Shown here: in pieces, positions 1 to 31,214 of the stretch
How positions within the stretch are numbered: the first letter of the stretch is position 1
Layout: each line of letters opens with the position of its first letter
Assembly: GCF_006345805.1 (NCBI RefSeq)
Contig: NW_021832312.1
Location: 1-31,214 of the forward strand
Origin: Octopus sinensis
Taxonomy: Eukaryota
DNA length: 31,214 nt
Reading direction: 5' to 3'
Program-made: the position numbers and the translations under genes
Notes under the pieces: model-generated
What the model was told of the DNA's origin: nothing
Seen by the model: only the letters and a program-made list of their open reading frames with translations
Database searches by the model: none

Positions 1-160
1 TGCTAAGGAAAACCAGATACTGTTTACCGGGAAGGTTGGAAACGAGGAACTCCGAGTACTGAAAATTGGATCTTCCGTTATAAAGCATTAAAGAATACGC
101 TACGTGTATATTGAGTCCTGTAATCTATCGCTTCTGGTGAACCAACAAAGATTTATTATA

Positions 161-162
<2 letters not shown>

Positions 163-225
<63 letters not shown>

Positions 226-232
226 CATACAT
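163..232. repeat. (TA)n then (CATA)n microsatellite
   Basis: Direct reading of the sequence. Confidence 0.97.
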
Positions 233-236
233 ATAT

Positions 237-340
237 GAGGGAAACGGAAATGGAATTAGCAAGAATCTTTATTCAACACAACCATCGTTCCGATCTATTC
301 TGCAACTGACCCCTACGGGGTCGAAACGATCGTTGTGTTA
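237..340 (-). mobile_element. Probable Penelope-like terminal-repeat fragment with a short inverted duplication
   Basis: aacacaaccatcgttccga (~275-293) pairs with tcgaaacgatcgttgtgtt (~321-339) around an inner gacccc-tac-ggggtc hairpin. The minus strand reads atcgGaacgatggttgtgttgAATAAA, like a PLE tail downstream of a hammerhead GAAAC. Confidence 0.4.
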
Positions 341-429
341 AATTTCCCTAGTAATACTGCAGATTTCCTGACGTAAATCCAGTGACAATTATATCGTAAC
401 TGTAGATGACATCAGGTAGCCTAAAAGGT

Positions 430-657
430 GAAAGTGCTTTAATCAGCACACTACTAACCGTATACCCAAAGTCCAAATAATCACTTTATATGATAGATCG
501 CTAGCAACTAAACCTTTTTTTATTTTCTCTCCCTGTTTATTTCTGTGTTCCTTTCTGTGGAAGAGCGCAGGATCGAAACGTAAAAGATTTTCACACTTCC
601 CGACCGTTAAAATAATACATCTGTTTATTGTTTACACACCCGTCTGACTATATATTC

Positions 658-660
<3 letters not shown>
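430..660 (+). mobile_element. Penelope-like element 3' end: GIY-YIG C-terminal remnant plus terminal repeat
   Basis: 430-480 translates ESALISTLLTVYPKSK*, resembling the E-x3-I-x2-L-x-T-x2-P-x-GLN end of PLE GIY-YIG endonucleases. A degenerate minimal hammerhead follows at 551-587. Confidence 0.65.
551..587 (+). ncRNA. Degenerate minimal type I hammerhead motif (PLE-associated)
   Basis: CUUU-CUGUGGA-A-GAGC GCAG GAUC-GAAA-CG-UA-AAAG. Stem I is CUUU/AAAG and stem III is the palindromic ACGU. The core A6 is mutated. Confidence 0.5.
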
Positions 661-691
<31 letters not shown>

Positions 692-695
<4 letters not shown>

Positions 696-966
696 GGGTT
701 CAGTAAAATAAATTTACTTTACCACACACCGAACTTTTAGAAATAGCAGCCCAAAAATTTTAGCTATTTCCTCTACTATAAAAAAAGTCTCCCAGACAAT
801 GTATACTCAAAAATAATTCACGCAGGTATAGAGGGAAAATAACGAAAGATCAGACATACATCGATTACTTGAGAACGCCATTTCTGGATTAGTTGGATAT
901 AGAGATCAACATTTCCGTCATCAGCCCAAGATTTCTTAGGTTTGAATTTGAGAGCACTAAAAATCG

Positions 967-968
<2 letters not shown>
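692..968 (-). mobile_element. Penelope-like element 3' end (GIY-YIG tail, hammerhead, pseudo-LTR tail)
   Basis: The minus strand encodes ...LKFKPK just before a hammerhead (868-930). The tail 695-800 (agggttcagtaaaataaatttacttt...agaaatagcagc) is homologous to the arms of the 19991-20341 palindrome. Confidence 0.7.
868..930 (-). ncRNA. Type I hammerhead ribozyme
   Basis: CUUGGG-CUGAUGA-CGGA..GUUG/CAAC..UCCA-GAAA-UGGCG-UU-CUCAAG. The core is intact, stem I is 6 bp and stem III is short. The stem II closing pair is a C-A mismatch. Confidence 0.72.
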
Positions 969-969
<1 letters not shown>

Positions 970-1036
<67 letters not shown>

Positions 1037-1274
1037 TATATATACATATATATAGTCTGACAATATATACTCACTATATATATATATATATATACGTATA
1101 TGTAAATATATACATACTCATCTATGCACGTGTGCTCATTATGGTTGCATAACGAAATACAGTGTCCCTACCAACAATTTGTATGTATTTATGTATGTAA
1201 ACATGCATGTATGTACGTTTGTATAATGCATTTATCTATGTATACAATATATATATATAGTATTTATCTATGTT

Positions 1275-1335
<61 letters not shown>
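970..1335. repeat. (TA)n-rich microsatellite tracts (970-1052, 1074-1094, 1279-1335)
   Basis: Direct reading; source of the YIYIYI ORFs. Confidence 0.95.
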
Positions 1336-1337
<2 letters not shown>

Positions 1338-1567
1338 AAGGCGACTTGCTGCCAGAATCGTTAGCACACCGGGCGAAATGCTTCGCGGTATCTTGTCTAC
1401 CGTTACGTTCTGAGTTCAAATTTCGCCGAGGTCGACTTTACCTTTCATCCTTTCGGGGTCGATTAAAGAAGTACCAGTTACGCACTGGAGTCGATCTAAT
1501 CGACTTAATCCCTTTGTCCTTGTTTGTCACCTCTATATTTATCCCCTTGTGGGCAATAAAGAAATAA
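1338..1567 (+). mobile_element. tRNA-derived SINE, group A (young tail)
   Basis: Head aaggcg..ctg(g/c)cagaatcgttagc (A box) and gagttcaaattt (B box); body cctttcatcctttcggggtcgat; tail ccccttgtgggcaataaagaaata. Many copies in the window. Confidence 0.9.
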
Positions 1568-1726
1568 ATATATATATATATATGTGTGTGTATGTGTGTA
1601 TTTTATGTAGGTAGATAGGTATGTATGTTATATATGCATGCATATTATGCGTGTGTTATCATAGTTTCCATGCTGCACGTGCTATGACTGTCGACTGCAC
1701 CACGTGCCTTCGTCAAATTTTGCATA

Positions 1727-1993
1727 TAAGGCGGTGAGCTGGCAGAATATATACATATAAGGCGGCGAGCTGGCAGAATCGTTAGCACGTCAGGCGAAAT
1801 GCTTAGCGGTATTTCGGCTGCCGTTACGTTGTGAGTTCAAATTCCGCCGAGGTCGACTTTGCCTTTCATCTTTTCGGGGTCGATAAATTAAGTACCAGTT
1901 ACGCACTGGGGGCGATATAATCGACTTAATACCTATGTCTGTCCATGTTTGTCCCCTCTATGTTTAGCCCCTTGTGGGTAACAAAGAAATAGG
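1727..1993 (+). mobile_element. SINE group A inserted in the mariner, preceded by a duplicated ~22-bp head (1727-1749)
   Basis: taaggcggtgagctggcagaat is repeated before a full copy at 1759-1993. Confidence 0.92.
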
Positions 1994-2439
1994 TAGATCT
2001 CATACCGACGCCCCCAGAAATGCTTGTAGGTTGAACACATGCATTTGAGTGGCATGCTCGTTTCAAGGTCCTTCGATGACGAGTGATCCAGACGACCAAT
2101 AATTTGCAAACACACACACAAAAGCAAGTTGGAGAATTCGTGAAGCAATCCATGGGGAACATCACTGAATATTCCATTAATTTTCTCTCCCTGACTGCAA
2201 TCAGTAATGGAACCTGCCAGGAGATTCTCTTAAAAGATCGTATTTCTTAGAAGTCTGTCTCCTTTCCCCGAGAATGTGACATTCGATCGAAAAGTGTGAC
2301 GTCATGATATATGCTTTGTACCAAGTGAGGCACGAGTGAGATATCTGGGTGCGGGTGTTTAGACGACGATGATTTGACACGGCTGACTGAACATAGGACC
2401 TATTTTGGCGACAGCGCGATTTAGAGCTGTAGGCATACC

Positions 2440-2550
2440 CCCCTCTCTCTCTCTCTCTCCCTCTCATACACACTCTGTCTTCCTCTCTTTGTGTGTCATA
2501 CACATACACACTTACGTACACGCGCGCACACACACACATACGCACACGCA
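2440..2550. repeat. (CT)n/(CA)n low-complexity insert within the mariner
   Basis: Direct reading. Confidence 0.85.
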
Positions 2551-3296
2551 CAAAAATAGGGCTGCAGAAATATAGATATACAGGTAGAGAGAGCGGGGTG
2601 GAGCGAGAACGAGAGGAATAATTGAATATCAAAAAAGTCAGCGTCGAATTATTGTTGTTGTTGCTTTGCTTTTCGAATTTTAGGTGTTCAGTGAGGCTTC
2701 ATTCTGCTCTCCAGTATTGATGAATTTCATATTTTTACAGTAAGTTTTTCAGATACTTGAGCCGTGAGAAAAAAGACATGCTATGTCTGCAGATGTTTTT
2801 TGCATCATAAGAAAGCGCCCACTCAAATCCCTGCCTCACAGAGCGATGCAGTTTTTGACAAAGAACAAAATATCCATCGCTCCACACTTTCTCTTTACTT
2901 AAGCTCTATCCCTTCTGGATCGCCTTAAAGGATATGCACAATGGGTAATTGGCCAAGGAGCCTGCGGACTTAGGGCCAATTCTGACCTATTCATGTTGTG
3001 GCTTGCTGTTGATAAATAAATACTATAGAGTCAATGCATTGATTTAACCAGGGGCATGCAGTTGTGCTAAGGTAGATCTGCTATCTGTAACTTTTCTGTG
3101 TTATCCAAGCTGAAATGCAGTTGAGAAACGGTACATGAAATTTAAACTGTATCACAAATTATATTCGACGGCTTCAAGAGGGGGATTTCCATAGAGATTT
3201 GGAGGAGTGGAAGACGACCCTCTTGGGTCACTGTTTTACGTTCCTAAGAAGAATATTTCGAATGATGGTGAAACCCCATAGCGTTTTTTCCCCTTT

Positions 3297-3325
3297 TTGA
3301 TAAAAGGTTTTACCCGAAACGTCGG
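3297..3325 (+). ncRNA. Highly degenerate minimal hammerhead-like motif
   Basis: UUGAUAA-AAGG UUUUA CCC-GAAAC-GUC-GG, similar to the motif at 23326-23356. The core is mutated. Confidence 0.35.
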
Positions 3326-4291
3326 ATCCCTTTCTTTTACTCCCCTTGGCGTTTTGAGCTTGAGTCTACTTATAGAGAAGCGAAACGAAATAGGAGAGTT
3401 TGTTTTTATGTAATATTTAGATACATACACACACCCACACACTCACTCATTCACTCTCTCTCACACACACATATACACACACACACGTGTCTGTAGTTTT
3501 TTAGTGGTTAAGTGCTGTTTGTAAGATACTAATGGTTTCATACCATACATTTCGCAATTATTAAGTCGTAGTTTGTTAGCGGGACACATAAGTGGGACAC
3601 AGCTTAATGCTTGCGTCTGCGAACTTGTGTGGTGTATGGTAGAGTCAGGAAGAATGTAAAAATGAGAGATGGAGAAAGATGGAATGTGAGAAAAGGAGAG
3701 ACAGAAGGTGAAATGGGAGAAATCTCCACTAATGCTATCTAAGGATCAAAGGACATTTTTCCCACAACAGGAAGGAAAATATAAACCAAGAGGAGAAAGA
3801 AAGAGAGAGAGAGAGTGATATGAGTGAGGGGGAAACTTGTGTGTGTTTGAGAGATTAAAAGACAAAGAGGGAAGTGAAATGACATGGGGAGTGGTAGGGT
3901 GATAAGAGGCGATAGCTTTTCCTGTGGGAGTGGCAAAGAGAATTTGTAAGAACGAATTTGGAATTGAAATAGCTTTGGAAAGTGGCGTTAACCGGAAGTA
4001 AAAAGGTGTGACAGGTGAAGGAAGGTGAATGTGGGTTGTTGAAGGGACTGTAGCAAATGTAAAAAGTAGAAATAAAGGGAGGGGAGAAAGAGGAAAGGTG
4101 TGAGGAATTGGAAAGAAATTACTGAAACTAAAGTTTAAAATGAAAGACGATGACTCATAGAGGAGAAAAGAAGAAAATATCATAACAGGTTTAAGAAAGG
4201 AAGGGAGGAAGGAAGGAAGGAAGAAAGAAAAGAAAAAGGAAGAAAGAAAGGAGGAAAATAAGAAGGAAAGAGACCAAGAAAATGTATAGGA

Positions 4292-4293
<2 letters not shown>

Positions 4294-4344
<51 letters not shown>

Positions 4345-4538
4345 AGTAGTAGTAGTAGAAGAAGAAGAAGAAGAAGACGAAGAAGAAGACGAAGAAGAAG
4401 AAGACGAAGAAGAAGAAGAAGTAGAAGAAGAAGAAGAAGAAGAGAAGAAGAAGAAGAAGAAGAGAAGAAGAAGAAGAAGAAGAAGAAGAAGAAGAAGAAG
4501 AAGAAGAAGAAGAAGAAGAAGAAGAAGAAGAAGAAGAA
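4294..4538. repeat. (GTA)n followed by (GAA)n trinucleotide microsatellite
   Basis: Direct reading; source of the 278-aa poly-S/F/T ORF. Confidence 0.97.
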
Positions 4539-4814
4539 ATTAATATTGCTGATGATGAGGGGGCGGTATGGTTAGGAGACACGCAACAGTCTCAGATTTC
4601 TTTAAATGGAACTGGACAAAAGAATAACGGTTTCAAGATGTTTCCAGAAAGACATAGGATCGGTATCGGGTCACAGACAGACTTTGATAAATTTGTAGAA
4701 CGATGTATTTGATTTTTCACAGTCGTAGATGTTAATGGAACCACGTTACGTATGGATTGTTTCATATGACAGGAGCTGGATTGAACTCGTCGCACGGAAA
4801 AAAAAACTTGCTTC

Positions 4815-5260
4815 TGGAAAGGAGCTAATCACTAGAAACGAAACTCTCCACTTGTACAGGGTTGGGAGTATAATTTCCTATTGGAGAAGAGTATAACGCT
4901 TTTAAAGGAGTTCGCCCCTGGACAAAAAATTGTCATTGAAGAAGAAATACCAATTTTTGAATTAACTTGCCACTGGAGCTCTCCGCGGAACAGGAAGTCG
5001 CCACTGAAGAGAAATACGAGACTGTAAATGAAGATTCCACTGGAGAAGAATATAACACTTTCAAAGGAGCTCACCATGGGACAGGAAGTCGCCACTGAAA
5101 ATAAATACCAGACTTCAAATGAAGTTACCAGTGAAGAGGAATATCACACTTTTAACAGGACTCACCACAGGACAGGAAGTCGCCACTGTAAAGAAACACG
5201 AGACTTTATAAAAGAAGTCACAGTTAGAAGAGAACTGAATTTTGCCGACAAATATAGATA
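4815..5260 (+). repeat. Imperfect 91-bp minisatellite built from ~18-bp subunits
   Basis: caggaagtcgccactg occurs at 4991, 5082 and 5173 (period 91), with a degenerate shorter unit at 4923. Confidence 0.85.
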
Positions 5261-5621
5261 GTATTCTAGCTTCGAATTGTAATGAGTATAATTACGTCAC
5301 ACAGTCTCTGTTTCAATCTTGCTGGATTGATTTAAGGATGTAGAAAGTTTTTCAGTCTAAAATTGTAGCATTGTCTGTTTGAAAACAAAGCACTGAAAGG
5401 TACCAAAGTATTGTTTTGAGTCAAAAGTTTTGGAATATTTTGGTAACTTAGTTGCTTCCTTCTTCAAGTTACCACAAAAGTAGCCTACCATCGTGTTGCG
5501 CTGTCTGAAGCCAGCTTTTTGATCTCACACTGATATCAGTTCTTCTCCTTTGAGACGAACTCCTTCATTGAAGCTTACGAGCGCAGGAAGTGAACCACAG
5601 GTTAGCAAAGAAGGTAGCAAA

Positions 5622-6142
5622 ATATTCGTTTCTGCTCTAGGCACAAAGGCACGAAATTTTTAGGGTGAGGTCCATTCGATTTGATCGACACCCAGTACAC
5701 AACTGGTGCTTAATTTATCGACCCCGAAAGGATGAAAGGCAAAATCGACCTCAGTGGAATTTGATCTCAGAACATAAAGACAGATGGAACACCGCTAAGC
5801 ATTTCGCCCAGCGTGCTAACGTTTCTGCAAGCTTGCTGCCTTTAAATATAAATATTCTTTTCTACTCTAGCTAGGCACAAGGCTCGAAATTTTAGGGAGA
5901 AGTCCAGTCGATTAGATCGGCCCCCAGTAAACAACTGGTGCTTAATTTATCGACCCCGAAAGGATGAAAGGCAAAGTCGACCTCAGTGGAATTTGATCTC
6001 AGAAAGTAAAGACAGTCGAAACACCGCTAAGCATTTCGCTCGGCGTGCTAACGTTTCTACCAGCTCGCCACCGTAATTTTATAAGAGGACTATATTCTTT
6101 TCTACTCTAGGCACAAGGCCCGAAATTTTGGGTGAGGGAGCT
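5622..6142 (-). mobile_element. Tandem SINE group A copies (5622-5843, 5851-6073) plus tail fragment (6092-6142)
   Basis: Reverse-complement A body (atcgaccccgaaaggatgaaaggcaaa) with an alternative tail tattcttttctactctag..gcacaagg. Confidence 0.9.
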
Positions 6143-6179
6143 AAACAGAATAGATATTAATTCTACAGTACCGTACTGC

Positions 6180-6400
6180 GTGAAAGCGCATGGTTTAGTG
6201 GTTAGAGTGTTGTAATCATCATCACAAGATTGCAGTTTCGATTCCCAGAAAACATTTCATTTTACATTGCTCTGGTCCAATCAGCTGTATAGAGTAATTC
6301 CTCGATGTATTAGCGTCCAGTTCAGGGCGAATGTTGTGATCCCGGCCATGAAAACCGGGTAAGCGGCCCTATGAGTCCTAACACTTGAGACAATATCTAC
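6180..6400 (+). mobile_element. Degenerate SINE group C
   Basis: gcgcatggtttagtggttagag..gtttcgattccc head and ggccatgaaaaccgggtaagcggccctatgag tail, homologous to 7238-7485. Confidence 0.75.
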
Positions 6401-6542
6401 TTACCGTAACTGTTTATAATGGTGCTTCTTTTTCTTCCTGTTTGCTGCTAGTGGGACTGAACTCGTGACCAGAAAGATACGTGATTTCAGTGGTTTAGGC
6501 ATAATTTTATGGTGTAAAATAACGCTGCAATGCGTGGCTCTC

Positions 6543-6946
6543 TTACTCTCTTTTTACTTGTTTCAGTCATTTGACTGTAGCCATACTGGAGCACCGCCTT
6601 TAGTCGAGTAAATCGACCCAGGACGTATTCTTTGTAAGCCTAATACTTATTCTATCGGTCTCTTTTGCCGAACCGCTAAGTTACGGGGACGTAAACACAC
6701 CAGCATCGGTTGTCAAGCGATGTTGGAGGGACAAACACAGACACAAAAACATGCACACACACATATATATATACATATATACGACGGGCTTCTTTCAGTT
6801 TTCAGTCTACCAAATCCATTCACAAGATTTTTGGTCGGCCCGAGGCTGTAGTAGAAGACACTTGCCCAAGGTTCCACACAGTGGGACTGAACCCGGAACC
6901 ATGTTGTTGGTAAGCAAACTACTTACCACGCAGCCACTCCTACGGC
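6543..6946 (-). mobile_element. tRNA-derived SINE, group B (full length, internal microsatellite)
   Basis: Reverse complement of ggagtggctgcgtggtaagtag..gggttcagtccc..ttgggcaagtgtcttc..ggcggtgctccag..atgactgaaacaagtaaa. Confidence 0.9.
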
Positions 6947-7237
6947 TCAAGACTTTAGATCTTGAGGAAATGAAACAAATATTCTTTTTGTGAAACGAAA
7001 AAAGCTTTTAACTAATTGGGTTCATAATTCATAAGAACTGGGAATGGAAAATATAAGCATAGGATTTGCGACAAAATTAGTGATGTCAAAAGAATTTAAA
7101 TAATGTCACACGTAGTTGACTCTTACCCTGCTGTACTCGTCTTGTTGAGAAAGTATTTCTAATATATAACAAGTGCCAAGACATAAATGACTGTCCCACG
7201 CAAATATCTAGTGATACGGTTATATAGTATATCAACG

Positions 7238-7485
7238 TGGAGGCGCGTGGCTTAGTGGTTAGGGTGTCAGCATCATGATCGTAAGATTGTGGTTTCGATT
7301 CCTGGACCGGGCGACGCGTTGTGTTCTTGAGCAAAACACTTCATTTCACGTTGCTCAGTCCACTCAGCCGGCAAAAATGAGTAACGCTGCGATGGCCTGG
7401 CGTCCCGTCCAGCTGGGTAACACATACGCCATTGAAACTGGAAACCGGGCCCATGAGCCTGGCTAGACTTTAAAAGGGCGCATTT
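7238..7485 (+). mobile_element. tRNA-derived SINE, group C (head type 1)
   Basis: A box tggcttagtgg, B box ggtttcgattcc; tail gagtaacgctgcgatggcctggcgtcccgtccagctggg..gggcccatgagcctggctag. Confidence 0.88.
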
Positions 7486-7491
7486 ATTTTT

Positions 7492-7812
7492 GTAGAGGTG
7501 CAATGGCCCAATGGTTAGGGCAGCGGACTCGCGGTCGGAGGATCGCGGTTTCGATTCCCAGACCGGGCGTTGTGTGTGTTTATTGAGCGAAAACAGCCAA
7601 AGTTCCACGAGGCTCCGGCAAGGGATGGTGGCGACCCTTATTGTATTCTTTCGTTCCAGCTTTCTTTCAATCTTTCTTCCTGCTTCTTGAGTAACGCTGC
7701 GATGAACTGGCGTACCGTTCAGCTGGGGGGAACACATACGCCACAGAAACCGGGAAACCGGGCCCATGAGCCTGGCTAGGCTTGAAAAGGGCGTATAAAT
7801 AAATAAATAAAT
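7492..7812 (+). mobile_element. tRNA-derived SINE, group C (head type 2, tRNA-Arg-like) ending in (TAAA)n
   Basis: Head tggcccaatggttagggcagcggactcgcggtc..ggtttcgattccc; the same 3' ~110 bp as 7238-7485. Confidence 0.88.
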
Positions 7813-7853
7813 AAGAGTATATCAACAGTAATATTATATTTGCTAACATATAT

Positions 7854-8310
7854 GTGCAGGTATGGCAATGTTGTTAAGAAGTTCACTTCGTAACCCCTTG
7901 GTTTCCAGTTCAGTCCCACTGCGTGGCACCATGAGCAAACATTTTCTACTATAGCCCCGGGGATGACCAATGCTTTATCAGTGAATTTCGTAGACAGAAA
8001 CCGTGTAGATGCCTATTGTGTGTGTGTTTGTTTGTTTGTGTGTGTATGTGTGTGTGTATATGTGTGTCTTTGTGTGTGTCTTTGTGTGTGCGTATGTGTG
8101 TTTGCCCCACCATCACGTGAAAGCCGGTACTGTTTTCTTCGTCTCCGTAACCTAGCGGGTCGGCGAAAGAGAACGATAGAACAAGTGCTAAATTTTAAAA
8201 CAATAAGTAAGGGATTCGATTTGTTCGACTAGACCCCTCAAGGACCCTGGGATACTGCCTTGAGGGAGTGACCTATTATGGTTGCAGTCCAATCACTGAA
8301 ACAAATATAA
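7854..8310 (+). mobile_element. SINE group B, diverged
   Basis: gttcagtcccactgcgtggcacc..tagacagaaac..(TG)n..gcagtccaatcactgaaacaa. Confidence 0.85.
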
Positions 8311-8326
8311 CAGCATAGATCCCACT

Positions 8327-8745
8327 ATATAATTATAAAGGATATCAACAATATGTGATATCATATCCAACGCAACTATCCAACGGTATAATTATAAAAT
8401 ATATCAACTATAATTATCATATTATCTAACAGATATCCAGGGATCTAATTATATTGAATATGATCAGCTATTAATATGATATCATCCATCACATACGCGA
8501 AGATACAAATATAGAGGATGTCAGCAAAAATATCATATCGTTCATCACATATTCAACGAAATATCTGCATTTTTTTAGCAATTATATATAGTATATAAGT
8601 ATATTATATAATATGGTGAAATATATAGTATATTAACAGTTAATATATCACATATCCTCCAGCACATATCTACTAATGATATAGGCTATATCAATATCAA
8701 TATTAGGTTATCCAACACATAATTATCAATATAATTATAAGTGAT
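8327..8745 (+). repeat. Degenerate ~57-60-bp AT-rich minisatellite
   Basis: Recurring tataattata..atatcaac..atatcat..atccaac units. Confidence 0.6.
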
Positions 8746-9024
8746 AATTTGTATATAGGTTACATAAATGATGGCTGGCTGACTGGTTAGTTTCTCTAGT
8801 CGCGCTTTACATCGTATCGAGAGGAGAAAAAGAGTAAAAGAGAGATACAGAAAGAATTAAGATAAGAATTACAGGATGAATGCATATACTGGGCTTGGTT
8901 GCAGGCAATGAGTAAAGAAACACTACACACATATGATGAGAGAGAGACAGACAGAAAATCATAGACACAGAAGAGGGTCCGGTCATTAAGTATCTATGTA
9001 TTCAATTAATGGATTTCAGAAGAA

Positions 9025-9235
9025 CGGGAAAATGGTAGATTCGCTAAACCGTCGAAAGCAATGCTTTGCAGTATTAGTTCCAGCGCTAAACATTCTGAGT
9101 CCAAAAAACACCCCCCCGGTCAAATTCAAGTTTTATTCCTCCAATATTTACAAAATAAACTACCAGTCAAGTATTCAGGTCAGTTGCTTCCGGCACAAAA
9201 CTTCAAATAAAAGTTTTGGCTTTTACTGTCGTTAA
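9025..9235 (+). mobile_element. Old, diverged SINE group A
   Basis: tggtagattcgctaa..aatgctttgcagtatt..cattctgagtccaaa..aaaataaactaccagtcaagta. Confidence 0.6.
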
Positions 9236-9383
9236 AAATTTTTTAAAAAAAACTATTCTATGGGTTCCATTTAGAATTTGGTTAATTTAGGGATCTACCT
9301 CCAAGAATTTTAGCCGACATTATAAGTTCCAGGAGTTAGTTGTTATACTAATCTTGGAAGAAGAAAAGACAAAATCGGATATA

Positions 9384-9385
<2 letters not shown>

Positions 9386-9431
<46 letters not shown>

Positions 9432-9537
9432 TATACATACATATACATATATAATATATATGTATGCATATATACGTATATATATATATATATACATATA
9501 TGTATGTATGTATGTATGTATACACACAGACACACAT

Positions 9538-9590
<53 letters not shown>
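9386..9590. repeat. (TA)n/(TATG)n/(CA)n compound microsatellite
   Basis: Direct reading. Confidence 0.95.
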
Positions 9591-9593
<3 letters not shown>

Positions 9594-10027
9594 ATATCAT
9601 ATTGTCTAACCACTATTCATCAGTGATAATAAAGTTTCTCACGATATCGACAGTAAGTAGATATCAGATTTATTATCGACTGTGTATTTTTGTTTGTTTA
9701 TTTTACTTGTCTGGGATTTATTACGACGGGTGGGTGGGGGAGCGTTGGGTGGTTTATTTCATTTTTAAAAATATTAAAAAATAACACAATAATTAAGAGG
9801 ATGGGTAAGTAAATACTTATGGATAATCTAGAGACCAAATATTCGAATCATGTTGCATATCCGGTTCCGGACTAAGCTGCTCTGATGTCATAGATACTTT
9901 TTTGTGTTTTTTTGTTGTTATTATTTATTTATTTTTTTTTTTTTTTTTTTTTACGCATTTTTAAGAAAGGATATACTGATGTGGTTTCCATTTCCGTATA
10001 TTATATATGTATTTGTAAGTATACGAA

Positions 10028-10460
<433 letters not shown>

Positions 10461-10759
10461 TATATGTACAAATACATAATACATATTTAATATAGAAGAT
10501 CTCACGTCTACGTATACATGTAGAAGAACGCTTATTCCATGCCTATTCCAGGCCTACCTACATATACATACGTGTGAATTAGTCATGGGACACCTTATGT
10601 TGTAATGAAAATCTTTAAAACGGTTGATGACTATGTAAAAAAAAACCCTGCGGATTTGTTATGCATATTATTTGCACATATGTTGTCTATCTTTACCGCT
10701 ATAGAAGCACCAATGTTTATAGTTTAGCCATTAAATTTAACTGAAACATATCTGTATTA

Positions 10760-10791
10760 TGATTATTATGATAATAATAATAATAATAATC

Positions 10792-10825
<34 letters not shown>

Positions 10826-10848
10826 TGATAGTAATAATAATAATAACC

Positions 10849-10879
<31 letters not shown>

Positions 10880-10887
10880 TGATGATG

Positions 10888-10954
<67 letters not shown>

Positions 10955-10959
10955 TGATG

Positions 10960-11042
<83 letters not shown>

Positions 11043-11052
11043 AAGAAGAAGA
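10760..11052. repeat. (ATA)n with (ATG) interruptions followed by (AGA)n
   Basis: Direct reading; source of the poly-I/Y/R ORFs. Confidence 0.97.
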
Positions 11053-11632
11053 GGGAACTGCAGCAATAATAAACACTACGTATGAATTAGAGAATTACCA
11101 ATGGGACATTTAAAAAGTAAAGCTATAAACGAAATGCGCTTAACTTCCGAAAATTTCTTCATTAAAAACGAATAGTTCTACGACGCAGCAGCCATTTTAA
11201 ATTTGTTTATTTATTTATTTATTTATCAATTATATTTATTTGTTTATCTATCTGTTTGTTTGTTTATTTGTTTTAATTTACCTTTACTGTTTTGGCCAAA
11301 GATAAAAGTAATTTTGACGTGTCGAACTTATAAGAAGATCGTTTTCATATATTTCATTTGAAACTATAATTTTTTTTCTTTTAACTGATGTTTAAATAAG
11401 TATTTCTCCTCTGTTTTGTTTCTTATTATGCTTTTTAATGAGCTAATTTACCTACGTCTAAATTAATAATTAAAAGTAAATACTCTGGTGAATTAATGAA
11501 GCCATATTAATCACCTAAAAATGGTTCTCCTCCAACTAAATAGTTTTTATATTTCTTTAACAACAAATAGAACTGGGCAACGCCTTGCAGGAAAAAAACA
11601 CAACGTAAACACGCTTTCTCTTCATACCAATG

Positions 11633-11835
11633 AAGAGCTCTCTATGTGGTTGCATGACCTGCTAGAAATAGCAACCATATCTCTTTTCTATCGTACCCTA
11701 GCATGTCATTTTGGAAGATGTAGCTTTAGATGTACTGTGTATAAAACAAAGTATGGTGGGGTGGTCACAAATGAAATGCTTTTTTCATACGGTCAACTCG
11801 AGCAAGGTTGACCACGGGCTAAACAGCCACAGCAA
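11633..11835 (+). repeat. Interspersed repeat family D
   Basis: gagctctctatgtggttgc..ctagaaatagcaacc..ggtcacaaatgaaatgctttt. A homologue lies on the minus strand at 23085-23212, with a possible fragment at 17745-17785. Confidence 0.55.
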
Positions 11836-11865
11836 CATTTTTATGTAAGTTCAATGTTTCATATG

Positions 11866-12570
11866 AAGGCGACAAGCTGACAAGATCATTAGCAGCTCGG
11901 ACAAAATGCTAAGCGGTATTTTCTCCGAGATCGACTTTGCCTTTCATCCTTTCGGGGTCGATAAATTAAGTACCAGTTACGCACTGGGGTCGATGGAATC
12001 GACTTAATACCTATGTCTGTCCTTGTTTGTCCTCTCTATGTTTAGCCCCTTGTGGGTAATAAAGAAATAGGTATTTTCTCCGGTTCTTTACATTCGGAAT
12101 TCAAATCTCACTGAATTCAAATTTGCCTTCCCTCCTTTCGGGGTCGGTAAAATTAAGCACCAATCAAGCACAGAGGTCAATATGATCGACTTGTCCCCTC
12201 CCCTCAAAATTACCTCCCTTGAATTCTATAACCGACTGCTGTCACATTCAAAGGAAGTGTTGTGAGCATGAGCACTTATTTGCCATGAAAACCGAGTAAC
12301 CGGCCTCCATAGCAAGACCATTAGCAGCTTGAACAAAATGCTTAGAGACATTTTTCCGGTTCAAATCCCACAAAAGGCAAATTTGCCTTTCTTCCTTTCG
12401 GGGTCGATAAAATTAAGCACCAACCAAGCATAGGTTGATATGATCGACTTGTCCCACCTACCATCAAAATTTCTGACATTGAACTCTATAACCGACTGGC
12501 GTCGCGTTCAAGGTAAGTATTGTGAACATGGGTACTTATACGCCATGGAAATCGAGTAACCGGTCTTATG
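11866..12570 (+). mobile_element. Composite: old SINE A with a nested 5'-truncated young A (11928-12069), then a second A copy; both old copies are joined to group C-like tails
   Basis: 13-bp TSD ggtattttctccg at 11915-11927 and 12070-12082. 12110-12305 is repeated at 12360-12565 (..gccatg(a/g)aaa(c/t)cgagtaaccgg). Confidence 0.85.
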
Positions 12571-12735
12571 AATCTTAGAAATTAAGAAAAGAAATGTATG
12601 ATATGGCTTCTTCCGTAAATAGCTGCTCCCGTAAGCAAACCGCTTCACCTTTATGAATCCTAGGAATAAAGAAAAATGTATCATATGGTTTCTTCTCTAA
12701 ACGGCTGTTCCTCGGAACAAGTTACTTCTCATTTT
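12568..12735 (+). repeat. Diverged ~85-bp tandem duplication
   Basis: atgaatcttagaaattaagaaaa..atgtatgatatggcttcttc versus atgaatcctaggaataaagaaaaatgtatcatatggtttcttc. Confidence 0.75.
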
Positions 12736-13289
12736 AAAAATATTTCAAACGATTTATTTGATACACGCCAGTACTAGGTGTAGATCATCAAATACTAGCA
12801 ACAACTAGTAGAGCACTTTATCTTCTTTTTGGTCTGACTGTCTTTTACACTGAAGCGAACTGATGTTCAACTCTTTCCTTGCCAGCCTCTCGTGTTTCGT
12901 ACTTATACATGCATTCACACACAATGTTCACTTGGATACAGATTTACACATAAACTTACACTTATTCATATACATTTGTACATAATACATAAATGTGTAC
13001 ATACATACATACATAAAAATATACATATATACAAGTATACATACGTACTTACATAAGCACATGCATACGATTAGTTGCACATGGAAAATATACATACATA
13101 CAAATAATAATATAAAAAAACTGGTCAGAGGTGACACAGGTATCTTTCTCTTATGTATATATAGATATAAAAAGAAAAAGAACGTAAATTAGCCTAAGAA
13201 AATTATTGTATATTGCTTAAATTTATTTTGATTTGTGTATGTGTGTGTGTGTGTCTGGTACTGGCGAGTCACTTTTTATTACATCTTGA

Positions 13290-13377
13290 TATGTATGTAT
13301 GTATATATATACATATATATATACGCGTGTGTGTGTGTGTGCATGTGCGTGTGAGTGTATGTGCGTATATATATATA

Positions 13378-13416
<39 letters not shown>

Positions 13417-13455
13417 AGTATATATATATGCATATAAGTATTTAAGTTATATATG

Positions 13456-13536
<81 letters not shown>
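13290..13536. repeat. (TA)n/(TG)n compound microsatellite
   Basis: Direct reading. Confidence 0.95.
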
Positions 13537-13537
<1 letters not shown>

Positions 13538-13639
13538 CAGGCGTGGCTGTGTGGTAAGAAGCTTGCTTACCTACCACATGGTTCCGGGTTCAGTCCCACT
13601 GCGTGGCACCTTGGACAAGTGTTATTCTACTATAGCTTC
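13538..13639 (+). mobile_element. SINE group B, 5' head only
   Basis: ggcgtggctgtgtggtaag..gggttcagtcccactgcgtggcaccttggacaagtg. Confidence 0.88.
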
Positions 13640-13692
13640 AAGCGTTGAGCCACTCAGCTAAATATTAATAAAAATATACATAAACTCATATT

Positions 13693-13790
13693 TTGAGTTC
13701 TATTTTTCCTGGTTGCATCAACATGCCAATATATGTATCCCTTAATGCATATATTGGCATGTTGATGCAACCGGGAAAAATAGAACTCAA
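13693..13790. repeat. 46-bp near-perfect inverted repeat with a 6-nt loop
   Basis: Arms 13693-13738 and 13745-13790; two mismatches; loop ccctta. Confidence 0.95.
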
Positions 13791-13887
13791 GAATACAACA
13801 AGGAGAAATAGTTAGACTAATGTAGAGCAAACGGAAAACTAGACAGAAGCTATAATGACGGGAAATTAAACAAAGACACGATACACG

Positions 13888-13970
13888 GAATATTCGCAGC
13901 TAAGTTTTTCTCTTCAGTCAATGGCGCAAAATATCATGGTGGTTTCGCGCCATTACCATTGGGACCACTC
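13888..13970 (-). ncRNA. Type III-topology hammerhead-like motif, copy 1
   Basis: GAGUG-GUC-C-CAAUGGU..GCCAUUG-A-CUGAAGA-G..C-GAA-UAUUC; non-canonical GAAU core. Confidence 0.45.
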
Positions 13971-14838
13971 AATTTTGCAGGTGCCAGTGCTGTTATTAAG
14001 CTACTGGGAAAAAGCTAGCGAATGTATACTAAGACAGAAACAAAGAAGCCATTATATAAATACAACAGACAAATAATTATGCATATATAACAGCAGGCAG
14101 CCTTGCGGCTATATACAACAGGAGAAAATATCTAATAATTATATATATACCACAAATACAAGAGAAAGAAATTTGCAACAATCAAACGAACTTAGTGCGG
14201 TTGCGCAAAAATGAAACTGAGTAAGTCCTAGAGGGCGTTGCAGAAGCTCAGACCAGCATGACCAGTCTAGTCAAAGGAAGGGCGAAAAGGAAGACCGCCT
14301 TCGTTGGACATAGGTCATATGGTATGGAAGAGGAAGTGTTGAGAGAGGGAAAGAGAAGCGACAGAGAGAGAGAAAAACAAAGAAAGGTACAAGGGAAGTG
14401 AGCAAGGGCGAAAATAGAGGGTAAAAGTAAAGAAAGAGGAAGAGTCAGAGTAGAGGTAGAAAGAGATAGAGTAAGAGGGAAAGAGGGGGAGACAGAGAGA
14501 GAGAGAACGAAAAAGAAGGGGAGACAGAGAGAGAAGAGAAAGATACAAGGGAGGCAAGTAAGGGCGGAAAGAGAGAGTAGGAGTGGAGAAAGAGATAGAG
14601 TAAGAGTAGAGGTGGAAGGAGGTATAGTAAAAGTAGAGAGAGAGAGTTAAGAGTCGCACAATAAATATTCAAGGAATATTTTTTACAAAAAAAGTAAGCA
14701 AAGGAGGGGAGCGCTGCGCTACCTGGATGTATTAAGAGAAAGAACACAATAAGGAGAACATTTAGACTAAAGCAGAACAAACGGAAAACTAGGCGAAAAC
14801 TTAATAGACAAGAAATTTAGACAACTACACGATACACG

Positions 14839-14919
14839 GAATATTCGTAACTGAGTTTTCCTCGTCAGTCAATGACCCAAAATATCAGTGGTTTTGCGCC
14901 ATTATTATTGAGACCACTC
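14839..14919 (-). ncRNA. Type III-topology hammerhead-like motif, copy 2
   Basis: GAGUG-GUC-UCAAU..AUUGA-CUGACGA-GGAAAACUCAGUUAC-GAA-UAUUC. Confidence 0.5.
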
Positions 14920-15059
14920 AATTTCGTAGGCACCAGTGCTATTAAGCTACTAGGAAAATACTAGAGAACGTATACTATCGTCTACCTTTTCTCTTTGTAT
15001 TCTTTCTGTTCAACCCTTGATACATCCATGTAGCGTAATACACATCCTGTTTGTTTAGC

Positions 15060-15073
15060 TATATATGTATACA

Positions 15074-15128
<55 letters not shown>

Positions 15129-15219
15129 ATATATATATATATATAATATATATATACACTCATACATATATATATATATACACTCATACATATATATATA
15201 TATACACACACTCATACAA

Positions 15220-15250
<31 letters not shown>

Positions 15251-15271
15251 GTATATTATATGTATACACAT

Positions 15272-15338
<67 letters not shown>
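15060..15338. repeat. (TA)n-rich microsatellite
   Basis: Direct reading. Confidence 0.95.
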
Positions 15339-15341
<3 letters not shown>

Positions 15342-15397
15342 TAGGAAATGAAATATACACCATAATCACCATATATAAATTTAATTCGTTCCAATGT

Positions 15398-15710
15398 TTT
15401 CCGGTCCCCGAAGATCACAGACATAATTTTATCTCTAATAGAAATAACTTTATAATGAGCGACAGTTGTATCAGAAATCTTGCAGCTTCACTAACCAGTC
15501 AAACAAAGAACTCGTAAAGCTTCTCATAATTGCAACAAACCTAATATCGCCTTTCATCGGTAAGCACTTTTCTTAAACGTTTGCTTATCGATATAAGTGG
15601 GAAAAAATTTAGGACTTACTGGAAATACCTTTAAAATAGGGTTATTTTGGCATGTGTATACATTCAATCATTCAGATACTCAGGACACTTCAAATTTTCA
15701 CATCTCTATA
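15398..15710 (+). pseudogene. Degenerate Penelope-like ORF fragment (post-RT linker, Cys-rich motif, GIY-YIG N-terminus)
   Basis: [29 protein letters not shown] resembles FP..H.Y.KIFNRN.IK.SYSC..NL. NCNKPNI/PFIGK resembles CNC...CPL.GKC. LGLTGNTFKIGLFWHVYTFNH resembles YIGLT..TFK.R...H..TF.H. Confidence 0.75.
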
Positions 15711-15726
15711 CATTCCAAAATAATTA

Positions 15727-16113
15727 TCTCTACTATAGGCACAAGGCCTTGAAACTTTTGGTGGGAAAGGGGCTAGTCGATTATATTGAACCCAGTACGA
15801 AACTGGTACTTATTTAATCGACCCCGAAAGGATGAAAAACAAAGTCGATATCAGCGGAATTTGAACTCAGAATGCAGCGGCAGACGAAATACCTATTTCT
15901 TTACTACCCACAAGGGGCTAAACACAGCGAGGACAAACGGATTAAGTCGATTACATCGACCCCAGTACGTAACTGGTACTTAATTTATCGACCCCGAAAA
16001 GATGAAAGGCAAAGTCGACCTCGGCGGAATTTGAACTCAGAACGTAACGGCAGACGATATACGGCTACGCATTTCTTCCAGCGTGCTAACGTTTCTGCCC
16101 GTTTGCCGCCTTA
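15727..16113 (-). mobile_element. Composite SINE A: young copy (15894-16113) joined into an older copy (15727-15893)
   Basis: Junction gacgaaatacc|tatttctttact; two A bodies but only one head. Confidence 0.9.
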
Positions 16114-16418
16114 GATCCCAAAATAATAAAATCAATTGGTCATTATAGAACCTTCGACCTCCTGTACTGATGGCACAAGAAGATGTGACTATTCTCTCTC
16201 GGAGGGATATCCCATTTCATTAAAAATTTCCCCAATTTTGTACAAAAGACCGGAAATTTTGAATACTTGCGGACATTCCCATCGATTTTTATTGAAGAAT
16301 TTCGAACTGACCAAAACAGTTTATATTCCTCATAATGGATTCGCCATGTTGAAAGGTGTTTACATATCGACAAAAAAAAAAAATTAATGTTTATTAGCAT
16401 TGATATCTCACCAACAAT

Positions 16419-16633
16419 AAGGCGGCGAGCCGATAAAATCGTTTGCATGCCGGACAAAACACTTAGCTGCATTTTGTCTGTTTTTACGTTCTGTTTTCAA
16501 ATTCCGTCGAAGTCAACTCTGCCTTTCATTCTTTTGGTTTTGATAAAATTAGTCCCATTTGAACAATGGCATCGATGTAATCAACGTACTCGTTCCCAAA
16601 ATTGCCGGCCTTGTACCAAAATTTGAAATCAAC
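16419..16633 (+). mobile_element. SINE group A (older tail) with probable TSD
   Basis: Full head and body, flanked by tcaccaacaata and tcactaacaata. Confidence 0.85.
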
Positions 16634-16792
16634 ATTTTCACTAACAATAGCTGCCGGCTTTATCAAAAAGGCAATATCTCCTGAGCGAGCCTGCTTTAGT
16701 TGATGACAGAAGAAACATCATTTTGTCTGCTAAGGAATTTATGCATGCATGTATGTATGTATGTATGCATGTATGTATGTATGTATGTATGT

Positions 16793-16895
16793 GTGGAGGC
16801 ACATGGTCTAGGGGTTAGAGCAGCGGACTCGCGGTCGAGGGATCGTGGGTTCGAATCTCAGACCGGGCGATGTGTGTGTTTATGAGCGAAACACC
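16793..16895 (+). mobile_element. SINE group C head type 2, 3'-truncated
   Basis: Homologous to 7492-7595. Confidence 0.85.
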
Positions 16896-16896
16896 T

Positions 16897-17100
16897 GGCC
16901 ATCGAAAAGATTGCTCGAGCATTTTTTCGATGGCCTGATAACTGAAGAGATGGTGGCATGGGTTTCCGGCCCGATATCCGAAACTCGGAGTTTTACTATG
17001 GCTACCGAATAATTGTCACATATGATATTTACAAATAAATTCCTCTATTTACATAACATCGAGGTCTCTTTCAATCTTTTGTTGTCTTATCATTTTTATC
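16897..17100 (+). mobile_element. Penelope-like terminal repeat: palindrome (16897-16935), hammerhead, AATAAA tail
   Basis: ggccatcgaaaagattgctc|gagcattttttcgatggcc, then a hammerhead, then aataaa at ~17034. Confidence 0.65.
16937..16998 (+). ncRNA. Type I hammerhead ribozyme
   Basis: UAA-CUGAAGA-GAU..GGG/CCC..AUC-C-GAAA-CUC-G-GAG-UU-UUA. The core is intact, stem III is ACUC/GAGU and stem I is short. Confidence 0.65.
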
Positions 17101-17105
17101 ATATA

Positions 17106-17462
17106 CTAGCAGTATCGCCCGGCGTTGCTCGGGTTTGTTTCGACCCGCTGGAATTGTAATTTTGAAAAGTAAAAATTTTGTGAACATTTTTCTGGTCGAA
17201 ATACACCGAAAAGTGGCGACACAGCAGTGAAAAAATCGTAAAAAATAGGGATTTTCATAGAAAAAAGCATCTTTTTGATGTAAATAATTTTTGGTGTTAA
17301 CATGGTCCGATTGAATTTTATGTTCTACGGAAGGAAGAGCAACCCTTCTTCTATCATACTCTCAATTTTGGTCAACTTGCGCCGCAGGGTCTCGGAGGAG
17401 ATAGTGTTAGTTGAAGGTTACCAAACGTGGCGCACACAGACAACTTTAGCTTTATATAGAGA
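17106..17462 (-). mobile_element. Non-autonomous Helitron-like element
   Basis: The minus strand begins A|TCTCTATATAAAG and ends cccgagcaacgccggg (hairpin) cgatactg CTAG|T. This gives a 5' TC, a 3' CTAG, a subterminal hairpin, an AT target and no TSD. Confidence 0.85.
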
Positions 17463-18654
17463 TAACACACACACATTAATACACATACATAGACACACAC
17501 ACACATGTATGTATGGATGTATATATGGGTACTGTATCGCAGAGTGGTCCCGGTTGCGCACACGCGGATTCGCGCGTGCGAGCCAGACGTAGGTACTCGA
17601 TACTCGATCGCCCTTAAATAATTATTTTTTTTTACAGAAACGCGAACGTATATAACGCGCAAAATTATTCCGTAGAATTTATCAAATTAAATAACGCAAA
17701 ATTAATATATTTTTTGAAATTGCAAATTATTTAGAATATAAAAATCTGGCTGCTATTTCTAGGTGCTTGAGTAACAACCTCGCGGATTTACAGATAAATG
17801 AATTAATTACTATTTTACAGAATAAAATTAAATAATTCTTGAAAATTAATTAATATTAATATTTTTTGAACAAAGTAAATAATTTTTAAAACTTAAATAA
17901 TAATTGTTTTTACACAAACGCGAACGGGGAAAAGGGGGTGGCGAATTCGATTTTTTTATTTTCGTTGAATGAATAGAAAAAATGTATAATATATGTTGTA
18001 CATACCTAAATTTATTCTTTTTCATGACATTGTAGCAAAATAGTAGTGAATTATATAAATACCAGCAGTACATTTTTTTTTCTGGGGTATTTTTTTTCAA
18101 CCTCGTCACATATTTGCCCCTTTCAATATAAACAAAGTCTTAATTAAGCAATTACGGCAGCTTAGCAATGGTTTCAATACAGGCGTGACATCTGTATCTC
18201 AATTGTTCAAAACCCTTGGAATTTTTTCGCACGTGATGATATCATAGTGAAAACTTTCAATTACGCGCGCTTAGAAGTACGCTCGCAAATTAATTTGAAG
18301 TTCGCGCTCCGCTTGTGTGTGTGTGTGTGTGCGTGCTTTAGATGTACGTAGGTATGTGTTTTTGTGTGTGTGTGTCACTGAAGCCATACATACATAATAT
18401 AATACATAACCCCTCTCTCTCTCTTTTCTCTCTCAGTCACTCACTACAAAAAGTGAATAAAAAAGTTCAGTTATTTCTGTCTTTCACTCTCTCTGTCTCT
18501 TTACACACACTAACAAAATCACTTCACTTACACCCCACAATTCTGTGTCGCACACCCATCAAACACACACACACACACACACACACACCACACACACACA
18601 TCACGCACGCACCACACATGTACATCAATGCTTTCGGAGTGAAATGTTAAAATA

Positions 18655-19372
18655 TTGAGTTTTCTCGAATTTTGTCTTAATTGGGGGTGAAATTGAAAGA
18701 AATTTGTTATGGCATGACCGAATGGAGTACTTTGAAAATCTTAGGTAAACTCTAATTGAAGAAATTGTGTGAGGAGTAAATCGTTATGTATTTATTTGTT
18801 TCTGTTTGCTGTGTTTTTTATTTTCTTGAGTAGTGGTTTAAGGTACACTTGCAAAGAGAAAGTGGGAGAAATTATGTTGATAGCATGAGTGATCCGTTTT
18901 ATAGAAATACTTTCAGTTTAGTCTTCCTCAAATCACTCTGTCGCTATTTACTCTCTTCCAAGAACATTTTCACTCACTCTTATCTCTTAGCTTGCCATAC
19001 ATTTTACTCATGTATCTATCAGCGTGATAGACAGAAACAAATATTACATCGCCATCGCCATCGCCATCGCATTCTATTGTCTACCTGTCAACACACACAC
19101 AGTGAATTACTTTCACTTTATTCGTTGCACACTGTGTGTGCGGTGCGTGTGGTGTAAACCACATTAAGAAAAGCATTTGACATACACACCAGAATGTGAG
19201 TTCTGTAAATTTTGCTTAATTGGAGTTTAAATTTTAAAAACTGGACCTGGCATGACCCGATGCATTCTACTCTTAAAAATGCTAGGTAAATTGTAATTGA
19301 AGAAATCCTATGTTGTAGATTTCTATAAGTGACCAAGGGAGGCAGATAAAATCTGCCTTTTATAATAAGAGA
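18655..19372 (-). mobile_element. Probable Helitron-like 5' portion with an internal ~130-bp direct repeat (18657-18790, 19197-19327)
   Basis: The minus strand starts A|TCTCTTATTATAAAAGGCAG, like the 17462 terminus. The 3' CTAG end was not found. Confidence 0.5.
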
Positions 19373-19549
19373 TATAATGCAGACGGACATTACTTCCTAG
19401 AGTGAGTCTCTCTGGATTTGTTTTTCTAAAAACGATATATATGTGGGTAGGGGTGTATATATATATACATATTGTTGTTTTTGTCCTGTTATTACTATTA
19501 TTGTTTTTTGTATTTATATTCGTGTGGCATCGTCCGTTTTTCTGTCCTT

Positions 19550-19760
19550 GTTTCGTATACATTCGATCCTTTTTCCAAGAAATCTAATGCTCGTAGCTTA
19601 GGTTATCCTTGGGGCTGGCCAGATCGGAGAAATCTCAAGATTAATCAGCCGAAATTGCGAGGATGATCCGGTTCTAGACTGAAGATTAGAGGCTTCGAAT
19701 GACCCGTCCGTTTTCGTATCGTCTATTTGAACGTTTTGCGTTCTTGTCCCATTTTATATA
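19550..19760 (+). mobile_element. Third, more diverged copy of the 13.8/14.8-kb hammerhead-like repeat
   Basis: gtatacattcg..ttttcc..tctcaa..taat..gaaa..gactgaaga..cgaat is colinear with the reverse complement of 13870-14030. Confidence 0.6.
19625..19706 (+). ncRNA. Type III-topology hammerhead-like motif, copy 3
   Basis: CGGAGAA-AUC-UCAAGA..UCUAGA-CUGAAGA-UUAGAGGCUUC-GAA-UGACCCG. Confidence 0.4.
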
Positions 19761-19764
19761 TTTT

Positions 19765-19779
19765 TTATACATAATATAT

Positions 19780-19812
<33 letters not shown>

Positions 19813-19873
19813 CACATATAATATATATATATAATATATATATATGATATATGTATGCATATGTATATATATA

Positions 19874-19935
<62 letters not shown>

Positions 19936-19990
19936 ATATATATATATATACATATATATACACAATATATATAATATATATAATATATAT
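19765..19990. repeat. (TA)n-rich microsatellite
   Basis: Direct reading. Confidence 0.95.
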
Positions 19991-20341
19991 ATTATATAAA
20001 AGGGCTTAGTAAAATAAATACTTTGCCGCATACTGAACTCATTAAAATAGCAGCTAAAAAACTTTTTTAAAGCTATTTCTAAACTTAAAGAAAATCTCTC
20101 TCATATATAGTGTTTGCTTAATTCAACTCACAAAAGTTTGGGGGTAAGGACATCGAAAAATCAAATGCTTTTTCGATGTCCTTACCCCCAAACTTTTGTG
20201 AGTTGAATTAAGCAAACACTATATATGAGAGAGATTTTCTTTAAGTATTAGAAATAGCTTTAAAAAAGTTTTTTAGCTGCTATTTCTAATGAGTTCAGTA
20301 TGCGGCAAAGTAATTTATTTTACTAAGCCCTTTTATATAAT
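19991..20341. repeat. 170/173-bp inverted repeat with an 8-nt loop (inverted duplication of a Penelope-like tail; the + arm's sequence continues to ~20435)
   Basis: Arms 19991-20160 and 20169-20341 differ by three 1-nt indels by eye; loop tcaaatgc; homologous to 695-800. Confidence 0.95.
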
Positions 20342-20430
20342 GTATAATTTGAATTCGCCTTGAATGGTCCCTTTGCATACTGAACACTGGTGAATTGATA
20401 ATAATTAATTAATTTTGCCCTCAATTGTTG

Positions 20431-20434
<4 letters not shown>

Positions 20435-20461
<27 letters not shown>

Positions 20462-20720
20462 GATATATGTATGCATATGTATATATAATATTTATATATA
20501 TATTATATATATATATATATATATACATATATATACACCACACACATATATATATATATATATAATATATATATATATGATATATGTATGCATATGTATA
20601 TATATATATATATATTATATATGTATATATATATATCTAGATATATATATATATACATATATATAATATATTTATACACACACACATACAATCATATATC
20701 CATACATACAGAGAGACAGA

Positions 20721-20754
<34 letters not shown>

Positions 20755-21311
20755 TCATATAAACATTTGTATTTATACATTTGAAAGACAATATTTAAAC
20801 AACGTTGTGTACTACTGTGTGTTCATTTGCTTGTATCTGTGTGTGTGTGAAGTAATCATTTGTATAAATGTGTATACGTATACGTAAGCGGTATTGTTTG
20901 TTTAACTCTGTGTGTGTTCCCTAAACGTGTCTTTGTTCGTACACAACATTGCGCGTGCGTGTGTGTGTGCGTATGTGTGTGTGTGTGTGTGTGAATCTAT
21001 ATATATAAGTAATTGTATATGTTTATATAGTCTCTCTACATATTTACGTTTAAGAGGATAAGTGTAGGATGTGAATGTATGTGTGTATGTATATATTTTT
21101 TCTGCATGAGCTGTTTTGTGTATATTGATGTAAATATATGTATGATCGCGTGTGCGTATGTGTGTGTGTGTTGTGTGTGTGTGTGTAAGCTCCATCCCTA
21201 TTTCTCATATATTCATGTATCTGTGTATGAGCGTGAGTGTATGTGTGCTTATGTGGTCTCTATACATATGTTTGTGTGAATGCATGCGTGCTTATGTGTA
21301 TATCTATGTAC

Positions 21312-21357
<46 letters not shown>

Positions 21358-21748
21358 AGTATACATATATATATATATAAATATTATATATATATTCGTT
21401 AATTCGTGTGTAATCGTACATATGTAAATCACAAATATATGAGAGCGAATGCGTGTGAGAGACCAACCTGTACATGACTCTGTGTATGGTGTATGGTAAA
21501 TATATGTGTGGATCTATATATATATATATACTTATAATATATAGATATAGATATAGATATAGATATAGATATAGATATATGGAGGATTCATATGCGTTGT
21601 GTCCGTCAATGTATAGTACGTGAATTATATATATACACACATATGTACATGTATGTATATTTACATGCTCACACACATATCTATAAATATTTGTATATAT
21701 TTATCTATGAATATAATATATATATCTAAATATTATATATATATATAT

Positions 21749-21785
<37 letters not shown>

Positions 21786-21835
21786 ATATATATATATATA
21801 ATATATATATATATATTATATATATATATATATGA
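20435..21835. repeat. Extended field of (TA)n, (TG)n, (CT)n and (ATAGAT)n microsatellites
   Basis: Direct reading; (ATAGAT)n at 21541-21578. Confidence 0.9.
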
Positions 21836-22184
21836 GATGTGTGTAGTGCTGTACATTCTATCCTCTGAGAGTAGGTGGAGTTCTTTGTGCTGAACTGAAG
21901 CCGTGTTTCTTTTGATACTCAACTCGTCTTTCAATTATATTCTTTATTTATCGAATGGTTCCCTCATTTACCTGGCAGAGTACATCTTTGGCAACATCCA
22001 CCCCTCTTTCACCCTTAATTTATTGCCAGCTTCTATTTTGCCTGACTCATCTCTATCTCTCTCCCTCCCACTCTCGCTTTCTCTCTCTCTCCTTCTCTCT
22101 TGCTCTTTCTCTTTGTCTCTCTCTCTCTCTCTCTCAGCCTTATCTCTTCTGGATAAGCTCTGCACCGTGTACCTATACCGGACC

Positions 22185-22575
22185 AATTGGCAGAAACGTT
22201 AGAGCACCGGACAAAAGGCTTTACTTAATTGATTCCCGTCCGCTTATTGCGTTCTGTGTTCAAAGCCAGCTGAGGTCAACTTTTTATTTTGCCTTTCTTA
22301 CATTGATAGTAAATTACCATCTAAGATGGCGTTTTGGTGGAATTGTTTGAGTGCTGGATGAATTGCTTCCCTGCATGTTTATGGTTCCTCGCCACATGAG
22401 TTCAAATCACGCTATGGTCGACTTTGAGGTTATAAAATCTTTCTGAATTCGATATATAAAGAATCAACCTAGGAATATGTACTGGTAGAACTGATAGTGC
22501 GTCGGTCAATATGATTCGCGATATTTGTTCCTGTTCCTTGGATTCCGTGTTCAAATCCTACCATAGCCATCTCGG
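22185..22575 (+). mobile_element. Three successive degenerate SINE A 5' halves
   Basis: ttggcagaaacgttag..gttcaaagcc; ttggtggaattgtttgag..gagttcaaatc; ctggtagaactgatag..gttcaaatcc. Confidence 0.65.
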
Positions 22576-22774
22576 GTAACAGTCATAACAACCTCACCCG
22601 ACTTAACATCACCATCTATCCATTGTATAAATACGTTGTTTACATACATACACACATAATATATACATGCATACATAAACAAAAACACCTACATTTATAC
22701 ATACATATATACACACACACATACTCATACGTATATATGCATATATATATATATAAATGCGTAAATGCATACAC

Positions 22775-22870
22775 ATACATACATACATACATACATACAT
22801 GCATACATACATACATACATACATACATACATACATACATACATACATACATACATACATACATACATAC
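22775..22870. repeat. (CATA)n microsatellite
   Basis: Direct reading. Confidence 0.97.
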
Positions 22871-23084
22871 AAGTATACGTGCGTTGTTATTTAATCCCTA
22901 GTCCACCAAGTTCGAGTCGAGTGTTGATGAAAAGCAATCCAACCATAACTCTCCATATTTAGTTCTTATTCCGGACTTAGCGTACCTCAAGCTACATTAT
23001 CCAATTCGTCCTCGGATATGAGGTCAATTGCATTTAGCTCCTATTTCTACCACATTTTACGACCCTGTAGAAGTTGTGTTCAGA

Positions 23085-23212
23085 ACGGCCATGCTTAAAT
23101 AAATGTTTGATCAAAAACGCTCCCGTCATGACCATTACAAGATTAGATTTTTTGCAACGTGTTTTTAGCTGCTATTTCTAACAAATTTGGCGACTATAGA
23201 GAAGCTCCTTCG
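23085..23212 (-). repeat. Interspersed repeat family D
   Basis: Reverse complement ggagcttctctatagtcgcc..ttagaaatagcagc..ggtcatgacgggagcgttttt, homologous to 11633-11790. Confidence 0.55.
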
Positions 23213-23325
23213 TTGTTATGTACATACGTACATGTAATTATATACAATAGCGAACTTGAATTGTTAAGCAAAACTAAAAAAAAATATAACCAGCAGAACA
23301 CATTTTTATGCTGCAAGAGAGCGGT

Positions 23326-23356
23326 TTAACGTTTCGGGCAAAAACCTTCGTCGGGA
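23326..23356 (-). ncRNA. Degenerate minimal hammerhead motif
   Basis: CCGACGA-AGG UUUUUG CCC-GAAAC-GUU; U4 is mutated to C; palindromic AACGUU stem III. Confidence 0.45.
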
Positions 23357-23689
23357 GATAAAGAGAGAGAAAGAGAGGAATTGTTTTACTAATGGTGCTA
23401 GATAAATAGATTGAGAAGTAGGAGTGAGAATTGTTAAAAGCTGCTTCATCTGTCTATGTAACGTTATTCCAGTTTACACGCATCACTGGAAGTCAAATAA
23501 CAACATTGGCAATTACTTGGCAGCGCTTCTTTGGGGAATTCCTTGATATGGCGATTATTGGAGCACACGAGCGTTTCCTAACTACTTCTAGGATCTAAGA
23601 AAGAATTGAAATATAATAACGTCGATTTATATACATGCCTGTGTGTTTTGCTCGAACGCTATCTCATTCGTTGCACGCAACCGTGTTTA

Positions 23690-23831
23690 TGCATAAACAT
23701 ATACATATACGCCTATATAAATATTGCAAATATATGTACAAATATATAAATATATATGTATAATATTTACATATAATATATAGATATATATCATTACATA
23801 TATATATACACAAACACACCCAAACACACAC

Positions 23832-23873
<42 letters not shown>

Positions 23874-24014
23874 TACATATATATATATATATATATATAT
23901 GTAAAACATTTATAATTATATATACGTAAATATATACATTTACATATATATAATTAGACATATGCCGGAGCGTATCTATAAATGTATGTGTATATGAATG
24001 TGTGTGTGTGTGTG

Positions 24015-24062
<48 letters not shown>

Positions 24063-24070
24063 CGTGTGTG
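23690..24070. repeat. (TA)n/(TG)n microsatellites
   Basis: Direct reading. Confidence 0.93.
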
Positions 24071-24253
24071 TTACATAGCAATAACATATGTAAGGTATAA
24101 CAACCATAAGATGCAACACCAGATTGATAGAGCTTAATTACGCAATGCAATCAAATTTACTCTCAGATGTAATGGTTGCAGTTTGTCTCTTACGTGATAG
24201 TGGCATATTCTTCTATAATAAAGTTTGACTATTGCTTTGAGTAGCAAAAGACC

Positions 24254-24419
24254 AGGCGCAGGAGTGGTTGTGTGGTAAGTAGCTTGCTAACCAACCACAT
24301 GGTTCCGGGTTCAGTCTCACTGCGTGGCATCTTGGGCAAGTGTCTTCTGCTATAGCCCCGGGCCGACCAATGCCTTGTGAGTGGATTTGGTAGACGGAAA
24401 CTGAAAGAAGCCTGTCGTA

Positions 24420-24463
<44 letters not shown>

Positions 24464-24701
24464 GGTGTGTGTGTGTGTGTGGTGTGTGTGTCTGTGTTTG
24501 TCCCCCTAGCATTGCTTGACAACCGATGCTAGTATGCTTACGTCCCGTCACTTAGCGGTTCGGCAAAAGAGACCGATAGAATAAGTACTGGGCTTACAAA
24601 GAATAAGTCCCGGGGTCGATTTGCTCGACTAAAGGCGGTGCTCCAGCATGGCCGCAGTCAAATGACTGAAACAAGTAAAAAAGTAAAAAGTAAAAAGTAA
24701 A
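24254..24701 (+). mobile_element. SINE group B, full length, (AAAAGT)n tail
   Basis: The best-preserved B copy: A and B boxes, internal (TA)/(TG) tract, tail aagtaaaaaagtaaaagtaaaaagtaaa. Confidence 0.92.
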
Positions 24702-24764
24702 GATGATTATGTTATATAATAAAGGTGTGTACATTCATACATAATGCGTTCGTGTACACTTCGG

Positions 24765-25207
24765 CGTGTAACCGTTTGGGCAGAGGAAATCTTTCTCGGA
24801 CAATGTATGTGAAAACACACCAAGCTGGTGTATGTATGAATAATATCATCGGACTGTCCGACACATGTTTCTGCGTCATAATACTTCATCAAGAACAAAC
24901 ACCAATTCCGTCGTACGTAACTCACTAAAAACTGCCATTGCTACATGTGAACAACGAATAATAAATATGCTGGAGTGTGCAAAGCTTTGTCATGTTGGAA
25001 TTAATTACGGAACACACACTTAGGAGCAATAATTAGCATAAAGCTGTGTATATTTATACTTAATGTGTTCATTTACTCAAACGGGGAAAATTCTTCGCTA
25101 CGGTGTAAACTCCGTGGGAAGGAAATTTTGCTTATAGACAATGTATAGAAAACACACCGAGCTGATCCGTGGGACACTGTACCTGCGTGTTTATGCTTCA
25201 TCAGCTG
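24765..25207 (-). repeat. Two diverged direct repeats (24765-24897, 25101-25207), each starting with a degenerate type I hammerhead
   Basis: Shared cagct(t/c)ggtgtgttttc..atacattgtc..atttcct..ttacac. Motifs UGUUC-UUGAUGA-AGUAUUAUGACGCA-GAAAC-AUGU-GUC-GGACA and CUGAUGA-AGCAUAAACACGCA-GGUAC-AGU-GUC. Confidence 0.7.
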
Positions 25208-25229
25208 CACACACAGAATCCAGCTTTCG

Positions 25230-25405
25230 TAGTTAGCCAGCGTAGGTCTTACCCTGTTTGAGTGTTCAGTCAAATAAACTGGACTGACGTGCAATGAAAT
25301 GTCTTTTCTTGCTTCAAGATGCAACGCCGCCTGGTCCGGAAATCGAAGCCACAATACTACAATCATAATCACAACACCACGGTCACTAGATTACAAGCAT
25401 TTGCA
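25230..25405 (-). mobile_element. Degenerate SINE group C
   Basis: gtgcaatgaaatgtctt..caagatgcaacg..ggaaatcgaagccacaat is the reverse complement of the C head and body. Confidence 0.7.
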
Positions 25406-25453
25406 ATTCTTCTTATATGGAGAAATAAATTGTAAGCAACGGTTCGAGAGGGA

Positions 25454-25688
25454 AAGGCGGCGAGCTGGCAGAAACGTTAGCACGTCGGACGAATTGCGTA
25501 GCCGTATTTCCTCTGCCGTTACGTTCTGAGTTCAAATTCCGCCGAGGTCGACTTTTCCTTTCATCCTTTCGGGGTCGATTAATTAAGTACCAGTTACGCA
25601 CTGGGGTCGATGTAATCGACTTAATACCTATGTCTGTCCTTGTTTGTCCCCTCTGTGTTTAGCCCCTTGTGGGTAATAAAGAAATAGG
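25454..25688 (+). mobile_element. Young full-length SINE A with a perfect 17-bp TSD
   Basis: ggttcgagagggaaagg at 25441-25457 and 25687-25703. Confidence 0.95.
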
Positions 25689-25721
25689 TTCGAGAGGGAA
25701 AGGGTGATTGAAATTAATAAG

Positions 25722-26114
25722 TGCAGGCACAAGCGTGGCCGTAGGGTTAATAAGCTCACTTTATAGCCACGTGTATTTGAGTTCAGTCCCACTGTGCGGC
25801 ATCTGGGGAAAGTGTCTACTAAAGCCCTGGGCTGTACAATGTTTTTTGAGTGAACTTAGTCGACAGAAACTGTGTAGGAGCCATCGTATTTGTGTATGAG
25901 GACGTGTGTGTGTCTTTGTGTTTGTCGTTCCCACCGCTTGATAACCGGTTCGGTTTGCTTACTTCCCGTACGCTAGCGGTTCGGCAAAAGATATCCGATA
26001 GAATAAATTTCAGACTTTAAAATAAATACACAGACCGATTTGTTCCACTAAACCCTTCAAATCGGTGCCCCAGCATGGCCGCTGCCCAATGACTAAAACA
26101 AGTAAAAAGAAAAA
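25722..26114 (+). mobile_element. SINE group B, diverged
   Basis: gagttcagtcccactgtgcggcatctggggaaagtgtct..cggtgccccagcatggccgc..gactaaaacaagtaaaa. Confidence 0.87.
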
Positions 26115-26134
26115 TGAATAAGTGAAATGAAACG

Positions 26135-26573
26135 TTGGCTTCAAATTCTGGCATAAGATCAGCAATTCTAGGATCAGTAATTTCGGGATTTTGTCGACTC
26201 CCCCGTATTCAAATGGTACTTGTTTTATAGACCCAGATGAAAGGATGAAAGGCAAAATGGACCTCGGCAGAATTTGACCTCAGAAAGTAAAACATGGATG
26301 TAATGCCGCTAAGTATTTTGTCCGGTATGCTAACGATTCTTATTTCTTTATTGCCCACAGGGGGCTAAACATAGAGGGAACAAACAAGGACAGACAAACG
26401 GATTAAGTCGATTACATCGACCCCAGTGCATAACTGATACTTAATTTATCGACCTCGAAAGGATGAAAGGCAAAGTCGACCTCGGCGGAATTTGAACTCA
26501 GAACGTAACGGCAGACGAAATACCGCTAAGCATTTCGCCCGGTGTGCTAACATTTCTGCCAGCTTGCCGCCTT
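26135..26573 (-). mobile_element. Composite SINE A: young copy (26341-26573) inside an older copy
   Basis: Junction gctaacgattct|tatttcttta. Confidence 0.9.
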
Positions 26574-26589
26574 TAGTGAAGTGAAATAT

Positions 26590-27013
26590 TGCTTTCAAAT
26601 TTTGGCACAAGGCTAGCAATTTTCGTGGGAAGAATTAAGTCGATTATATCGACCCCAGTATTCAACTGGTACTTATTTTATCGGACCCCGAAAAGATGAA
26701 AGGCGAAGTCAACCTGGGCAGACATTGAACTTAGAACGGAAAGATGAACGCTAAGCATTTTGCCCGGCGTACCAACGATTCTTATGTCTTTATTGCCCAC
26801 AAGGGGCTAAACATAGAGAGGACAAACAAGGACAGATAAAAGGGTTACGTCGATTACATCGACCCCAGTGCGTAACTGGTACTTAGTTTATCGACCCCGA
26901 AAGGATGAAAGGCAAAGTCGACCTCGGCGGAACTTGAACTCAGAACGTAGCGGCAGACGAAATACCGCTAAGCATTTCGCCAGGCATGCTAACGTTTCTG
27001 CCAGCTCGCCATC
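26590..27013 (-). mobile_element. Composite SINE A: young copy (26783-27013) inside an older copy
   Basis: Junction ccaacgattct|tatgtcttta; flanked by ttagtgaagtgaaatatt and ttagtaaagtgaaatatt. Confidence 0.9.
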
Positions 27014-27711
27014 TTTAGTAAAGTGAAATATTAATTGACAACGATGATATTTTATTAGCGGATCACACAAATGATTAGTTTCACAATTATGCTAAAAAAA
27101 AGTAATTGGTTATTAAATAGAGTTGTAATTTATTACAACCACGTCTGAGATTAATGGTTTGTTACAAAGATAGGAGTTATATGAGGGTTAATTTTAAAAC
27201 AGTAGAAATAGATTTAAATGTGTAACACTGTGAAGAGGTTAACGTTTTTAAAAAAATCAGAAACACGCAACTGTAATAGAGAGAGTGTTTAAACAATTAA
27301 TTTCAGAAGATTAATATAAAAAATTTATATCTGATAAGGTGTGGGGGAAAATGAGACGAGGAAGTGACATAAAAAAAAATATCTTAGTTGAAGTTAAAAT
27401 GTTTAGAAATCAGATTGGATTTCATTTTAAACGGTTTCCTAGTACAAACGAATGTGAAAAATATATGTGAGGAAATACCTTTAAGCCTATTTCGTTGATG
27501 AGGGAAATATATAAGGTTAGATTCCTTTTTGGCTTTTTTGTGTGTGTTTTTTTATGATGAAGTTCCGGAAGTAATTACTTCGGTTTGTTGTTTGGAATAG
27601 AAGAGCGAGAAATGATGGAAGACACGCTATAGCAGAGACTAGTGTTGAGGAAGAAAAATCACACACACACACACATATTATATATATATATATATAATAT
27701 ATATGTAAATT

Positions 27712-27778
27712 CTTTTATTGTTTTATTTGTCTCAGTCATTTGACTCGGACATGCTGGAGCACCACCGTCAGGGGTTTT

Positions 27779-27822
<44 letters not shown>

Positions 27823-28236
27823 TTTTTATTCTTTTACTCTTTACTTGTTTCAGACATTTGACTGCGGCCATGCTGGAGCACCGATTAGTCGAACAATTCG
27901 TCCTCAGGGCTTATTCTTTGTAAGCTTAGTATTTATTCCATCGGTTTCTATTGCCGAACTGCTAAGTTATGGGGACGTAAACACACCAACATCGGTTGTC
28001 AAGCGATGGTGGCGGGGACAGACGCACACATACACATAAATATATATATGTGTATGTGTGTGTGTGTGCGTACGACGGGCTTCTTTTAGTTTCCGTCTAC
28101 CAAATCCACTCACAAGGTTTTGGTCGGCCCGAGGCTATAGCAGAAGACACTTGCACAAGGTGTTACGCAGTGGGACTGAACTCGGAACCATATGGATGGG
28201 AAACAAGCTTCTTACCGCACAGCCACTCCTGCACCT
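27712..28236 (-). mobile_element. SINE group B (27822-28236) plus an extra B tail fragment (27712-27775)
   Basis: Reverse complement of the B consensus; catgctggagcacc occurs twice. Confidence 0.9.
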
Positions 28237-28254
28237 ATATGTTGATAGAGAACG

Positions 28255-28309
<55 letters not shown>

Positions 28310-28387
28310 CCATATGTATTTATATGTATGTATACTTAATATACTTATAATATCTCTCAGTTTCTCTCTCTCTCTATATATATATAT

Positions 28388-28461
<74 letters not shown>

Positions 28462-28592
28462 TGATAGATAGATAGATAGAGATATATTTATATATATATA
28501 TATATATATATATAAGGAAGAAAGGAAGGAAGGAAAGAAGAAAGAAGGAAAGAAAGAAATGAAGGTAGGAAGGAAGAAAGGAAGAAAGAAAA
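28255..28592. repeat. (TA)n, (GATA)n (28390-28482) and (GGAA)-rich microsatellites
   Basis: Direct reading. Confidence 0.95.
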
Positions 28593-29049
28593 GGGTTGGG
28601 GAGACATATGTCTGTGGATAAATATACTAGGTCAATCTATAGAAGTGTATGCAAGGAATTGCAAAAATATGATGGTAAGATACAAATATATAAACGAGTG
28701 CATATACACGAAGTTCGCTTTTATTTTGTGGCTCAGAATTATAAGAGTGCTCAATGCAATCTCACAATCTCATAAGAGAAATTTGTAGTGTCGAATACAT
28801 GATAAATTATGTGAGATAAAGATTAGAATCCGAGATCATTGCTTCGTTCGACCGGCTTTCTTGTCGATGTATCAATGGACTGGAAGAGAAAAAAGCAGGA
28901 TTATAGTAAGCTGTGTAGATCCTTATTGTATTCGGATGCACCTTCGTAGCCATTCGATGTTTAAATTGTATTTTCACAATATTTATTATATTTTTATAAT
29001 TAAATATACTTGGGAACTCTATAGTTTGTGTATTGTAAAAGTATAACCA

Positions 29050-29390
29050 GCTTGGTGGGTGTCTTCTATTACAGTCTCGGGTCAGTCAAAGTCTTGTGAG
29101 TGGATTTGGTAGACGGAAACTGAAAGAAGCCCGTCATATATATATATATATATACGTAGTTGTGTGTATGTATGTATGAGTCTATTTTCCCTCGCTCTGC
29201 ACCGCTTGACAACTGGTGGTGGTGTGTCTACGTACCCGTAAATTTGCTGTTCGGCAAAAGAAATTGATAGAATAAGTACTAGGCTTCCAAAAATGAGTCT
29301 TAGAGTCGATTTGTTCGACTAAAACCCTTCAAAGCGGTGCTCCAGCATGGGTGCGGTCAAATGACTGAAACAAATAAAAGATAAAAGAAA
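29050..29390 (+). mobile_element. SINE group B, 5'-truncated
   Basis: gtgtcttctattacagtctcggg..ggatttggtagacggaaactgaaagaagcccgtc..atgactgaaacaaataaaag. Confidence 0.88.
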
Positions 29391-29766
29391 CGATATAAGA
29401 TAAATTATGACAAGACCTTACATAGAGCCCGGTTCAGAATCAACAAAATGGTTCCACATGGACTCTGGTTGAGGACCACTGAGTCAGTCGAACAAATCAA
29501 CCTGAGTATTAAGAGAAAAATAACATTAACCTTATATCTTCTTGTTATACACAACAGGTTATTAACCTGTTTCTTGTTCGCAGTATGTGGTCGTTTGCAT
29601 GGCTGTAAAACTTCCCAGGAGTTTATTATTTAAGTATATATATGAGCATGTCTAGATATGCAAGTATATGCATGAGAAGACATACATAAAACAGAATATA
29701 CAAATTTGCACGTATACGCACACACATACATACATACATACATACATACATACATACATACATTTT

Positions 29767-30006
29767 TATGGTTGCCCCTTCGTTATCGAGTATGGCCATT
29801 GCACGAAGCTTAACTGTTACTGGTGCTGTGATCGAATGTGACTTTTTAGCCCAGCTAAAGATCTACAATGTCTTGTACAAAATTGGCAACTAAAACCTTT
29901 ACTGGTAATAGCCGACTGTAGTTGTAACTGGACTTCATGTACCATTGCATGTCGTTTAAGTCCTCCTGCCGAATTACACTCTCTTCCACATGCCCGACAG
30001 ATATGA

Positions 30007-30008
<2 letters not shown>
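29767..30008 (-). mobile_element. 3' end of an RTE-like LINE: two C2H2 zinc fingers, stop codon and short 3' UTR
   Basis: HICRACGRECNSAGGLKRHAMVH..FSCQFCTRHCRSLAGLKSHIRSQHQ* (stop at 29817), then ggccatactcgataacgaaggggcaacc. Flanked by (CATA)n tracts. The C-x2-C-x-R-x-C-x-S-x2-GL-x2-H pattern is typical of RTE C-termini. Confidence 0.72.
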
Positions 30009-30054
<46 letters not shown>

Positions 30055-30059
30055 GTTGT

Positions 30060-30145
30060 TGAAATTCCAATGAAGGAACCTTGGATCTGGGTTAGAAACC
30101 GGCTCTTTCTCTATTCGCAAGAAACCTTGAAATAGAACTGAGTAT
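30060..30145 (+). mobile_element. Possible Penelope-like tail with a decayed hammerhead
   Basis: CCAAUGA-AGG-AACC..GGUU-A-GAAA-CCGG-CUC; the core is doubly mutated. Confidence 0.3.
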
Positions 30146-30416
30146 ATACATACATAAAGACAAACAGACATACGTTCTCTTTCCCTTTTTAATTTAGAAT
30201 AAATGTTGGCTGTCCGCTTGCTTGGTAGCCGGGATGTGAAGGAAAGTACTTTTGTTTCTGATTATCATCCTTTAAATCTTAAGAAGGTCTTGCAGATTTA
30301 CATTGTTCCAAATAACGTGAAAATTTGTAGTGTGTCTGTTTATGTATGTGTGCGTATGTGTATGTATTTATGTAAGCATGTATGTATATATGTATGTATG
30401 TGTGCGTGTTTGTGTT

Positions 30417-31176
30417 GTAGTAGTAGTAGCAGTAGCAGCAGCAGCAGCAGCAGCAGTAGTCAGTAGTAGTAGTAGTAGTAGTAGTAGTTAGTAGTAGTAG
30501 TAGTAGCAGGAATTTAATAGAGAATTGCTCCAGGTTACCAGATCAATCGGATGCGTCAATGATGATGATGATCATCATCATAACGATGACGGCGGCGATG
30601 CAGATGATCTACTTGAAGTAAGTGTAGGTGAGTGCAACGTGAATAATAAAAGTAAGCATCATCATCATCATCATCATCATCATCACCATCGTCATCATCA
30701 TCATTGTCATAATCATCACTACCATCATCGTCGGCGTCGCCATTATCATCATCATCATCATCATCATCATCATTATTATCGTCATCCTCATCATCATCAT
30801 CATAATCAGCATCAGCATCTAGCAACATCATGTTGCTAACGACTCGAGTCTGTGTACTTCATTCTCCCTGAACTGTTTCACGTGTATTTCGCATTGGTTT
30901 TAATTTAGCATGAAATGTAGAGCATGTAAGTAGCATAGTGATGCTAATGCCGGGGCTGATGGGGGTGGCGGCGGTGACGGAGGTGATGGTGGTGATATGA
31001 AGGAGATGGCGGCGGTGGTGGTAGTGGTGGTGGTGGTGGTGGTGGTAGTGGTGGTGGTAGCGTTGGTTGGACAAGATCTGATTGACGGTGAGGCAATACA
31101 AAACATGGTGTTAGGGCATGCAATGGTAAATGGTAAATCTGTTAGTCACACCAGTCATTGTATCTGCATCTGTCTG

Positions 31177-31214
<38 letters not shown>
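30417..31214. repeat. (AGT)/(AGC)n (30417-30508), (CAT)n (30555-30818), (GGT)n (30960-31060) and (TC)n (31179-31214) microsatellites
   Basis: Direct reading; source of the poly-H/D/M/T ORFs. Confidence 0.95.

Follow-up and report, generated by a model that had tools for sequence, protein, structure and literature searches.

A putative non-autonomous PLE family of Octopus sinensis with a predicted hammerhead motif of split core

Layout of the locus

The window analysed here is a stretch of 31,214 nt of Octopus sinensis DNA (NCBI RefSeq assembly GCF_006345805.1, contig NW_021832312.1, positions 1 to 31,214 of the forward strand). We found an element on its minus strand, with the following parts.

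13745..13795, minus strand: inverted copy of the end of a neighbouring high-copy repeat, fused to the 3' end of the element
13789..14032, minus strand: 3' repeat (pseudo-LTR), last ~18-25 nt missing, fused to the inverted end of the neighbouring repeat
14033..14739, minus strand: body of the ~950-nt unit, non-coding, with a CT-rich minus strand and 72-85% identity to other genomic copies
14740..14978, minus strand: 5' repeat, the 5'-truncated upstream unit of a partial tandem
14978..15057, plus strand: inverted 5' arm (repeat end and ~40-nt tail), which ends at the family's second fixed 3' end and is followed by (TA)n; bridged by a public contig

An earlier note on this DNA had described direct repeats of ~260 bp that are visibly diverged. 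We recovered both repeats and their divergence (~82% identity): in a local alignment, 200 of 236 aligned positions are identical between 13789-14032 and 14740-14978, and BLAST gives 81.6% identity with gaps (E 1e-59). Their length, however, is about 244 bp by local alignment, and 13767-13788 has no alignment to the right repeat. The minus-strand GTC triplets at 14912-14914 and 13963-13965 are 949 nt apart, as the note had reported, and each has a CUGAnGA box downstream of it (14868-14862 and 13917-13911, respectively). The note had seen no credible ORF between the repeats, and we agree; the longest ATG frame in 13789-15057 has 51 codons on the plus strand and 15 on the minus strand, and the stop-free frames of the spacer are low-complexity. 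G+C is about 40%. Public contigs bridge both outer junctions (record 8, 14921-15025, 0 differences; record 17, 13684-14008, 9 differences), so the layout is not an assembly artefact.

The left and right repeats are 82.0% alike as compared to a family median of 83.7% (465 pairs), which is rank 0.23 among family pairs. Judged by their sequence, the two are best read as old pseudo-LTRs and not as an LTR pair; one caveat of the earlier note, that they may be tandem PLE pseudo-LTRs, is the correct reading, given the partial tandem, the truncation and the tail pattern. At the other end, a 108-nt palindrome (13689-13795) spans the end of the neighbouring repeat and its inverted copy, an arrangement that suggests that the element's 3' end was replaced by the inverted neighbour end through a template switch or hairpin repair at insertion. 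The ends of the locus lie in (TA)n and inside another repeat, where a target-site duplication is unreadable.

The neighbouring repeat, at 13654-13738 on the plus strand, is the terminal part of a short fold-back repeat with a very high copy number (1167 candidates), other copies of which have a hairpin body upstream and end in (TA)n. A dispersed SINE-like repeat of ~100 nt is present at 13540-13639 and also near 6842-6940, 24261-24356 and 28131-28229. A second dispersed repeat, of ~236 nt, is found on both strands at 1338-1573, 1759-1994, 11837-12072, 16419-16654, 25454-25689, 26341-26574 and 26783-27016, and a 91-nt tandem unit is present in 2.5 copies at 4975-5206. A minus-strand frame free of stops, at 29817-30107, has two zinc fingers of C2H2-like type (weak Pfam matches, below cut-off) and is perhaps the end of a LINE.

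Copies elsewhere in the genome

In the genome, we found 281 candidate copies of the repeat and 172 of the spacer; the best 40 of each were scored, and those of the repeat are 78-84% identical. The spacer is not unique to this locus, and the repeat-spacer-repeat order, whose recurrence the earlier note had named as a check, is present again at L004, L006, L037, L040, L047 and L055. This recurrence at six other loci, together with the continuity of the spacer with the left repeat in other copies, contradicts another caveat of the note, that the repeats may be two independent insertions.

Minus-strand copies share a common 3' end and have variable 5' truncation points through the spacer, and the repeat end precedes the unit start in 9 of the 9 starts examined, forming head-to-tail junctions. 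When we placed 64 ends from 54 loci, 38 were at the first site, 10 were at +35 to +42 (two of which may run on), 9 ran into the next unit and 7 were elsewhere. There are thus two fixed 3' ends ~40 nt apart, and the inverted arm in the window uses the second. Most ends run into TA, CA or TG repeats. A (TA)n insertion preference is present, which is common to Neptune elements too and therefore not diagnostic for Naiads. Most full-length copies are 1.0-1.3 units and not long arrays. Three of seven upstream partial repeats have starts that cluster 59-69 nt before the predicted cut site (see below); as they pass this site by ~60 nt, they would not have been copied from pre-cut linear RNA, and the overreach fits a circle or an uncut tandem transcript alike.

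Many fold-back inverted duplications of 200-550 nt are also found near family copies (L004:802-1354, L011, L014, L015, L019, L022 and L029).

The PLE features that we found in the dispersed family are partial tandem pseudo-LTRs, a fixed 3' end, variable 5' truncation, an inverted 5' copy and a tail on 10 of the 64 ends, and we are confident that it is a non-autonomous PLE. The earlier note's description of a non-autonomous ribozyme-bearing retroelement suits this recurring ORF-less unit and the hammerhead predicted in it.

A predicted hammerhead in each repeat

In hammerheads of type SGC, which cleave in vitro, the blocks are arranged as cleavage site, then GAAA, then CUGAnGA (Eckert et al. 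2023, PMC10085705); the account given there takes A9 and G10.1 to be necessarily joined and the stem II strand to lie directly after CUGAnGA. We found this block order in the repeats, with the GAAA strand inside the stem I span. The predicted parts, all on the minus strand, are listed here.

13905..14012: predicted split-core SGC-order hammerhead, left copy
14012-14007 with 13910-13905: Px, left copy
14006-13985: hairpin P0, left copy
13984-13980 with 13951-13947: stem II, left copy
13978-13972 with 13932-13926: stem IIIb, left copy
13968-13964 with 13943-13939: stem III, left copy
13962-13956 with 13924-13918: stem I, left copy
13946-13943: GAAA, left copy
13917-13911: CUGAnGA, left copy
between 13963 and 13962: predicted cut, left copy
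14856..14958: predicted hammerhead, right copy (CUGAnGA 14868-14862; predicted cut between 14912 and 14911)

The GUC sites that the earlier note had put forward as cleavage triplets coincide with the cut sites of this model.

To count base pairs, we used anchored helices in 64 rows from four families (34, 25, 3 and 2 rows), because MAFFT shifted the stem II of family B by one column in both alignments and the stem II count of the tool (61.5%) is an understatement. Left out before the counts were L025 (a near-duplicate of L024), L064 and L139 (the same places as L019 and L138), L062, L077 and L084 (pattern matches with no helices by eye, L077 lying in a transposase-like frame), L096 (a single member) and L124 (truncated). 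Rows of families other than that of the locus were chosen with patterns in which the core and stem III are fixed. We found 350 of 384 pairs in stem I, 304 of 320 in stem III and 267 of 320 in stem IIIb, the last not being recovered in family C in the register used. With a 5' strand from upstream of the cleavage block, stem II has 284 of 320 pairs; the canonical SGC stem II, with the strand after CUGAnGA, has 96 of 320 and was rejected, so block C is not unbroken here. Slid registers of the anchored helices give 0.15-0.64. Stem I changes on both sides between families; stem III differs between two pattern groups, but the patterns fixed it. Covariation over 16 pairs is 0.293 as compared to 0.205 when shuffled (0 of 500 shuffles as high), a value that relatedness inflates and that rests on about five families and thus on few independent events. 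The loop that links stems III and IIIb contains, in most rows, GA steps in both of its strands, and we take it to be kink-turn-like.

Two more helices are found where the core is split. The P0 hairpin, directly before G10.1, has 114 of 124 pairs in the locus family. Px, which pairs the strand after A9 with the strand just 5' of P0, has 163 of 186 pairs in the locus family and 0.82 and 0.88 in two others, although it is a low-complexity helix whose slid registers reach 0.79-0.81. The Px counts use rows in which P0 was located (14 of 25 in family B and 15 of 21 in family F); in the locus family, automatic P0/Px detection succeeded in 1 of 34 rows since P0 is bulged, and column counts were used instead. 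RNAfold predicts Px and P0 unprompted in 3 of 3 sequences folded. Folding z-scores for the whole motif are modest (-1.6 to -2.0), and nested fold predictions have rival hairpins in place of stems I and III. We infer that A9 and G10.1 would be joined indirectly, through Px and P0, and not by a direct bond.

All six helices pair across families of different sequence, and pairing is kept through sequence change across five families in the genome. In the locus family, each core position carries its hammerhead nucleotide in most copies (23-31 of 31). The core is complete in 12 of these 31 copies, which were found by DNA similarity, and G12 is changed in 8, as expected from neutral decay. In intact copies, the predicted fold is probably a working ribozyme.

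We also considered other readings of the same letters. A type III reading would need a stem II between CUGAnGA and the next GAAA, where none can form, and the type III comparison drawn in the earlier note gives way to the SGC order. A type I reading through a downstream GAAU has no stem I partner, and a descriptor search of both repeats gave no type I hammerhead. Among 103 Rfam matches at E<=1 in the window there are no hammerhead families, only microsatellite-driven miRNA matches.

The copy in the window has decayed. G12 is the general base of hammerheads, and in the right copy it reads A (14895); from this sequence the right hammerhead is likely inactive. In the left copy, the core is intact, but the first pair of stem I is a C-A mismatch, and stem II and Px have a single mismatch each. 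Because of the changed G12 on the right and the mismatches in stems I and II on the left, release of a ~950-nt RNA from the locus, which the earlier note had thought possible, is unlikely, and we consider it quite improbable that the locus still makes unit-length RNA. The window's copy is thus a fossil, and its interest rests on the family.

Sister families

The SGC-order pattern gave 511 matches as compared to 42 in a reversed control, in several families with different stem I sequences. With a generic descriptor run on 25 unrelated loci, we found a fifth family (F) with unrelated helix sequences, and the pattern of this family gave 1504 matches as compared to 0 in the control. Among the first 100 matches listed there are 16 tandem pairs 840-886 nt apart. 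Family-F units are ~860-880 nt, non-coding and CT-rich (for example L138:1409-2641 on the plus strand, and L143), and L138:2300-2445 (plus strand) holds an intact copy of the motif. Within one locus, the two repeats agree at 95-98%. All of 20 rows pair in both stem I and stem II, and stem I shows a compensated T-A/C-G swap (14 and 6 rows); a stem II strand taken after CUGAnGA would have A-C as its first pair in 20 of 20 rows. Family F appears from these data to be a young sister family, often with intact tandem pairs.

Summed contig depth over part of the family-F spacer is 14,000-36,000 in X1 (guessed to be an RNA run) as compared to 1,000-6,600 in X3 (kind unrecorded), contig depth being no measure of expression. 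The spacer is barely covered in two other runs guessed to be RNA.

The link to Naiads

The layout described for PLEs and Naiads comprises partial tandems, an inverted 5' copy, a 30-40 bp tail and a (TA)n target (PMC8557442, Craig et al. 2021), and the PLE tail has been traced to two internal RT start sites (PMC11167929). Naiads are reported to be without a canonical hammerhead, eight of them are flagged 'HHR_half_core' (Naiad_Ovul among them), and the portions of PMC8557442 consulted describe no permuted fold. In excerpts of about 40 consensus ends from the supplement of PMC8557442, we could make out by eye the split wiring, including P0 and a Px-like pairing, at the 3' ends of Naiad_Obim, Naiad_Ovul and Naiad_EuTe (clam shrimp). 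By the same reading, Naiad_Smim (spider) and Naiad-4_Dst (ostracod) have the SGC order with a 3-bp stem II after CUGAnGA, and Naiad_Ptep and Naiad_Sdum have the SGC order with imperfect parts. Naiad-3_Dst and Naiad_Esco gave no clean fit by eye, and the nematode Naiads examined look type I-like, with a long stem II.

In the octopus, the family-B motif is downstream of a Naiad ORF end in 15 of 25 loci. Two of the 15 have weak RT matches (E about 1e-3, below the Pfam cut-off), and Pfam found nothing in three Naiad ORF-end pieces. The locus family itself is without the Naiad ORF (N-terminal GIY-YIG and C-terminal RT), and the earlier note's other check, for a copy adjoining RT or GIY-YIG, turned up none joined to RT or EN among the loci examined. 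Among the best-scored candidates, an autonomous partner with the 3' end of the locus family was present in 0 of 25 GIY-YIG loci and 0 of 25 Naiad-end loci. The Naiad partner is therefore proposed from architecture and target only. Because a partner with a matching 3' end was not found and a younger C-terminal-EN PLE is present, we are less sure that the mobiliser is a Naiad than that it is a PLE.

This young PLE has RT plus a C-terminal GIY-YIG behind a zinc-finger-like linker, in frames of up to 781-883 codons (L105, L106, L115, L120 and others). It has at least two types of 3' UTR, with GAAAC after a short hairpin and no exact CUGAnGA by eye. A type I hammerhead-like descriptor match is located at L102:2620-2690 (plus strand), downstream of an opposite-strand GIY-YIG remnant.

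Discussion

We think that the locus is, with good probability, one old, partly tandem insertion of a PLE-ended non-coding family, in which each repeat carries a predicted SGC-order hammerhead that takes stem II from upstream. The enzyme that copied it is likely a borrowed reverse transcriptase of Naiad type. Once the RNA is folded, the Px and P0 helices would replace the A9-G10.1 bond and hold stem II at the core, and stem III would run on through the kink-turn-like loop into stem IIIb. The RNA would cut after GUC; a tandem transcript cut twice would free a unit-length RNA, which may then be closed to a circle. The nick in (TA)n would be made by a PLE protein, which would begin to copy within the RNA at either of two positions, located about 190 and 230 nt downstream of the cut. 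Reverse transcriptase reading past one unit would leave pseudo-LTRs. That the circle is the usual template we hold tentatively, at a little under even confidence.

Instead of circles, the family may be a non-autonomous PLE copied from uncut linear tandem transcripts, with the fold acting as a structural signal (e.g., for RT binding or RNA stability) or as a slow ribozyme and circles playing no part. We treat this as a serious possibility, if one that we would bet against. Hammerhead cleavage is dispensable for insertion of a Poseidon PLE in vitro and no RNA-seq ends in Anolis are at the cut site, both as described in PMC11167929; the rarity of long arrays among full-length copies is also in keeping with it, and a transcription start may lie where three of seven upstream partial repeats start, 59-69 nt ahead of the cut. 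However, the core nucleotides are the majority state in the locus family and recur in five families and, by eye, in arthropod Naiads. Such a recurrent core is hard to explain without catalysis, which counts against a purely structural signal, and ribozymes of the SGC order do cleave in vitro (PMC10085705).

Two further accounts seem to us barely credible. With two direct repeats 949 nt apart, each with GUC upstream of CUGAnGA, and no ORF, the locus recalls a plant-like LTR retrozyme with type III hammerheads in its two LTRs, but there is no stem II between CUGAnGA and a GAAA, the repeats are no closer than the family median, and G+C is about 40% as compared to >55% in plant retrozymes (PMC7229834). 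The 5' truncation of copies already contradicts such an element, and fixed 3' ends, tails and inverted arms add to this. Repeats 82% alike, at rank 0.23 among family pairs, could have arrived as two independent short-repeat insertions flanking unrelated DNA, with hammerhead-like words present by chance; this is just as implausible a history for a spacer that is continuous with the left repeat in other copies, an order that recurs at six loci and pattern counts above their controls (511 vs 42; 1504 vs 0).

The partly tandem insertion with a split-core hammerhead, which we prefer, can be set beside the known systems. Like type-SGC hammerheads (HRIMA-1 and variants, PMC10085705), the motif has the same block order, core nucleotides, short linker between stems I and II and crossing helices; unlike them, it takes its stem II strand from upstream and has the extra helices P0, Px and IIIb. 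HRIMA-1 comes from metatranscriptome contigs carrying hairpin ribozymes (PMC10085705), and the words octopus, Naiad and Metazoa do not occur in the text and supplement text of that report as searched, where hosts named in alignment files may be missed. The family resembles Naiads (PMC8557442) in the (TA)n target, partial tandems, inverted 5' copy and 30-40 bp tail, and the same wiring ends Naiad_Obim and Naiad_Ovul; it differs from them in being without an ORF and in a 3' end that is BLAST-dissimilar to the Naiad loci examined. In the literature searched, including PMC13725137 and with thin coverage of subscription papers, we found no description of this motif in PLEs.

The animal non-LTR retrozymes are likewise non-coding, with low G+C, tandem hammerhead units and a proposed circular-RNA route of mobilisation by PLEs (Cervera and de la Pena 2020, PMC7229834; Li, Clavereau and Pollet 2026, 10.64898/2026.07.22.740005). 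They have type I hammerheads and units of 150-450 bp, often as multimers (PMC7229834; 10.64898/2026.07.22.740005), in contrast to the SGC-order split-core motif and the units of 850-950 nt, mostly in 1-1.3 copies, found here. The 2026 survey, as described, searched type I motifs only (10.64898/2026.07.22.740005). Plant LTR retrozymes also have two hammerhead-bearing repeats about 0.6-1 kb apart and no ORF, together with a type III motif, true LTRs, a PBS, a PPT, 4-bp duplications and high G+C (PMC7229834; 10.64898/2026.07.22.740005); the type III motif and a true LTR pair both fail at our locus. As far as its sequence goes, the locus element is retrozyme-like but has no type I motif, and SGC-like but has a broken block C.

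Beyond the locus, we suggest, as a working proposal that falls somewhat short of an even chance, that the hammerheads of Naiads and of their non-coding parasites have a topology that none of the six proposed block orders covers, namely SGC with a backbone that is interrupted between A9 and G10.1 and closed again by a helical junction. In this genome, the topology would drive animal retrozymes of 850-950 nt, old and young (>1000 motif copies, many intact tandem pairs), that are cut to unit-length circles and recopied by a PLE RT from two internal starts. With a young family in which two intact motifs are 840-886 nt apart, the question of circles in PLE parasites is directly testable.

If this is true, the hammerhead core withstands an interruption that permutation theory took to be impossible, and descriptor searches would therefore have missed such ribozymes. 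The 'half core' puzzle would also be accounted for in Naiads, a PLE clade that is reported to be dominant in many invertebrate genomes and to have no canonical hammerhead, and non-circularly permuted hammerheads would gain a home in animal chromosomes.

Follow-up and report, generated by a model that had tools for sequence, protein, structure and literature searches.

Hammerhead ribozymes of types SGC and CSG have been demonstrated to cleave in vitro (Eckert et al., 2023, PMC10085705). As far as the available text of that study goes, type-SGC (HRIMA-1 and its variants) comes from metatranscriptomes, with none in the genomes of known organisms, type-CSG is represented by two metagenomic sequences, and block C is assumed to tolerate no interruption. 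The minimal hammerheads of Penelope-like elements (PLEs) cleave poorly in vitro (PMC4209133). For the Naiad elements, the accessible part of the published description (Craig et al., 2021, PMC8557442) reports only "half cores" and no canonical hammerhead.

Candidate ribozyme domains in the window

The window (the whole 31,214-nt stretch of Octopus sinensis DNA analyzed here) contains three sites that an earlier note had interpreted as a new type III hammerhead variant. The succession of NUC, stem I, CUGANGA, a spacer, and CGAAU was confirmed at all three, namely at 13888-13970 and 14839-14919 on the minus strand and at 19625-19706 on the plus strand. The motif is also far above chance, the pattern GACTGANGAN{6,22}CGAATG giving 12,171 matches in G000 versus 99 in the reversed control. 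We consider it probable that the three sites are decayed copies of a hammerhead-type fold of non-circular S-G-C order, with the chain open between A9 and G10.1, that would cut Naiad-type Penelope-like transcripts just after the NUH triplet. The repeats and the predicted parts of the three copies are as follows.

13790..14980, minus strand: family A ORF-less Penelope-like repeat in partial head-to-tail tandem (920-1120-nt alignments to other loci)
13892..14024, minus strand: putative ribozyme domain, copy 1 (family A; sequence read directly)
14013..14024, minus strand: copy 1 outer helix P0, 5' strand, pairing with 13892-13901 (from the family A clusters)
13985..14006, minus strand: copy 1 hairpin P1, abutting G10.1 (from the sequence and the cluster 16 fold)
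13980..13984, minus strand: copy 1 stem II 5' strand (10.1-10.5), supplied from upstream
13972..13979, minus strand: copy 1 Pb (stem I-II interaction helix), 5' strand, 8 bp with 13925-13932
13956..13968, minus strand: copy 1 block S, with stem III strand, U16.1-C17, and stem I strand
between 13963 and 13962, minus strand: copy 1 predicted cut
13939..13951, minus strand: copy 1 block G, with stem II 3' strand, GAAA (13946-13943), and stem III strand
13911..13924, minus strand: copy 1 block C, with stem I strand and CUGAAGA; stem II does not come next
13892..13901, minus strand: copy 1 P0, 3' strand, holding the CGAAU earlier mistaken for core
14843..14975, minus strand: putative ribozyme domain, copy 2 (family A), with the cut predicted at 14912/14911
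14981..15060, plus strand: family A end/tail fragment in inverted orientation at the 5' junction, followed by (TA)n
19473..19775, plus strand: family B repeat, 5'-truncated copy flanked by (TA)n tracts
19560..19701, plus strand: putative ribozyme domain, copy 3 (family B)
19560-66/19695-701, plus strand: copy 3 P0
19575-612, plus strand: copy 3 P1
19613-18/19645-50, plus strand: copy 3 stem II
19619-26/19664-71, plus strand: copy 3 Pb
19634/19635, plus strand: copy 3 predicted cut
19651-54, plus strand: copy 3 GAAA
19635-40/19673-78, plus strand: copy 3 stem I
19679-85, plus strand: copy 3 CUGAAGA

The family A tandem at 13790..14980 comprises a ~950-nt unit and the 3' end of the preceding unit, with a motif spacing of 951 nt; in the inverted 5' piece, query positions 4-86 align to other copies in the opposite orientation. 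All three window copies are mutated. The core is intact in copy 1, which has a single mismatch in stem I and another in stem II, and in copy 3, which has private mismatches in stems I and III and in Pb, whereas copy 2 has G12 changed to A at 14895 and is therefore likely dead. The stem I mismatches noticed earlier are private mutations of the window copies, and the claim that stem I pairs despite sequence change is borne out by the family majorities, which pair in full (UCAAUGA/UCAUUGA in family A and UCAAGA/UCUUGA in family B).

Proposed S-G-C fold

In the proposed fold, the strands would run 5' to 3' as P0, the P1 hairpin, the 5' strand of stem II, Pb, stem III-UH and, across the cut, stem I, followed by stem II'-GAAA-stem III', Pb', stem I'-CUGANGA, and P0'. 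The canonical GAAA block inside "loop I" pairs with the NUH strand to make stem III, which puts the blocks in the non-circular order S-G-C, and the 5' strand of stem II comes from ~22 nt upstream of the cut. CGAAU and an upstream AUUCG would form the outer helix P0, and with CGAAU placed there the chain would thus be opened between A9 and G10.1. By folding prediction, P1 is stacked onto G10.1 and A9 is the point of departure of P0; such a four-way junction would keep A9 beside G10.1, with the RNA ends exiting via P0. The transcript of the repeat would be cut directly after the NUH triplet. The core nucleotides, stems I-III, and Pb rest on sequence comparison with paired changes; the P1/P0 four-way junction at A9-G10.1 is predicted by folding. 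P1 ended 0-1 nt ahead of G10.1 in 13 of 16 constrained folds, and P0 was formed in 10 and absent in 6 of them, starting 5-10 nt past A9 in 6 of the 10.

The earlier reading, a type III hammerhead with a GAAU core minus one A, described stem I, the NUH triplet, and CUGANGA as we find them, and its stem III (GAGUG/UAUUC) can pair in family A. However, that stem reaches 5 bp only in the three family A clusters and has 1-3 bp in the other eight clusters with CGAAU, CGAAU is absent from 5 of the 16 clusters, and the same NUH strand is 95% paired with the internal GAAA strand. No A is missing, since an intact canonical GAAA lies upstream, in the stem I loop and 5' of CUGANGA; the GAAA block is thus not 3' of CUGANGA, contrary to a type III topology. 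We regard that reading as highly improbable.

Pairing and covariation among subfamilies

Stems I-III covary among 16 consensuses, each of a multi-copy subfamily. Over the first five pairs, pairing was 99% in stem I, 100% in stem II, and 95% in stem III, compared to 69%, 55%, and 63% when partner strands were swapped between distinct helices. The observed pairing was reached by 0, 2, and 0 of 5,000 shuffles, respectively, counts that are not probabilities because the subfamilies are related. Pairs were counted by a script anchored on the core because MAFFT, in an alignment of 30 copies, displaced block S by two columns in the family D and Naiad rows. Positions 10.1-11.1 were G-C and 16.1-15.1 were U-A in all 16 consensuses, H17 was C or A when re-located without requiring so, and N7 showed all four bases. 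CUGANGA, GAAA, and the U16.1-H17 core were present in 16/16 clusters, an invariance that is partly built in because most loci were sampled with patterns demanding the core (BLAST was used for families A and B). Pb joins the expected strands in 13/16 clusters, the search having chosen the stem II strand in the other three, and its paired changes are visible within family A.

These results support a selected RNA of hammerhead type with the stem I and cut site proposed in the earlier note. On the subfamily consensuses, stem I covaries, as does the GAAA stem III; the stem III of the earlier note is not confirmed. Within family A the core is hardly better conserved than the flanks, with 0.92 versus 0.90 among 37 individual copies; these copies decay after insertion, and the signal sits between subfamilies. 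A core kept no better than its flanks within family A would suit a chance resemblance in a decayed repeat, but that explanation, to which we give practically no credence, is already refuted by covariation, four helices showing paired changes between subfamilies and between phyla.

Stem II, previously described as weak, finds its partner in the upstream strand, picked as the best match within a 22-nt window. Pairing of at least 5 bp with this strand was observed in 98/128 copies, compared to 2/128 for a control window, and the partner forms 5-6 bp, always starting with G-C, in 16/16 clusters. A plain type-SGC hammerhead would instead build stem II from the bases right after CUGANGA, with the upstream strand forming a competing inhibitory helix (a folding switch). 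Family D can indeed form a G-U-rich stem II of 3-4 bp about one base after A9. In family B-like clusters, GGCU/AGCC pairing is possible at 5 nt from A9; at least 4 bp within 22 nt downstream are available in 78/128 copies, mostly from these clusters. In contrast, at least 5 bp at 0-2 nt after A9 were found in 0/128 copies (4 bp there in 19/128) and at least 5 bp within 22 nt downstream in 6/128, several subfamilies have 1 bp only next to A9, and the same downstream bases pair in P0. A plain type-SGC arrangement thus appears quite unlikely compared with the upstream-supplied stem II of the proposed fold.

Genomic distribution and relation to Naiad elements

The motif occurs in >10,000 ORF-less Penelope-like repeats of G000. 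The pattern CGAAA..GACTGANGA gave 17,324 matches versus 1,308 in the control, and the S-G-C pattern gave 2,065 versus 5. The view that standard models miss this RNA is upheld by Rfam scans. For the whole window, the 150 matches listed of a total of 179 included no hammerhead; copy 1 had no match, and a family B copy with fewer mutations had two chance snoRNA matches. Families A and B yielded no ORF, nor did a 3.3-kb tandem; a Pfam search of 16 frames returned a single weak GIY-YIG match, and an upstream extension search for an autonomous partner found none. The GIY-YIG ORF, behind one copy (L058/L061), probably belongs to a separate element because its nuclease follows the RT motifs and a TA tract precedes it. 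Upstream of Naiad-motif loci, no RT motif was found at 12 + 20 loci and no ORF at 20 loci.

The same layout with unrelated sequence was recognized by eye in ctenophore, cnidarian, and cephalopod Naiad consensuses in the accessible part of PMC8557442 File S5, and it sits at the end of several Naiads; the cephalopod Naiad motif has 245 occurrences in G000. Two nematode Naiads (one in File S5, and Naiad-1_Nbra) were read, also by eye, as a type-CSG form with the same Pb helix. This reading covered a minority of the 54 Naiad consensuses, and in Naiad_Omin and Naiad_Adux the final ~600 nt were inspected without recognizing the fold. The window families show (TA)n insertion, partial tandems, inverted 5' pieces, and a short tail, as do Naiads in the available description (PMC8557442), features that are not diagnostic of Naiads because they are common to other PLE clades. 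Naiads have an ORF with an N-terminal GIY-YIG and a C-terminal RT, whereas the window families have no ORF, so we can only infer their clade.

Truncated copies and RNA data

Among genomic copies fused to (TA)n, 53 junctions fall at +1/+2 of the predicted cut versus 9 at -1 to -3, although the latter positions offer more microhomology. At the predicted scissile bond, which lies midway along the S strand, junction counts drop ~six-fold, and this step is indirect evidence of cutting, being what a cleaved template would give. A hand tally of 95 distinct truncated copies, from the first 100 matches listed, placed 21 at +1, 39 at +2 to +11, and 29 over -4 to -48, with 6 ambiguous. The conserved fold could alternatively be non-catalytic or protein-dependent, serving as a reverse transcriptase binding or packaging signal, with truncations caused by stalling of the enzyme at the pseudoknot. 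The interrupted core, the poor in vitro cleavage of PLE minimal hammerheads, and the junctions at +2 to +11, which lie in AT-rich microhomology, are consistent with such a role. However, no catalytic position has been lost, the NUH rule is obeyed, N7 is still free, and the fall in junctions coincides with the predicted scissile bond; we therefore consider a non-catalytic or protein-dependent fold unlikely and favor a self-cleaving one.

No listed holder of the motif is recorded as RNA. Depth rises 3' of the predicted cut in runs guessed as RNA, but this is not evidence either way because four large runs of unknown kind show the same rise. Family B contigs were observed in four runs guessed as RNA, with organisms coded A-D.

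Implications

Taken together, it is likely that Naiads across animal phyla use an active hammerhead whose wiring lies outside the six permutations thought possible, being non-circular, with the catalytic strand freed from stem II and brought back into place by a four-way junction. Together with the nematode CSG form, it would represent a single cyclic fold that is opened in different places, and the 5' ends of genomic copies would preserve a record of its cutting in vivo. If so, the published view of Naiads as lacking hammerheads would be overturned, non-circularly permuted ribozymes, so far metatranscriptomic or metagenomic, would be placed in animal genomes at >10,000 copies, and the assumption that CUGANGA runs straight into stem II would be broken. 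The truncation step at the predicted cut makes a hammerhead role in Penelope-like retrotransposition directly testable, the A9/G10.1 opening may offer a new attachment place for sequence in ribozyme design, and the split layout could serve as a descriptor to find motifs overlooked by current searches.

Comparison with known hammerheads and retrozymes

No tested precedent for an interrupted block C and no published report of the split S-G-C layout were found in the openly available literature surveyed. In the window form, A9 does not lie within 0-2 nt of stem II, the spacing used as a hammerhead criterion. Judged from the available text of PMC10085705, type-SGC shares with it the S-G-C block order, the canonical core, the short linker from stem I to the stem II strand, and a helix (Pb here) that links stems I and II at their far sides. 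The window form differs in that the 5' strand of stem II and its half of Pb precede block S, block C is split at A9/G10.1, P0 and P1 are added, and the hosts are animal retroelements rather than metatranscriptomes; it is not filed as type-SGC because block C is interrupted. Type-CSG, as described in the same text, has the same cyclic strand order, but its CUGANGA stays joined to stem II, whereas the window form is opened inside block C.

The type-I/minimal hammerheads of PLEs likewise sit close to the 3' end of their Penelope-like repeat and often carry an extra base between 9 and 10.1, where the window form opens. Unlike the window form, they have C-G-S order and a palindromic, vestigial stem III and need dimers; the window form has a full stem III of 4-7 bp and would act as a monomer. 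A type-I/dimer reading (palindrome after CGAA) was tried and rejected, as it accounts for family A only partly and does not fit family B. Finally, the non-LTR retrozymes (Li et al., 2026, 10.64898/2026.07.22.740005) resemble the window families, according to the available text, in their tandem, ORF-less hammerhead units of Penelope-like derivation, but they are defined by type-I hammerheads, whereas the window units, tandem as well, carry the permuted form.

Sites and repeat families

The motifs from which the earlier note proposed a type III hammerhead variant with a GAAU core were found at all three sites, matching their earlier description. Across the 2.7-Gb host genome (G000), the downstream pattern gave 12,171 matches versus 99 for the control; the feature is therefore real and abundant. 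Within the window, a piece rich in microsatellites, copies 1 and 2 (minus strand) form a partial tandem (unit ~950 nt) of one repeat family, A, with best relatives 80-85% identical, while copy 3 (plus strand) belongs to the younger family B (relatives 94-96% identical; 3,250 first-look candidates). The window's own copies are relics: copy 2 carries G12A, and copies 1 and 3 have mismatches in their stems. The proposed co-varying stem I held, as mismatches of the window copies are restored to pairs in the family A and B majorities.

Other features of the window
1338-1573, 1759-1994, 5655-6068, 11837-12072, 15925-16106, 16419-16654, 25454-25689, 26341-27016: 236-nt SINE-like repeat, about ten copies, both strands
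13538-13636: fragment of another SINE-like repeat, with further fragments at 6842-6941, 7853-7955, 24259-24356
13689-13795, 19766-20631: palindromic stretches adjoining the 3' ends of family A and family B copies, respectively
16938-16995, plus: possible type-I hammerhead remnant of a Penelope-like element (PLE), with CUGAAGA, stem II, GAAA, 3-bp stem III with 1-nt loop, and UU

Several ordinary minimal type-I hammerhead families occur in the same genome (loci L007, L015, L019, L028, L113), and Helitron-like and Pif1 helicase fragments lie beside copies (L045:264-1595, L007:83-571).

Strand order and helices

Subfamily comparison revealed a canonical CGAAA within what had been taken for loop I; the bases after it are complementary to those that precede the NUH. 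These form stem III (AGUGGU/ACCACU in family A, GCGAU/AUUGC in family B, UACGU/ACGUA in another family, D), also found in a version with one added pair on both sides. The strand order is thus cut site, GAAA block, CUGANGA block (S-G-C), and patterns for it were strongly enriched (17,324 versus 1,308 and 2,065 versus 5 in controls). The interpretation in the earlier note was thus supported in part: the hammerhead reading stands, type III topology and the GAAU core do not. Paired to an upstream AUUCG, CGAAU makes up the distal part of an outer helix, P0. In family D, which lacks CGAAU, a G-run can pair with an upstream C-run instead; its young tandem units (850-880 nt; L167-L196, e.g., L192:1468-1554, plus) have the split layout.

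The strand before GAAA had no stem II partner of at least 5 bp after A9 in any of 128 copies. A partner 21-29 nt upstream of the cut (e.g., GGCUG/CAGCC, GCGCC/GGCGC, GAAGG/CCUUC, GACACC/GGUGUC) was present in 98 of the 128 and in all 16 multi-copy clusters, compared to 2/128 in a control window; a few of the matches are due to chance. The 128 are parser-accepted loci, with 5'-truncated and more damaged copies dropped or counted as misses. A fourth helix, Pb, has its 5' strand right after the upstream stem II strand and its partner just before stem I'. In one further subfamily (L033:2937-3021, minus) Pb reaches 11 bp, with C at +1.

Anchored pair counts in the 16 clusters found stem I 99% paired, stem II 100%, and stem III 95%; nearly all outer stem positions showed two to four different standard pairs, and G10.1-C11.1 and U16.1-A15.1 are fixed. 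Shuffle tests on the clusters are limited in meaning by subfamily kinship and pattern-based sampling. In folds of the clusters computed with the core held open, P0 formed in 10/16 and the hairpin P1 ended 0-1 nt before G10.1 in 13/16. In our model, a four-way junction would be inserted between A9 and G10.1. We consider it highly probable that the window sites are decayed split S-G-C hammerhead-type folds, predicted to cut after the NUH triplet.

Predicted cleavage and copy starts

Hammerheads cleave 3' of H17, which predicts the following cuts.

13963/13962, minus: copy 1
14912/14911, minus: copy 2
19634/19635, plus: copy 3

If templates were cut there, many inserted copies should start at that site. 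Exact TA-fusions genome-wide numbered 53 at +1/+2 versus 9 at -1 to -3. Among the 95 distinct loci in the first 100 of 1,017 matches, a hand tally placed 21 starts at +1, 39 at +2 to +11, and 29 scattered across 45 upstream positions, with 6 ambiguous. In a sample overlapping this one, 27 copies start at or after the cut and 3 before it, with 1 ambiguous. Part of this pile-up could come from stalling at structure and from TA microhomology. Copies do begin at the predicted cut, as template cutting would have it. Sequencing runs were uninformative on expression either way.

Host element

The repeat units are ORF-less, 710-950 nt long, lie within (TA)n, have a short tail, and occur as tandems and with inverted 5' pieces. 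By analogy with elements in passages of PMC8557442 and PMC11167929, this anatomy is Penelope-like. No ORF was tied to families A or B, which may be moved by a Naiad enzyme. At L061:3292-4899 (plus) and L065, a family B copy is followed by (TA)n and a 5'-truncated PLE ORF (RT end and C-terminal GIY-YIG), probably reflecting shared TA targeting.

Comparison with Naiads and known hammerheads

Naiads were described as lacking canonical hammerheads, with "half cores" flagged, cephalopod ones included, in passages of Craig et al. (PMC8557442). By eye, chance-sampled passages of its File S5 (54 Naiads) contain the same split layout in unrelated sequence, with pairing in stems I to III and in Pb.

Naiad_Bfor: split layout, stem I just 2 bp
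A Clytia Naiad: split layout
Naiad_Amil, Anas: split layout; Aacu, with 2 mismatches
Naiad-2_Movir: split layout
Naiad_Obim, Naiad_Ovul: split layout
Naiad_Esco: split layout, imperfect

P0 and P1 are visible in Amil and Movir-2; the layout was not seen in the passages for Omin and Adux. G000 contains 245 matches to the cephalopod Naiad motif. Two nematode Naiads (File S5 parts 13-14) appear to have the same cyclic order opened elsewhere, a complete type CSG, a type published from just two metagenomic sequences (Eckert et al., PMC10085705). Searches of the open-access literature turned up neither the split form nor permuted hammerheads in Naiads.

The known U15.1-A16.1 core variant (PMC3088659) does not apply. 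PLE hammerheads often carry one added base between 9 and 10.1 (PMC4209133), which makes that spot plausible as the opening point. The deduced block order is that of type SGC, a non-circular type described by Eckert et al.; the fold departs from that type in stem II. The split form works like a hammerhead, with cleavage predicted, and is closest to type SGC; however, type SGC has an uninterrupted block C, and the split form, whose block C is interrupted, is therefore not filed as a member.
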